Shown: positions 1 through 64,000 of the stretch, piece by piece | Position numbering within the stretch: position 1 is the first letter of the stretch | Layout of the letters: each line of letters starts with the position of its first letter | Assembly: GCA_002293685.1 (NCBI GenBank) | Contig: DBDS01000006.1 | Location: forward strand, 108,867 to 172,866 | DNA from: Patescibacteria group bacterium UBA926 | GTDB taxonomy: Bacteria; Patescibacteriota; Doudnabacteria; UBA920 | Length of the DNA: 64,000 nt | Direction of reading: 5' to 3' | Made by a program: the position numbers and the translations under genes | Notes under the pieces: generated by a model | Seen by the model: only the letters and a program-made list of their open reading frames with translations | What the model was told of the DNA's origin: nothing | The model's database searches: none

Positions 1-743
1 TCTATAATTCAGATAATGCGGAACTAGTAAAACTTGTTCATGAATCAAATCTTGGTTCAATAAGTTTTGCGTTAGACACAGATTCAGATTTTACGGCAAC
101 AGAAATTCAAACAACTAATGACTACACAAAGTTTTTAGTTAAACGCCGTGGTGACTTTCCTTCGGAAGAATATAAGATTACAGCATTTGGCAGAATTAAT
201 GTTTACAATGCTCTGGGACCAATCGCTCTACTTCGGACACTAGGCTTCTCAATTGAACAGGTGCAAAGTGGTTTAGATAACTATGAAGGAATAAAAAGAC
301 GCTTTGAGTATATTGGTCAGCATAGTTCTGGAGCAAAAGTATTCGATGATTATGCACACCATCCAACTGCTGTTAAAGAAACTTTAGCAACAGCAAGGCT
401 TCGTTTCCCTGACAGCAAGATTTGGGCTATCTTCGAACCTCATACTTTCAGCAGAACTGAAGCAGTGATTAACGAAATTAGTGAATCATTTATTGACGCT
501 AATGAGGTTCTAATATCTGAGATATATCCTGCTAGAGAACGAAAAACAGAAACTAGCATAACAGGAGAAACTGTTGTTAAACATATCTCAAAACACACCC
601 CAAATGTTAAGCTCATTCAGAATAAAGAAGAAGCTTTGCAGATATTGAATGCTGAATTATCAAAAAATGATGTCGTCATTATTATGGCAGTTGGGGATTT
701 CAATACTTTGGCGCAAAAACTAACCAACACTTATGCAGCTTAA
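1..743 (+). CDS. murC: UDP-N-acetylmuramate--L-alanine ligase MurC, C-terminal part (5' end outside window)
   Basis: Open frame runs from the window edge in the same frame as ORF 261..743. DDYAHHPTAV Mur-ligase C-domain motif. Immediately followed by murB. Confidence 0.75.
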   Translation, partial: YNSDNAELVKLVHESNLGSISFALDTDSDFTATEIQTTNDYTKFLVKRRGDFPSEEYKITAFGRINVYNALGPIALLRTLGFSIEQVQSGLDNYEGIKRRFEYIGQHSSGAKVFDDYAHHPTAVKETLATARLRFPDSKIWAIFEPHTFSRTEAVINEISESFIDANEVLISEIYPARERKTETSITGETVVKHISKHTPNVKLIQNKEEALQILNAELSKNDVVIIMAVGDFNTLAQKLTNTYAA

Positions 744-1827
744 AAAGAATGCATTATTATCCCCATACACAACGTTCTATATCGGTGGGCCAAGCCGATA
801 TTTGATTTTCGGACAGGATGTCGGTGAACTTATTGAAGCTGTAGAATTTGCAAAGGATAAGAACTTACCTTTGTTAATTTTTGGTGGAGGCAGTAATTTA
901 TTAGTTTCAGATTCCGGATTCGATGGTGTCGCGATAAGATTAGAAAATATTGGGATGGATATTGTTAATGAGACAGATGAAGAAGTTCAGCTTTCTGTGG
1001 ATAGTGGAGAAGTTTGGGATGATGTAGTTCGATTCGCCTGTGAAGAAAAATGGTGGGGAATTGAAAATCTATCTCATATCCCAGGTTTTAGCGGAGCATT
1101 TTCTGTTCAGAATGTCGGTGCTTACGGGCAGGAAGCAAGTGGTGTAGTGGTGAGCGTAGAAGTTTATGATTTGCAAGATAATGTAATAAAGACTTTAAAT
1201 TACGATGAACTTAAGTTCGGCTATCGAAAAAGTATTTTTAACACAACTGAAAAGAATCGATATGTAATTCTCAGCACTACATTAAGACTCCAAAAGAATG
1301 GTGAGCCAAACTTAAGTTATGGAGACTTAGCTGATAGATTTAAAAATTTAACTCCGACCATTCAAGAAATTCGAGATGCAATAATCGAAATTCGAAATCA
1401 AAAGTTTCCATTCCCATCTGAACCAACAAAAGGAAATAGTGGTTCATTTTTCCGTGGACCGATTCTAAGTGATAAAGATTTCGAGCTAATGCAAATAAAG
1501 TTAAGCGAAACCTTAGGACATGATTCTTTGGAAAAATTGGAAAAGATGAAATCTAGACTCAAAGTTTCGCAAGGTTATAAAACACCCACAGCCTTTTTGA
1601 TTGAAAACTGTGTGGGAAAAGAGTTAGTCGTCGGTGGTGCAAAAATCAATCCAAATCAACCTGCCATCATCCTAAATTATTCAGGCCAAGCTACTTCAAC
1701 TGAAGTTTTATCATTATACAAGCAAGTTTCAAGTGCAGTTTTTGAACAGACTGGGGTTAGACTAGAAATAGAGCCTGAGTTAATTGGCTTTACTAAGGGG
1801 GAATTGGCCGAGTACGGAGTTTCCTAG
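733..1827 (+). CDS. murB: UDP-N-acetylenolpyruvoylglucosamine reductase MurB
   Basis: FAD-binding N-terminus (LSPYTTFYIGGPSRY...LLIFGGGSNLL) typical of MurB. Start overlaps the murC stop. Confidence 0.8.
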   Translation: MQLKKNALLSPYTTFYIGGPSRYLIFGQDVGELIEAVEFAKDKNLPLLIFGGGSNLLVSDSGFDGVAIRLENIGMDIVNETDEEVQLSVDSGEVWDDVVRFACEEKWWGIENLSHIPGFSGAFSVQNVGAYGQEASGVVVSVEVYDLQDNVIKTLNYDELKFGYRKSIFNTTEKNRYVILSTTLRLQKNGEPNLSYGDLADRFKNLTPTIQEIRDAIIEIRNQKFPFPSEPTKGNSGSFFRGPILSDKDFELMQIKLSETLGHDSLEKLEKMKSRLKVSQGYKTPTAFLIENCVGKELVVGGAKINPNQPAIILNYSGQATSTEVLSLYKQVSSAVFEQTGVRLEIEPELIGFTKGELAEYGVS

Positions 1828-1862
1828 ACCTCAAGTGCTATAATGAGTGTAGAAAGGAAAAT

Positions 1863-2207
1863 ATGAACATCAATATAAAAGCTACCAATACAACGTTAAC
1901 CCCGTCAATTAAAAGTAACGTCGAAAGCAAACTTTCTGTGATTGAAAAATTTACTCGCCCTGAAGATGTGATTTATGTAGAACTAGCTGAGGACACCCAT
2001 CACCAGAGCGGAATGTTCTTCAGAGTCGATATTCAGATTAGCCCACATGGAGTTTATGCAGATGCAAACGGTAATGATTTTTATGAAGCCTTAGATTTGG
2101 TTATTCCAAAAATTCAAACTCAGCTCACGAAAAGTAAAGATAAAAAAATCAGCCTTCGGAGAAGGCTGGGTAATGTGATTCGCGGTTTTAAGCGCAGTGA
2201 TGATTAA
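1863..2207 (+). CDS. hpf: ribosome hibernation promoting factor (RaiA/HPF family)
   Basis: 114 aa; MNINIKATN...TLTPSIKSNVE signature of the sigma-54 modulation/RaiA family. SD AAAGGAAAA upstream. Confidence 0.8.
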   Translation: MNINIKATNTTLTPSIKSNVESKLSVIEKFTRPEDVIYVELAEDTHHQSGMFFRVDIQISPHGVYADANGNDFYEALDLVIPKIQTQLTKSKDKKISLRRRLGNVIRGFKRSDD

Positions 2208-2488
2208 TGGAAGACACCTTTGCGGAAGAAAAATTGAATTCTGTCACGAATTTGTTCGCGAATTCCATCTTGATCTTCAAGAGTCTTGTTAATTTCGACT
2301 GGTAAAGTCGAGTACTCTAGGACATATCTCAAAGTTTCAGAGATATCTGTTCTATCTCTGGGTGGCAATCCTCCGAATATGGTCTTCGCTACAGTAGGTT
2401 CAAGGGCTACGAAAGCTGTGACTTTGCCAGATATGTCTGGTGCTTTCACAATTCTTTCACGGCATTTACTGATATCTTCAGATAACAT
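2204..2488 (-). CDS. hypothetical protein (~95 aa)
   Basis: Minus-strand ORF. Internal Met preceded by GGAGGAAAT SD chosen over the longer ORF-track start at 2551. No recognisable motif. Confidence 0.4.
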   Translation of the reverse strand: MLSEDISKCRERIVKAPDISGKVTAFVALEPTVAKTIFGGLPPRDRTDISETLRYVLEYSTLPVEINKTLEDQDGIREQIRDRIQFFFRKGVFH

Positions 2489-2569
2489 ATTTCCTCCAAA
2501 ATAAGTAATAGAATAGCTTGGCGAAAGCCAAGCTTTCCAGTATAATAGCACAGTATCTAAAATAAATCT

Positions 2570-5308
2570 ATGTCAATATTTAGTAAATTATTCAACTTCT
2601 CTTCTGGCGGTGGTTTGGGAAAATACCAATCAGAATTGGGTGTAATCAATGGCCTAGCAGAAGAAGTTTCTGCTTTATCCGATGACCAAATCCGCGCAGA
2701 AATTCAGGGTTTTAAAGATGAATTAAAATCCATTCAAGATGAGAGTAAGGTATTCAAGAAGTTAATAGAAATTCGTCCTCGCGTATTTGCACTAACTAGA
2801 GAAGCATCTAAACGAGCTCGTGGGCAATTTCATTACGACGTTCAAGTAATCGGCGGTTTGGTTTTATCGGAAGGACGTATTGCTGAGATGAAAACTGGTG
2901 AAGGTAAAACATTAACAGCAACTTTGCCGTTAGTCTTGTTTGCTTTGGCTGGACGTGGTACCCATTTGGTTACAGTTAATGATTACTTGGCTAGATGGCA
3001 GGCAAGCGACATGGGAAAGGTTTATGCTTTTCTTGGTTTATCTGTTGCAAGTATTCAACATGAAGCTTCGTTTCTATACGACGAATCCTATCAACCGGAG
3101 CAGGAAGAAATTGATGAAATCGAAGCGGGTACTCAGGGTTTAACTTTGGACGTGAAGCACATGAGACCGGTGCCAAGACAGGAAGCTTATCGAGCCGATA
3201 TCACATACGGAACAAACAATGAGTATGGATTTGATTATCTTCGCGATAATATGGTTCAAAGTGTGGATCAACTAAGACAACGCGATTTGTTTTATGCAAT
3301 TGTAGACGAAGTTGACAGCATTCTAATTGATGAAGCTCGGACTCCATTGATAATTTCCCAACCAGACTCTGAACCAACAGATAAGTATTATCAATTTTCT
3401 AAGATGGTAGACAAACTTCAAGATAAAGAAGATTATACTATTGATGAAAAACATAAAGCTGCCAGTTTGACTGATGACGGAATCACTAAAGTAGAAAAAA
3501 TTCTTAATGTCCAAAACATTTACGACACAAGCGCTGGTGTAACAACATTACATCATATTGAACAAGCTCTCCGTGCAAAAACTTTGTACAAGCGTGATCG
3601 CGATTACGTTATCCGTGATGGCGAAGTTGTCATTGTAGATGAATTCACAGGTCGGCTGATGTTTGGTCGACGTTACAGTCAAGGTTTACACCAAGCGATT
3701 GAAGCGAAAGAAAATGTAAAGATTCAACAAGAAAGTAAAACGTTAGCAACAATCACTTTCCAAAACTTATTCAGACTTTATTCCAGACTTTCTGGTATGA
3801 CCGGTACTGCTAAAACTGAAGAAGAAGAATTTTTCAAAATCTATCAGCTGGAAGTTACACAAATTCCTACCAATCAACCAATGGTTCGTATCGATCAATC
3901 CGATTTAGTATTTAAAAATGAACCAGGAAAATTTGCGGCAATTGCCAGAGATGTAAAAGAGCGTCATAAGAAAGGACAACCGGTTTTAATCGGTACAGTT
4001 AGTATTGCCAAAAATGAGTTGTTAGCAGAAGAACTCAAAAGAGCGGGCATTCCATTTGAAGTATTGAACGCTAAGAACCATGAACGTGAAGCGCAGATTA
4101 TCGCCCAAGCAGGAAGTTTTGGTGCAGTTACTGTTGCGACAAACATTGCTGGCCGTGGTGTAGATATTCTGCTCGGTGGAAATCCAGTTGATAAAGAAGA
4201 GGCTGAGCGCGTGCGTGAGGCCGGTGGATTAGCTGTAATCGGTACAGAACGTCATGAATCACGCCGCATCGACAATCAGCTACGTGGACGTTCCGGACGT
4301 CAGGGTGACCCAGGTTCAAGCCAATTTTACGTTTCCATGGAAGATGACTTGATGCGTTTGTTTGGTGGAGCTCGCATGCAAGGCATGATGGAAACTCTAA
4401 AGATTCCAGACGACCAACCAATCGAAGCGAAAATGATTTCGCGTTCAATTGAATCAGCTCAAAAGAAAATTGAAGGTCTTAACTTTGATACTCGTAAAAG
4501 TGTTCTTGAATTTGATGATGTCTTAAATCATCAACGTAAGAAAATTTATTCCCGTCGTCGCAAATATTTATCTGGAACTAAAGATCAGGAACCAATTAAA
4601 GGTGAGATTTTAGAATCACTTAAATCTAGACTTGCTGAAATTACTTCTGTTCATTTCGGGAACCTTGATTTCAAAGAAGCGTTAGAGCAAATTTCACTGG
4701 AAGCCAGTGCGATATTGCCAAATCTAACTGATGAAGTTAAAAATCAAATTTTTGAACGAACAACTTCCGCTGCAGACAGCGAGTTTGTAGTTTTAGATGA
4801 GCTTAATAAGTTGGCTGATGAAGCTATGGAGTCAAAGAGTAAAGAGATTGGTGAAGAGCTCTACGAAAATATTCTTCGTTCCATTACACTTCAAGCGATT
4901 GATAGACTTTGGATGGAACATTTGGACACTATGGACCACTTGCGTGACTCGGTTCGTTTGCGAGGTTACGGTATGCGTGACCCATTAGTTGAGTATAAAA
5001 AAGAAGGTCACTTATTATTCCAACGGCTGTTATCAGAAATCGATCAACAGATTTTAGGTGCTGCTTTAAGAATCGGTGTTGAAACTCATACGGACGACAA
5101 GGGTCAACAACACCATCATGCTACCATTAATATGACTGGTGGTTCAACCAACAATTCTGCACCTACAGCTGTAGCTGAGCAAAAAGATCCACGTGCGGGT
5201 GACATCGGCCGTAACGATCCGTGTTTCTGTGGTAGCGGTAAAAAGTATAAGAAGTGTGGCTTGCTGAATACGGCAGAACACATTAAAAACTTAGGAAAAA
5301 TCACATAA
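2570..5308 (+). CDS. secA: preprotein translocase ATPase SecA
   Basis: 912 aa. DEAD-motor motifs (MKTGEGKTL, DEVDSILIDEARTPLIIS). C-terminal zinc-binding tail CFCGSGKKYKKCG. The last ~16 codons lie inside or after the attL core and so are phage-supplied. Confidence 0.95.
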   Translation: MSIFSKLFNFSSGGGLGKYQSELGVINGLAEEVSALSDDQIRAEIQGFKDELKSIQDESKVFKKLIEIRPRVFALTREASKRARGQFHYDVQVIGGLVLSEGRIAEMKTGEGKTLTATLPLVLFALAGRGTHLVTVNDYLARWQASDMGKVYAFLGLSVASIQHEASFLYDESYQPEQEEIDEIEAGTQGLTLDVKHMRPVPRQEAYRADITYGTNNEYGFDYLRDNMVQSVDQLRQRDLFYAIVDEVDSILIDEARTPLIISQPDSEPTDKYYQFSKMVDKLQDKEDYTIDEKHKAASLTDDGITKVEKILNVQNIYDTSAGVTTLHHIEQALRAKTLYKRDRDYVIRDGEVVIVDEFTGRLMFGRRYSQGLHQAIEAKENVKIQQESKTLATITFQNLFRLYSRLSGMTGTAKTEEEEFFKIYQLEVTQIPTNQPMVRIDQSDLVFKNEPGKFAAIARDVKERHKKGQPVLIGTVSIAKNELLAEELKRAGIPFEVLNAKNHEREAQIIAQAGSFGAVTVATNIAGRGVDILLGGNPVDKEEAERVREAGGLAVIGTERHESRRIDNQLRGRSGRQGDPGSSQFYVSMEDDLMRLFGGARMQGMMETLKIPDDQPIEAKMISRSIESAQKKIEGLNFDTRKSVLEFDDVLNHQRKKIYSRRRKYLSGTKDQEPIKGEILESLKSRLAEITSVHFGNLDFKEALEQISLEASAILPNLTDEVKNQIFERTTSAADSEFVVLDELNKLADEAMESKSKEIGEELYENILRSITLQAIDRLWMEHLDTMDHLRDSVRLRGYGMRDPLVEYKKEGHLLFQRLLSEIDQQILGAALRIGVETHTDDKGQQHHHATINMTGGSTNNSAPTAVAEQKDPRAGDIGRNDPCFCGSGKKYKKCGLLNTAEHIKNLGKIT
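5239..5262. repeat. attL core (TAAAAAGTATAAgAAGTGtGGCTT) inside secA 3' end
   Basis: Matches 36449-36472 at 22 of 24 nt; identical 12-mer TAAAAAGTATAA. Confidence 0.75.
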
Positions 5309-5331
5309 CACCCAAATAAGACTAAAAGGTT

Positions 5332-5356
5332 AAACCCTGCGAAAGCAGGGTTTTTT
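5332..5356 (+). terminator. rho-independent terminator after secA
   Basis: AAACCCTGC-GAAA-GCAGGGTTTTTT hairpin plus T-run. Confidence 0.7.
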
Positions 5357-5622
5357 AATTGCCTTAAAAGGTCGCGGCGCCCTAGCCGACAATAGGGATT
5401 ATAAGAGCGTATATCTAACCAAAAAACAAAAATGCTAAAAACAATTTTATACATAGTGTTGGCAATAGTAGCTGTGTATATCCTGTGGCAAATTGCCACC
5501 TACGACTGGTGCCAAGTATGGTACGGCATAAAATGTATGCCCCCGTACTAGGACATACAGCCAGTAGTTAGTCAATTAAAACAAAAACAAAATGAAAACT
5601 AAATATATCAAGATTACCTACT

Positions 5623-5907
5623 TTGACAGCCCGTATAAAAAATTTATACCGCAGCCAAAGACCAAGAGAGCAAAGAACCATGGACAACGCAAATAAAGCA
5701 AGTTTGAGCCAACAAAGCCGTTTGCTAGAAATTCTACACAAGTATTGCCCTGAGTATTACGACTATAACGATAGCCGCATGTGGGATTTTACGGAAACAC
5801 TAACTAAGCGGCATGCCAGCGAACTCATTACCGATTATTACGACGGCAAGGTTGATAGGCTCAAAGCTGAATTTTATCAATTTATTAAAGAGAGAAAAGA
5901 ACAATGA
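5623..5907 (+). CDS. hypothetical early protein
   Basis: ORF start is TTG inside a TTGACA hexamer; ATG at 5680 (75 aa) is a plausible alternative start. First gene after attL. Confidence 0.4.
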   Translation: MTARIKNLYRSQRPREQRTMDNANKASLSQQSRLLEILHKYCPEYYDYNDSRMWDFTETLTKRHASELITDYYDGKVDRLKAEFYQFIKERKEQ

Positions 5908-6941
5908 ACCAAGTAACTACAGGCGCAATTGTGTTTAGAAAAGCTGAACGCAAACGCGCAAAAGCACGCATAGCATTATGCGCCCCAGCTGGCGGGGGGA
6001 AAACCCACAGCGCCCTACTCATTGCCAAGGGCTTAGGCGGCAAAATCGCAGTAATTGACACTGAGAACGGCAGCGCGGAACTTGAGGCAGGCAAGCCTAA
6101 TATCCCTGAGTTTGATGTTATCACCATGCACGCGCCGTTTGACCCGATTAAGTATATTGCCGCAATTGACGCAGCGGAAAAAGCGGGCTACGACATTGTG
6201 ATTATTGACAGCCTTACCCACGCATGGGCAGGCACAGGCGGTTTGCTTGATAAGGTAGACACCATTAGCAAGGCAAGCAAAAGCGGCAATTCCTACACAG
6301 CATGGCGTGATGTTACCCCATTGCACAACAAGCTGGTAGACAAAATGCTGCAAAGCACCTGCCACATTATTGCAACCATGCGCAGCAAAACTGACTATGT
6401 GCTGGAAACCAACAGCAAAGGCGGCATGACCCCTAAGAAAGTTGGATTAGCGCCAGTGCAGCGCGAGGGCATGGACTATGAATTTACGGTTGTATTGGAC
6501 ATTGACCAGTCAAGCCATGTGGCTACTGCCACCAAAGACCGCACCAGTTTGTTTGACGGCGCACCATTTGTGCCAAGCCCTGACACTGGGGAAATTTTGC
6601 TTAACTGGTTTAACAGCGGAAAAGCTGAGGAAATGCCAGCCACCCCTGAACCTACCGCACCAGCCGAACAGCCAGCGCAAACGGAAACCGAACCGCAGGC
6701 AGAACCCGAAAAGCCAAAGCCGACTGTAGCACCATTAACTGAACGGGCAACAATTACCCAGCTGGACGAACTTAGAAAGGTAGCGTTAGACACTGCCGCA
6801 GTAAAGGACGACGAAAACCTAGTTAAGTGGATAAGCCTAATGTTTAATGTTGAGGTTAAAAAAGTAACTGACTTAAGCGCAGCCCAAGTTAAGGAAATTA
6901 TGGACGCGGTTAAAGCACTAGACGAGGCACCAAATGTCTAA
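5904..6941 (+). CDS. RecA-like recombination ATPase, Sak4/AAA_24 family
   Basis: Walker A APAGGGKTHSAL, Walker B DIVIIDSLTHAW, size and phage early-region context. Pro/Glu-rich low-complexity C-terminus. Confidence 0.65.
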   Translation: MNQVTTGAIVFRKAERKRAKARIALCAPAGGGKTHSALLIAKGLGGKIAVIDTENGSAELEAGKPNIPEFDVITMHAPFDPIKYIAAIDAAEKAGYDIVIIDSLTHAWAGTGGLLDKVDTISKASKSGNSYTAWRDVTPLHNKLVDKMLQSTCHIIATMRSKTDYVLETNSKGGMTPKKVGLAPVQREGMDYEFTVVLDIDQSSHVATATKDRTSLFDGAPFVPSPDTGEILLNWFNSGKAEEMPATPEPTAPAEQPAQTETEPQAEPEKPKPTVAPLTERATITQLDELRKVALDTAAVKDDENLVKWISLMFNVEVKKVTDLSAAQVKEIMDAVKALDEAPNV

Positions 6942-7377
6942 CGAAATTACTAGCATTACTGGCGAAAAGTTAACCCCTGAAAGCGTAGTAGGGCAGATAG
7001 TGGAACTGGAAAATGAGGCAGCCACCCACAGTGCCAAAGCAAGAGAGGTGCAGGCAAAGGCTGACGAACTGCGCAAAAAACTGGTAGACACCTTGATGTT
7101 GCTGGGGATTGAAAGCGTACGGCATGCCAGCGGTTATACAGCAACAGTTGCTCATAAAACCGCCTATAAATTACCTACTGCTGATGTGCTGATTGAAAAG
7201 CTGAAAGCTAACAAGCTCAACAACTTTATTAGCAAAGTGCCAGCGCATGAGGAACCTAACACCACATTGCTTACCACTTGGCTAAAGGAAAAAGCGCCTA
7301 ACGATATTGCGCAAATGTTTGGCGACGCAGTGCAAATTAAACAAACTGAGTTTTTGCAACTTAGAAAAGCAAAATAA
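6934..7377 (+). CDS. hypothetical coiled-coil protein (possibly Gp157-like Sak4 partner)
   Basis: 147 aa with N-terminal coiled coil, directly downstream of the Sak4-like gene. Gp157 assignment is by architecture and context only. Confidence 0.3.
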   Translation: MSNEITSITGEKLTPESVVGQIVELENEAATHSAKAREVQAKADELRKKLVDTLMLLGIESVRHASGYTATVAHKTAYKLPTADVLIEKLKANKLNNFISKVPAHEEPNTTLLTTWLKEKAPNDIAQMFGDAVQIKQTEFLQLRKAK

Positions 7378-7392
7378 TAAAGGATTAAACCA

Positions 7393-7662
7393 ATGATAAA
7401 AAAATATCAAGTATTAGTGCGTGAAGTTTATGAGAGTGAGGAAACGGAAACAATAATTGTGAATGTTAACTCACAGGAAGAAATAGCTAGCTGGAAGTTT
7501 AGCGACTTAACCCCTGAGGAAAAACGGGATTATGTAAAGCAAGAAGTGCCAACTGGTAAAAACAAGTTGGAAATATCCAACAGTGAGTTGTACCAACAAG
7601 TTTTTAATGTAAATGATTTGAAAATTGAGGACTTGGTGCTTTATCTAAACCGCGTTAAGTAG
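7393..7662 (+). CDS. hypothetical acidic protein
   Basis: 89-aa ORF with good spacing in the + strand operon. Confidence 0.4.
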   Translation: MIKKYQVLVREVYESEETETIIVNVNSQEEIASWKFSDLTPEEKRDYVKQEVPTGKNKLEISNSELYQQVFNVNDLKIEDLVLYLNRVK

Positions 7663-7772
7663 TTTGGCTGTTGCGCCCTAGCCCGTATTGCGCAAACGGG
7701 TTAGGCATAGTAGCTAAAAATTTTTTAGATACCAAATGAAATAAATCTTAAAAATCGCTGAAAACCAAATCA

Positions 7773-8252
7773 ATGGAAACCTACACAGAAATTAAAACAT
7801 TAAAAGCACAGGTGGAATTTGTACTACAAACCCGCCACGAAACCCGTAACAGCGACGCTGAACTGGTAACGGTGGTTTGCGGGAAATTTGGCTTAGACCC
7901 TATTAAAACAGCCTCAAGCATTGAGCGTTGCCGCAGGTGGTTTAACCAGCGCATGGAATACCTGCCAACTGACGAAAAGATTGCGCACCAGCGAAAAATT
8001 AACATTGAGGAATGGCGGGCGGCAATGGGCTACAAGGCAAGCAAGCTGAACTGGGCGCCGCCAAGCAAGCTGAATGAGCCGATTATAACCCGCGTAAAAA
8101 GCGAAACCTACCCATACAAGGATTATATTATTACCGATTTGGGAACCAGCATAGAGTGTACCTGCCCGCGGTTTACCTACCACAAAACCTGCAAGCATGT
8201 GAAAAAGCGCAGCGAGCAAATCTCATTGTCATTTACCCAGCCATTATTTTAA
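7773..8252 (+). CDS. hypothetical protein with SWIM-type zinc finger (CxCx10CxH)
   Basis: C-terminal ECTCPRFTYHKTCKHV fits the SWIM pattern. Confidence 0.4.
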   Translation: METYTEIKTLKAQVEFVLQTRHETRNSDAELVTVVCGKFGLDPIKTASSIERCRRWFNQRMEYLPTDEKIAHQRKINIEEWRAAMGYKASKLNWAPPSKLNEPIITRVKSETYPYKDYIITDLGTSIECTCPRFTYHKTCKHVKKRSEQISLSFTQPLF

Positions 8253-8257
8253 CTGCC

Positions 8258-9217
8258 ATGGGCGAAAAACTACTTATTCCAAATACAACCCAAATACCAA
8301 ACCTAATTTTAGACCATTTGCTGCCAGCGTTAGCGGAACCTGAAACCAAATGTATTTTGTATATTTGCCGCAGAACTTTTGGCTTTGGGAAAAGCAAAGA
8401 CCGCATTAGCCTTAGCCAATTTACGCGCGGAATTAAAACAAAGGACGGGCAAGTGCTAGACCATGGCACTGGGCTTAGCCGCCCAGCAGTAGTTTGGGCA
8501 TTACAGCGATTAGTGGCAGCGGGCGTTATTTACACTGAACAAACTACAAAAGGCAATTTTTTTGAGCTAAACCTGAATTTGAACATAGAGGCTGCGCTAA
8601 AAATCATTAGCGACATGCGCCTACAGCAGAACAAAGAGCGTAAGGAAAAGCCTAAACAGACCACCCTATTTAAAGTAGTTAACCGCGTTAACCAGTTAAC
8701 GCCGTTAACCAAAAGTGGTAAACGCGGTTTACCAAAAGTAGTTAACGAGGTTAACCCACAAAACCAAGAGAAACCAAGTAACAAAACCAAGACTATTGCA
8801 ACCGCTGACGCGGCTGCGACTGTGGATAAAAAACAGCATAAACCACACACAGAATTTATTGAGTTTTGGCATAACACGGTTAAGCAGACTAGAGGAATAA
8901 AGCCACTAATTGCACCTATGGACGGCAAGAACCTAAAGCGTGTGCTGGAAATGAACATACTGACACCCCTGCAATTACAGCAATTAGCTATTTATTTCCT
9001 AGCCCACGGTAGTTTTAAGAGTTTTAACCCCAGCATATCTGTACTGCTCAGTAACGGCATACTCAATGGACTTATGAACCGTATGCAGAATGACCCGAAC
9101 TTTTGGCGGGAACTTGATAGCTTTTCTACCCATTACTTACGGCAACCTAGCAAAAACAACCACGCCTTGGTCGGTAGGCTGGCAGAACTTAAAGCAAAGT
9201 TGTTTGTAATGAAGTAA
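8258..9217 (+). CDS. putative replication initiator / replisome organiser (winged-helix)
   Basis: ATG at 8258 just after the previous stop. SLSQFTRGIK...GLSRPAVVWALQRLVAAGVI resembles the wHTH of phage replication initiators. Early-region position. Confidence 0.4.
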   Translation: MGEKLLIPNTTQIPNLILDHLLPALAEPETKCILYICRRTFGFGKSKDRISLSQFTRGIKTKDGQVLDHGTGLSRPAVVWALQRLVAAGVIYTEQTTKGNFFELNLNLNIEAALKIISDMRLQQNKERKEKPKQTTLFKVVNRVNQLTPLTKSGKRGLPKVVNEVNPQNQEKPSNKTKTIATADAAATVDKKQHKPHTEFIEFWHNTVKQTRGIKPLIAPMDGKNLKRVLEMNILTPLQLQQLAIYFLAHGSFKSFNPSISVLLSNGILNGLMNRMQNDPNFWRELDSFSTHYLRQPSKNNHALVGRLAELKAKLFVMK

Positions 9218-9328
9218 ATTAACCGCTTGCGCATTTAACTGGCTACCTTAGCAGGTTTTTCTCTTAGAGGGGGTTTTACCCGCTGGGGTGGCTGTATAAA
9301 TGCGTGAGCAGAAAACAAAAACAAAAAT

Positions 9329-10000
9329 ATGCCAACTTATGACAAAGACAATAACTTAATTGAGCCTACTAGGTTTACTCCCGAACCTGAGGGCGACGGC
9401 TTTACCCCTGCCGTGTCTACAAAGCGGGGCAAGACACAAAAGAACCACACCCCGAAAGTTAAACCAACGCTAAAGCGCAGGCTAGCCAAATGGCTGGTAC
9501 TGCTGACCCTAGCCCTTGGCTTACTGCTCAGTGCGGCATACGGCATTGATTATTTCTTTGACCGCAACACCATTAACTGGCAGACCCCGATTAAGCTACA
9601 GACCCCTATTTACCTAAGCCCGCGAACGCAGGCACAGGCAAAGCAGGTTGAAGTGGTGCCTACAGCGCAAGCTGTGGCACCCGTGGCAAAAGAGGAAGTT
9701 AAGCCAGTAGTGGACTATGACGAAATACTGCGCATTGTCTACCGCAAGGAAAGCAGCAGCGGTAAAAACGACGGCTGCAAGAGGCAGGGAAAGTATAACG
9801 GCTATGGCTATGCCCAAAGCACCCACAGCTGGAAATGCTTTGACAGCCACGCCGAGGTAACGGGGCTGGTTAGGGCTTGGTTTGAAAAGCGGGTACCTGT
9901 TATGGGTTTGCCAGCCGCCCTTTGTTACTACAACACAGGGCATAAGACCGCTGACTGCCCTTACTACAGGGATTACTTGAAATATGCAAAATCAGAGTAA
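9329..10000 (+). CDS. hypothetical membrane protein with Cys-rich extracytoplasmic domain
   Basis: One TM helix (LAKWLVLLTLALGLLLSAAYGI). C-terminal ~150 aa with 5 Cys. Confidence 0.45.
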   Translation: MPTYDKDNNLIEPTRFTPEPEGDGFTPAVSTKRGKTQKNHTPKVKPTLKRRLAKWLVLLTLALGLLLSAAYGIDYFFDRNTINWQTPIKLQTPIYLSPRTQAQAKQVEVVPTAQAVAPVAKEEVKPVVDYDEILRIVYRKESSSGKNDGCKRQGKYNGYGYAQSTHSWKCFDSHAEVTGLVRAWFEKRVPVMGLPAALCYYNTGHKTADCPYYRDYLKYAKSE

Positions 10001-10310
10001 CTACTGGCAACAGTACCGCCTTGAGCAGAGAATACGCCGAGGCAACAGGCGCACTTACTGGTTGCAGGAACTAAGCAGACTTAAGCGGGCAGGGTTTACG
10101 GTGCAGCAGCTTGCCCAAGACCACTACCGCATAAATGGCGAACTAGACTTTTACCTAGTGCATGCTCAGTACCACAACCTGCAAAACGGAAAGCGCGGGA
10201 AAATCCTACACAACTTAATTGGCTTTGTGCGCCGTGCGGTGGCAGACAACTACCAATACCGCCAAAGCTATGAGCCGCGCAAAGTAACCGTTTATTTGCC
10301 TGAGGATTAA
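9984..10310 (+). CDS. hypothetical basic protein
   Basis: 108-aa ORF in the same strand. Confidence 0.35.
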   Translation: MQNQSNYWQQYRLEQRIRRGNRRTYWLQELSRLKRAGFTVQQLAQDHYRINGELDFYLVHAQYHNLQNGKRGKILHNLIGFVRRAVADNYQYRQSYEPRKVTVYLPED

Positions 10311-10330
10311 AAAATTAACAAACAGAGAGA

Positions 10331-10534
10331 ATGAAACAAGAAATACCACACTGCTTAACCTGCGGGCATGAGCAGACAAGAATAGTAAAATTAGTGCCTG
10401 ACGACAAGGGCAACATGCAGACCACCCAAACCTTTACTTGGGTTTGCACTAACCGCGCCTGTGTTTTCTACATTAACTTGGGCAAGGTAGCGACTTGGAA
10501 AAACGCAGTAACTCAAAATGTATGGGCTGGATAA
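10331..10534 (+). CDS. small zinc-ribbon protein
   Basis: CLTCGH...CTNRAC, two CxxC pairs. Confidence 0.4.
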   Translation: MKQEIPHCLTCGHEQTRIVKLVPDDKGNMQTTQTFTWVCTNRACVFYINLGKVATWKNAVTQNVWAG

Positions 10535-10941
10535 CCATAGCGAACACAAACCAAAAGCCTAATGGCATGAGTTATGGACGAGGGGCTAGGGATTTTGAAT
10601 ACCAGCAAAAGCGGTTGTTGAACCTGAGAATGACAAACAGTATTGGCAGGTTTTTAACAGACAAGGCTAAAGAGCTTTTGACAGACAGGCAAATTAAAAT
10701 GCTTACCCGCGGAACCGCCCAAATTGCCAAGTGCAAAGAATGTGGCTTTAGCTTTATTGCCATGCGTGGGCAAGTGATTAGGTATAGGGGCTTGCAAAAC
10801 ATGGTTTGCTGGGCGTGCATACATAACCAGCCTAAGACCAAAACCTACAAGCGGTTATCTGACTTGTTGGGGCAAATCAAGCAAGCCGTGGTTGACGAGC
10901 AAAACAAGGCAGAGGGCATTGTTGAAACTGATAACGAATAA
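10522..10941 (+). CDS. zinc-ribbon protein
   Basis: CKECGF...CWAC motif. Start uncertain: ATG at 10522 or 10567; the ORF-track start at 10495 is TTG. Confidence 0.4.
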   Translation: MGWITIANTNQKPNGMSYGRGARDFEYQQKRLLNLRMTNSIGRFLTDKAKELLTDRQIKMLTRGTAQIAKCKECGFSFIAMRGQVIRYRGLQNMVCWACIHNQPKTKTYKRLSDLLGQIKQAVVDEQNKAEGIVETDNE

Positions 10942-10945
10942 AGCT

Positions 10946-11155
10946 ATGGGTATTTTAGACACAGTGGAAAAACTTAATAAGAACCCATTACAGCCTGAAA
11001 ACCAGCCCCGCAAAAACTGCGTGGTTGACCAAAGCGAAGTAAACGCCATTTTAGACAAAATGGACAGTAGCCGAGAGAACCGCATTAAATACCGAGAGCG
11101 ATTTATGCGCTACAGGGTAGACCACACAGACCGCATTGAGGACGGGGAATACTAA
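10946..11155 (+). CDS. hypothetical protein
   Basis: ATG right after the previous stop; 69 aa. Confidence 0.3.
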   Translation: MGILDTVEKLNKNPLQPENQPRKNCVVDQSEVNAILDKMDSSRENRIKYRERFMRYRVDHTDRIEDGEY

Positions 11156-11309
11156 TTAAGAAAAAAGAAATGAACATATTAACAAAAATTGTGAACCTGC
11201 TGACTGGTCAATGCAACTGCACTTGCCACAATTACGGCTACCGTAGCTGTAGCTGGTGCAAACTTGGGGGCAAGGTATGGTGGTAATTAAATAATTAAGG
11301 CATAAACCA

Positions 11310-11609
11310 ATGAGAAAAACAAAGAAAAGAACAACCCCAAAATTACGCTTTGCCTGCTGGAAAAGTGGCTGTAATGCTAGATTTAAAAGTTATCAAGCCC
11401 GCGACGCGCACATACCAATTGCCCACCCTGAACCACCGCGCCCAAAGCGTACTGAAACCCAGCGCTTGCAAGGTGGTAGTGATATGCGGGTTGGCAAGAA
11501 AGTAAAGTTTATACAAACAGGCACTATAAAAAAACTAACTCATTTTTTAAACAGCGATACGGTAGAGGTTGATGTAGATATTTATACCGATAGCTGGGAA
11601 AGGCTTTAA
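11310..11609 (+). CDS. hypothetical protein with C2H2-like zinc finger
   Basis: CWKSGCNARFKSYQARDAHIPIAH = C-x4-C-x12-H-x4-H. Confidence 0.4.
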   Translation: MRKTKKRTTPKLRFACWKSGCNARFKSYQARDAHIPIAHPEPPRPKRTETQRLQGGSDMRVGKKVKFIQTGTIKKLTHFLNSDTVEVDVDIYTDSWERL

Positions 11610-11612
11610 ACC

Positions 11613-11966
11613 ATGGCACAGCTACAATTAGCCTTTGATAAGGCAGCGGAAAATAAGAACCGCAAGACCATTTTAAAAATTAACCTGAAAGATATTTTAG
11701 AGCAGGATAGCGCCTACACCCAAGTGCAGGAACAGCTAGCTGCTTTAGGCGAAAAGCGCAAGCAGATTTTGCAAAGCATTAGCGACGCATACCCTGAGTT
11801 GTTTAATGAACTAGCAGAATTGGCTGCGGCTGAGAAAAACGACAAAGAATTGTTGACTGATTTGGCGGTTAACAGCCTAGCTAGTGGCGAACCGATAGAG
11901 GTTAAAGACCATGACGGCAACCCATTGGAACCAGTATTTAGCGTTAAATTTAAGAAAGTAAAATAA
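11613..11966 (+). CDS. hypothetical protein
   Basis: 117-aa ORF, tight spacing. Confidence 0.4.
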   Translation: MAQLQLAFDKAAENKNRKTILKINLKDILEQDSAYTQVQEQLAALGEKRKQILQSISDAYPELFNELAELAAAEKNDKELLTDLAVNSLASGEPIEVKDHDGNPLEPVFSVKFKKVK

Positions 11967-11967
11967 T

Positions 11968-12324
11968 ATGCAATTTACACATTATGAATTTGCCCATATA
12001 AAAAAGGCAGATAAAGAATTTAAGGAAAAACTGCAACCTTACATTGACGCCATTGCAGTGTTGGTTGAGCAGTACAGCAGCAAGAATACTGCCTATTTCC
12101 CGCCAGTAGAAATTGTTAACGATTTTAAAGACCGCCTGTGCATAGAAATGGCGGGCACTGGCAGTGAGGATTTTCATACCCTGCGACAAAAGCCGTTGAT
12201 TGCTTACGCCATTGAGAAAAGCACCAAAATACTTATGGAACTGGACGAACCGAAAGTTACCTTGGCTGAGGTAAAGGTAAAGGGTGGCAAAATCAAGGTG
12301 CGAGGCAGAATAAAGGAAGTATAA
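11968..12324 (+). CDS. hypothetical protein
   Basis: 118-aa ORF, tight spacing. Confidence 0.4.
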   Translation: MQFTHYEFAHIKKADKEFKEKLQPYIDAIAVLVEQYSSKNTAYFPPVEIVNDFKDRLCIEMAGTGSEDFHTLRQKPLIAYAIEKSTKILMELDEPKVTLAEVKVKGGKIKVRGRIKEV

Positions 12325-12326
12325 GC

Positions 12327-12860
12327 ATGACCATTAAATTTGTAATAGCGGGCAATCCCTTTGACCCAAAGGGCAACCCAGTGCCTTACACCCGAACCAC
12401 CCAAGGCACCAAGCATACTGAGCGTTACCAGCGTTATGTTAGGTGGGTTAGCTATGTGCAGCAACATTTTTGCGCACAGAACCCTGACGCCACTGGCATG
12501 GGCAAATACACGCTAAATATATTTAGACACAAAAAGCCCATACTGCTTGCCCCCGAATTATGCGCCCGTGTGGATATTAAGATACAATGGGCAAATAAAA
12601 AGGGTGGCGACGGCGACAATGTGCTAAAGGGAATACTGGACGCGCTTTTTGTGCAAGACAAATGGGTTAGCGGCAGTTACGACTGGGCAATAGACGCGGA
12701 ACACGGCGGGGCTGTTGAGGTTAAAATAACCTTTATGCACATGGACACTGGCGAGCCTGTGGCATTAAATGAGCTAACCGACTTGAGCGTTAAGTGCGTA
12801 GCCCATAGCAACGAACTGGTGCGGAAAATGGCAGAGAAAAAACTAAAGATTAAACTATAA
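12327..12860 (+). CDS. rusA: Holliday-junction resolvase, RusA family
   Basis: GDGDNVLKGILDALF matches the RusA catalytic Asp cluster. Size and phage context fit. Confidence 0.65.
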   Translation: MTIKFVIAGNPFDPKGNPVPYTRTTQGTKHTERYQRYVRWVSYVQQHFCAQNPDATGMGKYTLNIFRHKKPILLAPELCARVDIKIQWANKKGGDGDNVLKGILDALFVQDKWVSGSYDWAIDAEHGGAVEVKITFMHMDTGEPVALNELTDLSVKCVAHSNELVRKMAEKKLKIKL

Positions 12861-12864
12861 AAAT

Positions 12865-13143
12865 ATGAGTGAATTACCAACATACGCGGGCGAGAAAGTT
12901 ATTACTGGTTACGAGGTGGGCAACCTGAACTTTGCCGCCACCCTGATGTGCCTAGGCAAAAAGGTGTTGGGCGCCAAACCAAACCCTAAGCACCCCCACC
13001 TGAGCATTTTCATTTTTGAGCAGGACGACGAAATTAAGGGCTTGCACAAACCCTACACTAACGGGGCTTTGCTGGTAGAGCCACGGCTGTTTACCGAGAA
13101 TGTGCGAACGCTAAAGGACATTTCTAACAACCTAAGCGCCTAG
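12865..13143 (+). CDS. hypothetical protein
   Basis: 92-aa ORF. Confidence 0.35.
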   Translation: MSELPTYAGEKVITGYEVGNLNFAATLMCLGKKVLGAKPNPKHPHLSIFIFEQDDEIKGLHKPYTNGALLVEPRLFTENVRTLKDISNNLSA

Positions 13144-13146
13144 AGT

Positions 13147-13401
13147 ATGCAGCATAAGTGGAACCACGACCAGACAGCAGACGGCACCTATAACCCGCTG
13201 GTTTGCGACGGCATTTACGAGCCTGACGCCTCAGTTGGGCTGTGCGTGAAGTGCCGCAGGGCAGCAGACGCCCACGGCTTGCCAGTCAACGACCACACCA
13301 AGTGCATAATGACTTGCGAGGTGTGCGGGGAAAAGTGGCAGTGCAACAAGATATACCCTGACAATAAAGAGTGTGAGGGCAAAAAAGAAATTAACCAATA
13401 A
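13147..13401 (+). CDS. Cys-rich small protein
   Basis: 84 aa, about 9 Cys (CVKCRR, CEVCGEKWQC). Confidence 0.35.
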   Translation: MQHKWNHDQTADGTYNPLVCDGIYEPDASVGLCVKCRRAADAHGLPVNDHTKCIMTCEVCGEKWQCNKIYPDNKECEGKKEINQ

Positions 13402-13410
13402 CCAACAAAT

Positions 13411-13776
13411 ATGATTAAAGCTATTAGAAAGTTTTTATTTAAGCGCCAGTACCTAAGAGCAGTACAGCGTGAGATTTGGACTAATGACATTGAAATTGCC
13501 CACCAAACTAAGGGCATAGCCGATTTAGAGGCAGAGCAGGTTAAGCGCGAAACAGAGCGCGAGGCATTGCAGGCTGAATTTGACGAGCTGAGCAAGAGCC
13601 ACCAGCGGGCAGACCGCGACAAAGCCAAAGAGGTTGCAAAGCAACTGACCGATAAAAAGCAGGTTATTGGCAAGTACGAAATGAGCGCAGTACAGTTGCG
13701 CAAAAACATTGACAGCAAGAGCGCCAGCAACGAATACTTACACGGCAAAATCAAGTTTGTTAAAGAACAGTTTTAA
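13411..13776 (+). CDS. hypothetical coiled-coil protein
   Basis: 121 aa, charged heptad-like sequence. Confidence 0.35.
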   Translation: MIKAIRKFLFKRQYLRAVQREIWTNDIEIAHQTKGIADLEAEQVKRETEREALQAEFDELSKSHQRADRDKAKEVAKQLTDKKQVIGKYEMSAVQLRKNIDSKSASNEYLHGKIKFVKEQF

Positions 13777-13778
13777 AC

Positions 13779-14045
13779 ATGGCAAAGCCCAAAAATAAAA
13801 TCCAATTGCAGTTTTTGCATACCACCCCTGACGGGAAAGTGGACATAAAAGAGGTTGAGGCGCTTATTAGCGCTATGTTTGACGGTGTGCTGGTAACTTT
13901 TAACGACCACCTGCACCTGCCAGCTGACCAAACACTGCACCTTTTGACTGTGATTTTAAACCACACTATGGAATGGGCTAACGACAAACTTAAGGACGAT
14001 AAACTAAAAGCCATGTTTGGCGTAGAGGGTACCGACAATGCCTAG
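13779..14045 (+). CDS. hypothetical protein
   Basis: 88-aa ORF. Confidence 0.35.
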   Translation: MAKPKNKIQLQFLHTTPDGKVDIKEVEALISAMFDGVLVTFNDHLHLPADQTLHLLTVILNHTMEWANDKLKDDKLKAMFGVEGTDNA

Positions 14046-14580
14046 ACACAATAAAACCCGTGAGCGCATTTTAATGGAACGGGTACGGGCAATTTTGGCG
14101 TTTAACCCGACATTTAGCGCACGGCAAATATCCGACCAGCTGGAAAATGACCACCGCGACCCAATAAAACTGACCCCACAGTACATAATAAAACTGCGCG
14201 ATAAAATCAAAGCCCAGCGAAAACACAACATTAGCATAATTGCCGTTGAACAGCGCATTGCCCAAATGCAGGACACGGCAGCTGCGGTGGTAGAAAAAAT
14301 GGTTGAAATACTGCTAAGCCCCAGCAGCTTAGACAAAGACCGAGTAGCAGCAGGAAAACTGATACTTGAGGCTGACCGCAACTTATTCCAAGCTGAAATG
14401 GACGCAGGGATATTTGAACGCAACCTTGGCAGCCTTGCCTTAAAACACAAACTGGTGCTAGACCCTGACCGTAGGCAGGCTATTAGCCGAGCCATGCAGA
14501 ACTTGGGCGTAATAAAACCAACAATTGATGTACAACCAACCCTTACCGACAGCCCTACAGGAAATAACGCAGCAAATTGA
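14038..14580 (+). CDS. putative terminase small subunit
   Basis: 180-aa HTH-like protein immediately upstream of and overlapping the large terminase. Assignment is positional. Confidence 0.4.
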   Translation: MPRHNKTRERILMERVRAILAFNPTFSARQISDQLENDHRDPIKLTPQYIIKLRDKIKAQRKHNISIIAVEQRIAQMQDTAAAVVEKMVEILLSPSSLDKDRVAAGKLILEADRNLFQAEMDAGIFERNLGSLALKHKLVLDPDRRQAISRAMQNLGVIKPTIDVQPTLTDSPTGNNAAN

Positions 14581-16021
14581 CGACATAGCCGCGTTAACCC
14601 CTGAGCAGCTAGCCAACTTGATTGACGACCCAGAGATTAGGGTTATAGCCAGCGAAAGTAGCTTTGCTGTTTTTATGGCTGCCTATTTAAGCCATTACTG
14701 GAACCTGCCAGCGGCAGATTTTCACACTGAACTTATTGCGTTGCTTGAGGACTGGAAACAGGAATTGCTGGCAATCACAGGGTTTAGAGGCAGCGGCAAA
14801 TCTAGTATTGTGGCGTTGGCTTTTGTGATGTGGTGCGCACTGTTTGAAAAGGCGCATTTTATTATATTGGTTAACGAAACCGACGAGGTAGGAAAACTTA
14901 GCATTGCCAACATTAGAGAGGAACTGCAAAGCAACCCGCTTATTGAGCATGATTTTGGCACAGTAATATCTAGCGAGCAGGTTAGCACCAAGTTTAGCGA
15001 AACCAATGTTTTGCTTGCTAACGGGGTGCGTATTATGGCACGCAGCCGTGGGCAAAAAATCCGTGGGTTGAGGCACCGCCAGTACCGCCCTGACTTGGTA
15101 ATAATTGACGACTGCGAGGAAATAGACAAAGTGCAGAGCAAGATTTACCGCGACAAAACCGAACGCTGGATTAGGGGCGTGGTTATTCCTGCCATTGAGG
15201 AACTAAAAGCCCGCCTGATTATCATAGGCAACGAGCTGCACCGCGACGCACTTATGGCACGCTTGCGCAAAAAAGACAAGCCTGACGCCATGGGGCATAT
15301 TTTTACTAACCGCAGTTACCCGCTGGTTGACGACAAAGGGCAATGCAACTGGGTGGGCAAATACCCTGACAAGGCAGCGTTAGACCGCCAGCTTGCTAAA
15401 GTGGGGCGCCTTATCTGGCTGCGTGAATACCTGCTTAAAGTAATACCTGAGGACGAGCAGATTGTTAAAGACCATGAGATACACCGCTACACCGAACTGC
15501 CGAACTACATTACCGTGGTTGCCAGCGGTGTTGACTTGGCTATTAGCCAAAAGCAGACTGCCGACTATACCACCATGGTGGCTGGTTTGGGCAGCGTGAT
15601 TGAGGGCAAGCCAAAAATTTATGTACTGCCAAAGCCTATAAATGCTAGGCTTGGTTTTGCTCAGACCATAAGTACCATGAAAGCGCAGCAGGACGCTTTG
15701 CGGGCTTACGGCATGGCTATGTTTTATGTTGAGGCTCAAAGTTACCAAAAGGCAGCTATTGAGGTAGGCGAAATGCACATGTTGCCAATTACCCCGATTA
15801 CCAGCGTGGCTGACAAGCGGGCAAAGCTCATGGCTATTGCCCCATTTATACAAAATGGTACTGTGCTATTCCCTGAGGCTGGCTGTGAGGAATTGGTAGA
15901 CCAAATACTAGAATTTGGCGTAGCCGAGCATGACGACTTGCTGGACGGCTTAGTTAACCTTATTTACGGGATACTGCAAAACGGGGGCGTGCAGTTGCCT
16001 GAGGTAGTGATATTAGGATAA
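14525..16021 (+). CDS. terL: terminase large subunit
   Basis: Walker A FRGSGKSS, Walker B LVIIDDCEE, C-terminal nuclease region with HDDLLD. 498 aa. Confidence 0.85.
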   Translation: MMYNQPLPTALQEITQQIDDIAALTPEQLANLIDDPEIRVIASESSFAVFMAAYLSHYWNLPAADFHTELIALLEDWKQELLAITGFRGSGKSSIVALAFVMWCALFEKAHFIILVNETDEVGKLSIANIREELQSNPLIEHDFGTVISSEQVSTKFSETNVLLANGVRIMARSRGQKIRGLRHRQYRPDLVIIDDCEEIDKVQSKIYRDKTERWIRGVVIPAIEELKARLIIIGNELHRDALMARLRKKDKPDAMGHIFTNRSYPLVDDKGQCNWVGKYPDKAALDRQLAKVGRLIWLREYLLKVIPEDEQIVKDHEIHRYTELPNYITVVASGVDLAISQKQTADYTTMVAGLGSVIEGKPKIYVLPKPINARLGFAQTISTMKAQQDALRAYGMAMFYVEAQSYQKAAIEVGEMHMLPITPITSVADKRAKLMAIAPFIQNGTVLFPEAGCEELVDQILEFGVAEHDDLLDGLVNLIYGILQNGGVQLPEVVILG

Positions 16022-16028
16022 AAACAAA

Positions 16029-16241
16029 ATGGAAAACAACATTACACCACAAACTAGGGTAATGCGCGAACTACCACCCGAATGGCAACACCTTATGCAG
16101 CTGGTTGAAAAACTTGGCTATGGGGAAATACAGATAATTGTTAAAAACAAAAAACCCCATGCTATTAAGAACCTTGCCCAAAATATAAACCTTACCGAGC
16201 CTGAGGACTTTAGGCGTGGGCTGGAAACGCACATTTTGTAG
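16029..16241 (+). CDS. hypothetical protein
   Basis: 70-aa ORF between terL and the intergenic promoter region. Confidence 0.35.
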   Translation: MENNITPQTRVMRELPPEWQHLMQLVEKLGYGEIQIIVKNKKPHAIKNLAQNINLTEPEDFRRGLETHIL

Positions 16242-16260
16242 TTATGCACACTTTATGATA

Positions 16261-16289
16261 TTGCAATGATTTAAAAATTATGATATAAT
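16261..16289 (+). promoter_or_regulatory. sigma-70-like promoter (TTGCAA-17-TATAAT)
   Basis: Near-consensus hexamers with 17-nt spacer. Overlapped by a 9-bp direct repeat TTATGATAT (x2). Confidence 0.5.
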
Positions 16290-16295
16290 GAATGT

Positions 16296-16427
16296 ACTGA
16301 GGTGTGGCTGGGCAACCAGCCTGCCTAAACAAACTTTTACAATACGGGTTAGTAGCCTAAATTGACGAACAATAGGGCTTACGCAAATTACTCTTTAACA
16401 GGGTAGTGGGCGTAAGCCCTTTTTTTA
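16296..16427 (+). ncRNA. candidate small structured RNA between terminase and portal
   Basis: Promoter, then a GNRA hairpin (GGCTGG-GCAA-CCAGCC), then an 11-bp stem AGGGCTTACGC/GCGTAAGCCCT followed by T7. Confidence 0.3.
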
Positions 16428-16448
16428 TTGCCTAAGCCCTGAAACTAA

Positions 16449-18647
16449 ATGAACATTTTAGACAAAGCCCTTGGGGTTGTTGGACTGCTGCGCAAGAGCG
16501 CCAGCTACACTACCAACTTAACCACAGACGCGTTGAGCGTTTGGCTGAATGAAACCAAAGTTAGCGATAGCCGCGCTTTGGGTGTTTTTAATAACTGGGT
16601 TTATGCCTGTATCAAAGCTATTGCTGAGGAAATAGGGCGAACTCAGTTTATTTTAATGGAAGTAAAAAGCGACGGGGATAGCGCCAAGGACGAACACCCG
16701 CTGCTTGATTTATTAGCTGCCGTTAATACGCGACAAACTGGCTTTGAACTTTTATACACCATTGCCTGCCATTTAGAGGCTACTGGAAATGCCTATATTG
16801 TGCTTGACGGCGTGGAAAGCGAGGGGCAAACCCCTACCGCATTACACCTGCTGCCGCCTGACCGCGTGAAAATGAACATTGGCGCACTAGGCGTTGAGGA
16901 ATATGTATTTAGCAACGGCAACAGCACTAAGACATTTTACCCATACCAAATTTTACATATTAAATACCCAAACCCACGCGACCAGTACAAGGGTATTGGA
17001 ACCGTGCAGGCTATTGCCGACTGGATAGACGCAGACAACTACGCAACCGAATTTAACCGCAAATTCTTTAAGAACGGCGCCCACATTGGCGGTTTTCTTA
17101 AGAGTGATAGCGCATGGACTGCTGAACAACTGGAATACTTACAAAAATCTTTTGAGGGGATTTACAAAGGGGTTGATAACGCATATAAGACAGCAGCCTT
17201 GCCAAAGGGTACTGAGTTTACCCCTGCCCAACAGAGCCAAAAAGAAATGGACTTTACCGAGGGGCAGAGGCTTACACGCGACAAAATCCTTGCTGGGTTT
17301 AGAGTACCGCACATTGTGCTGGGGCTTGGCGCAGGCGAAAGCCTGAACCGCGCTACTGCTGACGCCGCACACTATGTATTTATGAGCCGCACAATCAAAC
17401 CGAAAATGCAGCTTATTTGTGATTACCTTAATGAGTTTTTGGTGCCATTGTTTGGCGAAAACATTTACTTAACTTTTGTAGACCCTGTACCCGATAACCG
17501 CGAGGGCTTAATGGCTGAAATGACGGCAGCAGTTGGCGGGCAACCTGTAATGAGCGTGAACGAGGCACGCGAACGATACTTTAACGCACCGCCAATACAG
17601 AACGGCGACGCGGTAATGACCAGCTTTAGCACCATACCGCTTGGAAAGCCTGAGGAAAAGGCGCACGCCGCAAAGCAGAAAACTGGCGGCGGTAAACCTA
17701 CCCACAGAAAGACCAAGCACGCAAGGGCTGCCACCAAGCGCAAGGAAATTGCAGAGGAACTGGCGGCAAAGACCGCAGAGGTGCTGGAAAAGCACAAAGA
17801 AAAACTGGCAAAGATTGCCACCAAGAGCATTACCGACTTAAGCCATGAGGAATACGACGCATTACATAAAAACTTTGTGGTACGGGTTGAGCCTTACGCT
17901 AAATTACTGGGTGCCAAAGTACGCCAGCATAATGACAATGTTTTTGCCGAAATAGAGGAAAGCCTAGCCGAGATTGTAAAAGCAGAAAAGCAGCCGCAGC
18001 TGTTTGACTTGGAAAAAGCCAATGAGGCACTTAAAAAACTGGCTGCGCCAGTGCTGAATGACTTGTTTAACAAAGAGGCTAATGCAGCGGCAAACCTGCT
18101 GGACGGCAAGGCAGTTAAAGAGATTACGCCCTTTAAAAAATCAGACGACGACGAACTGGACGACTACCTAACCCCTGAGGCACGCAAGGCGCTTGAAAAG
18201 TTTTACGGGCTATTTGCTGACCACTATAACAAGACCACCGCATTGCTACTTAAAGACACCATTGCTGAGGGGCTTGCAGAGGGGGAAAGCCTAAGCCAGC
18301 TGGTAGACCGAGTAAGCACTATTAGAGGTTTTAGCGACGAGGCGCGGGCTGAACTGGTAGCAAGGACTGAGAGCTTTAGAATAGCGAACTTTGCGACCCG
18401 CGAAAGCTGGAACCAAAGCGGGGTAGTAAAAAGCCTGAAATGGTATACAGCCGACAGCGAGGCATGCGCATTTTGCGACGAACTGGACGGCAAAATTGTG
18501 GACATTGAAGAAAACTTTTTAGAGCTAGGCGACACTTTGACAGCCAATAACGGGCAGAGCCTTGACATTAGTTACGCAGATGTAAGCGGTGGCGCACTAC
18601 ACCCAAACTGCCGTTGCTACATACGCCCTGAGGAAATAGAAGTTTAA
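16449..18647 (+). CDS. portal protein fused to MuF/SPP1-gp7-like head morphogenesis domain
   Basis: 732 aa. N-terminal ~400 aa portal-like. Basic K/A-rich linker. C-terminus carries the MuF motif HPNCRCY. Confidence 0.7.
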   Translation: MNILDKALGVVGLLRKSASYTTNLTTDALSVWLNETKVSDSRALGVFNNWVYACIKAIAEEIGRTQFILMEVKSDGDSAKDEHPLLDLLAAVNTRQTGFELLYTIACHLEATGNAYIVLDGVESEGQTPTALHLLPPDRVKMNIGALGVEEYVFSNGNSTKTFYPYQILHIKYPNPRDQYKGIGTVQAIADWIDADNYATEFNRKFFKNGAHIGGFLKSDSAWTAEQLEYLQKSFEGIYKGVDNAYKTAALPKGTEFTPAQQSQKEMDFTEGQRLTRDKILAGFRVPHIVLGLGAGESLNRATADAAHYVFMSRTIKPKMQLICDYLNEFLVPLFGENIYLTFVDPVPDNREGLMAEMTAAVGGQPVMSVNEARERYFNAPPIQNGDAVMTSFSTIPLGKPEEKAHAAKQKTGGGKPTHRKTKHARAATKRKEIAEELAAKTAEVLEKHKEKLAKIATKSITDLSHEEYDALHKNFVVRVEPYAKLLGAKVRQHNDNVFAEIEESLAEIVKAEKQPQLFDLEKANEALKKLAAPVLNDLFNKEANAAANLLDGKAVKEITPFKKSDDDELDDYLTPEARKALEKFYGLFADHYNKTTALLLKDTIAEGLAEGESLSQLVDRVSTIRGFSDEARAELVARTESFRIANFATRESWNQSGVVKSLKWYTADSEACAFCDELDGKIVDIEENFLELGDTLTANNGQSLDISYADVSGGALHPNCRCYIRPEEIEV

Positions 18648-18669
18648 AAAAATTAAGCAATTAACAATT

Positions 18670-19944
18670 ATGGACAACCAACTAAAAAAACTGACAGCCG
18701 AAATAAAGGCTAAATTCCTTGAGGCGTTAGGCAAAAAGGAAGTGCAAGAGGCAATTGCTGAAACCAAGGCGGCAAAAGACACAGGAACCTTTGAAGTTGT
18801 GATTAGCACTGCTGACCGCGACAGACAGGGCGACATTATCATGCAGGACGGCTGGGTGCTTGATAACTACAAGAACAACCCAGTAGTGCTGTTTGGGCAT
18901 GATTATTGGTCATTGCCTATTGGCATTTGCGACGAAATTAAAGTTGTAGACGGCAAGCTGGTAGCCAAGGGGCGCTTTGCAAGCCACGATTTTGCGCAGG
19001 AAGTGCGCAAGCTGTACGACGCAGGAATGTTGCGAACTACCAGCGTTGGATTTATACCGCTTGAAACAGAGGGCAATGTGATTTTGCGTGCTGAACTATT
19101 GGAATTTTCCTTTGTACCAGTACCAGCTAACCCAATGGCATTGAGCCTAGCCCACGAAAAGCAAATCAATTTAGAGTTTGCTTTTGCCAAAGGCATTTTA
19201 GTTAAAGAGGATACACAGCCTGAACCAGTAGAACCGACAGAGCCAGCTGCTACTGAACCTGAGGCGCCTAAAGAGGAAACACCCACAGAACCTGAAACCC
19301 CAGTTACAGAGGAACCTGCTAGCGAGGCTACTACTGAGGAACCCACACCCCCAGCCGCCGCCGAGAACAACGGCGACGAACAACAGCCAACTGGCGGGGA
19401 TACAACTACCGAAACTAGCCCGCAGCCTGAGGCTACACAGCCTGAGGGCAGCGGCGAGGGTGCTGGTGAACCTACCGAACCTGAACAAAAGGCGGTAGAG
19501 GACGACGAACCGACAGACGGCACTGATGTTACGCAGCTACTAGAGAAAATGGGGCAAATGATTACAGCCCTAGCCGACTTGCATACGCAAGCGGTTGCAG
19601 CAACGGTTGATAAGGCATTAGGGGAAATTGCGCAAAAAGCGGGGCGCACCCTGAGCAAGCAGACCCGCGCATTACTTGAAACCACACTTGCCAAGATTAA
19701 AGAGAGTGGCACCGCCATTGAAAAGTTGCTTGAAACGGCAGACGCAAGCGACGACGGCGACGGGAAAGCAGCAGGCGAGGCTGCGACTACCGCTAACGAC
19801 GACTTACCGCAGGGCTTTGCAGAGGTCAAGAGTGCATTGCAACGGCACATTGAAACCCGCGAGGTGTTGCGCATGGTGGCTACGGCAGTAGGCAACTCTT
19901 TGGAAAAGTACAACAAAGAGATTAAAGAGCTACGCCAAAAGTAG
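18670..19944 (+). CDS. prohead protease (HK97/S78-like) with acidic linker and scaffold-like C-terminus
   Basis: N-terminus VISTADRDRQGDIIM...VVLFGHD resembles HK97 prohead protease. P/E/T-rich low-complexity region. Coiled-coil tail. Confidence 0.65.
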   Translation: MDNQLKKLTAEIKAKFLEALGKKEVQEAIAETKAAKDTGTFEVVISTADRDRQGDIIMQDGWVLDNYKNNPVVLFGHDYWSLPIGICDEIKVVDGKLVAKGRFASHDFAQEVRKLYDAGMLRTTSVGFIPLETEGNVILRAELLEFSFVPVPANPMALSLAHEKQINLEFAFAKGILVKEDTQPEPVEPTEPAATEPEAPKEETPTEPETPVTEEPASEATTEEPTPPAAAENNGDEQQPTGGDTTTETSPQPEATQPEGSGEGAGEPTEPEQKAVEDDEPTDGTDVTQLLEKMGQMITALADLHTQAVAATVDKALGEIAQKAGRTLSKQTRALLETTLAKIKESGTAIEKLLETADASDDGDGKAAGEAATTANDDLPQGFAEVKSALQRHIETREVLRMVATAVGNSLEKYNKEIKELRQK

Positions 19945-20014
19945 TTACAGCAAAGCCTAGCATTACAGCGACTAGGCAGAGCTTTAAAAAATTAACGCTG
20001 TAAGGACAACGAAC

Positions 20015-21208
20015 ATGGACGAGAAAATTTTGAAGGAATTGCAGCCAATGTTTGAGCAAGTTGTTGACCAAGTTATGGAAAAGCGACTTGGCGACGCTAT
20101 CAACCCTATGGTTGCAGCGGAAACCAAAAAGATTGTTGCCCAATTGAAAATGGAACGCAGCCTTTTTGGACAAGACCGCACTGGCTTATCTGACGAACAA
20201 AAGAAAGATTTTGTTAGCGCAGCTAAAGCCATTGTAATGGGCATGAATGTTGACACCAAGGCAAACGAAGCCTTGATTAGTGAACAGGACAGCCGCGGTG
20301 GTTACTTGGTAGCTACCGAAGTTGCAAACGCTATTGTACGCATTGCGGCTAGCGTTGGTGTAGTTATGAACCAAGCTACTAAGTGGACTATGAACACTGA
20401 CCAGCTTGATATTCCTGCTTACACTGGCAGCTTTTTAGAGGGCGAATACCTTGGCGTTGACGCCGCTGGTACTCCAACAGCTATTACCTTTGACAGCGCA
20501 AGCCTTGTTGCTAAAAAGTGGCAAGTTGCGTTTGTTGTAGGCAATGACTTGCTTGCAGACGCCAGCGTTGAATTAGCCGATTGGTTGCTGGCACTTGCTG
20601 GCGAGGCTTTGGCTAACCGCGTTGATAAAGAGGGCTTGGCTGGTGCAGGTACCCCATTTGTAGGTGTACTTAACCACCCTGATGTTACCGTACACACTTT
20701 TGCTACTGGTAACGACACCTTTGCTGAATTTACTTTAGACGAGGCTAGCGACATGATTGCTAACCTTGACGAAAGCATGCTTGACGGCGCTGCGTTTTAC
20801 ATGAACCGCACCGTTTGGGCAAAGGTACGCATGAAGAAAGACACTGCTGGCAACTATGTATTGCCTATGGCTGGCGCACCCAGCGCAGCATTGCTTGCTA
20901 ATTACGCTGGTAATGTTGGCGGTACCCGCCCAGTTGGGGAAATTCTAGGCTACCCAGTGTTTACTACCCGCCACTTGCCTGCTAACAGCGCTACTGCTGT
21001 AAGCACCAAGTTTGCCATTTTTGGCAACTTAAAGGCTTTGGCATACGGCGACCGCGGCGAAATGGCTATTGCCAAGCACACTAGCGGTAGCTTTGGTGGC
21101 AAGGAAATTGCTCTTGCTGACCAAGCTGGAATGGTGTTTAAGCACCGCCACGCTGTAACTGTAGCTTTGCCTGCCGCATTTGTGGTTGCAAAGACTGCTG
21201 CTAGCTAA
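20015..21208 (+). CDS. major capsid protein, HK97 fold
   Basis: 397 aa, immediately after the protease/scaffold. Gly/Ala-rich HK97-like composition. Confidence 0.75.
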   Translation: MDEKILKELQPMFEQVVDQVMEKRLGDAINPMVAAETKKIVAQLKMERSLFGQDRTGLSDEQKKDFVSAAKAIVMGMNVDTKANEALISEQDSRGGYLVATEVANAIVRIAASVGVVMNQATKWTMNTDQLDIPAYTGSFLEGEYLGVDAAGTPTAITFDSASLVAKKWQVAFVVGNDLLADASVELADWLLALAGEALANRVDKEGLAGAGTPFVGVLNHPDVTVHTFATGNDTFAEFTLDEASDMIANLDESMLDGAAFYMNRTVWAKVRMKKDTAGNYVLPMAGAPSAALLANYAGNVGGTRPVGEILGYPVFTTRHLPANSATAVSTKFAIFGNLKALAYGDRGEMAIAKHTSGSFGGKEIALADQAGMVFKHRHAVTVALPAAFVVAKTAAS

Positions 21209-21299
21209 ACCTAGATAAGAATATAAACCCGTTGGGGTAGGGGTTGGTTGCACAGCTGCTACCCCAAAGGGATTTGAAAATTAAGAATGTTAACGGCGT

Positions 21300-21539
21300 A
21301 TGACTATTGAATTATTAAGACCGCTTAGTATCCGTGGCAGCCGCTTTGAAAAAGGCGCAGTCATTGATTTTCTTAGCGACGACGAGATTAAGGCTTTTGA
21401 CACTGCCGACTACAAGGAATATACGCCCATTGTAGAAAGCAGCGCAGCGGAAACCGAACCAGCGACCACTGGCGAGCAGGAAACTGCCGAGGTTGAGCAG
21501 GTTGTCAAGCCAAAAGCCCGACGCTCACGAAAGGCGTAA
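21300..21539 (+). CDS. hypothetical head protein
   Basis: 79-aa ORF after the capsid gene. Confidence 0.3.
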   Translation: MTIELLRPLSIRGSRFEKGAVIDFLSDDEIKAFDTADYKEYTPIVESSAAETEPATTGEQETAEVEQVVKPKARRSRKA

Positions 21540-21542
21540 AAA

Positions 21543-21932
21543 ATGAAAAGTGTATACGACGCAATCAAAGCTGTTGTGTCTTTGGTACCAGCTGTGCGCA
21601 CCGCAAGTGCTAACGGTACTGGTGTAGACACCTTGGGCTACAACAGCGCAATGATTGTAATTAACGCAGGCGACATTGACTTAACCACAGGAGATGAAAC
21701 CTACAACTTTAAAGTGCAAGACAGCGCAGACAACAGCACATTTGCTGATGTAAGCGGTGCCACAGCAGTTGTTACTGCTGACAACGACACTAAAGTTATC
21801 CGCGTTGAAGGCTTGGGTACTAGCGTTGACCGCTATATCCGTGTAGTAGCTACTTTGGCTGGTACAACCCCTAGCTGCCCATGTGCAGCTACCGTGTTGC
21901 TAGGCAACGGCTACAACAAGCCTGCTAACTAG
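21543..21932 (+). CDS. hypothetical protein (possible capsid decoration)
   Basis: 129 aa, Ala/Thr/Val-rich beta-like sequence. Position only. Confidence 0.3.
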   Translation: MKSVYDAIKAVVSLVPAVRTASANGTGVDTLGYNSAMIVINAGDIDLTTGDETYNFKVQDSADNSTFADVSGATAVVTADNDTKVIRVEGLGTSVDRYIRVVATLAGTTPSCPCAATVLLGNGYNKPAN

Positions 21933-22108
21933 GCTTTAGCACTGGCTACCACACCCTGACTTGTTTGGGGTGTGTAGCGGCTGCTCAAGCTGGGGGTTGG
22001 TGCCGCCTTTGGTTTAAGCCCCCGCTGTTTGCGGCAACCCCCGAATAATTGCGGGTGCATAAACGGCACGAAACACCTGCCCCTAACGGGAATTAACACG
22101 ACAAAATT

Positions 22109-22729
22109 ATGGCTGAACAAATTTACACATACGCATTAACCACTGTGGCACGGGTTAAAACCCGACTAGGCATTACGGTTAGTGCCAATGACACCCAGCT
22201 GCTTAGGCTCATTAACGCCGTAACGGATTTAATAGAGGGCGAAACTGGACGCAGGTTTTTGCGGGGAACCGTAACAAGCGAGGTACACGAAATACGGGGC
22301 GCAACAGATATGATACCCGTTAAACAAATCCCTTTGATTAGCGTAACGAGCGTGCAATATAGCACTGGCATTGGCAGCAACCGAACATGGACTACTTTAG
22401 ACACCAGCTTGTATGAGATTATTGGCGACGGCAAGAGTGGACTAATTAAAGTATGGGGCGGTTTAGGCAGAGGTGTTAACAGCGTGCGGGTTACTTATGT
22501 TGGCGGCTACTTGATTGACTTTAACGAGTTTGGAACCAGTAGCCATACCCTACCTGCTGACTTAACTGACTTAGCAGAAAGGTTGGTAACGAAATACTGG
22601 AAACGCAGAGAGGCTGAGGGCAAGAGTAGCGAGGGGATAGCGAACGCAAGCATACAGTGGCGCAGTGATTTGGAAAAAGCAGACCAGCAGATTTTAGACC
22701 GCTACCGTAGGCTACCTGAGTTTGTATGA
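22109..22729 (+). CDS. head-tail connector / adaptor protein
   Basis: 206 aa in the canonical position after the head genes. Confidence 0.45.
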   Translation: MAEQIYTYALTTVARVKTRLGITVSANDTQLLRLINAVTDLIEGETGRRFLRGTVTSEVHEIRGATDMIPVKQIPLISVTSVQYSTGIGSNRTWTTLDTSLYEIIGDGKSGLIKVWGGLGRGVNSVRVTYVGGYLIDFNEFGTSSHTLPADLTDLAERLVTKYWKRREAEGKSSEGIANASIQWRSDLEKADQQILDRYRRLPEFV

Positions 22730-23121
22730 TTGAGTACGACATTGAGGGTTTAGACGCCATAGTTGCGGGAATGAAAAACTACCCCGAACGAGCCAACCCC
22801 ATACTGGCGCGAGGGATTAACGCAATACTGGCAACCCTGCACAAAGAGGCTACCGACGACAACCTGCAATTTAAACTGCCACGCAACCGCCGTACAGGCA
22901 TGTTGCTGAACAGCTTTAGCACAGGTATTAGGCTGGCAAGCGCAGGGAAATTAGAGGGCAGCATTAAACCGACAGTGTTTTACGCAGAGTATGTGCATGA
23001 GGGTACCAGCCGAATTAGACCAAACGCCTTTATGCCGAGAATAGCAAAAGCGGGCAAGCCCGAAACCCAAGAGCATATACAGAGTGTGGCTGACCAAATA
23101 GCCAAAGCAATTACTAACTAA
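22726..23121 (+). CDS. head closure protein (HK97 gp10-like)
   Basis: 131 aa, overlaps previous stop. Position and size. Confidence 0.45.
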   Translation: MIEYDIEGLDAIVAGMKNYPERANPILARGINAILATLHKEATDDNLQFKLPRNRRTGMLLNSFSTGIRLASAGKLEGSIKPTVFYAEYVHEGTSRIRPNAFMPRIAKAGKPETQEHIQSVADQIAKAITN

Positions 23122-23127
23122 GCCATT

Positions 23128-23565
23128 ATGAGCAAAAGCGCAGACATTAAAAACGCAATAAAAACAAGCCTTGATACTTTGGTGCCTGCGAGCTTAGGCG
23201 AGGTGGTAATAGACGACTTTACTATAGACCCGATTAACCGCGACACTGGCACCTACCCGCTGGCGGTTGTTACCACCCCCTCAATTAGTAGTTATGCGGA
23301 AACCAACCGCGATAACATGCGAACCTACACTTTTAAAATCACTGTGGTTATGCGAGGCGATAACATAGCCAATGCAACAGAGGTTGAGGACTTGGTAGAG
23401 GCAATTATTAACCTGTTTGATAACGACCCTACCCTTGGCGGGGTGGCAAACGGGGCAATAGAGCCAGCAAGCAGCGAACCGCAAGCACTGACCACCCCTG
23501 ACCGCACATACATTTGGTTTGAGGTAACGCTGAGAGTTAAGGCATTAGCCACATTAACCTTTTAA
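23128..23565 (+). CDS. tail completion / neck protein
   Basis: 145 aa, immediately upstream of the major tail region. Confidence 0.4.
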   Translation: MSKSADIKNAIKTSLDTLVPASLGEVVIDDFTIDPINRDTGTYPLAVVTTPSISSYAETNRDNMRTYTFKITVVMRGDNIANATEVEDLVEAIINLFDNDPTLGGVANGAIEPASSEPQALTTPDRTYIWFEVTLRVKALATLTF

Positions 23566-23582
23566 ACATTAAACAAATAACC

Positions 23583-23768
23583 ATGATTAAAGACGCAAAA
23601 AACAAAGCCATGCAGCCTGAGGATACCCAAAACAAAGCTGCTACAAAGCAAAGCGGTAAAGAGGAATACCATTTTGCAGGCGAGGGGAAATACGAACCCC
23701 TAACAGTGCAAGCAAGCAGTGCGGCTGAGGCACAAGAAATTTGGGAAAAAGAGAGAAAAGAAGTTTAG
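23583..23768 (+). CDS. hypothetical small protein
   Basis: 61-aa ORF. Confidence 0.25.
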   Translation: MIKDAKNKAMQPEDTQNKAATKQSGKEEYHFAGEGKYEPLTVQASSAAEAQEIWEKERKEV

Positions 23769-23795
23769 CAATTAGCATTAACTAACTACAAACTT

Positions 23796-24785
23796 ATGAG
23801 CAAAGGAATTGGAAAATTACTACAAATTGGTATTGCCAAGGAAACCGTCCGAGGCACTGCCGAAAGCACAGCGACTTACTGGCTGCAAACCGACGAGTTT
23901 AATGTGCTGGAAAAAGACGAAAGGGTTATTAACGAGCAGACCCTAGGCGTCATTGAGGCAAGCCAAGGCGAGGATATTACCCGCCAGTGGGCTGAGGTTA
24001 CTTACAAAGCGCCGATTGGCGATAAGCATTTTGCTTTGATTTTATTGGGCGTGCTTGGCTCATTAAGCACTGGCGACAACGCAGACAGCGACGCGTCAAT
24101 TAAAGACCACACCATTACCGTGGCACAAAGCGCACAGCACCAAGCCATTAGCTTGTTTAAGAATGACCCGCTTGCAGGGCAGGACTACAAGCACGCATTG
24201 GGCTGTATTGAAAGCCTTGAAATTAACTACGAACAGGGCAAATACCTTGAATACAGCGTTACCTTTAAGGCTAAAAAGGGCGCTACCGCAACATTGACCC
24301 CAAGCAACACTACCGAAAACCGCTTTTTACCGCAGCATGTTGTGTTTAAAATGGCTAGCGCACAAAGCGGATTAACCGCTGCCAGCGCAACTGTTATTAA
24401 GAGCCTAAAGCTGAAAATTGAAAGCAACCTTGAGCCTGACTGGGTGCTTGGCTCAGTAGCCCCTGCTGACTTTTTGAACAAGCAATTGGCAATTAGCGGC
24501 GAACTTGAGGCTATTTGGGATAGCGAGGCTACCATAAAGACACCTAGCCTAGCTGGCACCAAAAAGGCTTTGCGCTTAGACATGATTAACACTGATGTAA
24601 CGATTGGTAGCGCAGCAAACCCGCAAGTGCGTATTGACTTGCACAAGTGCGTATTTAGCGAACACAGCACCCCAGTTAAGCTGCACGACATTATGATTGA
24701 AAGCGCACAGTTTACAGCACACTACGACACTACAGACAGCAAAATGATTACTGCCGTTGTTACCAACGCAGTGGCTAGCTACTAA
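23796..24785 (+). CDS. major tail protein
   Basis: 329 aa, directly upstream of the chaperone/tape-measure pair. Confidence 0.6.
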   Translation: MSKGIGKLLQIGIAKETVRGTAESTATYWLQTDEFNVLEKDERVINEQTLGVIEASQGEDITRQWAEVTYKAPIGDKHFALILLGVLGSLSTGDNADSDASIKDHTITVAQSAQHQAISLFKNDPLAGQDYKHALGCIESLEINYEQGKYLEYSVTFKAKKGATATLTPSNTTENRFLPQHVVFKMASAQSGLTAASATVIKSLKLKIESNLEPDWVLGSVAPADFLNKQLAISGELEAIWDSEATIKTPSLAGTKKALRLDMINTDVTIGSAANPQVRIDLHKCVFSEHSTPVKLHDIMIESAQFTAHYDTTDSKMITAVVTNAVASY

Positions 24786-24809
24786 TAAAAATAATTAAGG
24801 CATAAACCA

Positions 24810-25145
24810 ATGGACACAGAAAATACAATCACGCTTGAAACCCCCTCTAAAAAAACACTGGTATTGCGTAAATTTTTTACCGCACGACAGCGCAACGAAT
24901 TGCGCGGCATTTACCTAAAGAACCTGAAAGTTAGCCCGCAAGGCGGCACAGCCGAGGTTGGCGAACTTAACGGGGAAATTGTAGAGATTGCAGAGCGCAA
25001 GCTGCTGGAATTGGCGGTTATTAGCTATGACGGTAACACCGAAACCCCAGTTGAATTGTTGCTAGACGCAAGCCCTGCTGAATATGACTTTGCGGTAGCA
25101 GAGGCAGGAAAGGCAGACACGGGTTTTTTAGCCCAGACGAAATAG
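24810..25145 (+). CDS. tail assembly chaperone (G-like)
   Basis: 111 aa between major tail and tape measure. Slippery T_TTT_TTA near the 3' end. Confidence 0.6.
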   Translation: MDTENTITLETPSKKTLVLRKFFTARQRNELRGIYLKNLKVSPQGGTAEVGELNGEIVEIAERKLLELAVISYDGNTETPVELLLDASPAEYDFAVAEAGKADTGFLAQTK

Positions 25146-25336
25146 AATACACCGCTTACCTGTGGAAACGGTACTTTAAGGGCAGCCGAGCAGAACTAAC
25201 ACAAGATATGCTAGCTGCCCTTATTTGCAAAGAGTACGGCTGGACACGCGAACAGTACCTAGACCAACCCGCTTACTGGCTGGACATAATTACCAGCATG
25301 CTGCAAGCAGAGGGTGCGGGAAACAAGAATAATTAA
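24810..25336 (+). CDS. tail assembly chaperone, -1 frameshift extension product (GT-like)
   Basis: A -1 slip at T_TTT_TTA (25124-25130) continues into a 69-codon open frame ending 25336, just before the tape-measure start. Confidence 0.5.
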
Positions 25337-25347
25337 GCACCAACGCT

Positions 25348-27021
25348 ATGGCTGAAACAGACATTAGCATATTAGTTAGAGTAAAAGACGAGGCAAGCGC
25401 CGCAATGGGCAAAATTAGCGGCAGCATAAATAACCTGCAACCAGCTTTTAAAACAATGACTGTTGCGGGTACTGCTGCGTTGGGTGCAATTGGTGCTGTA
25501 GCGTACAAGTCTATTAAAGATTATGCCGAGGCAGAAAAAGCCCAAAAGCAATTAGAGCATGCCACATTGCAGGTTGCCAAAGGAACCCGCGAGCAGTTAG
25601 AGGCAATGAAAGCCTTGAGTAATGAGCTTGAACGCAAAGGCGTACTAGACGGCGACGCAATAGCTACTGGCTTGGCGCAGTTGCAGACTTTTGGCTTAAG
25701 CACTGACATGGTAACAAAGCTGGGCAGCAGCATGGCTGACTTAGCCGTTAACCAATTTGGCGTAAATGCGGGGGCTGAGGAATTGACCCAAACAGCAAAC
25801 ATTATGGCGAAAGCCCTTAATGGTCAATTTGGCGTGCTTGAAAAAAGCGGAATTAGATTTACCGAGGCACAGCGTAAGCTCATACAGTTTGGAACCGAAA
25901 GCGAACGGGTTGCGGCATTGCAAGAGGGATTGGCACAAAACTTGAAATACACCAACGAGGTTGCCAGCCAAACAGTAGAGGGTAGCATGGCTAAGTTGCA
26001 GGTACAGCTGGGCAACATTAGCGAAAACATAGGGGCGGCATTACTGCCAGCACTGACGCAGTTGGTTACTTACATTACCCCGATTATTGAAAAGGTTGTT
26101 AACTGGTCAAGCGAAAACCCTAAACTTATTTCTACTATATTAGCCGTTGGCGCAGGTGTTGCGGCACTTGTTACCGCGCTAGGCGCAATTGGGCTTATTA
26201 TTCCCGCTGTTATTAGCGGTGTTACCGCGCTAGGCACCGCCTTGATGTTTTTGGCTGCCAACCCTATAGGCATAGTCATTGTTGCAGTGGCAGCATTGGT
26301 AGCTGGCATTGTTTTGGTTATTAAACACTGGGATTGGGTAAAGGAAAAAACGCTTGAGGTGTGGAACTCATTACCAAACTTTGTACAAACCGCCATACAG
26401 ATTTTGTTAATTCCTTTGACTGGCTTAATTGGCGTAATTGTTTTAATTGTTACCCATTGGGAAACCTTGAAAAATGCGACCATAGCGGTTTGGAACGCAA
26501 TCACTACCGCCGTAATTGGCAAATTTAACGAGATGAAAGCAGGCATACAGGCTGGTTATGAAATTATACTTGCTATTGCCAATGGTTTTAGTGCGGCTTA
26601 TACAGCAGCCTCAGACGCAATGTGGAATGGGATAAAAAACAAAGTGGCAGGCGTGTGGGATAGCATAAAATCAATTGTTACTGGCAGTATCAACTTTTTA
26701 ATAGACAAGATTAACAGCTTTATAAACAAAGTAAACTCAGTAGCAAGCAAAGCTGCTGGGATTGTTAAAATCAACGCCCCGCAAATTCCTAACATACCTT
26801 ACTTGGCACAGGGTGGGATTGTTACCAAACCTACTATTGCAATGATTGGCGAGGCGGGCGCTGAGGCGGTTATACCTTTGAGCAAAGCAGATAAATACGG
26901 CTTAGGTGGCGGTAGCGGTTTAACCGTGGTTTTGCAGGGTACCTTTATGACCAGCCGAGAGCAAGCAGACTATTTTGGCGACATTTTAGCTGGCGTTATT
27001 AAGCAACAAATAAGGATTTAA
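25348..27021 (+). CDS. tail tape measure protein
   Basis: 557 aa. Coiled-coil N-terminus, central hydrophobic helices, C-terminal IGEAGAEAVIPL motif typical of TMPs. Confidence 0.8.
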   Translation: MAETDISILVRVKDEASAAMGKISGSINNLQPAFKTMTVAGTAALGAIGAVAYKSIKDYAEAEKAQKQLEHATLQVAKGTREQLEAMKALSNELERKGVLDGDAIATGLAQLQTFGLSTDMVTKLGSSMADLAVNQFGVNAGAEELTQTANIMAKALNGQFGVLEKSGIRFTEAQRKLIQFGTESERVAALQEGLAQNLKYTNEVASQTVEGSMAKLQVQLGNISENIGAALLPALTQLVTYITPIIEKVVNWSSENPKLISTILAVGAGVAALVTALGAIGLIIPAVISGVTALGTALMFLAANPIGIVIVAVAALVAGIVLVIKHWDWVKEKTLEVWNSLPNFVQTAIQILLIPLTGLIGVIVLIVTHWETLKNATIAVWNAITTAVIGKFNEMKAGIQAGYEIILAIANGFSAAYTAASDAMWNGIKNKVAGVWDSIKSIVTGSINFLIDKINSFINKVNSVASKAAGIVKINAPQIPNIPYLAQGGIVTKPTIAMIGEAGAEAVIPLSKADKYGLGGGSGLTVVLQGTFMTSREQADYFGDILAGVIKQQIRI

Positions 27022-27024
27022 CCA

Positions 27025-28446
27025 ATGGCTTTAGTATTAAAAATTAACACCGTTGACCGCAGCAGTTGGGTTGACTGGAAAAGCGTTACCAAGGACGAGG
27101 GGCTTACTAAAGAGCCTGATACCTTGGCTTTTAACATAAAGGAAACGCCCAGCAAGACCATACCAGCAGTGGGGGCTACAGTGCAGCTGCTTGAGGACGC
27201 GGTAAAGATTTTTGAGGGTACTATAGTTGACCGTCGCAGTTTGGTTATTGGCGGCGTGCTTAAAGGTTACTCATTTGTTTGCAAGGACTTGGTGCATGAG
27301 TTTGATAAAACACTGGTTAGCAAGGCTTACAACAATGAGGCGATAGACGATATTGTGGCTGACATTGTTAGCACCTTTACCAGCGGGTTTACCACCGCGA
27401 ATGTTGAAACTGGCTTACCGACCATAGACAGCGTGCGCTTTAATTACGAACAACCTAGCAAGTGTTTGCAAAAATTGGCTGATTTGATTGGCTATGACTG
27501 GTACATAGATTATGACGGCGACATACACTTTTTTAATGTAAGCAACAATGCCGCGCCATTTGATGTAGAGGACGATAACGGCAAGGTCATTAGTGATAGC
27601 CTGAACTTTGACCAAAACATTATAGAGCTGCGCAACAGCGTAATTATTAGAGGTGGGGAATACTTGAACAACTTAACTGATACCACTACCCCTGACTTGT
27701 ACGAGGCAGACGGCAACCAGCGCGTGTTTACCCAAATTTACCGCTACAGCAATGTTGAGGTTACGGTAGCAGGCGTAGCCAAGACCGTGGGCATAGACAA
27801 CATAGACAACCCTGCTAGCTTTGACTGTTTATACAACTACACCGAAAAGGCTATTAAATTCCCTGAGGCAAGCAAGCCAACCGCAGGGCAGATTGTTAAA
27901 GTATTTGGCGACGCCCACATACCGCTTATTGCCAAGGTGCGCGACCAAATCAGTATATCTACTTACGGCGAGTACCAAGGCTTAATAGTAGACAAAACCA
28001 TTGAAAGTATTGACGAGGCACATACCCGTGCAAAGGCTGAGCTGACTAAATGGGCAGACGGGGCATATAGTGGCGGGTTTAGAACCACGCAGACAGGGCT
28101 AAAAACTGGGCAATATATCCGAGTTAACAGCGCCCTGTTTGGTGTTGATAGCTACTTTAAGATTAACCGCATTACTGCACGGGCAAACAATTACGGCACC
28201 CTAGAATACACGGTTAAGTTTTTGGCAAGTGGCGAACTTACCTTTGCTGACATTATGGTTGGATTGCTAAGTAAAGACCGCCAAAACATTAGCGTGGCAG
28301 ACGACGAAGTTATACAGCGCCTTGAGGTATTTCCTGAAACCGTAACCCTAGTGGAAACGAGCGTTACCGCAACTAAAACAAGCCCGCCATACAAGTGGGG
28401 GGTAGCTGCCAATGATTTTGACTGGAATTTTGGCACATGGAGTTAA
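27025..28446 (+). CDS. distal tail protein (Dit)-like
   Basis: 473 aa immediately after the TMP. Confidence 0.45.
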   Translation: MALVLKINTVDRSSWVDWKSVTKDEGLTKEPDTLAFNIKETPSKTIPAVGATVQLLEDAVKIFEGTIVDRRSLVIGGVLKGYSFVCKDLVHEFDKTLVSKAYNNEAIDDIVADIVSTFTSGFTTANVETGLPTIDSVRFNYEQPSKCLQKLADLIGYDWYIDYDGDIHFFNVSNNAAPFDVEDDNGKVISDSLNFDQNIIELRNSVIIRGGEYLNNLTDTTTPDLYEADGNQRVFTQIYRYSNVEVTVAGVAKTVGIDNIDNPASFDCLYNYTEKAIKFPEASKPTAGQIVKVFGDAHIPLIAKVRDQISISTYGEYQGLIVDKTIESIDEAHTRAKAELTKWADGAYSGGFRTTQTGLKTGQYIRVNSALFGVDSYFKINRITARANNYGTLEYTVKFLASGELTFADIMVGLLSKDRQNISVADDEVIQRLEVFPETVTLVETSVTATKTSPPYKWGVAANDFDWNFGTWS

Positions 28447-28450
28447 AACT

Positions 28451-29110
28451 ATGAAACATATAATACCCGAAAACTTAAAAGGCATTACTGGCAAATTTTA
28501 CGCTAAGCGTTACCGCAAGGGAACTGTAGATAAAGTGCAGCCATTGTTTAGTAAAGCCAACATTATAAAAAAGCGCGAGGCGTGGGCGTGGTTTGCTGTT
28601 GACCAACTAGGCTTTAACTGGTTAGTTCCTTTTGCAAAGAGGTTGCAGCGCAAGTGGGTGCAATTAGAAAGCAAGGCAGAGGTAATACTGAATGAAAACT
28701 TTTTAGGCATTGGTGCGGTAACAGACAATTTGGTAGTAAGCAGCAGCAATCACGGGCGCAATCTGATTTGCCAAAGACTGGCAGGGCTGACTACTTACGA
28801 CTTGGCAGTTGGTTATGTGGAAATGGGAACCAGCGCAACAGCACCAACCAATGCTGATACAGACTTAAACACTGCTGTAGTGCGGGCAGGCAGCCCTGCA
28901 TATACGATTGCTAATAATGTGCTTACACTGCGATTTTTCCTAGCTGACGGCACGGTAGCTAATAACACTTATAACGAAATGGGTACATTTATTGGCGGTA
29001 GCGCAACCTTAGGCAGCGGGCAAATGTGGAACCACGCATTGTTTAGCAGCCCTTATGTAAAGGCAAGTGGCGAAGATACCACAATAGAATTAGTAATAAC
29101 AGTAAATTAA
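28451..29110 (+). CDS. hypothetical tail tip protein
   Basis: ATG at 28451 (MKHII...), 219 aa, in the tail tip module. Confidence 0.35.
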   Translation: MKHIIPENLKGITGKFYAKRYRKGTVDKVQPLFSKANIIKKREAWAWFAVDQLGFNWLVPFAKRLQRKWVQLESKAEVILNENFLGIGAVTDNLVVSSSNHGRNLICQRLAGLTTYDLAVGYVEMGTSATAPTNADTDLNTAVVRAGSPAYTIANNVLTLRFFLADGTVANNTYNEMGTFIGGSATLGSGQMWNHALFSSPYVKASGEDTTIELVITVN

Positions 29111-29120
29111 ATAAAACTAT

Positions 29121-30422
29121 ATGAAAAGCAGCGCAGTAGCGGCAGGCGATACAGCCACAGCCGCACAATACAATAATTTAAGACAAGACGCCAGCGCGTC
29201 AAGTTTTTTGTACCCGTCTGCACAATCTAGCCCAAATATGACAATAAAAATTGAGGCTGGACTAGGATTTATAGGACAGACGAAAGTTGAATATGCAGGG
29301 GGGAATAGCCCAACAATGACAGCGCCAACTGTTAACCCACGCATTGACTTGGTTTATATTGATAGTGCTGGAACTATTACAATCGCAAATGGGGCAGAGG
29401 CAGCCAGCCCAAGCGCACCAGCACTTGTAAATAATACTATACCAATTTGCTATATCTACCACCGAACAACAGCGACAGGTATTTATGATACTGATACTGC
29501 TGGGCAATCTTATATCTATAAAGATTTGCGAGCTTTTCTTACGAACCCAGCAGTTGTGCAGGGTGGTAGTAATATGCAAATTTTTGAAGCCGTTGGGGCT
29601 GGAACTTGGAACAAGCCTACAGGTACAGGTGCAAATAGTGTTGTTATTGTTGAAGTTTGGGGTAGCGGTGGCGGCGGTGGTAATGGTGCTAACGCTACTG
29701 GCGGCGGTGGCGGCGGTGGCGGTGCATATTTTAAGAAAGTTTTTAAAGCGTCTGAACTAGGCTCAACAGAAAGTATCTCAGTAGCGCAAGGTGGCGGCGG
29801 TGGCTCAACTAACGGGGCAGCAGGAAACAACGGCGCCAGCTCTACTTTTGGTAGTGGTGCAACCCTAGTTACAGGATATGGCGGCGGGCGTGGACGAGAG
29901 GGCGTTGCAGACGGGCAAGGCGGCGGCGGTGGCATGTATGGTGCTGGCGAGGGCGGCGGCGTCGGTGGTAGTGGTATTGGTGGTAATGGTGGTTTAGGGG
30001 GCGCACCCAATATACCAAATAATGCAACCTTTACCCACCCGTCTGGTTATGGATTAGGTGCTAACGCTGGCAATGGTATGAACGCAGGGAATAGCACTAC
30101 TGGTGGTGGTGGCGGTGCAGATAGCACACAAACCCCAGGCAGTAGCGTGTTTGGTGGTGGTGGTGGCGGTGCAAGCGGGAATGGTGGGGTTAGTGTTTAC
30201 GGTGGTGGTGGTGGTGGCGGTGCAGGTGCCACAACAGTATCAACTTGTTTAGGCGGTGTAAGCCCCTTTGGTGGGAAAGGTGGTAATGCAGGTAATGGAA
30301 CAATAGCAGCAGAGGACGGACAACAGCCAGGCGGTGGTGGCGGCGGCTCAAGGGGTAATTCCGCTGGTAGCAGAGCTGGCAATGGCGGTAATGGGAAAGT
30401 AGTAGTAACAACTATATTCTAA
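29121..30422 (+). CDS. glycine-rich putative tail fibre / receptor-binding protein
   Basis: 433 aa. N-terminal 190 aa ordinary. The remainder is poly-Gly blocks (GGGGG runs) interspersed with N/S/T/A. Confidence 0.5.
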   Translation: MKSSAVAAGDTATAAQYNNLRQDASASSFLYPSAQSSPNMTIKIEAGLGFIGQTKVEYAGGNSPTMTAPTVNPRIDLVYIDSAGTITIANGAEAASPSAPALVNNTIPICYIYHRTTATGIYDTDTAGQSYIYKDLRAFLTNPAVVQGGSNMQIFEAVGAGTWNKPTGTGANSVVIVEVWGSGGGGGNGANATGGGGGGGGAYFKKVFKASELGSTESISVAQGGGGGSTNGAAGNNGASSTFGSGATLVTGYGGGRGREGVADGQGGGGGMYGAGEGGGVGGSGIGGNGGLGGAPNIPNNATFTHPSGYGLGANAGNGMNAGNSTTGGGGGADSTQTPGSSVFGGGGGGASGNGGVSVYGGGGGGGAGATTVSTCLGGVSPFGGKGGNAGNGTIAAEDGQQPGGGGGGSRGNSAGSRAGNGGNGKVVVTTIF

Positions 30423-30426
30423 AAAA

Positions 30427-31107
30427 ATGAAAAAAATAATTTACACACTTAATATAAATAACTACGCCCCCGAATTAAGGGCGTTAACGCGCCCGCACTT
30501 AGAGTTTTACGCTAAAAGGATTGGCGCCGAAATTATAGATATTACAGAGCGCAAATACCCACACATGCCTGTGGTTTATGAAAAGCTGCAAATCTATGAT
30601 TTAGCACAAAAATATAGAGCAGATTGGAATATATACATTGACAGCGACTGCTTAATACACCCTGAAACAATAGATTTTACTAACTTTTTAGATAAAAGCA
30701 CTGTTTTCCAAGTAGGTAGCGATATGGCGGCTATTAGGTGGCGTTACGATAAATATTTTTTGCGCGACGGTAGAAATATTGGAACATGTAATTGGTTTAC
30801 CATTTTTAGCGACTGGTGCATTGATTTATATAAACCGCTTGAAGATATGGAACTAGACGAGGTAATGCAATATATGTATCCAACCGTTATAGAAAGAACC
30901 ACAGTAGTAGATACTGCCCATTTGATTGACGATTTTGTGTTATCAAGGAATGTAGCGAGGTATGGGTTGAAGTACCAAAATTTAAAAGAATTGTTGGAAA
31001 AAATTGGCTTGCCAAATGCAAACTTTTTTTGGCACGAATACCTAATTACCACCCAAGAAAAAGTGGCAAAGGCTAAGGAAGTCATAAAACTATGGAAAAT
31101 TAACTAA
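30427..31107 (+). CDS. DxD-motif glycosyltransferase-like protein (AT-rich moron)
   Basis: 226 aa. YDLAQKYRADWNIYIDSDCLI resembles the sugar-binding DxD region of GT32/GT8-type transferases. G+C clearly below flanking phage DNA. Confidence 0.4.
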   Translation: MKKIIYTLNINNYAPELRALTRPHLEFYAKRIGAEIIDITERKYPHMPVVYEKLQIYDLAQKYRADWNIYIDSDCLIHPETIDFTNFLDKSTVFQVGSDMAAIRWRYDKYFLRDGRNIGTCNWFTIFSDWCIDLYKPLEDMELDEVMQYMYPTVIERTTVVDTAHLIDDFVLSRNVARYGLKYQNLKELLEKIGLPNANFFWHEYLITTQEKVAKAKEVIKLWKIN

Positions 31108-31114
31108 ATTAAGC

Positions 31115-31534
31115 ATGGCAGAAGATACACAACAAGACCGACGCACCCCTGAGGTGCCACCATACCCACATGCGGTACAAAGCGACCATGACGCTATTGT
31201 AACCTTAGTTGCCGAAACACGGGCGTTGAGCAGGCAAATAAGCGAAATGAAAAATGTAGAGCTTAAAGACATTAGGGCTGACATTAAAGAGGTAAAGGAC
31301 AATGTGGCTGACCGAGTGCGGGATTTGGAACAAGAGAAAATAGACAAGGCAGAGGTGTTGAAAATGCAGCAGGACGCTGAGAAAATACACACCGACCACG
31401 AAACCCGTATTAGGGTTAATGAGCAATTTAGAGAAAATTTTAAAGGCAAGTACGCCATTTTGGCGGTGCTTGGCAGTGCGGTTATTTCTGTTGTTGTATC
31501 TTTAGTGATTTTAGCGGCTAACAAATTAACCTGA
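31115..31534 (+). CDS. XhlA-like lysis-associated membrane protein (coiled coil + C-terminal TM)
   Basis: 139 aa. Charged coiled-coil N-terminus. Single C-terminal TM YAILAVLGSAVISVVVSLVILAA. Immediately upstream of the endolysin. Confidence 0.35.
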   Translation: MAEDTQQDRRTPEVPPYPHAVQSDHDAIVTLVAETRALSRQISEMKNVELKDIRADIKEVKDNVADRVRDLEQEKIDKAEVLKMQQDAEKIHTDHETRIRVNEQFRENFKGKYAILAVLGSAVISVVVSLVILAANKLT

Positions 31535-31538
31535 AAAC

Positions 31539-32990
31539 ATGGATAACGAACTATACCCGTTGGGTGCGGTTAAAGACCCTGTAGACGAACGCGACATACT
31601 CTATGCTACCGTGGCTGAACCAGTGGCTAGTTTGCCGCGCAAGTTTAGCCTGCGCGATAAGCAAAGCCCTGTGGCACGGCAAAAGTACGGCAGCTGTGTT
31701 GGATTTGCCAATAAGAGCGCGTGCGAATACCACCGTAAACGACTGCTTAATATAGACGAGGTTTTAAGTGGCAGATTTACATATGGCAGGTGCAAAGAAT
31801 TAGACGGCAGACCAGACGACGAGGGAACCTACCCACGCTTAGCACTGAGCGTTGCATTTGGCAAAGGCTTGGTGCTAGATAAGGATTTTTCTAACTCTAA
31901 ACCGCCCAGCCCCACCCACGCAGACTACATAAAGGCACCAGCTGACGAAATAACAGAGGGTGCCATACAAAGGGCAATGGTGGGTGGGTTTGTGCGGGTG
32001 CGCAACCTACAGGAACTTAAACAGGCATTGGTTGAACACGGCACGGTGCTTATTACCGTAAGTGTGTACACGCAGTTTGACAATCCCGAAAACGACGGTT
32101 TTATACCATGGGCAGCACAGCGAGCCAGCAGAGGCAGCCACGCAATTGTTTGCACTGGCTATGACGACGATTTTAGAGGCATTGGGGCAATTGAAGTTAA
32201 GAACAACTGGGGCGAGAACTGGGGCGACGACGGCTACGGCTGGATTGCTTACGACTACGAGGGCGAGGGGGCAACCCCATGCTGGGATATGTGGGTTATT
32301 GTTGGCGAGGATAAAGTTAATGCGCAGCTAACCAGTGGGGCGCCTATAAATTTGGTTTACCCAGTAGATACGCCAACCCCGTTTGTTACCCAACCTTTTG
32401 GCGCCCGCCCTGAGTATTACAAAAAATACGGCATGGCAGGACATAACGGCATTGACTTTAGAACCCGCGACACTAATAAACGGATATTAGCCTGCGACGA
32501 CGGCGAAGTTATCTTTGCTGGCAATGACGGCAGTTATGGGCAATCAGTAAGGATTAAGCACAGCTGGGGCATGAGCATTTACGCACATAACAGCCAAATA
32601 GTAATACCGCTTTATGAAAATGACGGCAGCAGCCCTAAGAGAGTAAAGCGTGGGCAACATATTGCTATAGCAGGGGCTAGCGGCGACACTGGCAACCCGC
32701 CCGCAGAACATTGCCACTTTGGGATTAGAATTAACGGCGTTAAGAACCCAGCCTACTTTGACTGGGTAGACCCAGCGCCATATTTAAAGAAAGGCGAACG
32801 CATGATTGGATACAAGCACCCAAGCAACAGCACAGTATACCTGCCTATTGGCGGTGGTACTTTAGTGCCTATTACCGACTGGGCTACTTTTTTAGCTTTG
32901 GGCGGCAGCGAAAGCAGTATTGTACAGCTCAGTGCTGAACAGTTTGCAAAGTATACCGTGGCAAACGGCGCGGTATTTACCAAGGCTTAA
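31539..32990 (+). CDS. endolysin with papain-like C1 cysteine peptidase + M23 metallopeptidase domains
   Basis: C1 triad contexts GSCVGFA / GSHAIVCTGYDD / NNWGENWGDDGY. M23 motifs HNGIDF and EHCHFGI. C-terminal ~90 aa possible binding domain. Confidence 0.65.
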   Translation: MDNELYPLGAVKDPVDERDILYATVAEPVASLPRKFSLRDKQSPVARQKYGSCVGFANKSACEYHRKRLLNIDEVLSGRFTYGRCKELDGRPDDEGTYPRLALSVAFGKGLVLDKDFSNSKPPSPTHADYIKAPADEITEGAIQRAMVGGFVRVRNLQELKQALVEHGTVLITVSVYTQFDNPENDGFIPWAAQRASRGSHAIVCTGYDDDFRGIGAIEVKNNWGENWGDDGYGWIAYDYEGEGATPCWDMWVIVGEDKVNAQLTSGAPINLVYPVDTPTPFVTQPFGARPEYYKKYGMAGHNGIDFRTRDTNKRILACDDGEVIFAGNDGSYGQSVRIKHSWGMSIYAHNSQIVIPLYENDGSSPKRVKRGQHIAIAGASGDTGNPPAEHCHFGIRINGVKNPAYFDWVDPAPYLKKGERMIGYKHPSNSTVYLPIGGGTLVPITDWATFLALGGSESSIVQLSAEQFAKYTVANGAVFTKA

Positions 32991-33068
32991 CCGATTAGAT
33001 TATTAACTACCGAAAGTTTAGGGGGTACGGGGGGTATGTATGGCTTGAGGTAGGCAAAGGGTAAATGT

Positions 33069-33539
33069 TTGAAATTTATTTTAACATTTATTGCCCTAGT
33101 GGTGCTGGCAACCCCAATAAGCACCCATACAGCGACAGCTGACAGCAGTTACTTAACCTATGACCAGCTTAAGGCTTATACCGAAAAGCAGGCAGAGCAG
33201 CAATGGAGTGCGCAATTAGTTGCTTATGCCCAAACTTTGGTAGGCAAAAGGACTGGCACCTGCGTTTTATCACTGCGCAACCACTTTGGTGTGCCGCGGG
33301 CTGATGTGCAGGGCTTGGCTAAGAGTACAAAAATTAACTCAAAGACAGGCAAGGTAGGGGCGGTAATTGTATTCCGCAATTTATCAAAATATGGGCATGT
33401 GGGCTACATAATTGCAGACCATGGCGACACATGGCTGTATTTCCACAGCAACATAGATTGGCGGGGTACAGGCAGAATAGACAAAATAGCAAAGACAGAC
33501 AGCCGCATTAGCGGTTACAGACTAATTAACTACAAATAA
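33069..33539 (+). CDS. secreted CHAP-domain peptidase/amidase
   Basis: TTG start. Signal peptide (KFILTFIALVVLATPISTHTATA). Cys in GTCVLSL and His in YGHVGYII fit CHAP. Confidence 0.5.
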   Translation: MKFILTFIALVVLATPISTHTATADSSYLTYDQLKAYTEKQAEQQWSAQLVAYAQTLVGKRTGTCVLSLRNHFGVPRADVQGLAKSTKINSKTGKVGAVIVFRNLSKYGHVGYIIADHGDTWLYFHSNIDWRGTGRIDKIAKTDSRISGYRLINYK

Positions 33540-33540
33540 A

Positions 33541-33783
33541 ATGAAACTAGCAGGAAGTGAAAAGTTTGAGATTGACTGGCTAGGCGTCGCAAAGACCGCC
33601 CGCTTGTTTATTGTTACCGTTGGCGGTGCAATTCTGACCGTCGCGCTTGAACAGGCGCTTAAGGAATTTGTGCCAAGCGTAAACCTTGGGGCATACGAAT
33701 GGCTGCGCCCAGCAATCTTTATTGGTTTTAGCACCGCACTGGAATTTGTGCGCCGCTTTGTAACCGATTACAGCAACCGTTAA
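33541..33783 (+). CDS. 2-TM holin-like membrane protein
   Basis: 80 aa with two hydrophobic helices, within the lysis cassette. Terminator follows. Confidence 0.4.
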   Translation: MKLAGSEKFEIDWLGVAKTARLFIVTVGGAILTVALEQALKEFVPSVNLGAYEWLRPAIFIGFSTALEFVRRFVTDYSNR

Positions 33784-33788
33784 ATGAG

Positions 33789-33813
33789 AGGCGCAAGAGT
33801 ATTGCGCCTTTTG
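33789..33813 (+). terminator. rho-independent terminator
   Basis: AGGCGCAA-GAGTA-TTGCGCCT followed by TTTTG. Confidence 0.55.
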
Positions 33814-33865
33814 CTTAAGTGCTGCTGCATGCACTTAGTTAGCAATACATAGGGGGTACCAATGA

Positions 33866-34084
33866 ATGTGCAAAATACTTTGCCCGAAATGCTTGGAAAT
33901 TACGCAAGGCACTAAGCACCATATATTCCCCAAAAGATTTTTTGGGAATGGCGACAGTACGCCTTTGCTGTATCTTTGCAGGCATTGCCATAGTGAGCTG
34001 GAAAAAATAATACCCCAATTCCAACAGTTGGAAAAAGAGGATTATTTACAGCTTACCCGTGAATTTTTGACCATAGAGGTGTAA
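33866..34084 (+). CDS. small HNH-like endonuclease
   Basis: CPKC...HHIFPKR...CRHCH pattern of a His-Me finger. Confidence 0.4.
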   Translation: MCKILCPKCLEITQGTKHHIFPKRFFGNGDSTPLLYLCRHCHSELEKIIPQFQQLEKEDYLQLTREFLTIEV

Positions 34085-34203
34085 CCATGAGAAAACCACG
34101 CGATAGACTATGCAATGAAACCTGCTAAACCGCGCTGGGCAAGCAACCGCAAGCCCACAAAATCCTACCGTTTACCCTGCCAAGGCTACCCAAGCCAGCT
34201 ATG

Positions 34204-34238
34204 AAAGGCGCCGACTACCCCAGTTTGGCGCCTTTTTC
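34204..34238 (+). terminator. rho-independent terminator
   Basis: AAAGGCGCC-(N14)-GGCGCCTTTTTC. Confidence 0.55.
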
Positions 34239-34244
34239 TTTGGT

Positions 34245-34273
34245 TTGACACAGGGGTTGCTTTATATTAGAAT
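34245..34273 (+). promoter_or_regulatory. sigma-70-like promoter (TTGACA-17-TAGAAT) upstream of int leader
   Basis: Consensus -35 and near-consensus -10 with 17-nt spacer. Confidence 0.5.
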
Positions 34274-34477
34274 ATGCTGTTAACTGAATAATTGACCGCA
34301 GCCATTAAATTGGTCGCTTACCACAAGGTAGGTTGAGGCAAACTGCGGTTTTGTGTTACAATAACCCCGCAAAGACTGTATAGATATACGCCTTTGTAAT
34401 TCCAATTGGAATTGGGGTTTTTTACGCCCTTTACCCCGATTGCGCCGCAAGGCGTTGTTGAATAAAGGAACGCACAA

Positions 34478-34506
34478 AACCTACTGATTTGCCTCAGTAG
34501 GTTTTT
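34478..34506 (+). terminator. terminator-like hairpin 18 nt before int start codon
   Basis: AACCTACTGA-TTTGCC-TCAGTAGGTT followed by TTTTT. Confidence 0.55.
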
Positions 34507-34523
34507 GTGTTTTATTAAGCAAA

Positions 34524-35432
34524 ATGAAATTTAGCGAGGCAATCAAAGAATTTAGCGCATGGAAAGGCTTTAGCGTGAAAAATAATACCGTAAGTGGCTA
34601 TACTGGCGATTTACGGCTGCTTGCTTTATATTTGCGCGACCCCGAAATTACCGCAATTAGTTGGGGCGACATACAGCAATACCAAACCGATTGCATAAAA
34701 CTGGGCTGGGATAGCAATACTTTTGTGCGCAAGTTTATAGCTTACCGCAAGTTTTTTGCTTACTGGCACAGCAAAGACCCAAAAGTGCTTGACCCCGAAT
34801 GGATACCAGTAATGTATGCCGAAATGAAACAGCCGCGGGTTATAGACGAGGCAAACTATAAAAAGCTACTTGGGATTTTAAGCAAAGACAGCAAAGACCC
34901 GCGGCACCATAGGAACCGCGCCATGATACAGCTACTATGGGATACTGGCGCCCGCAACGGCGAACTGCTGAGTTTGAACCTAGACGACATTGACTTAAAT
35001 AAAATGTGTGCCGTGATACGCACCGAAAAGGCAAAGTTTAGACGGCAGTACAGGCAAATTTTTTGGACAAAGGAAACCAACGAGAGTATAGGCAATTGGT
35101 TGTCATTGCGCGAAAAGTTAAACAGCAAGTATTGGCTGATTAAAGACAAGGACGCGCTATTTATTTCTGTTACGGGTGTAAAGGCTGGCACTAGGCTAAA
35201 GGTTGGCGGGTTTGCGGAAATGCTGAGGCGGTACTGCGAAAAGGCGGGTATTGACCACTATAACCCACACAGCTTTAGGCACCACATGGGGCATGACATT
35301 ATCAAGAAAGGCGGCAGCAATTCTGATGTAAGCAACATACTAGGGCATAGCAGCTTGCAGAGCAGTTTTATTTACACAATGTTAAATGACAAAGAACTGG
35401 AAAAGAGATACAGGCAATTTAAAGGTCGTTAA
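34524..35432 (+). CDS. int: tyrosine integrase / site-specific recombinase
   Basis: C-terminal catalytic region HSFRHHMGH...ILGHSSLQSSFIYT (R..H..R..Y). N-terminal SAM-like domain. Adjacent to attR. Confidence 0.85.
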   Translation: MKFSEAIKEFSAWKGFSVKNNTVSGYTGDLRLLALYLRDPEITAISWGDIQQYQTDCIKLGWDSNTFVRKFIAYRKFFAYWHSKDPKVLDPEWIPVMYAEMKQPRVIDEANYKKLLGILSKDSKDPRHHRNRAMIQLLWDTGARNGELLSLNLDDIDLNKMCAVIRTEKAKFRRQYRQIFWTKETNESIGNWLSLREKLNSKYWLIKDKDALFISVTGVKAGTRLKVGGFAEMLRRYCEKAGIDHYNPHSFRHHMGHDIIKKGGSNSDVSNILGHSSLQSSFIYTMLNDKELEKRYRQFKGR

Positions 35433-35490
35433 TTGCCAACAGATAGTAAAGTGTTATAATTAAGGCAAATAAGCAATTAAGGCATAAACC

Positions 35491-36015
35491 ATGGACAACC
35501 AAACACAGCCAACCAAAAAGGCTATTTACAAGCGCTGGTGGTTTTGGGTGTTGGCAGTTGTTGTGCTGTTTGGCGTCATTGGCGCATTTGACGGCGACGG
35601 CAGCAAGACCGAACCTACTACCCAAGCTGAGAGCAGCACCACACAGGCTTACGCATTTGATGTGCCAAGTTTAATTGGCAAAAATGTAGACGAGGTTAAA
35701 GCAGTATTGGGCAACCCTACAAGCGATACCGAACCTACGCAGGCACAGTTAGCCAATGGGCTGACCAAGGAATGGGAAAAGACATTTACCAAAGACGGCG
35801 TTAGCATGCTAGTAACATACAGACTAGCAGACCGCAGCGTGGTAGACTTTTTCATTTCTACCAATGACCCAAGCGGTATGACAAAAGACACCGCTGCGCT
35901 TAAAAAACTGGGCAACATTACCCTAAGCGACAGCAGGTATAAAATTGACTTTGTAGAGGCGCTGAAAGACAAGAGCCAATACACTGGCATTAAAATTACC
36001 CCTACTGGACTATAA
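35491..36015 (+). CDS. membrane-anchored extracytoplasmic protein (lysogenic conversion / exclusion candidate)
   Basis: N-terminal TM WWFWVLAVVVLFGVIGAF, then a Thr/Ser-rich linker and a ~120-aa domain. Sits between int and attR. Confidence 0.45.
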   Translation: MDNQTQPTKKAIYKRWWFWVLAVVVLFGVIGAFDGDGSKTEPTTQAESSTTQAYAFDVPSLIGKNVDEVKAVLGNPTSDTEPTQAQLANGLTKEWEKTFTKDGVSMLVTYRLADRSVVDFFISTNDPSGMTKDTAALKKLGNITLSDSRYKIDFVEALKDKSQYTGIKITPTGL

Positions 36016-36018
36016 TAG

Positions 36019-36047
36019 AAAACCCCGACATAAAAGTTGGGGTTTTT
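36019..36047 (+). terminator. rho-independent terminator
   Basis: AACCCCGACATAAAAGTTGGGGTTTTT. Confidence 0.65.
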
Positions 36048-36087
36048 ATTTGCACCTGTTGGCAAAAGGGTGTATACTTAACTTACT

Positions 36088-36300
36088 ATGCTAAATAACA
36101 CAGAAATTACAAATAAAGGTGGGCGCCCCATGAACACTGAGGCAGTTAAGTTGGTAAAAACCCTAAAAGACGACAATAACCTTAGTTTTAGAGAGATACT
36201 AGAAGTTATGCAGAAAAGGCTACGCCGCAAGCTGGATATTAAGACCATTTACAGGTGGTACCATTACCGCCTACCAGCTGTGGATAAAACGAGGGGCTAA
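36088..36300 (+). CDS. small HTH-like protein (excisionase/regulator candidate)
   Basis: 70 aa, basic, near attR. Flanked by repeated TGTTGGCAAAA...TATACT motifs. Confidence 0.35.
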   Translation: MLNNTEITNKGGRPMNTEAVKLVKTLKDDNNLSFREILEVMQKRLRRKLDIKTIYRWYHYRLPAVDKTRG

Positions 36301-36303
36301 CCC

Positions 36304-36332
36304 TTGCAAGTGTTGGCAAAACCTGCTATACT
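36304..36332 (+). promoter_or_regulatory. sigma-70-like promoter (TTGCAA-17-TATACT) reading toward attR
   Basis: Good hexamers. Contains the TGTTGGCAAAA motif also present at 36055-36065. Confidence 0.45.
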
Positions 36333-36434
36333 GTATATGTACATTGAAAACTAGCTTTTAACCACTGCCTGCCTACCGAACCCGTAATACACCACATTAT
36401 GGGCTGGGTAGGCAAGCAGGCAGGGTTTAACCCC

Positions 36435-36515
36435 TTATGTGGGTGTGATAAAAAGTATAAAAAGTGCGGCTTAGCAAACACAGCTGAGCATCAACGAAAC
36501 TTAGCAAAGCAATAA
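36435..36515 (+). pseudogene. secA: displaced secA 3'-terminal fragment at attR
   Basis: Encodes CGCDKKYKKCGLANTAEHQRNLAKQ*, homologous to the SecA C-terminus at 5220-5308. Confidence 0.65.
36449..36472. repeat. attR core (TAAAAAGTATAAaAAGTGcGGCTT)
   Basis: Direct repeat of the attL core. Followed by a diverged secA 3' remnant. Confidence 0.75.
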
Positions 36516-36523
36516 TTCTTAAC

Positions 36524-37081
36524 ATGGCACAATCGGCTAAAGCAACTTTATTAGAGAAGGAAGCTAAGGCCGTTTTGTTATGTAAATTTTGCCAAAAGAA
36601 TTCTAAAGGCGTTTTAGTCCCAGGTGAAGGATCTTCCAGTGCCAAATTAGTTTTTGTAGGTGAGGCGCCTGGTAAAAACGAAGCTATCACCGGTAAACCT
36701 TTTATTGGTAGGGCAGGTAAGGTATTAGATAATTTAATTACAATAGCTGGTCAAAAACGCGAACAAGTTTTCATAACTAGCGCTGTAAAATATTTGCCCA
36801 AAAATTACATCACTCCAAAGCCTGAAGATATTAAGCATGGTCGCAAGCATTTATTCGCTCAACTTGATATCATTAAACCACAGCTGGTTGTATTGTTGGG
36901 TAATGTTGCTGTTCAGACAGTTCTAGGCCGAACGCTTCCAGTAGCTCAGCATCACGGCACGATGTTACAAGAAAATGGTCAGACATATTTCATTAGTTAT
37001 CACCCTGCCGCACCGTTGTATAACCCCAAGCTTAAAATAATAATTGAAAAAGATTTTAAAGCTCTCAAAAAACTTCTATGA
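36524..37081 (+). CDS. ung: uracil-DNA glycosylase, family 4
   Basis: GEGSSSAKLVFVGEAPG motif A and HPAAPLYNP motif B. Confidence 0.8.
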   Translation: MAQSAKATLLEKEAKAVLLCKFCQKNSKGVLVPGEGSSSAKLVFVGEAPGKNEAITGKPFIGRAGKVLDNLITIAGQKREQVFITSAVKYLPKNYITPKPEDIKHGRKHLFAQLDIIKPQLVVLLGNVAVQTVLGRTLPVAQHHGTMLQENGQTYFISYHPAAPLYNPKLKIIIEKDFKALKKLL

Positions 37082-39630
37082 AGAAGAACAAAGCAAGGCT
37101 AAATCCAGACATAACGCCATCTAAATACTTTATTCAAATTGAGCCAAATTTGGCTGATTTTACCTTTGAGGGAAATGAAGTAATATACTTGGACATCAAA
37201 AAGAAAATTAAAAGTTTCAGCCTTCATTCTGCTGAGTTGAAAATTACCGAAGCTAAACTTGTTTTAGGACAAAATTCATATTCTACAAAAATAAAGTACA
37301 ATCCGAAATCCGAGGAGGTGCTTTTAACTTTTCCAAGTTCAGTTTCAGGTAAGGCGCGGTTGCATTTAAGTTTCCAAGGAGTAATTAACGATCAGCTCAG
37401 AGGTTTGTATCGTAGTAAATATACACATAAAGCGAAGGAGCAATATTTAGCGACCACGCAATTTGAAGCAACCGACGCGCGACGAATGTTTCCATGTTTC
37501 GACGAGCCTTCACACAAAGCTAGGTTTATCTTAGAGGTGATTGTTCCTAAGGAACACACAGTGATATCCAATACAATCGAGCAAACAATTTCTCCACACA
37601 AACCAGGATACAAAATTGTTAGATTTGAACCAACTCCAAAGATGTCTACATATCTTTTAGCTCTCATTTTAGGTGAGTTAGAGCACCTCAAAGCTAAATC
37701 AAAGCGCGGTGTGGAGATTAGAGTTCATACAACTCCTGGGAAAAAACAGCAGGCCAAATATGCATTAGAGTTCACAAAAAAAGCACTAGACTTCTTGGAA
37801 GACTATTTCGGCATTCCTTATCCAATGCCAGTTTTAGATTTGATTGCTGTGCCAGACTTTGGTGCAGGAGCTATGGAGAATTGGGGAGCAATTACTTTCC
37901 GAGAAACCTTACTGCTTGTAGATGAATCACAATCACCGTTTTCACAAAAACAGCGTGTCGCTGAAGTAATCGCTCACGAACTAGTTCACCAGTGGTTTGG
38001 GAATTTAGTGACAATGGAGTGGTGGACACATCTATGGCTTAATGAAAGTTTTGCCACTTACATGGCGTACGTTACAGTTGATGCAATTTACCCTGATTGG
38101 AATTTCTGGACTAAGTTTGTGCTAGAAGAGCAATCGTTTGCATTACAACAAGACAGTCTGCACGCCACTCATCCAATTGAAGTTCCTGTAAACCACCCTG
38201 AAGAAATTGCAGAAATATTTGATGCGATTAGTTATGCAAAAGGGGCGAGTGTACTCCGCATGCTCTCAAACTATATCGGTGAAGATCACTTTCGCGATGG
38301 ATTAAGTTTGTATTTGAAAAAACATTCTTATAAAAATACTTCATCAGTTCACTTATGGGAAGCTTTTGAAAAAATTTCAGGTTTACCAGTTCGACAAATA
38401 ATGAAAACTTGGACAACTAAATCTGGATTTCCTGTTATTTCGGCAAAATTATCAAAAAATAAACTACATCTAGCGCAAGAAGTATTTAAGCAGCTCTCCA
38501 ATAAGAAGGTAGGCAAGGAATTATGGCCAGTGCCATTACTAATCGAAACAGGTGATAATCAATATCTTTCACCCATGTTGATGAAATCAAAGACTGCAAA
38601 GGTTGCGATTGATCCTGCTTCACAATACTTAAATTTAGACTATAATGATGCGAGTTTAACAATCATCAATTACGATATTGCATTACTAGCTCGATTACTT
38701 CCTCTGATGCAAGAGAAAAAGCTAAGTACTTTAGATAGACTTGCACTCGTCCGTGACTCTTTTCTATTGGCAAAATCAGGGAGATTGCCTACCGAAATCT
38801 ATTTAGAAGTTCTCACGTTTCTGAACAACGAACAAAGCTATGTTGTTTGGTCTGAAGTAGCCAAGGGGACCAATCAACTTCGCAGAATGTTAGCTGGTAC
38901 TAAAGCTGATAAGGATTTTGAAAATTTCACAAAACAAATTTTTTCGGAATTACTGAACCAGAAATCACTAGGACTGAAACCAAAAAAAGGCGAAACTAAT
39001 AATAACGCCATGCTTCGTGGTATTGCGTTCGCTGAAGCTGGCTTATCTGGATACAAACCAGCAAAGAATGAAGCCATGAAATTATTCAAGCAAGCTCAAA
39101 GAGGAATGGGGGTTAATCCAAATCTAAGAAGTGCTGTTTACGCAATTGTTGCAAAGTATGGTGGTTTAACTGCTCACAAGAGCTTACAAAAAATGTACGT
39201 CGAATCAGACTTTGCTACGCACAAACAGCAACTTTTATTTGGAATGATAAACGGATGTACTGAGCAGAATCAGAAAGTTTTATTGAACTTTATTTTTAGT
39301 AGTTCAGTTAGAGACCAGGATAGGCCTTTTGCAATTGCAGCAGCAGTGACGAATTCAGAAATCAAACATTTTGCATGGAACGCAATAAAATCAAACTGGC
39401 CAGAACTGTTAAGAAAATATGGCGGTTCAAAAATGATGGGTACTTTAATTACCGGCGCAACTAGCTTTAACTCGAATCGTGAACTTAGTTCTCTTCAGAA
39501 GTTTTTAAAAGGTAAAAAAATCCCTGCTGCGAAACAGTCAATAGCTCAAACTCTTGAAAAAGTTCAGATAAATATCAATTGGCAAAAGCGAGACATTTCC
39601 TCAATATCCAAATATTTAAGGGAATTTTAG
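37078..39630 (+). CDS. pepN: aminopeptidase N (M1 family)
   Basis: GAMENWGAITFRE exopeptidase motif. HELVHQWFGNLVTMEWW...E zinc-binding HEXXH-E. Confidence 0.85.
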   Translation: MKKNKARLNPDITPSKYFIQIEPNLADFTFEGNEVIYLDIKKKIKSFSLHSAELKITEAKLVLGQNSYSTKIKYNPKSEEVLLTFPSSVSGKARLHLSFQGVINDQLRGLYRSKYTHKAKEQYLATTQFEATDARRMFPCFDEPSHKARFILEVIVPKEHTVISNTIEQTISPHKPGYKIVRFEPTPKMSTYLLALILGELEHLKAKSKRGVEIRVHTTPGKKQQAKYALEFTKKALDFLEDYFGIPYPMPVLDLIAVPDFGAGAMENWGAITFRETLLLVDESQSPFSQKQRVAEVIAHELVHQWFGNLVTMEWWTHLWLNESFATYMAYVTVDAIYPDWNFWTKFVLEEQSFALQQDSLHATHPIEVPVNHPEEIAEIFDAISYAKGASVLRMLSNYIGEDHFRDGLSLYLKKHSYKNTSSVHLWEAFEKISGLPVRQIMKTWTTKSGFPVISAKLSKNKLHLAQEVFKQLSNKKVGKELWPVPLLIETGDNQYLSPMLMKSKTAKVAIDPASQYLNLDYNDASLTIINYDIALLARLLPLMQEKKLSTLDRLALVRDSFLLAKSGRLPTEIYLEVLTFLNNEQSYVVWSEVAKGTNQLRRMLAGTKADKDFENFTKQIFSELLNQKSLGLKPKKGETNNNAMLRGIAFAEAGLSGYKPAKNEAMKLFKQAQRGMGVNPNLRSAVYAIVAKYGGLTAHKSLQKMYVESDFATHKQQLLFGMINGCTEQNQKVLLNFIFSSSVRDQDRPFAIAAAVTNSEIKHFAWNAIKSNWPELLRKYGGSKMMGTLITGATSFNSNRELSSLQKFLKGKKIPAAKQSIAQTLEKVQININWQKRDISSISKYLREF

Positions 39631-39632
39631 CT

Positions 39633-39661
39633 TTGCAATTTTTAGCCGATTTGCATATAAT
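39633..39661 (+). promoter_or_regulatory. sigma-70-like promoter (TTGCAA-17-TATAAT) upstream of secD
   Basis: Near-consensus hexamers with 17-nt spacing. Confidence 0.5.
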
Positions 39662-39695
39662 ATCTAGAGTAAATACAAGAAATTAAGAAAGAAAT

Positions 39696-41189
39696 ATGAA
39701 GCCATTCTTAAAACGATTTTCGATTTTTTTGTTTGTGATTCTGATTGGGTTGGCAGCTGGTTGGATTGTACATCCTGAAGGTTCCAAAATTAATTTAAAA
39801 CCTCTCGGAATTGATTATGAAAAAACTTTTGATATAAAGCTTGGTCTTGATTTAAGGGGAGGTGCTCATTTAGTTTATCAAGCAGATTTCACTGAAGTTG
39901 CTGAAGAAAATAGAGCTGAAGGTTTGGAAAGTGTTCGCGATACAATTGAGCGTCGCGTAAATAGTTTCGGTATATCTGAGCCACTGGTACAGATCCAAGG
40001 AAATGATCAAATTGTGGTCGAACTTCCCGGTGTTGCGGATATTAACGATGCAATTGAACAAATCGGTCAAACACCATTGTTAGAATTTAGAACTCAAAGA
40101 GCTGAATCAGAAATTCCAGAACCTACCATTGGCCCAGACGGACAACTTGCTCTGGATGTTAATCAGGCATGGGCACCAACTGGCTTATCTGGAAAAAACC
40201 TAGAACGGGCAACGGCTGACATTCAACAAGGCACTGGTGGTCGCACTGAGGTTGTCGTACGTTTATTGTTCGATAGTGAAGGTACAGAGCTATTCTCACA
40301 GTTAACCCAAGATAATATAGGTAAACCGCTTGCAATACTCTTGGATGGTGATATCATCCAAGCTCCGACTGTTCAAACAGCCATTACAAACGGTGAAGCT
40401 GTTATTACTGGTGGGTTTACCTCAGAAGATGCTAAGTTATTGGCCACCAGATTAAACTCAGGTGCATTACCAGTTCCTATAAATTTGGTTTCACAACAGA
40501 ATGTTGGAGCAAGTTTAGGACAAGAATCAATTGAAAAATCTATAATCGCAGGTTTAATTGGTTTAATCATGATCACTTTATTCATGATAATGTACTACCG
40601 ATGGCCAGGATTATTAGCTGTTCTTGCGTTATTGATTTATATTCTTGTCTCAATCGCTGTATTTAAAATAGGAATATCACCTGCGGCCATTATGCTAGTG
40701 GGAACTTTCTTTGTTCTTGGGGTTGTTGTAAACGGTTGGTTTGGCGTTTTAGCTTTAGCTAGTTACATCACCTTAATTTTTCTCAATGATGTCCAGCCAG
40801 TAACCTTAACACTTGCGGGTGTTGCTGGATTTATTCTGTCCATTGGTATGGCTGTTGATGCAAATATTCTTATTTTTGAAAGAATGAAAGAAGAACTCAG
40901 AGAAGGAAAAGATCTTCAAAAATCCATCCGCGATGGTTTCGATCGAGCTTGGTTATCAATTAGAGATTCCAGCGTAGCCACTTTAATCACTACAGGAATT
41001 TTATACATGTTCGGCACACCCTCAATTAAAGGGTATGCTGTAACATTATCTATTGGTATATTCATCTCTTTGTTCAGTGCAATAACTGCAACAAGAATCT
41101 TTTTGACATTATTAATGACTACAAAGATGTCCAAAATCCCATGGCTGATTGGTGTAGAGCTTCCTAAAAGTAATTCAGAAAGGGAATAG
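39696..41189 (+). CDS. secD: protein translocase subunit SecD
   Basis: N-terminal TM, large periplasmic domain, C-terminal 6-TM bundle. Followed by secF. Confidence 0.85.
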   Translation: MKPFLKRFSIFLFVILIGLAAGWIVHPEGSKINLKPLGIDYEKTFDIKLGLDLRGGAHLVYQADFTEVAEENRAEGLESVRDTIERRVNSFGISEPLVQIQGNDQIVVELPGVADINDAIEQIGQTPLLEFRTQRAESEIPEPTIGPDGQLALDVNQAWAPTGLSGKNLERATADIQQGTGGRTEVVVRLLFDSEGTELFSQLTQDNIGKPLAILLDGDIIQAPTVQTAITNGEAVITGGFTSEDAKLLATRLNSGALPVPINLVSQQNVGASLGQESIEKSIIAGLIGLIMITLFMIMYYRWPGLLAVLALLIYILVSIAVFKIGISPAAIMLVGTFFVLGVVVNGWFGVLALASYITLIFLNDVQPVTLTLAGVAGFILSIGMAVDANILIFERMKEELREGKDLQKSIRDGFDRAWLSIRDSSVATLITTGILYMFGTPSIKGYAVTLSIGIFISLFSAITATRIFLTLLMTTKMSKIPWLIGVELPKSNSERE

Positions 41190-41190
41190 A

Positions 41191-42081
41191 ATGAGATTAC
41201 TAAAATATTCAAAATTTTTCTTTTCACTATCAGGGATTGCTGTTGTCATCAGTATTCTATCTCTGGCCGTTTTTGGATTAAATCTAGGTATCGATTTTAG
41301 GGGCGGGACAGTAACTGAATTAAAATTCTCACAGAATGTTTCTCCAGAACAAGTTCGTAGTTCTCTTGCTAATCAAGGTCTTCAGAATGCAATTGTTCAA
41401 TCAACTGATGAAGATGGTATTTTAATCAGAACTCAAGTTACACAAAAAGAAGAAAATGACCGCTACTTAGCAACTCTTCGCACTGAGTTAGGGGAGTTTG
41501 AGGAAAGACGTTTTGATTCGATTGGTCCAGTTATTGGCAAGCAGCTATCTAGGCAAGCAATCTATCAATTAGTTTTAATCTCTTTGGCGATTATTCTTTA
41601 CATTGCGTACGTGTTCCGCAAAGTAACTAGACCAGTTTCAAGCTGGCAGTTCGGTGTAGCAGCGATAGTAGCATTGCTCCATGACCTTATTATTGTGCTC
41701 GGTGTATTTTCTCTTTTGGGAAGATTTGCAAACGTTGAAATTGATAGTATGTTTGTTACAGCAATGTTAACTGTCCTTGGTTTTTCTGTTCATGATACAA
41801 TAATTATTTTTGATAGAATCAGAGAAAATCTAAGAGTCTATGCAGGACAAACAATGGAATTTGTCGTAAATCACAGCATCTCTCAAACAATAACTAGATC
41901 TTTAAATACTAGTTTAACAGTAGTATTAGTATTACTTGCACTCCTACTATTTGGAGGAGACACAATTAGATACTTTGTTCTTGCTTTACTTATCGGTATA
42001 TTAATTGGAACTTACTCCTCGATATTCGTCGCAAGCCCATTTCTTACTCATTGGCAGGCCTACAAATTAAAACGAAAATAA
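41191..42081 (+). CDS. secF: protein translocase subunit SecF
   Basis: 296 aa with SecF TM topology. Operonic with secD. Confidence 0.85.
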   Translation: MRLLKYSKFFFSLSGIAVVISILSLAVFGLNLGIDFRGGTVTELKFSQNVSPEQVRSSLANQGLQNAIVQSTDEDGILIRTQVTQKEENDRYLATLRTELGEFEERRFDSIGPVIGKQLSRQAIYQLVLISLAIILYIAYVFRKVTRPVSSWQFGVAAIVALLHDLIIVLGVFSLLGRFANVEIDSMFVTAMLTVLGFSVHDTIIIFDRIRENLRVYAGQTMEFVVNHSISQTITRSLNTSLTVVLVLLALLLFGGDTIRYFVLALLIGILIGTYSSIFVASPFLTHWQAYKLKRK

Positions 42082-42086
42082 CATTT

Positions 42087-42111
42087 AACCCCTTATTTAT
42101 AAGGGGTTTTT
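42087..42111 (+). terminator. rho-independent terminator after secF
   Basis: AACCCCTTATTTATAAGGGGTTTTT. Confidence 0.7.
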
Positions 42112-42135
42112 ACTTAATTTTATTATACTAATTAT

Positions 42136-42164
42136 TTGACCAACGGTTTCATATATGTTATAAT
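42136..42164 (+). promoter_or_regulatory. consensus sigma-70 promoter (TTGACC-17-TATAAT)
   Basis: Hexamers and spacer read directly from sequence. Confidence 0.55.
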
Positions 42165-42185
42165 TGAGTAAATTATTTTATTCCT

Positions 42186-43274
42186 ATGGGAATCCTAGAC
42201 ACCATTATTGATTCACATCAAAAAGAATCGCTTCAAGAATTTGAACTCAATATTATTATTGAACGAATTTTAAATCCCTTAAAAGATCGAGAAAAGACAA
42301 TTTTATCTAAGAGATACGGGTTGGATGGGAAGGAAGTTGCAACTTTAAAATCTGTTGGTGAAGAACAGGGTCTAACTCGCGAGCGAGTTCGTCAAATTGA
42401 GAAAGAATTGTTAAAAAACCTTAAACGAGGTGTTGTTGAGCTTGAGGAATTTATTTCTGCACGTGATTTATTGATCAACACTATTTCTGAGCACGGCGGA
42501 ATTATGTCCGAAACTTCATTGACGAATTACTTAGGATATACAGACCCATCAGATGTACAAGCTCTTAAGTTTTTACTAAAACTTATCGCAGAATTGGAAG
42601 AACATGGAGCCGATGAACACATTAAACAATCATGGGGAAAGATTGGTTTCGATAAAGATTTCTTGCATCAATTTATCATTGCAACCAAAGACTTATTAAA
42701 CAACCATGGTCAGCCGATTTCTGCTGATCAGTTTCTTGAACAATTTGAAAAATCTGACTTTTTCAAAACTAATGAAACACGATTAACCCCAAAAGTGGTA
42801 CTTAACTATTTGCACACTGCAGAGAGTGTTCGTAAAAACCCCTTCGGTGAATATGGACTTTCTCACTGGAATGAGATTAAACCTAAAGATGTGGGGGATA
42901 AAGCTTATCTGGTTATGAAGCATCACGGAAAACCAGAACATTACTCAACAATCACAGATCTGATTAATCAAAACAACATTGATAGTCGTAAAGCATACAA
43001 AGAAACAGTTCATAACAAGTTGATTAAAGATAAGCGTTTTGTTTTGGTGGGTAGAGGTATCTACGCTTTAACAGAATGGGGTTATCAACCAGGAGTTGTA
43101 TCAGATATCATTTCCGAAGTAATCAAAGACGAAGGCAAACCTCTGTCCCGTGATGAAATTGTAAAGCGAGTATTAGAACGTCGTATGGTCAAAAAAAACA
43201 CGGTGCTGGTCGGACTTTCAAATAAAAAGTTGTTCAAAAAAGTCGGTAAAAATCTTTACGATCTAGTAAAGTAA
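42186..43274 (+). CDS. sigma-70 region-4-like HTH + HARE-HTH repeat protein
   Basis: N-terminus LSKRYGLDGKEVATLKSVGEEQGLTRERVRQIEKE is region-4-like. C-terminal repeats RFVLVGRGIYALTEWGY and LFKKVGKNLYDL resemble HARE-HTH. Confidence 0.5.
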   Translation: MGILDTIIDSHQKESLQEFELNIIIERILNPLKDREKTILSKRYGLDGKEVATLKSVGEEQGLTRERVRQIEKELLKNLKRGVVELEEFISARDLLINTISEHGGIMSETSLTNYLGYTDPSDVQALKFLLKLIAELEEHGADEHIKQSWGKIGFDKDFLHQFIIATKDLLNNHGQPISADQFLEQFEKSDFFKTNETRLTPKVVLNYLHTAESVRKNPFGEYGLSHWNEIKPKDVGDKAYLVMKHHGKPEHYSTITDLINQNNIDSRKAYKETVHNKLIKDKRFVLVGRGIYALTEWGYQPGVVSDIISEVIKDEGKPLSRDEIVKRVLERRMVKKNTVLVGLSNKKLFKKVGKNLYDLVK

Positions 43275-43305
43275 ACAGTATTTAAACAAACACTACTAAG
43301 AATAT

Positions 43306-44532
43306 ATGACAAACGGTCTACTGCCGGACTTTACAAATATTTTGGGAATCGCATGGTTTTTGTTCAGCCGCGGCGGGTGGATCGTTTTTGTTTTGCTTTT
43401 AATTTTAATTCTTTACAAATTATACATAGAGGAGATTCAAGGACAGTATTTAGAAAGTATCCATTACACAGTACTTGAAGTTAAACCACCAAAAGAAAAC
43501 CCAACCAGTTTTTATAATGCTGAACAGGTTTTTATTCAGCTTCACCAATTATTCGACAATTTTACTTTCCAAGAGAAGTACCTGGAAGGAAAACTGGTCT
43601 TTAGAGTCTCATTCGAAATCATTAGTTTAGGTGGTCATATTTCTTACATTGTACGCGTTCCTACTAAACAACGAGATTTGGTTGAAGCTGCATTTTATGC
43701 CAACTTTCCAACTTTAGAAATTACCGAAGTAAAAGATTATCTTGAAAACTTCGAATATGACCCCGAAAATCCAAAGTATGATCTGTTTGGTGCTGAATTT
43801 CTATTAATAAAGGACCAAAGCTACCCAATTAGAACATACAGGGAGTTTGAAGGGTTGTCTGCACCAGAACTTAGTAATGTAGTAGTTGATCCTCTTTCCC
43901 CATTATTTGAAACTTTCACAAAAATTAGTGATGAGGAGTTTTATGGTATACAATTTATCTTGGAGCCAGTCATGGATGATTCTTGGCATGATGATGCAGA
44001 GAAGGAAATTGAAAAACTTCTTGGTCAAAAAGAAGTTGTAGGACCTGATGGTAAAAAAAATAAAGTCAAGAACGATATGATGGGTGTCGATGAAGTGATA
44101 AAAGATCAAGTAACAGCGATAAAGAAAAAATTAGGTCGCCCGGGTTTCAGTACTAAAATAAGAATTCTCCATATGGGTACTGCCGAAAAATTTAACTCAG
44201 ATCATAAAAAGCTGGTTTTAAGTCCTTTCCGAATTTTTAGCTCAGCAAATTTTAATGGTTTCCGTCCTGCTTTTGGTCCCAAAAAAGACTACCGTATTTC
44301 AAAAAACTTAGAAGCAGCTTATATTGATTGGTGGGTAAAGCGCCGTAAGAAAGTTCTTTTCGATGGATACAAATCAAGAAGTAACTGGAAAGGTGAAAAA
44401 AATTACATTTTAAACACTGAAGAATTAGCGACATTATTTCACTTTCCTGTGTCAGTTACACCAATTTCACAACCCGTTGAAAGTTTGGACGCTAAAAAGA
44501 TTGCCCCTCCTGCAAACTTACCAATTGGTTAA
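43306..44532 (+). CDS. hypothetical membrane-anchored protein (partner of the downstream ATPase)
   Basis: N-terminal TM helix, then a ~370-aa soluble domain. Confidence 0.5.
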   Translation: MTNGLLPDFTNILGIAWFLFSRGGWIVFVLLLILILYKLYIEEIQGQYLESIHYTVLEVKPPKENPTSFYNAEQVFIQLHQLFDNFTFQEKYLEGKLVFRVSFEIISLGGHISYIVRVPTKQRDLVEAAFYANFPTLEITEVKDYLENFEYDPENPKYDLFGAEFLLIKDQSYPIRTYREFEGLSAPELSNVVVDPLSPLFETFTKISDEEFYGIQFILEPVMDDSWHDDAEKEIEKLLGQKEVVGPDGKKNKVKNDMMGVDEVIKDQVTAIKKKLGRPGFSTKIRILHMGTAEKFNSDHKKLVLSPFRIFSSANFNGFRPAFGPKKDYRISKNLEAAYIDWWVKRRKKVLFDGYKSRSNWKGEKNYILNTEELATLFHFPVSVTPISQPVESLDAKKIAPPANLPIG

Positions 44533-44542
44533 ATAATATTTC

Positions 44543-46309
44543 ATGAATACATCTAATCAAATTAATTTCTTCGCTAAAACCAATTTCCGCAACCAGCAAG
44601 TTCCTTTTGGTATAAAACCAGATGACCGACGCCGTCACATGTATGTGATAGGTAAAACTGGTATGGGAAAAACAACCATGATGGAAAACATGGTTATTCA
44701 GGATATTCGCAACGGAAATGGAGTCTGTTTTATTGATCCGCACGGAGATTCAATTCAAAAAATATTGGATTATGTTCCCCAAAGTCGGATTAATGATGTT
44801 GTGTATTTCAATCCAGCCGATTTAGATCACCCAATTGCATTTAATATTTTGGAATCAGTTGAATCACGATACAAGCATTTAGTTGCTTCTGGCTTAATGG
44901 GTGTATTCACCAAAATTTGGGCTAGTATGTGGTCAAGTCGTATGGAGTACATTTTAAATAACACTATTTTGGCGCTTTTGGATAGCCCTGGCAATACAAT
45001 GCTTGGAATCGTGCGTATGTATGTGGATAAAAAATATCGTAAGAAAATCGTGGATAATATTAAAGATCCAATGGTAAAAGCTTTTTGGATTGAAGAATTT
45101 GCCAATTACGCAGAAAAATATCGAACGGAAGCTGTAGCTCCTATCCAAAACAAAGTTGGTCAGTTCTTATCCTCTTCTATTATCCGAAATATTGTTGGTC
45201 AACCAAAGTCTACAATAGATTTACGCGACATTATGGATAACAACAAAATTCTATTATTGGATTTATCAAAAGGTAAAGTTGGTGAAGATAACTCCTCTTT
45301 GCTTGGTGCGATGATAATTACTAAACTCCAACTCGCCGCATTATCCCGTGTGGATATTCCAGAACAAGAACGTAAAGACTTTTATTTATACGTCGATGAG
45401 TTCCAAAATTTTGTTACCGACAGTTTTGCAACAATTCTATCCGAAGCCCGTAAATATCGATTAAATTTGACTATGGGCCATCAATATATTGGCCAACTCA
45501 CGCCAGAAAATAACACCAAAGTTCGCGACGCCGTTTTTGGTAACGTGGGAACTATGGTTGTATTCAGAGTTGGTGCGGCTGATGCCGAGTTCTTAGAGAC
45601 CGAATTTGAACCAGCATTCACCCCAAACGACATTGTTAATCTTCCAAAATATCACGTTGTGTTGAGACTTATGATTAACGGTGTGGCTAGCGATCCGTTT
45701 ACTGCAGTGACAATTCCTGTTAATGAGGAGTGGTTTGTAGGTGACGGGGAGAAGGTCATTAAAGTATCTCGGGAACGTTACGCTAAACCACGTGATCAGG
45801 TTGAAGATAAAATTCAACGTTGGATGGGTGTAGATTTTCATGAAGCTTCGGCTGAGGCGCATAGCAATGAAACAGGTGAAAGTTCGGTAGCCCGTGCTAA
45901 ATTTGATCAATCAGTACCTCATAAAGAATCTCTGTCTATCCCTGCCAAGCAAACATCGACACCACAAATCGCAAAACCCAAAATTCAAATTGCCTCCGAT
46001 TATTTAGATCGTATCAGCAAACCTCAAGGAGATAACCGAACGAAGCAAAACAACAAGCCAACGGCGCAAGAGTCTCATAATAAACTAAATAAACAGCAGA
46101 AACCAAATCAAAAACCTAAGCCGATTAATGATATTTGGACTAAAGCCCAAGATTTGCAACAATCTAAAACCCAGGCTTTGGCTGAAAATTTTTCTAGTGC
46201 AATCGAAACAGCTTTTTTGCCAGAAAAGCCACTAAATAAACCTAAACAACAACTTAAGCCGGACGATGATAGTGTGATACTAAAACCAGGGGAGATTTAT
46301 GAATTATAA
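44543..46309 (+). CDS. VirD4/TraG/TraD-like (DUF87-type) P-loop ATPase with disordered Q/K/P-rich tail
   Basis: Walker A GKTGMGKTT, Walker B FYLYVDEFQNF, ARKYRLNLTMGHQ arginine-finger region. C-terminal ~130 aa low complexity. Confidence 0.55.
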   Translation: MNTSNQINFFAKTNFRNQQVPFGIKPDDRRRHMYVIGKTGMGKTTMMENMVIQDIRNGNGVCFIDPHGDSIQKILDYVPQSRINDVVYFNPADLDHPIAFNILESVESRYKHLVASGLMGVFTKIWASMWSSRMEYILNNTILALLDSPGNTMLGIVRMYVDKKYRKKIVDNIKDPMVKAFWIEEFANYAEKYRTEAVAPIQNKVGQFLSSSIIRNIVGQPKSTIDLRDIMDNNKILLLDLSKGKVGEDNSSLLGAMIITKLQLAALSRVDIPEQERKDFYLYVDEFQNFVTDSFATILSEARKYRLNLTMGHQYIGQLTPENNTKVRDAVFGNVGTMVVFRVGAADAEFLETEFEPAFTPNDIVNLPKYHVVLRLMINGVASDPFTAVTIPVNEEWFVGDGEKVIKVSRERYAKPRDQVEDKIQRWMGVDFHEASAEAHSNETGESSVARAKFDQSVPHKESLSIPAKQTSTPQIAKPKIQIASDYLDRISKPQGDNRTKQNNKPTAQESHNKLNKQQKPNQKPKPINDIWTKAQDLQQSKTQALAENFSSAIETAFLPEKPLNKPKQQLKPDDDSVILKPGEIYEL

Positions 46310-46333
46310 AACCGCCAGAAAGGCGGTTTTAGT

Positions 46334-46654
46334 TTAGATATGCTTTGTAATTTCAGCTTCAATTGTTGGTTTTGGTGCCGCACCAACGATTTCACCAACG
46401 ATTTCACCTGCTTTGAAAAACTTCATGGTTGGAATGCTCATAACTCCGTATTGCTGTGCTAATTCTGGTTCGTCATCCACGTTAACTTTCGCAACCTTCA
46501 ATTTTCCTTGATATTCGGTGGATAATTCGGCAACGATTGGGCCAAGTACTTTACATGGACCACACCATTCTGCCCAGAAATCAACCAGAACTGGAATTTC
46601 AGAACGAAGGACCTCAGTCTCAAAGTTATCTTTAGATAGTTTTACTTCACTCAT
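46334..46654 (-). CDS. trxA: thioredoxin
   Basis: WCGPCK active site, 106 aa. Confidence 0.9.
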   Translation of the reverse strand: MSEVKLSKDNFETEVLRSEIPVLVDFWAEWCGPCKVLGPIVAELSTEYQGKLKVAKVNVDDEPELAQQYGVMSIPTMKFFKAGEIVGEIVGAAPKPTIEAEITKHI

Positions 46655-46747
46655 AATTGAATTTAATTATTACCTTATAATCTTAACTAAATGAGTATTT
46701 AGTGTCAATCGGTTGCCAGAAGTTCCCCTAACCATTATAGTTAGGTT

Positions 46748-47656
46748 ATGAATAAGTTCTTGAAACGCATCATAATGCTCTCCTTGTTTGGGACGGTTTT
46801 TTATTTTGGTTCCGTTGGGGTAATTCGTCCTGCACTTGCACCTACTGCAGATATTAAAATCCTTGGAGCATCGATTTCTGAACAAGAATTAATTGATAAT
46901 TTTATTAGTTTTGATTTATCACTAGAAAAAGATTTAGGAATACTTGCAGCTAGCTACATGGTGTCTGACTTAGAATCAGGTCAGGTAATTTCTGGAAAGC
47001 AACTTGATTCATCTTTGCCGGTTGCAAGTTTAACCAAACTTATGACGGTTTGGACAGTGCTTAAACACACCGAATCTGATGAAATTGTTACAATTCCCAA
47101 TACTAGATTTGAGACTACAAGTCCAAGCCTTGGCTTATCTATAGGAGATAAAGTCAAAGTAAAAGATCTTATCACTTCTGCAATAGTTGGTTCTAGTAAC
47201 GATGCTGCTAGTGTTTTAGCTTTCCATGTATCTGAAAAAGTTGATTTACCTTTTGGAGAATTGATGAACCAGGAAGCTAATAATTTAGGAATGAAGAACT
47301 CACGATTTAGTAATCCAATGGGTTTTGATAGCACAGCGAATTATTCAAGTGCTAAGGATTTACAAATACTTGTAAAGAAGCTTGATGAAGCAAATGTTTT
47401 TGATTTCACGAGTCGCGCACAAAGCTATTCATTCCAAAGTGAGTCAGGAAAAAGTTATCAAACCTCTGCCACCAATAAATTAATCAACCAATACCAAAAT
47501 CTGTACGCTATAAAAACCGGTTTCACCAATATCGCACTAGGAAGCATGATCAACGTTGTAGAAACAAGTGGTAGAAAGTACTTATTAATTGTTATTGGAA
47601 GTCCAGATCGAGAAGCTGATACCTTGAAGTTACGTCAGGATATCATGTCCCGTTAA
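46748..47656 (+). CDS. dacA: D-alanyl-D-alanine carboxypeptidase (S11, PBP5-like)
   Basis: SLTK (SxxK), SSN and KTG motifs. N-terminal signal/TM. Confidence 0.75.
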   Translation: MNKFLKRIIMLSLFGTVFYFGSVGVIRPALAPTADIKILGASISEQELIDNFISFDLSLEKDLGILAASYMVSDLESGQVISGKQLDSSLPVASLTKLMTVWTVLKHTESDEIVTIPNTRFETTSPSLGLSIGDKVKVKDLITSAIVGSSNDAASVLAFHVSEKVDLPFGELMNQEANNLGMKNSRFSNPMGFDSTANYSSAKDLQILVKKLDEANVFDFTSRAQSYSFQSESGKSYQTSATNKLINQYQNLYAIKTGFTNIALGSMINVVETSGRKYLLIVIGSPDREADTLKLRQDIMSR

Positions 47657-47717
47657 ACAAGGTTAATCAATAAAGCAACCACCCAGTGGTTGCTTTAAAT
47701 ATGGTATAATAAATACA

Positions 47718-48758
47718 ATGATAACCGAATTATTGATCAAAATTTTTAGCTTAACTATCATAGGTTTTTTGTTTGCGATTGCCATAACACCGCTTTGGAC
47801 AAAGTTGCTGTTTAAATACCGTTTAGGCAAACAGATCCGTAATGATGGTTCCACTCCCTTATATTCAGAGCTGCATGGTAGCAAAGCTGGTACTCCAACT
47901 ATGGGTGGAGTAATAGTTTGGGGAACTGTTGTAATTTTAGCTTTCACTTTTTGGTTTTTAGATAGAGTTATTGGTATTGAGCAATTCCATGTTTTAAACT
48001 TTTTAACAAGAAAAGAAACTTTATTACCACTCGGTGCATTACTTGGAGCTGCCGTTGTTGGGTTAATGGACGACTACTTAGATATTCGCAGACTAGGTCA
48101 TAAAGGTCGAGGCTTTAGATTTAGATTTAAAATAATCCTTTACACTGCTGTCGCAATGATTGGAGCTTGGTGGTTTTACTTCAAGCTTGGCTTCGACTTT
48201 GTGAACATCCCTTTTTACGGTGATATTATTATTGGTTGGTGGTTCATCCCATTTTTCTTACTAGTCACTATTGGAACTAGCTTTGCAGTCAATCAGACAG
48301 ATGGATTGGATGGGTTAGCTGGTGGCGTGTTATTGGTTGCTTTTGTCTGTTTTGCTGTAATTTCCTTTATGCAAGGACGTGATGATTTAACTGCACTGCT
48401 TGGCGTCGTGTCAGGTGCTTTACTAGCATTTCTCTGGTTTAATGTCTATCCGGCCAGATTTTTTATGGGGGACACTGGTTCAATGGGTCTAGGAGTATTA
48501 CTGGCGATAGTAGCCTTTTTAACTAATAGTGTATTACTTCTGCCATTGATTGGATTAATTTTTGTAATCGAAGCAGGAAGTTTCTTTATTCAAATGTTTT
48601 GGCGGGTGGTGTTCAAGAAAAAGTTTTTTTTATCAGCACCAATACATCATCATCTTGAAGCATTGGGTTGGCCAGAAGCAAAAGTTACAATGCGGTTTTG
48701 GATTCTTTCATCTATAGCCGGAATTATGTCGATTATTATTTTTTTTCTTGCAAGATAA
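47718..48758 (+). CDS. mraY: phospho-N-acetylmuramoyl-pentapeptide transferase MraY
   Basis: GKQIRNDGSTPLYSELHGSKAGTPTMGG and polytopic TM. Confidence 0.9.
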   Translation: MITELLIKIFSLTIIGFLFAIAITPLWTKLLFKYRLGKQIRNDGSTPLYSELHGSKAGTPTMGGVIVWGTVVILAFTFWFLDRVIGIEQFHVLNFLTRKETLLPLGALLGAAVVGLMDDYLDIRRLGHKGRGFRFRFKIILYTAVAMIGAWWFYFKLGFDFVNIPFYGDIIIGWWFIPFFLLVTIGTSFAVNQTDGLDGLAGGVLLVAFVCFAVISFMQGRDDLTALLGVVSGALLAFLWFNVYPARFFMGDTGSMGLGVLLAIVAFLTNSVLLLPLIGLIFVIEAGSFFIQMFWRVVFKKKFFLSAPIHHHLEALGWPEAKVTMRFWILSSIAGIMSIIIFFLAR

Positions 48759-50320
48759 TGTACCAACTCCTAATTAAAAATGCGAATATTATAGATGGTA
48801 GTGGGAAAAAGCCATTTATAGGTGATGTGGCAATCGAAAGTGGGAAAATTGTTTCAGTTCAAGCAACTATAAGTACATCAGCTAAAACTACAGTTGATGC
48901 TAAAAAAATGGTTTTAGCACCCGGTTTCATAGATAGCCAAAACCATTCAGATAGCTATTGGCAATTATTTTCCAACCCAGGATTGCATAGCTTAATCGCT
49001 CAGGGCTATACAACTTTACTTGTCGGGAGTTCAGGAACCAGTCTTGCACCTTTAATTTCAAACGAAAGCTTGCGTAGTGTTCAAAAGTGGCAATCAACCA
49101 GTGGATTAAATGTTAACTGGCGGAGCTTCAAGGAATACACCGATCAATTATCCATAATGAAGTTTGGCAGTAATATCGTAAGCTTAGTTGGGTACTCAAC
49201 TATCAGACGCGGATTATTAGGCGATAGCATTCATCCACCAACTCAGGCTGAGCTGGAAACGTTGCTCAGTGTTTTAGATACAAGTTTTCAGGAAGGTGCT
49301 GTTGGAGTTTCTGTTGGACTTCAATATTCTCACGAATTGAATATCACAGACGTTGAGTTAGTTGCTATCGCTGAGCTTTGCGCCAAACGCGGCAAACTTT
49401 TAGCTGCTAGTTTGAGGAATGAAGATGTAAATGTGATTAACAGTGCGCGTGAGTTAACAGCGCTCGCTGAACAAACGGGTGTTAATCTAAAAGTCTCTCA
49501 TTTAAAAATTCGCCATAAATCAAATTGGCCGCTACTTACAGAGTTATTAGACAGTTTCGAGTCAGCCTATCACCGCGGTGCAAAAGTCCACTTCGATTGC
49601 TATCCCTATACATATACTTGGCAGCCATTGTACACGTTTCTTCCTAATTGGAGTCTTGAGGGTGGACGTACTCATTTATTAGAAAGGTTAAATAATGAAG
49701 AAACCCGTAAACGAATTTTGTCTTCATTAACAAATCATCCAGCAAATCTTGCTGCGCTAATAATTGCTTCTACCGCAAATGGTTTAAAAGTTAACGGAAA
49801 AACCATTTCTCAAATTGCTCAGAGTATGTCCATGACTAGTGAAGAAGCAATTTTGAATTTAATCAAGAATGGTGGAGCAACTACCTTGGTATTTGATGAA
49901 AGTTTAGATATGGGAACGGTTATGATTTTGTGCAACCATTCACTTTCATTTATAGGTACAAATGGTGGTGGTTTTGATTTGCCTCATGGTGACAAATTAG
50001 TTCACCCTCGGAGTTTTGGTACTGCACCAAAATTCCTAAGACAAGTTATCGACAGTAAATCGATTAGCTTAGAGGAGGGGATTGCAAAACTCACAAGTCG
50101 GGTTGCAAAAACAATTGGTTTAAAAAGTAAAGGACTGATTGCAAGTGAATATGATGCAGACTTAGTACTTTTTGATCCTACCAAAATTGATTCAAAAGCT
50201 TCAGTAGCAAATCCATATCAATTTCCGATAGGAATAGAAGGTGTTTGGATCAACGGCGAAAAGGTTGTTCAAAAAGGAGTCCCGACAGGAACATTAGAAG
50301 GGAAATATCTAAAATCATGA
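48758..50320 (+). CDS. amidohydrolase-family protein (D-aminoacylase-like)
   Basis: ATG overlapping the mraY stop (TAATG). APGFIDSQNHSD N-terminal metal-site region where the usual first His is Gln. Confidence 0.55.
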   Translation: MYQLLIKNANIIDGSGKKPFIGDVAIESGKIVSVQATISTSAKTTVDAKKMVLAPGFIDSQNHSDSYWQLFSNPGLHSLIAQGYTTLLVGSSGTSLAPLISNESLRSVQKWQSTSGLNVNWRSFKEYTDQLSIMKFGSNIVSLVGYSTIRRGLLGDSIHPPTQAELETLLSVLDTSFQEGAVGVSVGLQYSHELNITDVELVAIAELCAKRGKLLAASLRNEDVNVINSARELTALAEQTGVNLKVSHLKIRHKSNWPLLTELLDSFESAYHRGAKVHFDCYPYTYTWQPLYTFLPNWSLEGGRTHLLERLNNEETRKRILSSLTNHPANLAALIIASTANGLKVNGKTISQIAQSMSMTSEEAILNLIKNGGATTLVFDESLDMGTVMILCNHSLSFIGTNGGGFDLPHGDKLVHPRSFGTAPKFLRQVIDSKSISLEEGIAKLTSRVAKTIGLKSKGLIASEYDADLVLFDPTKIDSKASVANPYQFPIGIEGVWINGEKVVQKGVPTGTLEGKYLKS

Positions 50321-51714
50321 CAATTAATGAATTAAAATCAAAAAAAGTTGGGGTCTTAGGATTTGGCCATGAAGGTCAAGCGTTGGTTCGATATCTATCA
50401 AAGCACCAAATTCCTATAAACGTTTTTGATAAGAAAACCCAATCTGAAATGAACGCGAATCAATTGTCCATAATAGCGGAGCACAAATTCCAAACCTTCC
50501 TCGGTGAAAACTATTTAGACAACCTCGGCGAAATGGAGGTGGTGTTTAAAAGTCCTGGGATAAATTTATCCGATCAAATTAAACAAACTTTAAAAGAAAA
50601 GGAAATTTTCTTAACCAGCCAAACGGCTTGGTTTTTTAAGCACTGCCCTTCAAAAATTATTGGAATAACTGGAACCAAAGGCAAAGGAACAACTTCAAGT
50701 TTATTATTCGAGATATTAAAGGCAAGTCAATTTCCACATAAAGTTTATATAACTGGCAATATAGGGAAGGACTCACCATTAGACTTTCTAGACCAAACTA
50801 CTCCTGAAGATTTGATTGTTTTCGAGCTGTCTAGTTTCCAATTAGAAGGATTACAACAAAGTCCTAATATTGGAATTTGCCTTATGGTCACAGAAGATCA
50901 TTTAGACTACCATCCAGATTTAGAAAGTTACCATAAAGCTAAAGAAGCTATTACTAAGTTCCAAACTGAAAATGATATAGCAATTTATAACATCGATTAC
51001 CTAGCAAGCAAGCATATAGGGGAATTGGGGGACGGGAAAAAATATGAGATTTCAAAATCAGATGCGATTTCTCTTGGAGCTAGAATTGATCTACAAACAG
51101 AGCAAATCGTAATCACAACTGAATCTAGCCAAATAAGCATTGAAACTAAGCCTAGAATTATTCGCGGGAAACATAATTTAGAAAATATTGCTGCGGCAAG
51201 TTTGGCTGCAACTTTACTTGGTGTTGATAGTAAAATTCTTACACATACAATTCAAAGTTTTTCTGGGCTTCCTCATAGGCTAGAACTAGTGGGAGAGTTT
51301 CATAATGTAAAGTTCTATGACGACTCAATTGCGACCAATCCAGACACTGCCTTGGCCGGACTTACTTCATTCACAGAACCTGTCATCTTACTACTTGGCG
51401 GTGCAAATAAAGGATTAGATTATACAAATTTTTTAACTCAAGTGTCCCAAAGTCAAAATCTTAAAGCTATCATTTGTTTCGGACAGGTTGGTGAATTATT
51501 ATTCAGTGCTTTGACTAAGTTAGGTTTTCAAAAAACTTTGAACGGTCCGTTTATGAGTTTTGATGAAGCTGTAAAATCAGCTATTTCAATTTCAGATACA
51601 GGCGATATAATTTTACTCAGCCCCGCTGCAACTTCTTTTGATATGTTTAATAGTTACGCTGAGCGTGGAGATGCATTTAAAGAACTGATTAGAAGTCATT
51701 ATGCCCAAAACTAA
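50317..51714 (+). CDS. murD: UDP-N-acetylmuramoylalanine--D-glutamate ligase MurD
   Basis: ATGA overlap with previous gene. GITGTKGKGTTS P-loop. mraY-murD-ftsW order. Confidence 0.75.
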   Translation: MTINELKSKKVGVLGFGHEGQALVRYLSKHQIPINVFDKKTQSEMNANQLSIIAEHKFQTFLGENYLDNLGEMEVVFKSPGINLSDQIKQTLKEKEIFLTSQTAWFFKHCPSKIIGITGTKGKGTTSSLLFEILKASQFPHKVYITGNIGKDSPLDFLDQTTPEDLIVFELSSFQLEGLQQSPNIGICLMVTEDHLDYHPDLESYHKAKEAITKFQTENDIAIYNIDYLASKHIGELGDGKKYEISKSDAISLGARIDLQTEQIVITTESSQISIETKPRIIRGKHNLENIAAASLAATLLGVDSKILTHTIQSFSGLPHRLELVGEFHNVKFYDDSIATNPDTALAGLTSFTEPVILLLGGANKGLDYTNFLTQVSQSQNLKAIICFGQVGELLFSALTKLGFQKTLNGPFMSFDEAVKSAISISDTGDIILLSPAATSFDMFNSYAERGDAFKELIRSHYAQN

Positions 51715-52816
51715 ACACAATTTCGATTATGTTTTACTTATACTTACAGCAATTTTACTTGTGACTGGCTTAGCTGTGCTTTGGTCTGCTTCTACAGCTG
51801 TAGCTAAACAAACTTTTGGAGACACCAACTATTTTATCATTCACCAATTAACCCGTGGGGTCTTAATTGGTTTGATTGCGATGTGGTTTTTCTCAAAATT
51901 TGACTACCATAAACTAAAGATCTTTGCACCTGCATTAATAATCCTTGCATTTGTTTTACTATTAGCGTTATTTATTCCTGGAGTCGGATTCACAGCTAAT
52001 GGTTCTACTAGTTGGCTGGATTTTGGAATCGCTCTTTTTCAACCTAGCGAGTTTGCCAAACTAGCACTAATCGTATATTTAGCAGCTTGGACTGGAAATC
52101 ATGCTAGGTATAGTAATTCAAGATTTTGGAGTTCATTTTTTCCTCCACTGGTAATAACAGGATTGCTAACTGGTTTAGTGGTAGCACAACCCGACTTAGG
52201 AACAGCTTTAGCAATTGTTTTTATTGCAGGAATTATGTTCTTTGTTGGAGGTGCGAGATTGAAATATCTGCTTTGGACTGGTGTGGGAGGCCTTCTTTTG
52301 ACCATAGGCTTTATTATTTTTGAGCCATACCGAATGAGAAGAATTACAGCGTTCTTAGATCCAAGTTCCGATGCGCTGGGTATAAGTTATCAAATAAACC
52401 AAGCATTGATAGCAATAGGAAGTGGTGGCTTATTTGGTTACGGTTATGGGTTATCAAGGCAGAAACATTTCTACCTACCTGAAGCCATTAATGATTCTAT
52501 TTTTGCGGTTATGGCTGAAGAACTAGGATTTATTAGGGTTGCATTAATCTTAATAGTCTTTTCATGGTTCATATTTAGAGGTCTCCAAATAAGTCTAAAT
52601 GCAGCAGATTCTTTTGGTAAAATGTTAGCAATTGGTATTTCCGGATATTTTGCAGTTGGATTGCTTATTAATGTTGGTGCAATTTTAGGACTAATCCCCT
52701 TAACAGGAATAGCTCTCCCACTTTTTAGTTATGGTAGTAGCTCGATGATAGTAAGTTTAATTGGTATTGGAATTCTGTTAAATATTTCTAAACAACACCG
52801 TCCCCAAAACGATTGA
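51701..52816 (+). CDS. ftsW: SEDS-family peptidoglycan glycosyltransferase FtsW/RodA
   Basis: 10-TM SEDS topology. Position after murD. Confidence 0.8.
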   Translation: MPKTKHNFDYVLLILTAILLVTGLAVLWSASTAVAKQTFGDTNYFIIHQLTRGVLIGLIAMWFFSKFDYHKLKIFAPALIILAFVLLLALFIPGVGFTANGSTSWLDFGIALFQPSEFAKLALIVYLAAWTGNHARYSNSRFWSSFFPPLVITGLLTGLVVAQPDLGTALAIVFIAGIMFFVGGARLKYLLWTGVGGLLLTIGFIIFEPYRMRRITAFLDPSSDALGISYQINQALIAIGSGGLFGYGYGLSRQKHFYLPEAINDSIFAVMAEELGFIRVALILIVFSWFIFRGLQISLNAADSFGKMLAIGISGYFAVGLLINVGAILGLIPLTGIALPLFSYGSSSMIVSLIGIGILLNISKQHRPQND

Positions 52817-52817
52817 T

Positions 52818-54965
52818 ATGAAAAAACGTTCACTTAAAATTTTATTACATCACAATATTGAAGATTCGGTTGATGTAGCTGGTCAAAAGTCTAAGCACAA
52901 ATTCTGGAAAAGGATGATTTTTGGATTACTTAACTTTTTCACAAAGTTTAGCTATCTTATCGGTTTAACAATTTTTGGGATTATATCATTTCCACTAACT
53001 ATAAAGAAATTGGTTTTTTCCAAAGACGAACTTTTTATAATCCAAAAAAAGAAATTAGCAATTTTTGCTCTAATATTATTATTTGCAGCAACTCCAGTGT
53101 TCATGCTTTCAGTAGCTTCTGAAGGATGGAAATTAGGTGGTCGAGTTCTTGGGGTCAGTGATGAAGCTCTTTCAGACATCACGCTAGCACGACAAGCAAT
53201 TTCAAATGAAGACTATGAACTAGCTCAAGTAAGTTTTGCTGGGGCTTTAGAAAAGCTTGTTTTAGTCCAAAACGAGCTCAACTCATCTAGTACTAGCATT
53301 AGAGCAGCTAGTAGTTTTGCACCAGCTAGTTTAAACACAGATAATTTTTTACGCTCCGCAACACTTTTAACTGAAAGTGGGATATTGGCATCTCGTCTGA
53401 TGGCTGAGGTATCAAATTTAACTTTCACTCCTCAAGGAATTAGCTCAAAAAACCAGGATACAAAAGTAGCGATTTCAAAACTAACAGAGACTAGTCTTGA
53501 ATTGAATTCAAAATTACACGAAGCTGAACGATTACTTAAACCAATTAATACAAGTTTATTCCCAGCCGAGTATCAACTTGCAATTAATACTACAAAGGAT
53601 TTATTGTCCGAAACTATAATTCAAAGCTCACAGTTGTCAGATATGTTAGTACTACTAAACGATTTTACTATCGGGACAAAGTCTTTCTTGGTAGTTTTGC
53701 AAAATAATAATGAACTTAGAGCGACTGGTGGTTTTATTGGTACAATTGCCCAGGGTAGAATTTCTGATGGTGTTATAAACAATCTAGATATCAGAAGCGT
53801 TTACGATTTAGATGGACAGATTTTAGATTGGATTAAACCACCAAGTCCACTGCAAGCAGTGAATAGCAGAATGTTTTTAAGGGACAGTAATTGGTTTGCT
53901 AGTTTTCCAGAATCAGCAGAGCGTTTGTCTATAATGTACGAAAAGAGTGGGGGAGAAACTCCGGATTTAATCATGGCATTTACCCCTGAATTATTTTTAG
54001 ATTTTCTTAGGTTGACTGGTCCGATTGAGTTACCAACTTACAATGTAATAATCACTGCTGAAAATTTTATTGAACAAACCCAAACAACAACATCAATTTC
54101 ATACGATAAAAACTTAAATCAACCTAAACAATTATTGGCAGATTTATACCCAGCCTTAATGCAAAGACTTGGCGAACTAACAAAGAACGATCCTTTGTTG
54201 TTTATTTCAATCCTTCAAAAAAGTCTGTCTGATAAGAATATTTTGCTTTATTCACGAAACAGTTCTTTACAATCAAGATTTGAGCAATACAACTGGGCTG
54301 GAAAAGTCTTGGAATCAGATGGAGACTACTTACAAATAATTAGTTCAAATCTCTCTGGGAGTAAAACTGATAGGGATCTAAATCGATCAGCAATACTATC
54401 AACTACAATAGACGAAGATGGAAATGTGTTGAATCAACTAACCTATACAATCAATAATCCACTTCCTGCTGTGGAAGGATTAACCAATCGAAGTTGGATT
54501 AGAATCATGGTTCCTCAAAATAGCAAACTCTTAGGTTCAAGTGGATTTACTAATTTCACTCCAGAAAATTTGCCTACTGACAAGCTATATAATGAAAGTC
54601 CGGCGATTAGTGCTTGGGAGTCTGAACTAAAATTTGATCAGTCAAACCAGATATATATTGGCAAGGAAGCTGGAAAGCAATATTTTGCGAATTGGCTAGA
54701 AGTTCCTGGTGGAGAAACTAGAACTATATCAGTTACGTATCAACTACCAAAAAAGCTGTCCGGAAAAATTAGTAATTACCGTTTGCTTTGGCAAAAGCAA
54801 AGTGGCATGCTCCCATTTCCAGTCGAACAGAGATTTAAATTTGAATCTCGTATCCCAAAATGGAGTAATTTTGAATTGCGTAGCTCAAATGATTCATCCT
54901 ATCAATGGCTCTGGCAGTCACAACTTACTACTGATAAATTTACTGGTGTAGTGCTTACAAAATAA
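52818..54965 (+). CDS. DUF4012-domain envelope protein
   Basis: N-terminal TM. Central NNELRATGGFIGTIAQGRI block typical of DUF4012. 715 aa. Confidence 0.55.
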   Translation: MKKRSLKILLHHNIEDSVDVAGQKSKHKFWKRMIFGLLNFFTKFSYLIGLTIFGIISFPLTIKKLVFSKDELFIIQKKKLAIFALILLFAATPVFMLSVASEGWKLGGRVLGVSDEALSDITLARQAISNEDYELAQVSFAGALEKLVLVQNELNSSSTSIRAASSFAPASLNTDNFLRSATLLTESGILASRLMAEVSNLTFTPQGISSKNQDTKVAISKLTETSLELNSKLHEAERLLKPINTSLFPAEYQLAINTTKDLLSETIIQSSQLSDMLVLLNDFTIGTKSFLVVLQNNNELRATGGFIGTIAQGRISDGVINNLDIRSVYDLDGQILDWIKPPSPLQAVNSRMFLRDSNWFASFPESAERLSIMYEKSGGETPDLIMAFTPELFLDFLRLTGPIELPTYNVIITAENFIEQTQTTTSISYDKNLNQPKQLLADLYPALMQRLGELTKNDPLLFISILQKSLSDKNILLYSRNSSLQSRFEQYNWAGKVLESDGDYLQIISSNLSGSKTDRDLNRSAILSTTIDEDGNVLNQLTYTINNPLPAVEGLTNRSWIRIMVPQNSKLLGSSGFTNFTPENLPTDKLYNESPAISAWESELKFDQSNQIYIGKEAGKQYFANWLEVPGGETRTISVTYQLPKKLSGKISNYRLLWQKQSGMLPFPVEQRFKFESRIPKWSNFELRSSNDSSYQWLWQSQLTTDKFTGVVLTK

Positions 54966-54966
54966 T

Positions 54967-56598
54967 ATGACAAAACTCTTTAAGTTTTTTAATAAAGTTG
55001 AACAAAATTTTCATTTAGGCAAAGCAACTGCAATTATTGCTATTTTGACTTTAGTCTCTAGACTAATGGGTTTTGTGCGTGACTTATTTCTAGCCAGCCA
55101 ACTCGGAGCAAATATTCAGACTGATATTTATTTCACAGCCTTCCGAATCCCAGATTTAATCTATAACTTGTTGATCTTAGGAACTCTAAGTGCTGCTTTC
55201 ATTCCTGTTTTCACAGACTATTACCTTAAAAATAAAACTGAAGCATGGAAAATTGCTAACAGTGTACTAAATTTAGGAATTATTTTAGTTGGTGGGTTAT
55301 CAGTAATTATCTTTATTTTTGCCAAACCATTAGTTTCTATTGTAGCCCCTGGATTTAATGAAGCAGCTCTTGACCAAACCGCTTCGCTTACACGAATATT
55401 CTTACTTTCACCAATTATTTTTACGATCTCTAGTGTATTTTCCAGTACATTAATTTCATTCAAGAAATTTATTTGGGTTAATACCGCACCTCTCTTTTAC
55501 AATGCAGGTATCATAATTGGCATTATTTTCTTTTGGCCAATGTGGGGATTAACAGGAGTTGCGCTAGGAGTAATTTTAGGTGCAATTCTTCACGCTTTAA
55601 TTCAACTACCCCAACTAATTGGTCTTGGATTTCAGTGGCGCCCTATAATTGCTTGGAAAAATACTGGCGTAAAAAAAGTAGTTAGCCTATTTCTACCAAG
55701 AGTCCTTGGGTTAGATATATCTTATGTTAACTTAATTATCGTCTCAATTGTAGGATCAACTTTAGTTAGTGGAACAATTTCAGCTTTTAACTTCGCCAAC
55801 AACATCCAAAGCGTTCCTCTTGGAATTTTTGCTATTTCGACTACATTAGCTGTCTTTCCTGTATTGTCAGAAGAGTATGCTAAAAAACAGTATAATTCAT
55901 TTATAAATACTTTTAACAGAGCTTTTGTTAGAATATTATTTTTTATTTTACCCCTTTCAATCTTGATGTTACTGCTTCGAGCTCATGTTGTTCGATTGCT
56001 TTTAGGATATGGTGCCTGTGACTGGACCTGTACAATTACAACCTTTGACGCGCTCGGTTTACTTAGCATAAGTTTAGTAGCACAAAGTTTAGTACCACTG
56101 CTGTCGAGAGCATTTTATGCTAGACAAAATACAAAAATTCCACTGTTTATCAGTCTAGCTGCTATGGCAATCAACGGGATACTATCATGGCAATTAGCTT
56201 ATGGGCTAGGGATTATCGGTATCGCTTTGGGCTTCGTGATTGCGTCTGCATTCCAATTAATTTTACTAATGATCTATCTACACAAAGAAATTCAATATGA
56301 TTTGAAAAGTAATAAAATTATCCGAGAAAGTGATTACTACATTGTGTCTTCGAGTACAAAAATTATGATCTCTGCAATGGTTTCAGGATTAGTTGCGTAC
56401 GGTTTACTATATGGAATCGCATTATTTGTAAACACGCACACTGTTCTCGGTATTTTAATCCAAGCAGGTTTTGCTGGGATGGCTGCAGTTTTTGTCTATC
56501 TAATTCTTACAATGTGGTTTCATATTCCAGAAGCTATCAGCATTAAATCCGCGCTTAGCCGAACAACAAAATTCTTCAATGTCAGCAGCGTTCAATAG
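54967..56598 (+). CDS. murJ: lipid II flippase MurJ
   Basis: N-terminus LGKATAIIAILTLVSRLMGFVRDLFLASQLG and 14-TM profile. Confidence 0.85.
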   Translation: MTKLFKFFNKVEQNFHLGKATAIIAILTLVSRLMGFVRDLFLASQLGANIQTDIYFTAFRIPDLIYNLLILGTLSAAFIPVFTDYYLKNKTEAWKIANSVLNLGIILVGGLSVIIFIFAKPLVSIVAPGFNEAALDQTASLTRIFLLSPIIFTISSVFSSTLISFKKFIWVNTAPLFYNAGIIIGIIFFWPMWGLTGVALGVILGAILHALIQLPQLIGLGFQWRPIIAWKNTGVKKVVSLFLPRVLGLDISYVNLIIVSIVGSTLVSGTISAFNFANNIQSVPLGIFAISTTLAVFPVLSEEYAKKQYNSFINTFNRAFVRILFFILPLSILMLLLRAHVVRLLLGYGACDWTCTITTFDALGLLSISLVAQSLVPLLSRAFYARQNTKIPLFISLAAMAINGILSWQLAYGLGIIGIALGFVIASAFQLILLMIYLHKEIQYDLKSNKIIRESDYYIVSSSTKIMISAMVSGLVAYGLLYGIALFVNTHTVLGILIQAGFAGMAAVFVYLILTMWFHIPEAISIKSALSRTTKFFNVSSVQ

Positions 56599-56644
56599 CA
56601 CTTAAAATATTGCTATAACGCAGTGTTTTTGCTAACATTAGCCC

Positions 56645-58438
56645 ATGTCTGACCTATCAAAAATTCGAAACTTCTGCATTATTGCTCATATTGACCACGG
56701 AAAATCTACTCTTGCCGACAGACTTCTAGAAGTGACAAATACCGTCAGTGATAGAGATATGAAGGCCCAACTCCTCGACCAGATGGATCTAGAACGGGAA
56801 CGGGGAATAACCATCAAACTTCAGCCTGTTCAAATGAACTATCGGCACAACGGCCAAGAGTTTGTTTTTAATCTTATCGATACACCTGGTCACGTCGATT
56901 TCAGCTACGAAGTATCCCGAAGCCTAGCCGCCTGTGAAGGCGCTCTTTTAGTTGTGGACTCCACACAAGGAATTGAAGCTCAAACTCTAGCCAATGCTTA
57001 CATGGCGATGGAGCATAATCTCACATTAATCCCTGTAATCAACAAAATAGATTTACCAAATAGCGATGCAAGTAAAGTTGCCGAAGAAATGAAATCAGTA
57101 TTTGGTTTCAAAGATGAAGAATTTCTATTCGCATCAGGGAAGACAGGATTAGGCGTGCCAGAAATTTTAGAAGCTGTTGCTGAGCGTGTGCCTGCACCAC
57201 AAGGGGATAGTACTAAACCCCTTCAAGCCTTAATTTTTGATTCTAGTTACGACCCTCATCGCGGCGTAATAAGTTATGTGCGAATTGTTAACGGTGAGCT
57301 AAAAGCTAGGGAAAAAATCCGCATGATGGGGAGTGGAGGAGAAGGAGAAAGTTTAGAAGTAGGTTATTTCAAACCAGTGATGACAAAATCACAAAATATA
57401 CCAACAGGCAGTGTTGGTTATATTGTTACTGGTTTACGCGATGTAGCCAAAGCAAGTGTAGGGGACACCATTACACTGTTTAAGAATAGTGCCGAGGAGC
57501 CATTACCAGGTTACAAACAAGTTCGTCCAATGGTCTACGCAAGCATTTTCCCAGTATCAGGAGACGATTACCCAATGCTTCGTGACGCAATGGAAAAATT
57601 AAAACTCAACGATGCAGCACTCACGTTTGAACCAGAGAATATTCCGAGTATCGGTTTTGGGTTTCGGACTGGTTTTTTGGGCTTGCTCCATATGGATATT
57701 GTTCAAGAACGTTTATCTCGTGAGTACGATTTGGATTTAGTTCTAACTGCTCCAAGCGTGGTTTATGAAATTGAGAAAACAAATGATGAAGTTTTAACTA
57801 TATACAATCCAGCAGGCTGGCCAGATCAGTCCAAAATTAAAGAAGTGAGAGAGCCATGGGCTAAAGCGGCTATTTTAACTCCTAGTTCTTATATTGGCTC
57901 GATCATGGAGATTGTAACCCAAAGACGAGGAATCAACCAAGGAATGGACTATGTGGGTACAGACCGCGTGGAAATGCGCTTCGAAATGCCACTAGCGACT
58001 ATTATTACTGACTTCTATGATAAACTTAAAAGTGTATCCAGTGGTTATGCTTCTTTAAATTATGAAATTGTGGATTTGCGCCCAGGAAATCTAGTTAAAC
58101 TAGACATTTTGGTTGCTGGAGAGCCAGTAGAAGCATTATCTGCAATCGCCCACCGCTCAACTGCTGAAAGCGAGGGGAGAACTTTAGTTTCTAAACTTAA
58201 AGAGTTAATACCAAAACAACAATTTGAAATTGCTATTCAAGCGGCAATCGGAAGCAAAATCATTGCTCGTGAAAGTATTTCTGCTTTACGCAAAGATGTA
58301 ACCACAGGCTTATACGGTGGAGATGTAACTCGAAAAATGAAAGTTCTTAAGAAACAAAAGTTGGGTAAGAAGCGAATGAAAAAAGTTGGTAAAGTAGATA
58401 TCCCACAAGAAGCATTCTTAGCAGTACTTAAAAAATGA
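56645..58438 (+). CDS. lepA: elongation factor 4 (LepA)
   Basis: IRNFCIIAHIDHGKSTLADRLL G1 motif and LepA-specific C-terminus. Confidence 0.95.
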   Translation: MSDLSKIRNFCIIAHIDHGKSTLADRLLEVTNTVSDRDMKAQLLDQMDLERERGITIKLQPVQMNYRHNGQEFVFNLIDTPGHVDFSYEVSRSLAACEGALLVVDSTQGIEAQTLANAYMAMEHNLTLIPVINKIDLPNSDASKVAEEMKSVFGFKDEEFLFASGKTGLGVPEILEAVAERVPAPQGDSTKPLQALIFDSSYDPHRGVISYVRIVNGELKAREKIRMMGSGGEGESLEVGYFKPVMTKSQNIPTGSVGYIVTGLRDVAKASVGDTITLFKNSAEEPLPGYKQVRPMVYASIFPVSGDDYPMLRDAMEKLKLNDAALTFEPENIPSIGFGFRTGFLGLLHMDIVQERLSREYDLDLVLTAPSVVYEIEKTNDEVLTIYNPAGWPDQSKIKEVREPWAKAAILTPSSYIGSIMEIVTQRRGINQGMDYVGTDRVEMRFEMPLATIITDFYDKLKSVSSGYASLNYEIVDLRPGNLVKLDILVAGEPVEALSAIAHRSTAESEGRTLVSKLKELIPKQQFEIAIQAAIGSKIIARESISALRKDVTTGLYGGDVTRKMKVLKKQKLGKKRMKKVGKVDIPQEAFLAVLKK

Positions 58439-58493
58439 CACGAAGTGTCATCCCGGAAGCTAAAGACTATCCGGAATCTATTCAACAATATAT

Positions 58494-58589
58494 ATGCGAA
58501 ACAGAAAAGCTTTAGAAAGAATTTTGATTGTTGTATCGGTACTAATTATCGCTTCAATGATCGGAACCGCTTTCTTATTTACATTTTAA
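58494..58589 (+). CDS. possible 31-aa single-TM micropeptide
   Basis: MRNRKALERILIVVSVLIIASMIGTAFLFTF, directly upstream of the next gene. Speculative. Confidence 0.2.
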   Translation: MRNRKALERILIVVSVLIIASMIGTAFLFTF

Positions 58590-58593
58590 AACT

Positions 58594-59151
58594 ATGGGTG
58601 TAAAACTTAGAGAAATGGAGCACGTACGAGCCGTTTACCGTCAAAGTAAATGGGTGTTAATTCATCCTATCTTGGCTAATTTATTTACAGTCGCGTTGCC
58701 TTGGTATTTTATCGTTAGATACGACATTTCTGGTTGGATTACGACTGTATTATGGCTATGGTCAGTGATTGTGTTAGCTCATTTAGCCATTGAATTACTT
58801 CTTTGGTATTTAAATCGTTATGTTGTCACAAATATGAGGCTGATGCATTATGACCAAACTGGGTTATTCAAGAGAACAATTATTGAAACACCCCACGAAA
58901 GAATTCTCAATGTTAGTTTTAAAACCGAAGGTGTTACTTCTGCAATATTCGGATATGGAAATGTAGTTGTGCAAGTTGTTGGACTTATTGACCCCATGGT
59001 CTTAAAAAATGTCTCTAATCCACTAGAAATCAAAGATTATATCTGGGAAATGCACCTCCGAGTTACTGCTAACGATAAAAGTTTTAACAGCCAAGACATT
59101 GAGCATATTCAAGAGCGATTAGGGTATACCAAACAAAATCAGAAAGTTTAG
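58594..59151 (+). CDS. membrane protein with bacterial PH (YdbS/DUF304-like) domain
   Basis: Two N-terminal TM helices, then a ~100-aa domain. Architecture-based assignment. Confidence 0.4.
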   Translation: MGVKLREMEHVRAVYRQSKWVLIHPILANLFTVALPWYFIVRYDISGWITTVLWLWSVIVLAHLAIELLLWYLNRYVVTNMRLMHYDQTGLFKRTIIETPHERILNVSFKTEGVTSAIFGYGNVVVQVVGLIDPMVLKNVSNPLEIKDYIWEMHLRVTANDKSFNSQDIEHIQERLGYTKQNQKV

Positions 59152-59153
59152 AT

Positions 59154-59519
59154 ATGAAGTTACCCAAAATTTTTAACTCAAAGCCTTTTTTAGGAATATT
59201 ACTTATTGCTTTGATCTTTGCGGGCGCGATAGAATATAAACAGTACTCAGAAAGAAAAAGTATTGATAACGAAATCGCCGAATTAGAAGCCGAAGAAAGG
59301 CGCTTAACTGAAGCCAATAATCAGTTGCAACAATCAATTGGCTTTTTATCATCTCCAGAGTATCAAGAAAAATTAGCTCGATTACAATTAAATCTTAAAA
59401 AGCCAGATGAGATTGTAGTAAATTTTCCGAAAGAACCTGAAGGCCAGCAAACAGAAGTAGTACAAGTCGATTCAAGATCAAACTTATTCAAATGGTGGGA
59501 ATATATATTTATTAACTAA
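59154..59519 (+). CDS. septum formation initiator (FtsB/DivIC-like)
   Basis: N-terminal TM followed by coiled coil (EIAELEAEERRLTEANNQLQQ). Confidence 0.55.
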   Translation: MKLPKIFNSKPFLGILLIALIFAGAIEYKQYSERKSIDNEIAELEAEERRLTEANNQLQQSIGFLSSPEYQEKLARLQLNLKKPDEIVVNFPKEPEGQQTEVVQVDSRSNLFKWWEYIFIN

Positions 59520-59524
59520 AAACA

Positions 59525-60436
59525 ATGACTTACGAAAATACACAACAAGGAGATTCCGAAAATAAAAAAATCAGAAGTCGCAAATTTATTGCAGCCTTTT
59601 TGATTTTTGATTTGGTAGTTTTAATTTGTTTCTTCACTTGGTTATATACTGGTTCGATTACCAGTGCCAAGGAGTCGATATTTAAAGCAATTCCATTACC
59701 TGTCGCTCTGGTTGAGTCAAAGCATATTAACAGCAAGCAACTCTTTCAACGAGTTCAACTAGCTACTGATTTATTACAGGGAAATACAGAATCGAATGAA
59801 AATCTCCCTGCCGAAGTTCTAGATCAATTAATAGAAGCTCGTAAAACCGAAACTTTAGCCGCAAAGTACAGTATTACTCCAACAGACCAAGAGCTGGACA
59901 TGTCCTACCAAGCAGTGATAAATCAATTACCTGGCCAAAGTGAAGAAGCATTAGCAACAGAACTTAATAAGAACTATGGTATTTCAATTTCAACTTTTAA
60001 AAATGAAGTTCTTAGACAAACCGCGACAAGAGAAAATCTATCTTTGTGGTTTAACTCCCAAGAAAACTTAAATTCAGAATCATATACTAAAGCTCGTGAA
60101 CTACTAAGCAATCTTGATAACGGTTCTGATTTTGAACAAGTCGCTACTCAATACTCTGAAGATATCGGTAGTCAAGCCTTTGCAGGGGATAGTGGCTTTG
60201 TTAATTATTCAGACCTGCTTCCGGAGTTTCAGGTGGTAGTTTCCGAATTAGCTCTTAACGATAATGTATTAGTTGCGAGTCGTTATGGTATCCATATTTT
60301 AAGAATTACTGGGATTGAAGAGAATGAAGCAAATGAAAAAAGTTACAATCTACAACAAATATTTATCACTCCCTCTGATTTTGAAGCTTGGCTACAAACC
60401 GAATTCTCGAATATCAAATCGGTGAAGTTACTCTAA
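59525..60436 (+). CDS. PpiC-type peptidyl-prolyl isomerase (parvulin)
   Basis: N-terminal TM, SurA-like helical region, C-terminal rotamase (FEQVATQYSEDIGSQAFAGDSGFV...YGIHILRI). Confidence 0.65.
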   Translation: MTYENTQQGDSENKKIRSRKFIAAFLIFDLVVLICFFTWLYTGSITSAKESIFKAIPLPVALVESKHINSKQLFQRVQLATDLLQGNTESNENLPAEVLDQLIEARKTETLAAKYSITPTDQELDMSYQAVINQLPGQSEEALATELNKNYGISISTFKNEVLRQTATRENLSLWFNSQENLNSESYTKARELLSNLDNGSDFEQVATQYSEDIGSQAFAGDSGFVNYSDLLPEFQVVVSELALNDNVLVASRYGIHILRITGIEENEANEKSYNLQQIFITPSDFEAWLQTEFSNIKSVKLL

Positions 60437-60441
60437 AAACC

Positions 60442-60470
60442 AAACTCTGCTTCCTTGAGCAGAGTTTTTT
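60442..60470 (+). terminator. rho-independent terminator
   Basis: AAACTCTGC-TTCCTTGA-GCAGAGTTTTTT. Confidence 0.7.
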
Positions 60471-60745
60471 GGTTAAAAACCAAAAGTGCCTGCACTTCGT
60501 AGCCTGCTTGCCAACCGAAGCCTTGGCGAAGGCTGGGGCGAAGAATTGCCTGCACTTCGTAGCTTTAGCGAAGAAGTGTCAACCCTCGAAAAAATTGGCA
60601 GCCTTGCCAACTTCGCCTTTTTTTGTTAGAATTTTTGCGTTCACCCTGTGAAATTAAGTTATTTTATAAGGGAAAATATCTTAGTCGTTTGCCTCTAGAT
60701 TTTTCAGGTCTGAGTGCACAGACAGGATATTTAACAGGGTAAATT

Positions 60746-61018
60746 ATGGACAAACAAGAAACTAAACTAAATCAGACAGGGGAGAAAAAAGAGCCTAATT
60801 CTAAGCAAATAAATTTTGCGAAAAGTCTATCTCTAGCTCTTCAATTCGCATTCATGATTCTCCTGCCATTGTTAGTATTTGGCGGAATCGGCAAATGGCT
60901 AGAACAACGCTATGACAATAAATTGTGGGTTATGGCTGGGCTACTACTAGCACTAACTACAAGTACAGTCTGGTTTTACAGAAAGATTAACGATCTCTAC
61001 AAAGATTTCATAGACTAA
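60746..61018 (+). CDS. ATP synthase protein I-like (AtpI/AtpZ) small membrane protein
   Basis: 90 aa with 2 TM, immediately upstream of atpB. Confidence 0.45.
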   Translation: MDKQETKLNQTGEKKEPNSKQINFAKSLSLALQFAFMILLPLLVFGGIGKWLEQRYDNKLWVMAGLLLALTTSTVWFYRKINDLYKDFID

Positions 61019-61872
61019 TGATTGCAGCATTACCACCGTTGGCAGCAGAACCGATTTTTGCGATAGGTCAACTTCCAATTACAAATTCATACATCAACTC
61101 CACTCTAACCATGATTGGGTTTGTGATTTTTGCGTTTTTTATCAACCGCGCTGTAAAAGCTTACAAAAACGGTGCACCTCGTGGACTACTGAATTTCTTT
61201 GAAAGTATCTTGGAAGTTTTGTATCAATATTTTGACACAGTAACTCAAAGCCGCAAGAAAACAATCCAATTCCTACCTTTAGTCGGTACATTATTTTTCT
61301 TCATTTTAGTTTCTAACTGGTTAGGACTTTTTCCAGGCATTGGCAGCATCGGCCGTTACTTAGTGCACGGTGGTGAAATTTTACTTGTTCCACTGTTCCG
61401 TCCTGCGACTACCGATTTGAATATGACAGTTGCGATGGCTCTAATCGCAGTTACAGTTTCACACTTCCTAGGAATATTCGTTATTGGTTTCTTCAAATAC
61501 TTCAACAAGTTCGTTAAAGTAGGGGATTTATGGCATGCGGTAAAGTCTTTCAGCCCGATGGCAATTCTCGTAGCCATCATCGAATTCTTTGTTGGAATTC
61601 TCGAAATCATTTCTGAAGTAGCAAAACTGTTCTCACTATCTTTGCGTTTATTCGGAAATATCTTTGCTGGAGAAGTGTTACTTACTGTTTTGGCAAGCAT
61701 CTTACCATATCTATTACCATTACCGTTCATTGGTTTAGAAATAATCGTGGCTATTGTCCAAGCGACTGTATTTGCTATGCTTACCTTGGTGTATCTAACT
61801 GTAGCGACAACAGAAGTCGCGAGTCACCACAGCGATCACCCAGAAGATTTAGAACCAACACCGACAGTTTAG
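61018..61872 (+). CDS. atpB: F0F1 ATP synthase subunit a
   Basis: LSLRLFGNIFAGE with the conserved Arg. 5-6 TM. Confidence 0.9.
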   Translation: MIAALPPLAAEPIFAIGQLPITNSYINSTLTMIGFVIFAFFINRAVKAYKNGAPRGLLNFFESILEVLYQYFDTVTQSRKKTIQFLPLVGTLFFFILVSNWLGLFPGIGSIGRYLVHGGEILLVPLFRPATTDLNMTVAMALIAVTVSHFLGIFVIGFFKYFNKFVKVGDLWHAVKSFSPMAILVAIIEFFVGILEIISEVAKLFSLSLRLFGNIFAGEVLLTVLASILPYLLPLPFIGLEIIVAIVQATVFAMLTLVYLTVATTEVASHHSDHPEDLEPTPTV

Positions 61873-61940
61873 GAGTAATCCATCAAGCATTAAACCATTG
61901 ATGCTTGATGTTTCATTCTTAATTAAACGGCAGACTTTAA

Positions 61941-62192
<252 letters not shown>

Positions 62193-62238
62193 TTTGCAAT
62201 TTCAGTCTCGCACGCTGCGAGGCTGGGGGTTGAAAATT

Positions 62239-62844
62239 ATGAATAGTATTATGAAAACATCACTAAAATATATTGCTATCACAGGATTGATGCTCTCTGT
62301 TTTACTTGCACCAAATATTGCTGATGCGGCAAGTACAGTCGTTGATGATCCGAGTCTTATTGGCATGTTCGGTATTAACTGGAAGTTATTCCTAGCTCAG
62401 CTGATTAACTTTGGCATCGTTTTGTTTGTATTGTGGAAGTGGGTTTGGAAACCTGTGACTTCAAACATGGAAGAACGAACCAAAAAAATTGAAGAGTCGC
62501 TTATAAATGCAGATAGAATCACCGAAGAGAAAACTGAGTTTGAAGCATGGAAAGAAACCGAGATGGGCAAAGCAAGACAAGAAGCTACCGCAATAATCAG
62601 TGAAGCGAAGACTCAAGCTGAAACAGTGAAAAATGATATTCTCGAAAAAGCAAAACTAGAACAACAAGCACTACTAGAAAAAGGAGCTCGAGAACTTACT
62701 CAGCAAAAAGAACAAGCTATTGCAGATGCTAAATCAGAACTCGCAGACCTAGTAGTTGGAGCTGCCGAAAAGTTGATTCGCGAAAAAGTAGATAAAAAAG
62801 CAGATCAAAAGTTGATTTCGCAAGCAATGAAGGAGCTCAACTAA
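62239..62844 (+). CDS. atpF: F0F1 ATP synthase subunit b
   Basis: ATG at 62239 after a GGGGG SD. The longer ORF-track start at 62023 overlaps atpE out of frame. TM + long charged helix. Confidence 0.75.
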   Translation: MNSIMKTSLKYIAITGLMLSVLLAPNIADAASTVVDDPSLIGMFGINWKLFLAQLINFGIVLFVLWKWVWKPVTSNMEERTKKIEESLINADRITEEKTEFEAWKETEMGKARQEATAIISEAKTQAETVKNDILEKAKLEQQALLEKGARELTQQKEQAIADAKSELADLVVGAAEKLIREKVDKKADQKLISQAMKELN

Positions 62845-63236
62845 TGAAATATACAGTTAAGCAATATGCTCAGAGTTTGTACGATGTGCTCGAAACAACT
62901 AATCCAAAACAGCAAGATATAGTCATAGATAACTTCATAAACATCCTTAGGATCAATAATGATTTAGCCGCTTACGAAAAGATTGTTGCCGAGTACGAAA
63001 AGCTTCTCGACATCAAAGAGAATACCAGCCAAGTTACAATCACCACTGCAACGGATGCAAATATCACACCAGCGCTCCTCAAAGAGTTGAATAAATATTC
63101 CAAGGACAAGATTGAAACCACACAAATCACAGACGAAGAAGTATTGGGCGGAGTAGTCATCCGCGTTGACGATACCCTTATTGATGCCAGTCTCCGGACT
63201 GAACTTAATAATTTAGAATCTAAACTGAAAGACTAA
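62844..63236 (+). CDS. atpH: F0F1 ATP synthase subunit delta (short)
   Basis: 130 aa in the atpF-atpH-atpA order. Confidence 0.6.
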   Translation: MKYTVKQYAQSLYDVLETTNPKQQDIVIDNFINILRINNDLAAYEKIVAEYEKLLDIKENTSQVTITTATDANITPALLKELNKYSKDKIETTQITDEEVLGGVVIRVDDTLIDASLRTELNNLESKLKD

Positions 63237-63317
63237 ACTACTGTCGTTCCGAGCGAAGAGAGGAATCTCAAAGCAGATCCTTGCTACCGCTCAGGATGAC
63301 TTGGAAAAATTACACTT

Positions 63318-64000
63318 ATGAACACTGACACTATAATTCAAAAACTAAAAGACCAGATTGAAGGCTTTGACCCAAAGGCCGAGATTAGTCATGTCGGAAC
63401 TGTAACCGAAATTGGTGACGGTATCGCAAAAATCAATGGACTTTCCGAAGTGCAATCCATGGAAATGCTTGATTTCGGAAATGGCACATCTGGCGTAGCT
63501 CTTAACTTAGAAGAACGAAGCGTAGGTGCAATCATTTTGGGAAACTACGAACACGTTAAGCAAGGAGATACAGTGAAAGCAACTGGACAGATTCTATCTG
63601 TACCAGTTGGTGAAGCTCTAATCGGCCGCGTTGTTAGCGCTCTTGGTGAACCTAAAGATGGTAAAGGCGCAATCACTACCGAACATTTTTATCCTGTCGA
63701 AAAAATTGCTCCAGGTGTAATCACTAGACAATCAGTTCATCAACCTGTACAAACTGGTATTAAGGCAATTGATGCTTTAATTCCAATTGGTCGTGGTCAA
63801 CGTGAACTGATTATTGGTGACCGTCAAACCGGAAAAACAGCTGTAGCGATTGATACAATCATCAACCAAAAAGGTTTGGACATGATTTGTGTTTACGTTG
63901 CTGTTGGTCAGAAGGAAAGTAAAGTTGCAAAAATTGTTGCTGAGCTAGAAGAACGCGGTGCAATGGAATACACAATCGTAGTATCCGCTGGCGCATCCGA
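63318..64000 (+). CDS. atpA: F0F1 ATP synthase subunit alpha (3' end outside window)
   Basis: Open to the window edge. [19 protein letters not shown]-loop. Confidence 0.9.

Follow-up and report, generated by a model that had tools for sequence, protein, structure and literature searches.

The closest described counterparts of the locus analyzed here are the modular endolysins of phages of Gram-positive bacteria. These are holin-dependent cytoplasmic enzymes in which an N-terminal cysteine peptidase of clan CA is joined to another catalytic domain and, at the C terminus, a small module; their genes lie beside those for small membrane proteins where the late operon ends. Staphylococcal LysK, for example, consists of CHAP, Amidase, and SH3b domains. 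To our knowledge, the cysteine peptidases of endolysins have so far come only from the CHAP, NlpC/P60, Amidase_5, and C39-like groups. Sec-dependent export of an endolysin has a precedent in Lys44 of Oenococcus phage fOg44. In the XhlA-XhlB-XlyA modules of PBSX, phIS3501, and Wbeta-like phages, the first lysis gene after the tail genes encodes a coiled-coil protein of ~75 to 140 aa with a C-terminal transmembrane (TM) segment. Non-CHAP "papain-family" domains (C39-like, N5) and M23 domains have already been reported in mycobacteriophage Lysin A (Payne & Hatfull; PMC3314691). A 2023 survey noted the acquisition of xylellain-type C1A genes by Myoviridae and Siphoviridae but assigned the phage copies neither a function nor a lysis context or domain fusions (PMC10380794).

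We examined a window of 64,000 nucleotides (the whole stretch of DNA analyzed) from the genome of Patescibacteria group bacterium UBA926, in which a first-pass annotation, made from the sequence, had described an unusual four-gene lysis cassette at positions 31115 to 33783. All four open reading frames (ORFs) were found there on the plus strand, separated from ORF1 to ORF4 by gaps of 4, 78, and 1 nt:

31115 to 31534, plus strand: ORF1, 139 aa, tail-anchored protein with a coiled-coil-type N-terminal region of ~110 aa and a single C-terminal TM segment (residues ~111 to 135)
31539 to 32990, plus strand: ORF2, 483 aa, predicted three-module endolysin (C1 peptidase, M23 peptidase, C-terminal module)
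31635 to 32300, plus strand: Peptidase_C1 domain of ORF2, xylellain-type, residues ~33 to 254
32346 to 32783, plus strand: Peptidase_M23 zinc metallopeptidase domain of ORF2, residues ~270 to 415
32796 to 32987, plus strand: C-terminal module of ORF2, ~65 aa, a small beta/alpha unit in the model (pLDDT ~70 to 85)
33069 to 33539, plus strand: ORF3, 156 aa, TTG start, CHAP-family cysteine peptidase/amidase, predicted to be secreted
33069 to 33140, plus strand: predicted signal peptide of ORF3, residues 1 to 24, cleavage predicted at A-T-A/D
33541 to 33783, plus strand: ORF4, 80 aa, small membrane protein with a strong TM segment (residues ~22 to 40) and a short, weak second hydrophobic stretch (residues ~57 to 70)
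33786 to 33812, plus strand: GC-rich hairpin followed by a T-rich run, 3 nt past the ORF4 stop codon

The surrounding genes bear out the reading of these ORFs as a lysis cassette: the four ORFs form the 3′ end of the late operon of a prophage of ~30 kb in a Patescibacteria genome. The element is best explained as a temperate, siphovirus-like prophage occupying ~5.7 to 35.5 kb of the window and integrated in the genome of a Patescibacteria (CPR) host. The gene order is Sak4-like, replication O-like, TerL, portal, protease, major capsid, tape measure, tail fibers, cassette, HNH, and tyrosine integrase; an unrelated 226-aa gene and ORF1 lie between the tail-fiber genes and ORF2. The GC content of the prophage is 0.44 to 0.50, versus 0.35 to 0.39 in the flanks, which encode SecA, MurB, SecDF, and LepA. 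Public records list the host proteins under the name Patescibacteria. The hairpin beyond ORF4 (RNA fold of −19.8 kcal/mol, z = −3.1 versus shuffled sequences) is likely the end of the late transcript; it was absent from the output of a simple terminator scan.

What sets ORF2 apart from the modular endolysins described above is the identity of its N-terminal peptidase, which belongs to family C1 proper rather than to the CHAP, NlpC/P60, Amidase_5, or C39-like groups. All motifs quoted for the protein in the first-pass annotation are present (YGSCVGFA, GSHAIVCTGYDD, and KNNWGENWGDDGY; HNGIDF and EHCHFGI), and the fusion of C1 to M23 that it proposed holds, with both domains scoring above their Pfam cutoffs and far above chance. 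Peptidase_C1 (PF00112) matched residues 33 to 240 over profile positions 2 to 206 of 220 (39.7 bits, cutoff 20.7). By sequence, the closest solved structure is xylellain (3OIS, E = 3e-18), and the AlphaFold2 (AF2) model of ORF2 (pLDDT 88.9), which shows the two-lobed papain fold, has the same protein as its best Foldseek match in the PDB (E = 1.7e-17, TM-score 0.80). The resemblance extends to the conserved segment that precedes the domain (residues 1 to 32, motif G-A-x-x-D-P-x-D-x-R-D), since xylellain and ORF2 share the pattern G-x-x-P/S-x-x-D-x-R-D as well as the catalytic residues; in the alignment, the Gln-Cys spacing of ORF2 is one residue shorter. Xylellain, however, is a stand-alone cellular enzyme, whereas the ORF2-type module is fused to M23 or wall-binding domains and found in lysis cassettes. 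In 21 aligned C1-M23 homologues of 34 to 62% identity, Gln48, Cys53, His201, and Trp224 of the C1 active site are invariant and Asn222 is at least 90% conserved, giving the papain order Gln-Cys-His-Asn-Trp. The next Foldseek matches were Der p 1 and cathepsins (TM-score ~0.8 for Der p 1 and cathepsin S) and Cwp84 (E ~ 8e-12). Like the ORF2 domain, Cwp84 is a bacterial-type C1A peptidase, and it acts in the cell envelope, but it is a secreted housekeeping enzyme of its host that also carries CWB2 repeats, a lectin-like domain, and a propeptide; because the similarity is no closer than that to cathepsins, it points to a possible functional analogy and not to a family assignment. In structural superposition, the model agrees with xylellain, cathepsins, and Der p 1 and not with CHAP or NlpC/P60 peptidases. 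The N-terminal domain of ORF2 is thus a genuine papain-family C1 domain, for which thiol peptidase activity is predicted from sequence and modeled structure.

A linker of ~30 residues (255 to 285) leads from the C1 domain to the second peptidase, which matched Peptidase_M23 (PF01551) with 60 bits (cutoff 28.7); NCBIfam M23 models also matched, below their own cutoffs. Sequence matches of this part in the PDB include Pgp3, LytM, ShyA, and zoocin A. As for C1, the catalytic residues proved to be conserved, with His302 and Asp306 (HxxxD), His350, and His391 and His393 (HxH) invariant across the 21 homologues. The C-terminal module matched no Pfam family even at E ≤ 10; homologues carry at this position either the same type of module or a ~45-aa repeat in one or two copies, and its position makes it a putative cell-wall-binding domain. 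By hydropathy, ORF2 has no signal peptide, TM segment, or other hydrophobic segment, and we propose that it stays folded in the cytoplasm until its release.

To place this architecture among phages, we compared six cassettes: that of the window and five homologous loci (L001, L003, L004, L005, and L006) whose neighboring genes were translated. In all five, the C1-M23 gene lies downstream of tail genes on a phage contig, is preceded by a gene for a single-TM coiled-coil protein of 100 to 175 aa, and is followed by one for a protein of 60 to 107 aa with one or two TM segments that is unrelated to ORF4. A gene for a CHAP-like protein with a signal peptide follows in L003 and L004; CHAP genes are thus present in three of the six cassettes, and their order relative to the small TM gene varies. 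The C1 module also occurs with other fusion partners (PG_binding_1, Cu_amine_oxidN1, and Peptidase_M15_3), always at the N terminus and with the active-site Gln, Cys, His, and Asn retained in 30 of 30 proteins. The genomic neighbors of these fusions are small TM genes, Amidase_2 or SLT genes, and integrases. Thermoanaerobacterium phage THSA-485A has a free-standing "peptidase C1A papain" gene directly behind that of its GH25 endolysin. Across uncultured phages, the C1 module behaves as a coherent, swappable N-terminal lysin domain. Among 50,697 GenBank phage records we found no protein combining C1 with M23, and neither these records nor a literature search yielded a characterized endolysin with a C1 domain, in line with the remark in the first-pass annotation that endolysin cysteine peptidases are usually of other families. 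Routine annotation hides the family under generic names such as "MepM/NlpD" and "DD-metalloendopeptidase."

ORF1 had been called XhlA-like, a description that fits its architecture (coiled coil and C-terminal TM segment) and its position but not its sequence. Pfam searches with ORF1 returned only low-scoring coiled-coil noise, and neither ORF1 nor its five positional equivalents matched XhlA (PF10779) at E ≤ 10; in the same test, a genuine XhlA, gp45 of phIS3501, scored 37.7 (cutoff 34.7). The motif NTTWIxR, which leads into the TM segment in seven of seven aligned XhlA proteins, is absent from ORF1, whose family has KGKYAIL at this point. We collected 111 relatives of ORF1 (75 to 170 aa) with the same layout and the motifs DHD, HxDHExRxR, and KGKYAIL-TM; 1 of 50 of them matched the XhlA profile (E = 1e-3). 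Alignment of the family to XhlA with hhalign gave 86% probability (E = 4.7e-6); the 41 columns aligned consist mainly of low-complexity coiled coil and TM segment, and cross-HMM scores between the two families reached only 9 to 16 bits. Gene order differs as well: the genuine XhlA genes that we checked in Bacillus phages lie directly upstream of holins, whereas ORF1, with its own family of relatives, directly precedes the endolysin gene, as does its orthologue in L003 (54% identical). The TM segment is N-terminal in the positional equivalents of ORF1 in four of the five homologous cassettes. We regard ORF1 as a putative holin partner or lysis regulator of XhlA-type architecture.

ORF3 conforms to its earlier description as a separate CHAP enzyme with a signal peptide in its catalytic triad, fold, and N-terminal signal, although its own Pfam score, a partial match to CHAP, lies below the cutoff (22.6 bits versus 26). 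Its syntenic orthologue in L004 (32% identical) scores 28.9, above the cutoff, and precomputed PF05257 matches exist for 10 of 31 homologues. The triad Cys65, His110, and Asn128 is invariant in 30 homologues. The best Foldseek matches of the AF2 model, in which the core has a pLDDT of ~95, were PlyGRCS, PlyPy, MepS, and LysIME-EF1 (probability 1.0, E from 2.6e-4). On inspection, the N terminus, MK-FILTFIALVVLA-TPISTHTATA/D (slash, predicted cleavage), combines a basic n-region, a hydrophobic h-region (residues 1 to 21 by hydropathy), and small residues at −3 and −1; the model has a pLDDT of <50 over most of residues 1 to 26, and homologues keep the signal feature despite varying sequence. These data support ORF3 as an enzyme of CHAP fold with an N-terminal Sec-type signal, its activity and export being predicted. 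With the Sec-exported and CHAP endolysins Lys44, PlyGRCS, and PlyPy it shares a cleavable-looking signal and a CHAP core that superposes on phage CHAP endolysins; it differs from them in being a minimal single domain with no binding domain, encoded in the same cassette as a second, signal-less endolysin.

ORF4 had been described as a holin-like protein with two TM segments. Its small size, one clear TM segment, and position agree with this; the second TM segment is marginal, and no match was found to holin families or to Pfam, PHROG, or NCBIfam models. Only two other clusters of homologues, both with the same layout, were found in 5.8 billion proteins. The charged C terminus reads RRFVTDYSNR. 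By position, ORF4 is a putative holin.

These observations are best accounted for by a prophage lysis cassette acting through all four proteins, an explanation that we hold to be probable as a whole. Transcription of the genes would come late, at the distal end of the structural operon. Lacking an export signal, ORF2 would build up as a folded protein in the cytoplasm, and ORF3 would be exported early through the host Sec system and reside in the wall. At a set time, ORF4, probably with ORF1, would permeabilize or depolarize the membrane and so release ORF2, which its C-terminal module would dock at the wall. There, the M23 domain would cut peptide cross-links of peptidoglycan, and a second cut, by the C1 domain, would fall most simply on an L-amino-acid bond in the stem peptide or cross-bridge, or alternatively on a wall-associated protein; the secreted CHAP enzyme would add a third cut. 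In this scheme, the order and spacing of the genes, the domain assignments, the intact and conserved active sites, the presence or absence of export signals, and the synteny with other phages are computed results, and the holin function, the timing, all substrates, and wall binding by the C-terminal module are inferred from them. The first-pass annotation had gone on to suggest an atypical cross-bridge in the host wall from the presence of three peptidases. We do not follow it in this, since multicatalytic endolysins are commonplace and the window offers no clue to the peptidoglycan type of the host.

The substrate of the C1 domain is the weakest link of this explanation, because we know of no papain-family C1 enzyme that cleaves peptidoglycan; its target may be a peptidoglycan peptide or a wall or S-layer protein. 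Family C1 consists of protein endopeptidases, and the ORF2 domain has both the fold and the catalytic machinery of its true members. An S-layer is known in the host genus of THSA-485A. Such considerations would fit the C1 domain as a protease for S-layer or wall-anchored proteins, the phage clearing a protein coat with C1 and murein with M23 and CHAP, a reading that we consider unlikely. Its structural neighbors include Cwp84, a C1A protease responsible for processing of the S-layer precursor SlpA in C. difficile (PMC4414356), and a related patescibacterium is reported to encode many SLH-domain proteins (10.1101/2024.03.08.584096), which counts in the same direction. Wherever the flanking sequence sufficed, moreover, lysin-type C1 was fused to, or lay within about 2 kb of, an M23, M15_3, Amidase_2, GH25, or SLT domain, and its constant place beside a canonical peptidoglycan hydrolase fits an accessory, non-murein target. 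Multidomain endolysins (CHAP plus amidase) nevertheless show the same "never alone" pattern, and fusions to PG_binding_1 and endolysin-type wall-binding domains fit a murein-directed enzyme equally well; no S-layer gene of the host was found in the window, and no precedent for a phage S-layer protease in a literature search. That lysin-type C1 represents a novel type of lysis enzyme with protein as its substrate, a dedicated S-layer or wall-protein protease of phages of S-layered monoderms, is doubtful in our view. It is just as tentative that these hosts would be CPR bacteria and Thermoanaerobacterium-like Firmicutes, with C1 fused to or paired with a conventional peptidoglycan hydrolase. If true, lysis of S-layered hosts would need a third envelope-breaching activity, analogous to spanins or LysB.

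Other readings assign the enzymes to different roles. The location of ORF2 just downstream of the tail-fiber genes and the frequency of M23 domains in tail-associated lysins would suit a lysin that is part of the virion tail and acts at entry, with the secreted CHAP enzyme as the true endolysin. Tape-measure, tail, and minor head proteins are among the PHROG and GenBank matches of the M23 part, tail proteins of Clostridium podophages are among its best GenBank phage matches, and in one contig (L007) a C1-M15_3 gene sits between SU10-type portal and adaptor genes. We find this role quite improbable for ORF2, which has no structural or tail domain and follows the typical Gram-positive endolysin layout of catalytic domains and then a small C-terminal module; the 226-aa gene and ORF1 separate it from the tail fibers, membrane proteins stand on both sides in every homologous locus, and, where the late region ends, lysin-type C1 proteins are neighbors of integrases or Amidase_2. 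LytM and lysostaphin, both M23 enzymes, are latent precursors activated by proteolysis, and prolysostaphin is processed by cysteine proteases. On this model, and with a linker joining C1 to M23, the C1 domain could be a built-in maturation protease whose target would be ORF3 or its own lysin, with release or activation of M23 as one conceivable outcome, and not the wall. The linker, however, is not conspicuously conserved as a cleavage site, C1 also occurs with a binding domain alone (PG_binding_1 or Cu_amine_oxidN1) and no second catalytic domain, and the module stands alone in THSA-485A; we give this idea very little credence. Finally, its own 78-nt upstream spacer and TTG start may leave room for separate regulation of ORF3, and this spacer, the Sec signal, and the patchy and positionally variable occurrence of the CHAP gene would all be compatible with a secreted effector expressed by the lysogen, which might, for example, remodel the cell's own wall or attack that of a partner or competitor cell of the episymbiont and would have no part in lysis. 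Secreted endolysins, however, are a known lysis strategy, no convincing promoter match was found upstream of ORF3, and the 1-nt gap to ORF4 points to translational coupling inside the cassette; an effector role seems improbable to us.

The cassette is real and its set of lysis genes otherwise normal-looking; the novelty is a papain-family C1 domain fused to M23 in a lysin. By itself, the cassette settles no long-standing question. It provides a concrete first picture of how a phage would lyse a Patescibacteria/CPR cell, whose envelope is poorly known, and its content bears on whether CPR walls are breached through peptide bonds alone: neither a glycosidase nor an amidase turned up in the cassette or in the neighboring and larger prophage ORFs that were screened. 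If the C1 domain is active in lysis, papain family C1 (xylellain-type) would join the catalytic repertoire of endolysins, and such enzymes may offer tools for the selective lysis of CPR cells.

The late operon of the prophage ends in a lysis cassette of four co-oriented plus-strand genes, ORF1 to ORF4 (31115-33783), whose coordinates agree exactly with those of the first-pass annotation. The observation made there is confirmed. Its interpretation is supported in part: the endolysin joining a papain-family C1 domain to an M23 peptidase domain and the signal-peptide CHAP enzyme held, the XhlA likeness extends to architecture and position, and the atypical cross-bridge chemistry found no support. 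Successive genes of the cassette are separated by 4, 78, and 1 nt.

Features of the lysis cassette and of the prophage around it
16449-18647 (+), portal protein, 732 aa; the C-terminal third has additional matches, to PHROG families for head morphogenesis and for MuF-like minor head proteins
29121-30422 (+), tail-fibre-like protein; N-terminal part conserved, C-terminal half extremely glycine-rich
30427-31107 (+), unassigned ORF, 226 aa, between the tail-fibre genes and the cassette
31115-31534 (+), ORF1, small membrane protein, 139 aa
31539-32990 (+), ORF2, C1-M23 endolysin candidate, 483 aa
33069-33539 (+), ORF3, CHAP enzyme, 156 aa; TTG start, AAGGG Shine-Dalgarno-like box 8 nt upstream
33541-33783 (+), ORF4, small membrane protein, 80 aa
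33786-33812 (+), stable hairpin 3 nt past the ORF4 stop (-19.8 kcal/mol, z = -3.1)
Downstream of the cassette, HNH-like ORF, 72 aa
34524-35432, downstream of the cassette, tyrosine integrase

Both catalytic domains of ORF2 scored above their Pfam cut-offs: Peptidase_C1 at 39.7 bits against 20.7 (residues 33-240, almost the whole profile) and Peptidase_M23 at 60 bits against 28.7 (residues 301-401). In PHROGs, the N-terminal half matches phrog_16701 ("peptidase") and the M23 half endolysin or peptidase families. By sequence, the closest PDB entry is xylellain of Xylella fastidiosa (3OIS; E = 3e-18, residues 9-254); M23 enzymes, among them Pgp3, LytM, and ShyA, come next. In a database of 5.8 billion proteins, 24 clusters align over at least 80% of ORF2; precomputed matches comprise C1 and M23 in 21 of these and M23 only in the other three. 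One cluster includes a Candidatus Dojkabacteria protein deposited at NCBI under the bare name "peptidoglycan DD-metalloendopeptidase family protein." Across an alignment of 21 such proteins (34-62% identical to ORF2), Gln48, Cys53, His201, and Trp224 are invariant on the papain side and Asn222 is at least 90% conserved; on the M23 side, His302 and Asp306 (HxxxD), His350, and His391 and His393 (HxH) are all invariant. Profile scores and residue conservation bear out the C1-M23 assignment; loss of the catalytic residues on alignment, which the first-pass annotation had named as a refutation, was not seen.

An AlphaFold2 model of ORF2 was built from the same alignment (mean pLDDT, 88.9). The top Foldseek matches in the PDB were exclusively C1A peptidases, led by xylellain (E = 1.7e-17, TM 0.80) and including Der p 1, Der f 1, cathepsins K, S, and B, and Cwp84. 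Because only C1A structures head this search, at TM scores of about 0.8, we rule out that the C1 match is a mis-scored CHAP or NlpC/P60 domain. Residues 1-32 may cover the cleft of the C1 active site, as the N-terminal segment of xylellain is reported to do. Neither a hydrophobic segment nor a signal peptide was found in ORF2. Its residues ~420-483 form a small C-terminal module without a match in Pfam, the PDB, or NCBIfam; homologues carry at this position either a similar module or a ~45-aa repeat, present once or twice. Endolysins usually place their wall-binding domain there.

The first-pass annotation had also placed a secreted CHAP enzyme immediately downstream, and ORF3 fits that description. 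Its N terminus, MK-FILTFIALVVLA-TPISTHTATA/D (slash, predicted cleavage after Ala24), shows the tripartite n-h-c layout of a Sec signal, with A-x-A at -3/-1. Thirty homologues keep this feature in varying sequence, and all of them share Cys65, His110, and Asn128. The CHAP Pfam score of ORF3 itself is sub-threshold (22.6 against a cut-off of 26); the orthologue at locus L004, another contig with a C1-M23 homologue, exceeds the threshold (28.9), as do several other homologues. In the structural model, the core is well predicted (pLDDT ~95), with most of residues 1-26 below 50, and superposes on the CHAP endolysins PlyGRCS and PlyPy as well as on MepS and LysIME-EF1. Public gene calls offer a 156-aa form (start 33069) and a 146-aa form (start 33099). 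Only the longer, TTG-initiated form contains the complete signal peptide, and homologues with ATG starts support it as the probable product.

ORF1 had been described as XhlA-like, which is fair for architecture and position and unproven for homology. The protein has a C-terminal transmembrane segment (TM; ~111-135) with four residues beyond it, and its N-terminal region gave only weak coiled-coil-type matches. We found no match to Pfam XhlA, a test passed by a genuine XhlA protein (phIS3501 gp45), and a tblastn search of GenBank phages with ORF1 returned no match. NTTWIxR is absent from ORF1 and present in all seven genuine XhlA proteins that we aligned, which come from Bacillus and Geobacillus phages and whose genes each have a holin or endolysin gene directly downstream. 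Comparison of the ORF1 family with XhlA by hhalign reached 86% probability (E = 4.7e-6) over only 41 columns of coiled coil and TM, and cross-HMM scores of 9-16 bits were insignificant. Given the negative Pfam result, the short hhalign match, and the insignificant cross-HMM scores, we reject membership and treat ORF1 as an XhlA analogue in architecture and position, short of proven homology. Its own family comprises 111 or more small proteins of the same layout with conserved motifs DHD, HxDHExRxR, and KGKYAIL-TM. This family is unnamed and tail-anchored, and a plain coiled coil would not usually show its conserved pattern of His, Asp, and Glu.

ORF4, annotated earlier as a 2-TM holin-like protein, has one clear TM (~22-40), a short, weakly hydrophobic stretch at ~57-70 in place of a firm second TM, and a charged C terminus. 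It matched no family, and its homologues form only two database clusters, too few to fix the TM topology. Its designation as a putative holin rests on size, position, and a conserved slot.

That slot became apparent when neighboring genes were translated at five homologous loci (L001, on a Dojkabacteria contig, and L003 to L006). In all five, the C1-M23 gene lies downstream of tail or fibre genes, is directly preceded by a gene for a single-TM protein of 100-175 aa that contains a coiled-coil-type region, and is directly followed by one for a 60-107-aa protein with one or two TMs. The flanking TM proteins are mostly unrelated in sequence between loci, as holins and holin partners usually are. 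At four of these five loci, the positional equivalent of ORF1 has an N-terminal TM followed by basic residues; by the positive-inside rule, the coiled coil is probably cytoplasmic in both TM layouts. At L003 and L004, a signal-peptide CHAP-like gene follows the small TM gene, and the glycine-rich type of tail-fibre gene recurs shortly upstream of the C1-M23 gene (L003, 4348-5439; L004, 2804-4444).

The C1 module is a recurrent lysin module. The same cluster search recovered proteins in which C1 domains 28-41% identical to that of ORF2 are fused to Cu_amine_oxidN1 (PF07833), PG_binding_1 (PF01471), or Peptidase_M15_3 (PF08291). Among 30 such modules, the Gln, Cys, His, and Asn residues are conserved in every one, 27 are N-terminal (three have longer leaders), and a conserved opening segment, G-x-x-x-S/D-P-x-D-x-R-D, is common to xylellain. 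The C1-M15_3 gene lies among small ORFs in an SU10-like phage. The C1-PG_binding_1 gene comes after large tail genes and precedes those for an 83-aa 2-TM protein and an SLT-like protein. On two unrelated contigs, the C1-Cu_amine_oxidN1 gene is followed by Amidase_2, small TM protein, and integrase genes. BFVD holds several uncharacterised phage proteins with these C1-fusion architectures.

In IMG/VR, full-length C1-M23 genes occur on four occasions, on viral contigs 28-38 kb long, and none of 50,697 GenBank phage records encodes a C1-M23 protein. Thermoanaerobacterium phage THSA-485A carries a stand-alone "peptidase C1A papain" gene directly downstream of a GH25 plus PG-binding endolysin gene (CP003186.1, 4912-6666); an 84-aa protein with a coiled coil and C-terminal TM is encoded ~1.1 kb upstream of the GH25 gene. 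With one genome per GTDB species, an alignment-based pattern scan for the C1-M23 family gave no match, and a single-protein scan yielded nothing beyond one 1-kb fragment (88% identity) assigned to a Saccharimonadales MAG.

Upstream of the cassette, the plus strand encodes a Sak4-like annealing protein, an O-like replication initiator, large terminase, portal, prohead protease, major capsid, minor tail, tape measure, and tail-fibre proteins. The matches of the portal protein suggest a portal-MuF fusion. Long proline-rich ORFs antisense to the tail-fibre gene (e.g., 29516-30010) are spurious. The 226-aa ORF is without a match in Pfam, PHROGs, NCBIfam, or the PDB and has a 228-aa counterpart in a related 31-kb phage contig with relatives of ORF2 to ORF4; it carries a D-S-D motif and, speculatively, could be a glycosyltransferase-like enzyme.

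GC content is 0.44-0.50 at about 6-36 kb versus 0.35-0.39 in the flanks, which encode MurB, SecA, SecDF, LepA, M1 aminopeptidase, and a DUF4012 protein. Such a difference, ~10 percentage points, is large for a prophage residing in a patescibacterium with a small genome. An exact 13-bp direct repeat, AACCATGGACAAC, at 5676-5688 and 35487-35499 (chance expectation, ~0.03) was the only result of the attachment-site search. Its left copy lies near the left GC shift, and its right copy lies 55 nt past the integrase stop and overlaps the ATG of host ORF 35491-36015. We tentatively propose it as the att core bounding a prophage of ~29.8 kb. The displaced host gene could be driven from a sigma-70-like promoter match (11/12; TTGCCA-16-TATAAT, 35433-35460) in the interval separating the integrase gene from the right copy. 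Among the host genes further downstream are those for a TrwB/TraG-like coupling ATPase and for a DUF4012 protein (44543-46309 and 52818-54965, +); several large ORFs there received no Pfam assignment. These genes may belong to the envelope or DNA-uptake systems that CPR genomes typically encode. The exact ORF2 protein is encoded on 17 contigs, the largest of 263,779 bp, and near-identical cluster members on contigs of 31-36 kb; the phage may therefore occur in integrated form and also as a contig of phage size.

Read most economically, the four genes form a holin-endolysin cassette like those of phages of Gram-positive hosts. ORF2 would build up in the cytoplasm until ORF4, probably together with ORF1, opens or depolarises the membrane and gives it access to the wall; ORF3, exported beforehand via Sec (SecA and SecDF are host-encoded in the same window), would add a further cut. 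A role for ORF2 as a virion lysin is unlikely, given its architecture and membrane-protein neighbors. We found no glycosidase or amidase in the cassette or among the neighboring and larger prophage ORFs screened, and every hydrolase predicted within this screen is directed at peptide bonds. Nothing supports the earlier proposal that three peptidases imply atypical cross-bridges: multi-domain endolysins are the norm, and the closest PDB relatives of the M23 domain include enzymes of differing specificity (peptidoglycan-trimming Pgp3, the DD-endopeptidase ShyA, and the glycyl-glycine endopeptidases LytM and zoocin A), so that the specificity of ORF2 M23 is unreadable from sequence. Besides murB, the window contains no host wall-synthesis genes.

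What the C1 domain of this endolysin cuts is a separate matter. Papain-family enzymes cut ordinary protein backbones, and we know of no report of peptidoglycan cleavage by a C1 enzyme. Self-processing is unlikely: some copies of the module stand alone, and others are joined to nothing but a binding domain. Two readings remain. In one, the target is an L-amino-acid bond in the stem peptide or cross-bridge. In the other, which we consider improbable, it is a wall or S-layer protein. Several observations speak for this second reading: where the flank suffices, lysin-type C1 domains are always fused to or beside a canonical murein hydrolase, the Clostridioides difficile S-layer protease Cwp84 is a structural neighbor, and a related patescibacterium is reported to have many SLH-domain proteins (10.1101/2024.03.08.584096), points that do not discriminate between the two.

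A 2023 survey of the papain family noted acquisition of xylellain-type C1A genes by Myoviridae and Siphoviridae and says nothing about what the phage copies do, whether they belong to lysis loci, or what they are fused to (PMC10380794). Closest to the present case is mycobacteriophage Lysin A, whose N5 domain is C39-like and has been called "papain family" (PMC3314691). Our literature search on C1/papain endolysins, CPR phage lysis genes, and phage S-layer proteases found no description of this architecture and no paper on a C1 domain as an endolysin catalytic domain. Since the gene family is already deposited under generic names and xylellain-type C1A genes have been noted in tailed phages, the sequences as such are not new; their functional context and architecture are. 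We conclude that this is a standard lysis module of a CPR-bacterium phage whose endolysin fuses to M23 a xylellain-type C1 domain not described in characterised endolysins. THSA-485A, as a phage of a cultured host, would be a more tractable system for finding what lysin-type C1 enzymes cleave, and the interest of the finding would be greater if the C1 domain proved to target a protein layer.

Follow-up and report, generated by a model that had tools for sequence, protein, structure and literature searches.

A candidate attenuator split by integration at the attachment site of a temperate phage of Patescibacteria

We propose that positions 36040-36440 of the window, namely the whole 64,000-nucleotide stretch of DNA that was analyzed, form part of a control cassette at the right end of a temperate phage whose integration site is the 3′ end of secA. 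In the circular phage DNA, the order would be int, moron, P1, HTH gene, P2, structured leader, attP with a mimic of the secA 3′ end, terminator, and a promoter-less early operon. P2 would serve there as the early promoter of the recombination and replication operon: its leader appears to hold a copy of the 3′ arm of the terminator, which would pair with the 5′ arm once the latter is transcribed, act as a cis antiterminator, and thereby admit P2 transcripts to the early genes. Integration would cut this unit at attP, leaving the early operon behind secA and the antiterminator 31 kb away. Because the terminator would then be intact and its antiterminator distant, transcription from secA should stop there and the early genes should stay silent, and P2 would transcribe udg-pepN-secDF, which integration cuts off from the secA promoter. 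Judging from sequence, we give this scheme, in which a P2 unit active in the circle is split by integration, insulated by the terminator, and left to feed host genes, a probability of about one half.

The element is a 31.2-kb prophage (about 5251-36460) that occupies the 3′ end of secA in a Patescibacteria bacterium, with limits set by GC content and by the att duplication. The chimeric secA gene (2570..5308, + strand), recognized by Pfam SecA domains on the called gene, is of host origin up to the 12-bp attL core TAAAAAGTATAA (5239..5250, + strand), which is identical to the attR core (36449..36460, + strand); both cores were located by repeat search, alignment, and junction contigs. The last 19 secA codons are supplied by the phage through a mimic of the secA 3′ end (KKCGLLNTAEHIKNLGKIT and stop; 5251..5308, + strand) that is present in the attP contig L003 as well as at attL, and the resulting C terminus is unlike the native one at the empty site. 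The native secA 3′ end is displaced as host DNA to attR (36461..36515, + strand) and is also found in the empty site L370 of a related strain. The preliminary description overlooked this replacement, together with the terminator at 5332-5359 and the complementarity of the leader at 36419-36448.

Its proposal that the two prophage ends adjoin across attP upon excision is seen directly in five metagenome junction contigs (L003, L004, L008, L009, and L011), which join window position 36460 to 5251. Sludge-bioreactor samples, JGI 3300013288 and 3300013289 among them, contain the joined as well as the integrated form. In the related strain (L370-L372, ~80% identical), attB is empty and udg follows native secA after 8 nt, with no promoter or terminator between them; no empty site was found within the same strain, where all contigs carry the prophage or are broken at att or the hairpin. 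In the window, the host gene for a family-4-type UDG (36524..37081, + strand) follows the displaced secA end as the first gene of udg-pepN-secD-secF. A tRNA scan found no tRNA, so att is not a tRNA here. Neither the HTH protein nor int had a match in the GenBank phage collection, and a search of IMG/VR with the 70-aa HTH protein returned no relatives. The Sak4-like protein, used as bait for attP-spanning contigs, recovered 80 loci, none with the secA mimic, this bait being too widespread.

All convincing genes of the prophage lie on the + strand, as had been stated, and the absence of a divergent repressor pair was likewise confirmed: no CI-, Cro-, XRE-, or LexA-type protein is present among 30 plus-strand and 19 minus-strand ORFs, the 19 minus-strand ORFs having no Pfam match at all and the 30 plus-strand proteins none to HTH_3, XRE, CI, or Cro. 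Just 5′ of int lies a unit (34245..34523, + strand) composed of a promoter (TTGACA-17-TAGAAT), a structured leader of ~200 nt (fold z = −6.05), and a terminator (34476-34505). Rfam searches of the whole window at the gathering threshold and of 34000-36600 at E ≤ 5 gave nothing credible and left the int leader unmatched; this leader (34280-34505) is the likely point at which excision is controlled. The int gene (34524..35432, + strand) encodes a 302-aa, XerC/D-like tyrosine integrase with Pfam Phage_integrase and Phage_int_SAM_1 domains, in which Pfam detects no separate arm-binding domain. It is followed (35433..36046, + strand) by a promoter (TTGCCA-16-TATAAT), a Sie-like membrane gene (35491-36015; replaced in L011 by a DUF4352 gene), and a terminator (36019-36046).

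The features previously described at 36040-36440 are all present on direct reading, namely two promoters, the HTH gene between them, and a long hairpin. P1 consists of TTGCAC (36050-36055), a 17-nt spacer, and TATACT (36073-36078), and P2 of TTGCAA (36304-36309), a 17-nt spacer, and TATACT (36327-36332); both lie on the + strand and were called by direct reading and a promoter scan under sigma-70-type rules, which were assumed for this CPR host. In position and orientation P2 does point through att, its activity being predicted: it lies 117 nt ahead of the attR core, faces across the site, and in the attP contigs runs uninterrupted into the left end. Promoter-like matches in the region number 14 against 8.6 expected, a count not above that of shuffles. 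Conservation in related phages, named as a check in the preliminary description, is borne out: when five diverged relatives are aligned, P1 and P2 stand out as invariant blocks while the HTH coding sequence varies freely, and the layout, including a P2-equivalent promoter, is kept in diverged phages. The ATG of the HTH gene lies 9 nt past the P1 −10 element, which predicts a near-leaderless mRNA; a short gap of this kind is common across the family (6 nt in L011).

On the other side of att, the early operon (5680..6941, + strand; Pfam, PHROGs) starts with a 75-aa ORF, followed by a Sak4-like AAA_24 protein (5904-6941). In the window, L021, and L267, a scan for sigma-70-type consensus found no conserved plus-strand promoter between att and the early genes, which makes P2 the best candidate for the early promoter. 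The suggestion that P2 is an early promoter split off by integration thus gains comparative support, but it had passed over a terminator that P2 transcripts of the circle would meet before the early genes, so P2 would reach these genes only with antitermination.

This predicted intrinsic terminator (AAACCCTGC-GAAA-GCAGGGTTT and a T run; 5332..5359, + strand), identified by a terminator scan, sits between att and the early genes and occupies the same position in all relatives. Overlapping its 5′ arm is the P′ arm half of a long-range inverted repeat (5306..5341, + strand), found by repeat search and RNA folds. At the other prophage end, the P2 leader contains a long imperfect hairpin (36358..36430, + strand; repeat search and folds), 100% identical in L011, with inverted repeat arms at 36358-36382 and 36406-36430 and inner arms at 36365-36388 and 36396-36419. 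It is followed by the candidate antiterminator strand GCAGGGTTTAACCCCTTATGTGGGTGTGAT (36419..36448, + strand), which repeat search and folds show to be complementary to 5306-5341. The hairpin, into which P2 had been described as reading in the integrated state, is better seen not as a dead end but as the start of a leader, the 3′ part of which pairs with the terminator 5′ arm. The parts of an attenuator are thus assembled at attP, namely a G+C-rich hairpin with a U tract, preceded by a strand that could base-pair with the 5′ arm of that hairpin. The same terminator layout recurs in relatives with int only 42-56% identical and in other attP types, namely L267-269, L364 (at a tRNA 3′ end), and L367. 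The P2 leader also contains an in-frame ATG (36399); such a mini-ORF is found in L042 and is absent from L021 and L024.

Each leader was tested for duplex formation with the terminator 5′ arm against 2000 dinucleotide shuffles. Leaders are complementary to their own terminator 5′ arm in nine phage lineages with unrelated sequences, in seven of them at p ≤ 0.013: p is 0.0005 for the window, 0.0015 for L026, 0.008 for L027, 0.001 for L042, 0.004 for L043, 0.004-0.013 for L267-269, and 0.0015 for L367. Individually non-significant duplexes were obtained for L040 (p = 0.28), L364 (p = 0.10), and L032 (p = 0.23; one mismatch). Complementarity is absent from the non-cognate junction L190, a hybrid of tandem prophages (p = 0.90), and between attR sites and the host terminators that follow them (p = 0.13-0.77). 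In the largest clade, with TTGACA..TGACAG promoters, the circular form was not found, and an exact 15-mer from its leader retrieved from IMG/VR only the known integrated locus with family context. When nascent transcripts were folded without the terminator 3′ arm, the 5′ arm paired with the leader in the MFE structure of 12 of 13 cognate cases. In full-length RNA, the terminator beats the alternative by 3-11 kcal/mol in seven of eight phages and the window alone favors the antiterminator, so read-through may be partial or factor-dependent.

This stability of the terminator in full-length folds also suits a reading in which P2 is only an outward rescue promoter for host udg-pepN-secDF. Circular transcripts would then stop at the phage terminator, the early genes would use an unrecognized promoter of their own, and the complementarity would have no role in antitermination. 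The 8-nt native gap between secA and udg, with nothing in it, fits such a role, and so does the occurrence at other attR sites of host genes directly downstream on the same strand. Rescue alone leaves unexplained, however, why leaders match their own terminator in nine lineages and not at a non-cognate junction, and the early genes lack a conserved upstream promoter; we consider it unlikely. Relief of polarity on the host genes is a predicted role of P2 in our proposal as well, and the two readings are compatible.

The P1 and P2 spacers both contain TGTTGGCAAAA (36057-36067 in P1; 36311-36321 in P2). A repeated word ahead of TATACT had been described earlier; the repetition holds in both spacers, but the gap to TATACT is 5 nt and not the 7-8 nt given. 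The word TGTTGGCAA occurs five times in the window against 1.34 expected, a number reached by 1 of 100 shuffles, and four of these copies are clustered in about 1.25 kb surrounding the joined ends. In inverted form, it constitutes the TTGCCA −35 element of the sie promoter (35433-35441), where it is conserved in L268. A third TGTTGGCA word (5457-5465) lies inside a 39-aa membrane-peptide ORF (5432..5551, + strand) conserved in L267 and L269, and it is kept despite a 1-nt shift relative to the reading frame. Among 50 non-redundant cognate pairs of P1 and P2 spacers, 38% have a word of 7 nt or more in common, compared with 2.3% of non-cognate pairs. Within one phage the word is common to P1 and P2, from phage to phage it differs, and the GTTGGCAA word is the same wherever the recognition helix is the same. 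The comparison of sequences thereby supports the view that the repeated word behaves like an operator, with binding predicted.

The presumptive ligand is a 70-aa HTH protein (36088..36300, + strand) with a GRP motif, tentatively assigned to the HTH_23/28 or sigma region 4 type from homologue profiles and a structure model. The window protein itself has no Pfam match, and PF13384 or PF13518 is matched by 2 of 20 homologues. The model has three helices and no wing; Foldseek gives it no significant E-value, and its closest superposition is on sigmaE region 4 (2h27; rmsd 0.6 Å over 41 residues, probability 0.89). Small HTH candidates had been proposed at both prophage ends; the three-helix model is in keeping with the one at 36088-36300, but the ORF at 5623-5907, which probably starts at ATG 5680 (75 aa), shows no HTH signal in Pfam or PHROGs. 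Translated from its near-leaderless mRNA, the HTH protein probably binds TGTTGRCAA words at the sie promoter, P1, P2, and the site past the terminator, and such binding may tune or repress these promoters, giving autoregulation and immunity. Strong repression of P2 by this protein would also starve the downstream host genes, which counts against the proposal.

Both the protein and the repeats could instead act on DNA. The nested repeats would then be sites for Int and accessory proteins, the 70-aa HTH protein would be an RDF or excisionase acting on TGTTGGCAA arm words, and P1 and P2 would merely express it and its neighbors. Small DNA-binding proteins encoded beside int and att, as the HTH protein is, are often excisionases; the innermost repeat, GTGGC..GCCAC, flanks the core and resembles recombinase core sites, and the arm in L367 consists of three repeated 30-nt units. 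A strand and G·U test found that both strands fold about equally, with no G·U excess, a result that accords with action on DNA and is uninformative for RNA- versus DNA-level pairing; a DNA-level palindrome is a possible alternative to RNA pairing. Nevertheless, the outermost repeat partner is always the terminator 5′ arm, across secA, tRNA, and other att types, which at the DNA level would be a coincidence. The words occupy spacers or −35 boxes of promoters and are 130-1000 bp distant from the core, and the integrase is a 302-aa XerC/D-like protein in which no arm-binding domain was detected. Finally, the 70-aa protein carries no winged-helix Xis or HTH_17 excisionase signature, as judged by Pfam and by a wingless model with its best superpositions on sigma region 4. 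RDFs are diverse, and a protein lacking this fold may still act in excision. Taken whole, action on DNA is to us quite unlikely.

A third account turns on RNA stability. In phage lambda, sib is an RNase III site that destabilizes int mRNA, and as here a cis RNA element is parted from its target by integration at attP, so that circular and integrated RNAs meet different fates; in our phage, the target would be the terminator that precedes the early genes. By analogy, a duplex formed only by RNA from the circle would be a target of processing, by RNase III for instance, and would thereby alter how stable the HTH or P2 transcripts are, and the regulator would accumulate only after integration. 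The window duplex is ~30 bp, imperfect, and exists only with attP intact, P1 transcripts meet no terminator ahead of att, and besides sib there is precedent in integration-dependent immunity (PMC3694055). The outer helix in most relatives, however, is only 7-13 bp, short for RNase III, and the specific choice of a terminator arm as partner is left unexplained, which makes this account improbable.

The proposed cassette with its cis antiterminator resembles known switches in part. As with lambda CI and Cro, promoters carry repeated operator-like words and the regulator is read from a near-leaderless mRNA, as lambda cI is at PRM; here, in contrast, all genes lie on one strand, with neither a divergent pair nor a Cro/CI (HTH_3) fold among them. 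Like trp, T-box, and riboswitch attenuators, it would have alternative pairings that exclude each other, the terminator 5′ arm being captured by a strand upstream of it, but no ligand, tRNA, or leader peptide sensor was identified here, and the signal would be the presence of both halves on one DNA molecule. Integration-dependent immunity is known from mycobacteriophage BPs and relatives (Broussard and Hatfull, PMC3694055; PMC4557955); in BPs, the repressor gene contains attP, and the protein truncated upon integration is stable and active. Both phages have a compact switch beside int and attP, a regulatory state altered by integration (as proposed here), and no lambda-like cII, cIII, or xis genes. 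In our phage, however, the core (from 36449) begins 149 nt past the stop codon of the HTH ORF (to 36300), so that attP lies outside the gene; the ORF is identical in the attP form (L003) and the attR form (window), the protein is unchanged, and transcription units would be rewired in its place.

By analogy, the closest known system is Tn916, with Porf7, canT, and T1. Tn916 has the promoter Porf7 and the cis antiterminator RNA canT at one end and the insulator terminator T1 at the other (Wirachman and Grossman 2024, PMC11658703). canT is processive and works on heterologous terminators, an action attributed to modification of RNA polymerase (PMC11658703). The likeness drawn here is one of arrangement: a right-end promoter with an antiterminator (a candidate one here), a left-end terminator ahead of genes that are promoter-less (for replication and transfer in Tn916; here apparently so by the sigma-70-type scan), parts joined only in the excised circle, and a terminator that shields element genes from host read-through, as predicted here. 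The elements differ in kind, Tn916 being an ICE of Firmicutes and ours a tailed temperate phage of a CPR bacterium. Unlike processive canT, the candidate antiterminator pairs with one specific terminator arm, and this terminator-specific pairing suggests a different, non-processive mode. Moreover, the phage terminator doubles as that of an essential host gene (secA or a tRNA) with a phage-replaced 3′ end, and the promoter would also feed downstream host genes. We found in the literature no description of Tn916-like integration-split logic in tailed phages.

Phages of Patescibacteria (CPR) have, to our knowledge, hardly been studied by experiment. We tentatively suggest that in this phage family lysogeny may be controlled largely without a divergent repressor: attP would split an RNA attenuator, co-transcriptional folding would read the topology of the DNA, and the same parts would repair host genes, giving secA or a tRNA a new terminator and the operon downstream a new promoter. 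If so, the principle described for Tn916 in 2024 would extend to tailed phages of a distant phylum by way of a simpler, base-pairing antiterminator. It would also explain how a phage can reside in the essential, highly transcribed secA-udg-pepN-secDF operon and neither be switched on by it nor starve the genes behind. For metagenomes, the arrangement would yield a sequence rule for recognizing att-proximal prophage ends, namely an outward promoter followed by a leader whose sequence complements the terminator of the opposite end.

Between ~5.3 and 36.4 kb the GC content of the window rises from ~37% to 45-50%, and a 12-bp core (TAAAAAGTATAA) is present twice, at 5239 and 36449, each copy inside diverged copies of the sequence encoding the SecA C-terminal zinc finger. 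In five metagenome contigs (L003, L004, L008, L009 and L011), which represent the excised or circular attP form, window position 36460 is joined directly to 5251, confirming the expected adjacency of the two prophage ends across attP. The empty site of a strain ~80% identical reads secA, 8 nt, udg, with a secA end that resembles window 36461-36515. Together, the joined-end contigs and the empty site indicate that the last 19 secA codons are now the phage's own version (5251-5308), with a predicted intrinsic terminator (5332-5359) added behind them, and that the native secA end has been pushed out to attR. The secA-udg interval at the empty site holds no promoter- or terminator-like element above chance. 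Several independent assemblies break in the right-end hairpin or at the core (L017-L019 each start at 36406; L275 stops just past the attL core), which fits graph branching with integrated and excised forms coexisting.

All convincing prophage genes lie on the plus strand, as first described. Early genes (Sak4-like AAA_24 protein, DUF7307, SWIM protein, RepO-like, RusA) are followed by packaging and virion genes, endolysin, HNH, int (34524-35432), a Sie-like membrane gene and the gene of a 70-aa helix-turn-helix (HTH) protein. The claim that a divergent cI/cro-like pair is missing also holds: Pfam searches revealed no CI-, Cro-, XRE- or LexA-like protein among 30 plus-strand products, and 19 minus-strand ORFs searched for a repressor gene gave zero matches of any kind. 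The 159-aa early protein at 7773-8252 has a SWIM zinc finger slightly under the Pfam threshold and matches Sigma70_r3 faintly (E = 0.037); it may be a transcription factor by which the phage expresses later genes. A 433-aa tail-region protein (29121-30422) carries long glycine runs (GGGGGGGG, GGGGGA-type repeats). NCBI lists the host proteins under "Patescibacteria group bacterium". Relatives of int occur almost exclusively in Patescibacteria MAGs, and the GenBank phage collection holds no relative of int or the HTH protein. MAGs labelled uncultured Gammaproteobacteria or Bdellovibrionales (L053-L055, L058, L059, L064, L099), one a complete chromosome of just 886 kb, also hold this Patescibacteria-type prophage module; mislabelled MAGs or mis-binned contigs may explain this.

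Sequence reading, a promoter scan and an inverted-repeat search recovered every feature noted at 36040-36440 in the preliminary description. On the plus strand, a terminator hairpin (36019-36046) precedes the sigma-70-like candidate promoter P1 (TTGCAC, 17-nt spacer, TATACT; 36050-36078), followed by the 70-codon ORF (36088-36300), whose ATG lies 9 nt 3' of the -10 box, a second such promoter, P2 (TTGCAA, 17-nt spacer, TATACT; 36304-36332), and a long imperfect hairpin (36358-36430). The ATG is at most 10 nt from the -10 box in 24 of 50 P1/P2 pairs, suggesting a near-leaderless mRNA. Morons are exchangeable at the position between int and the HTH gene (window 35491-36015; L011 903-1472), which is occupied by the Sie-like membrane protein in the window and a DUF4352 protein in L011; on either side, promoter and int end are ~94% identical. 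An ATG in the long hairpin is in frame with the phage-borne secA 3' end (the secA mimic) and would open a 37-38-aa peptide with the zinc-finger motif (window 36399-36515); a similar mini-ORF starting with ATG (MTKKIIRETPCGTRKKFKKCHGK) lies at ~4753-4824 of L042 and is absent in L021 and L024.

The repeated word described at the two promoters is indeed present in both spacers (TGTTGGCAAAA), but 5 nt from the -10 box rather than 7-8. Five copies of TGTTGGCAA occur in the window versus 1.34 expected, and four of them (35433, inverted; 36057; 36311; 5457) cluster within ~1.25 kb spanning the junction of the phage ends. L267 and L269 retain the copy at 5457 despite a 1-base shift relative to the frame of the enclosing small ORF, and L268 retains the one in the sie promoter -35 box. 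An alignment of five diverged relatives reveals P1 and P2 as invariant blocks around a variable coding sequence; the terminator 5' of P1 keeps its structure with differing sequences. A common word of 7 nt or longer is found in the cognate P1 and P2 spacers of 38% of 50 non-redundant pairs, versus 2.3% of non-cognate pairs and 1.4% of shuffled spacers. The word follows the recognition helix of the small protein: (I/V)K(T/N)(I/V)YRWY accompanies GTTGGCAA in the window, L268, L364 and L073, and RQQVNRW is paired with TGTTGACAA. The 70-aa protein itself has no Pfam match, and HTH_23 or HTH_28 is found in 2 of 20 homologues. Its AlphaFold model (pLDDT 77, core >90) comprises three helices, a fold unlike the winged helix of Xis or the five helices of Cro/CI; the best superposition, with a non-significant Foldseek E-value, is on ECF sigma region 4. 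Our best guess is a repressor with an immunity role at TGTTGRCAA words.

The circular form reads P2, hairpin, core, secA mimic, terminator, a 39-aa ORF and the early genes. P2 had been proposed to drive the early operon in the circle; it does lie ahead of the early genes, but a predicted terminator, missed earlier, intervenes, so P2 would reach them only if this terminator is overcome. Between terminator and early genes, L021 and L267 have no sigma-70-like site, and the window's one weak site is not conserved. The hydrophobic 39-aa ORF there (5432-5551; MLKTILYIVLAIVAVYILWQIATYDWCQVWYGIKCMPPY) has no Pfam match, and its protein is conserved in L267 and L269. In the attP contig, a long-range inverted repeat places 36419-36448 (GCAGGGTTTAACCCCTTATGTGGGTGTGAT), in the leader of the P2 transcript, in complementarity with 5306-5341, which includes the 5' arm of the terminator. 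Folding of the circular-form P2 transcript gives -91.3 kcal/mol (z = -8.2) and a structure in which leader pairing replaces the terminator.

To collect relatives, int was used to scan IMG/VR, GTDB genomes and JGI metagenomes, and HTH homologues were looked up. The layout is common to these phages, whose int is 42-56% identical (42-64% across all scans): int, optional moron, P1, small HTH gene, P2, leader, attP, terminator, early genes. Their attP is a secA mimic, a tRNA 3' end (L364) or of other kinds (L267-269, L367), and the terminator loop is often GAAA. Terminators are unrelated in sequence, yet a short stretch of each leader repeats the 3' arm of that phage's terminator: GCAGGG in the window, CAGTAAGGGG in L021, GACGAGG in L020, TTCGTGAG in L042, TAGTAGG in L267 and GATCAGG in L367. 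For each leader, the best duplex with its own terminator's 5' arm and loop was compared with those of 2000 dinucleotide-shuffled leaders. Complementarity is individually significant (p <= 0.013) in 7 of 9 lineages. The values are p = 0.0005 for the window phage (L003), 0.0015 for L026, 0.008 for L027 (sister L032, 0.23), 0.28 for L040, 0.001 for L042, 0.004 for L043, 0.008 for L045, 0.013, 0.004 and 0.005 for L267, L268 and L269, 0.10 for L364 and 0.0015 for L367. Both kinds of control gave the expected outcome: L190, a non-cognate junction matching L026 exactly on the left as far as the core, with another phage on the right, on a contig with two int genes 32 kb apart, yields p = 0.90; four attR controls followed by host genes and host terminators (L053, L058, L072, L098) yield 0.13-0.77. 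In minimum-free-energy folds extending to the terminator loop, without the 3' arm, 12 of 13 cognate transcripts pair the 5' arm with the leader. A search for a circular form of the largest clade (promoters TTGACA..TGACAG) found none. In L190/L201 (contig Ga0207433_10000814), a single secA site is occupied by two different prophages of the family, one behind the other. The right end of the first abuts the left end of the second, and the outward promoter of the former faces the early operon of the latter. L367 has three ~30-nt direct repeats between P2 and terminator (2830-2960; ATTAGCACTC..CTTGACA..GAGCGATATC), which may serve as recombinase arm-type sites, as iterons or as tandem promoters.

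With the 3' arm included, the terminator is more stable in 7 of 8 phages, by 3-11 kcal/mol, and only the window favours the alternative; antitermination would thus need to be kinetic, partial or factor-assisted. The inverted repeat may instead pair at the DNA level, as the reverse strand folds about equally well and an excess of G.U pairs is absent. GTGGC..GCCAC, the innermost repeat flanking AAGAAGTATAAGAA, simply spells the SecA zinc-finger Cys-Gly and Cys-His codons and could plausibly serve as a recombinase core site. Against pairing in DNA, Int is a 302-aa XerC/D-like enzyme in which no arm-binding domain was detected, and the outermost repeat partner is the terminator arm in every case, across differing att types, which fits an RNA role.

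A second structured leader precedes int. The 440-bp non-coding stretch at 34085-34523 contains a late-gene terminator (~34205-34240) and, by promoter scan, a near-consensus strong int promoter (TTGACA-17-TAGAAT, 34245-34273). The ~200-nt leader, without an Rfam match, is predicted to be much more stably folded than its shuffled versions (z = -6.05) and ends in a terminator 18 nt 5' of the int ATG, whose loop and 3' arm (TTTGCCTCA) are complementary to 34334-34342 (TGAGGCAAA). It could be an attenuator governing int and hence excision.

The phage arrangement is a variation on a logic already known from Tn916, where one end has Porf7 with canT, an RNA antiterminator acting in cis, and the other has the insulator terminator T1, the two being joined only after excision (PMC11658703). 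In the phage, a candidate promoter and a candidate antiterminator face a predicted terminator at the far end. The two differ in kind of element and host phylum, in the candidate terminator-specific pairing of the phage versus processive antitermination in Tn916, and in the proposed double use of the phage parts, which would also repair the interrupted host operon. The switch is not a lambda-type divergent one, nor BPs-type integration-dependent immunity, because attP lies outside the regulator gene. Our literature search found no description of such a split unit for Patescibacteria phages.

The proposal that integration uncouples the early promoter from the early genes is thus partly supported and can be sharpened: integration would split a promoter/antiterminator/terminator unit at attP. 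On circular DNA, P2 would act as the early promoter, its leader pairing with the terminator 5' arm so that transcription enters the promoter-less early operon. Because each functional step is read from the sequence, we give this overall mechanism roughly even odds (about 0.5). Once integrated, the early operon would lie behind secA with its terminator intact and the antiterminator 31 kb away, while P2 would read into udg-pepN-secD-secF, genes natively reliant on secA transcription. On this model, a lysogen would commit to induction by excising the prophage.
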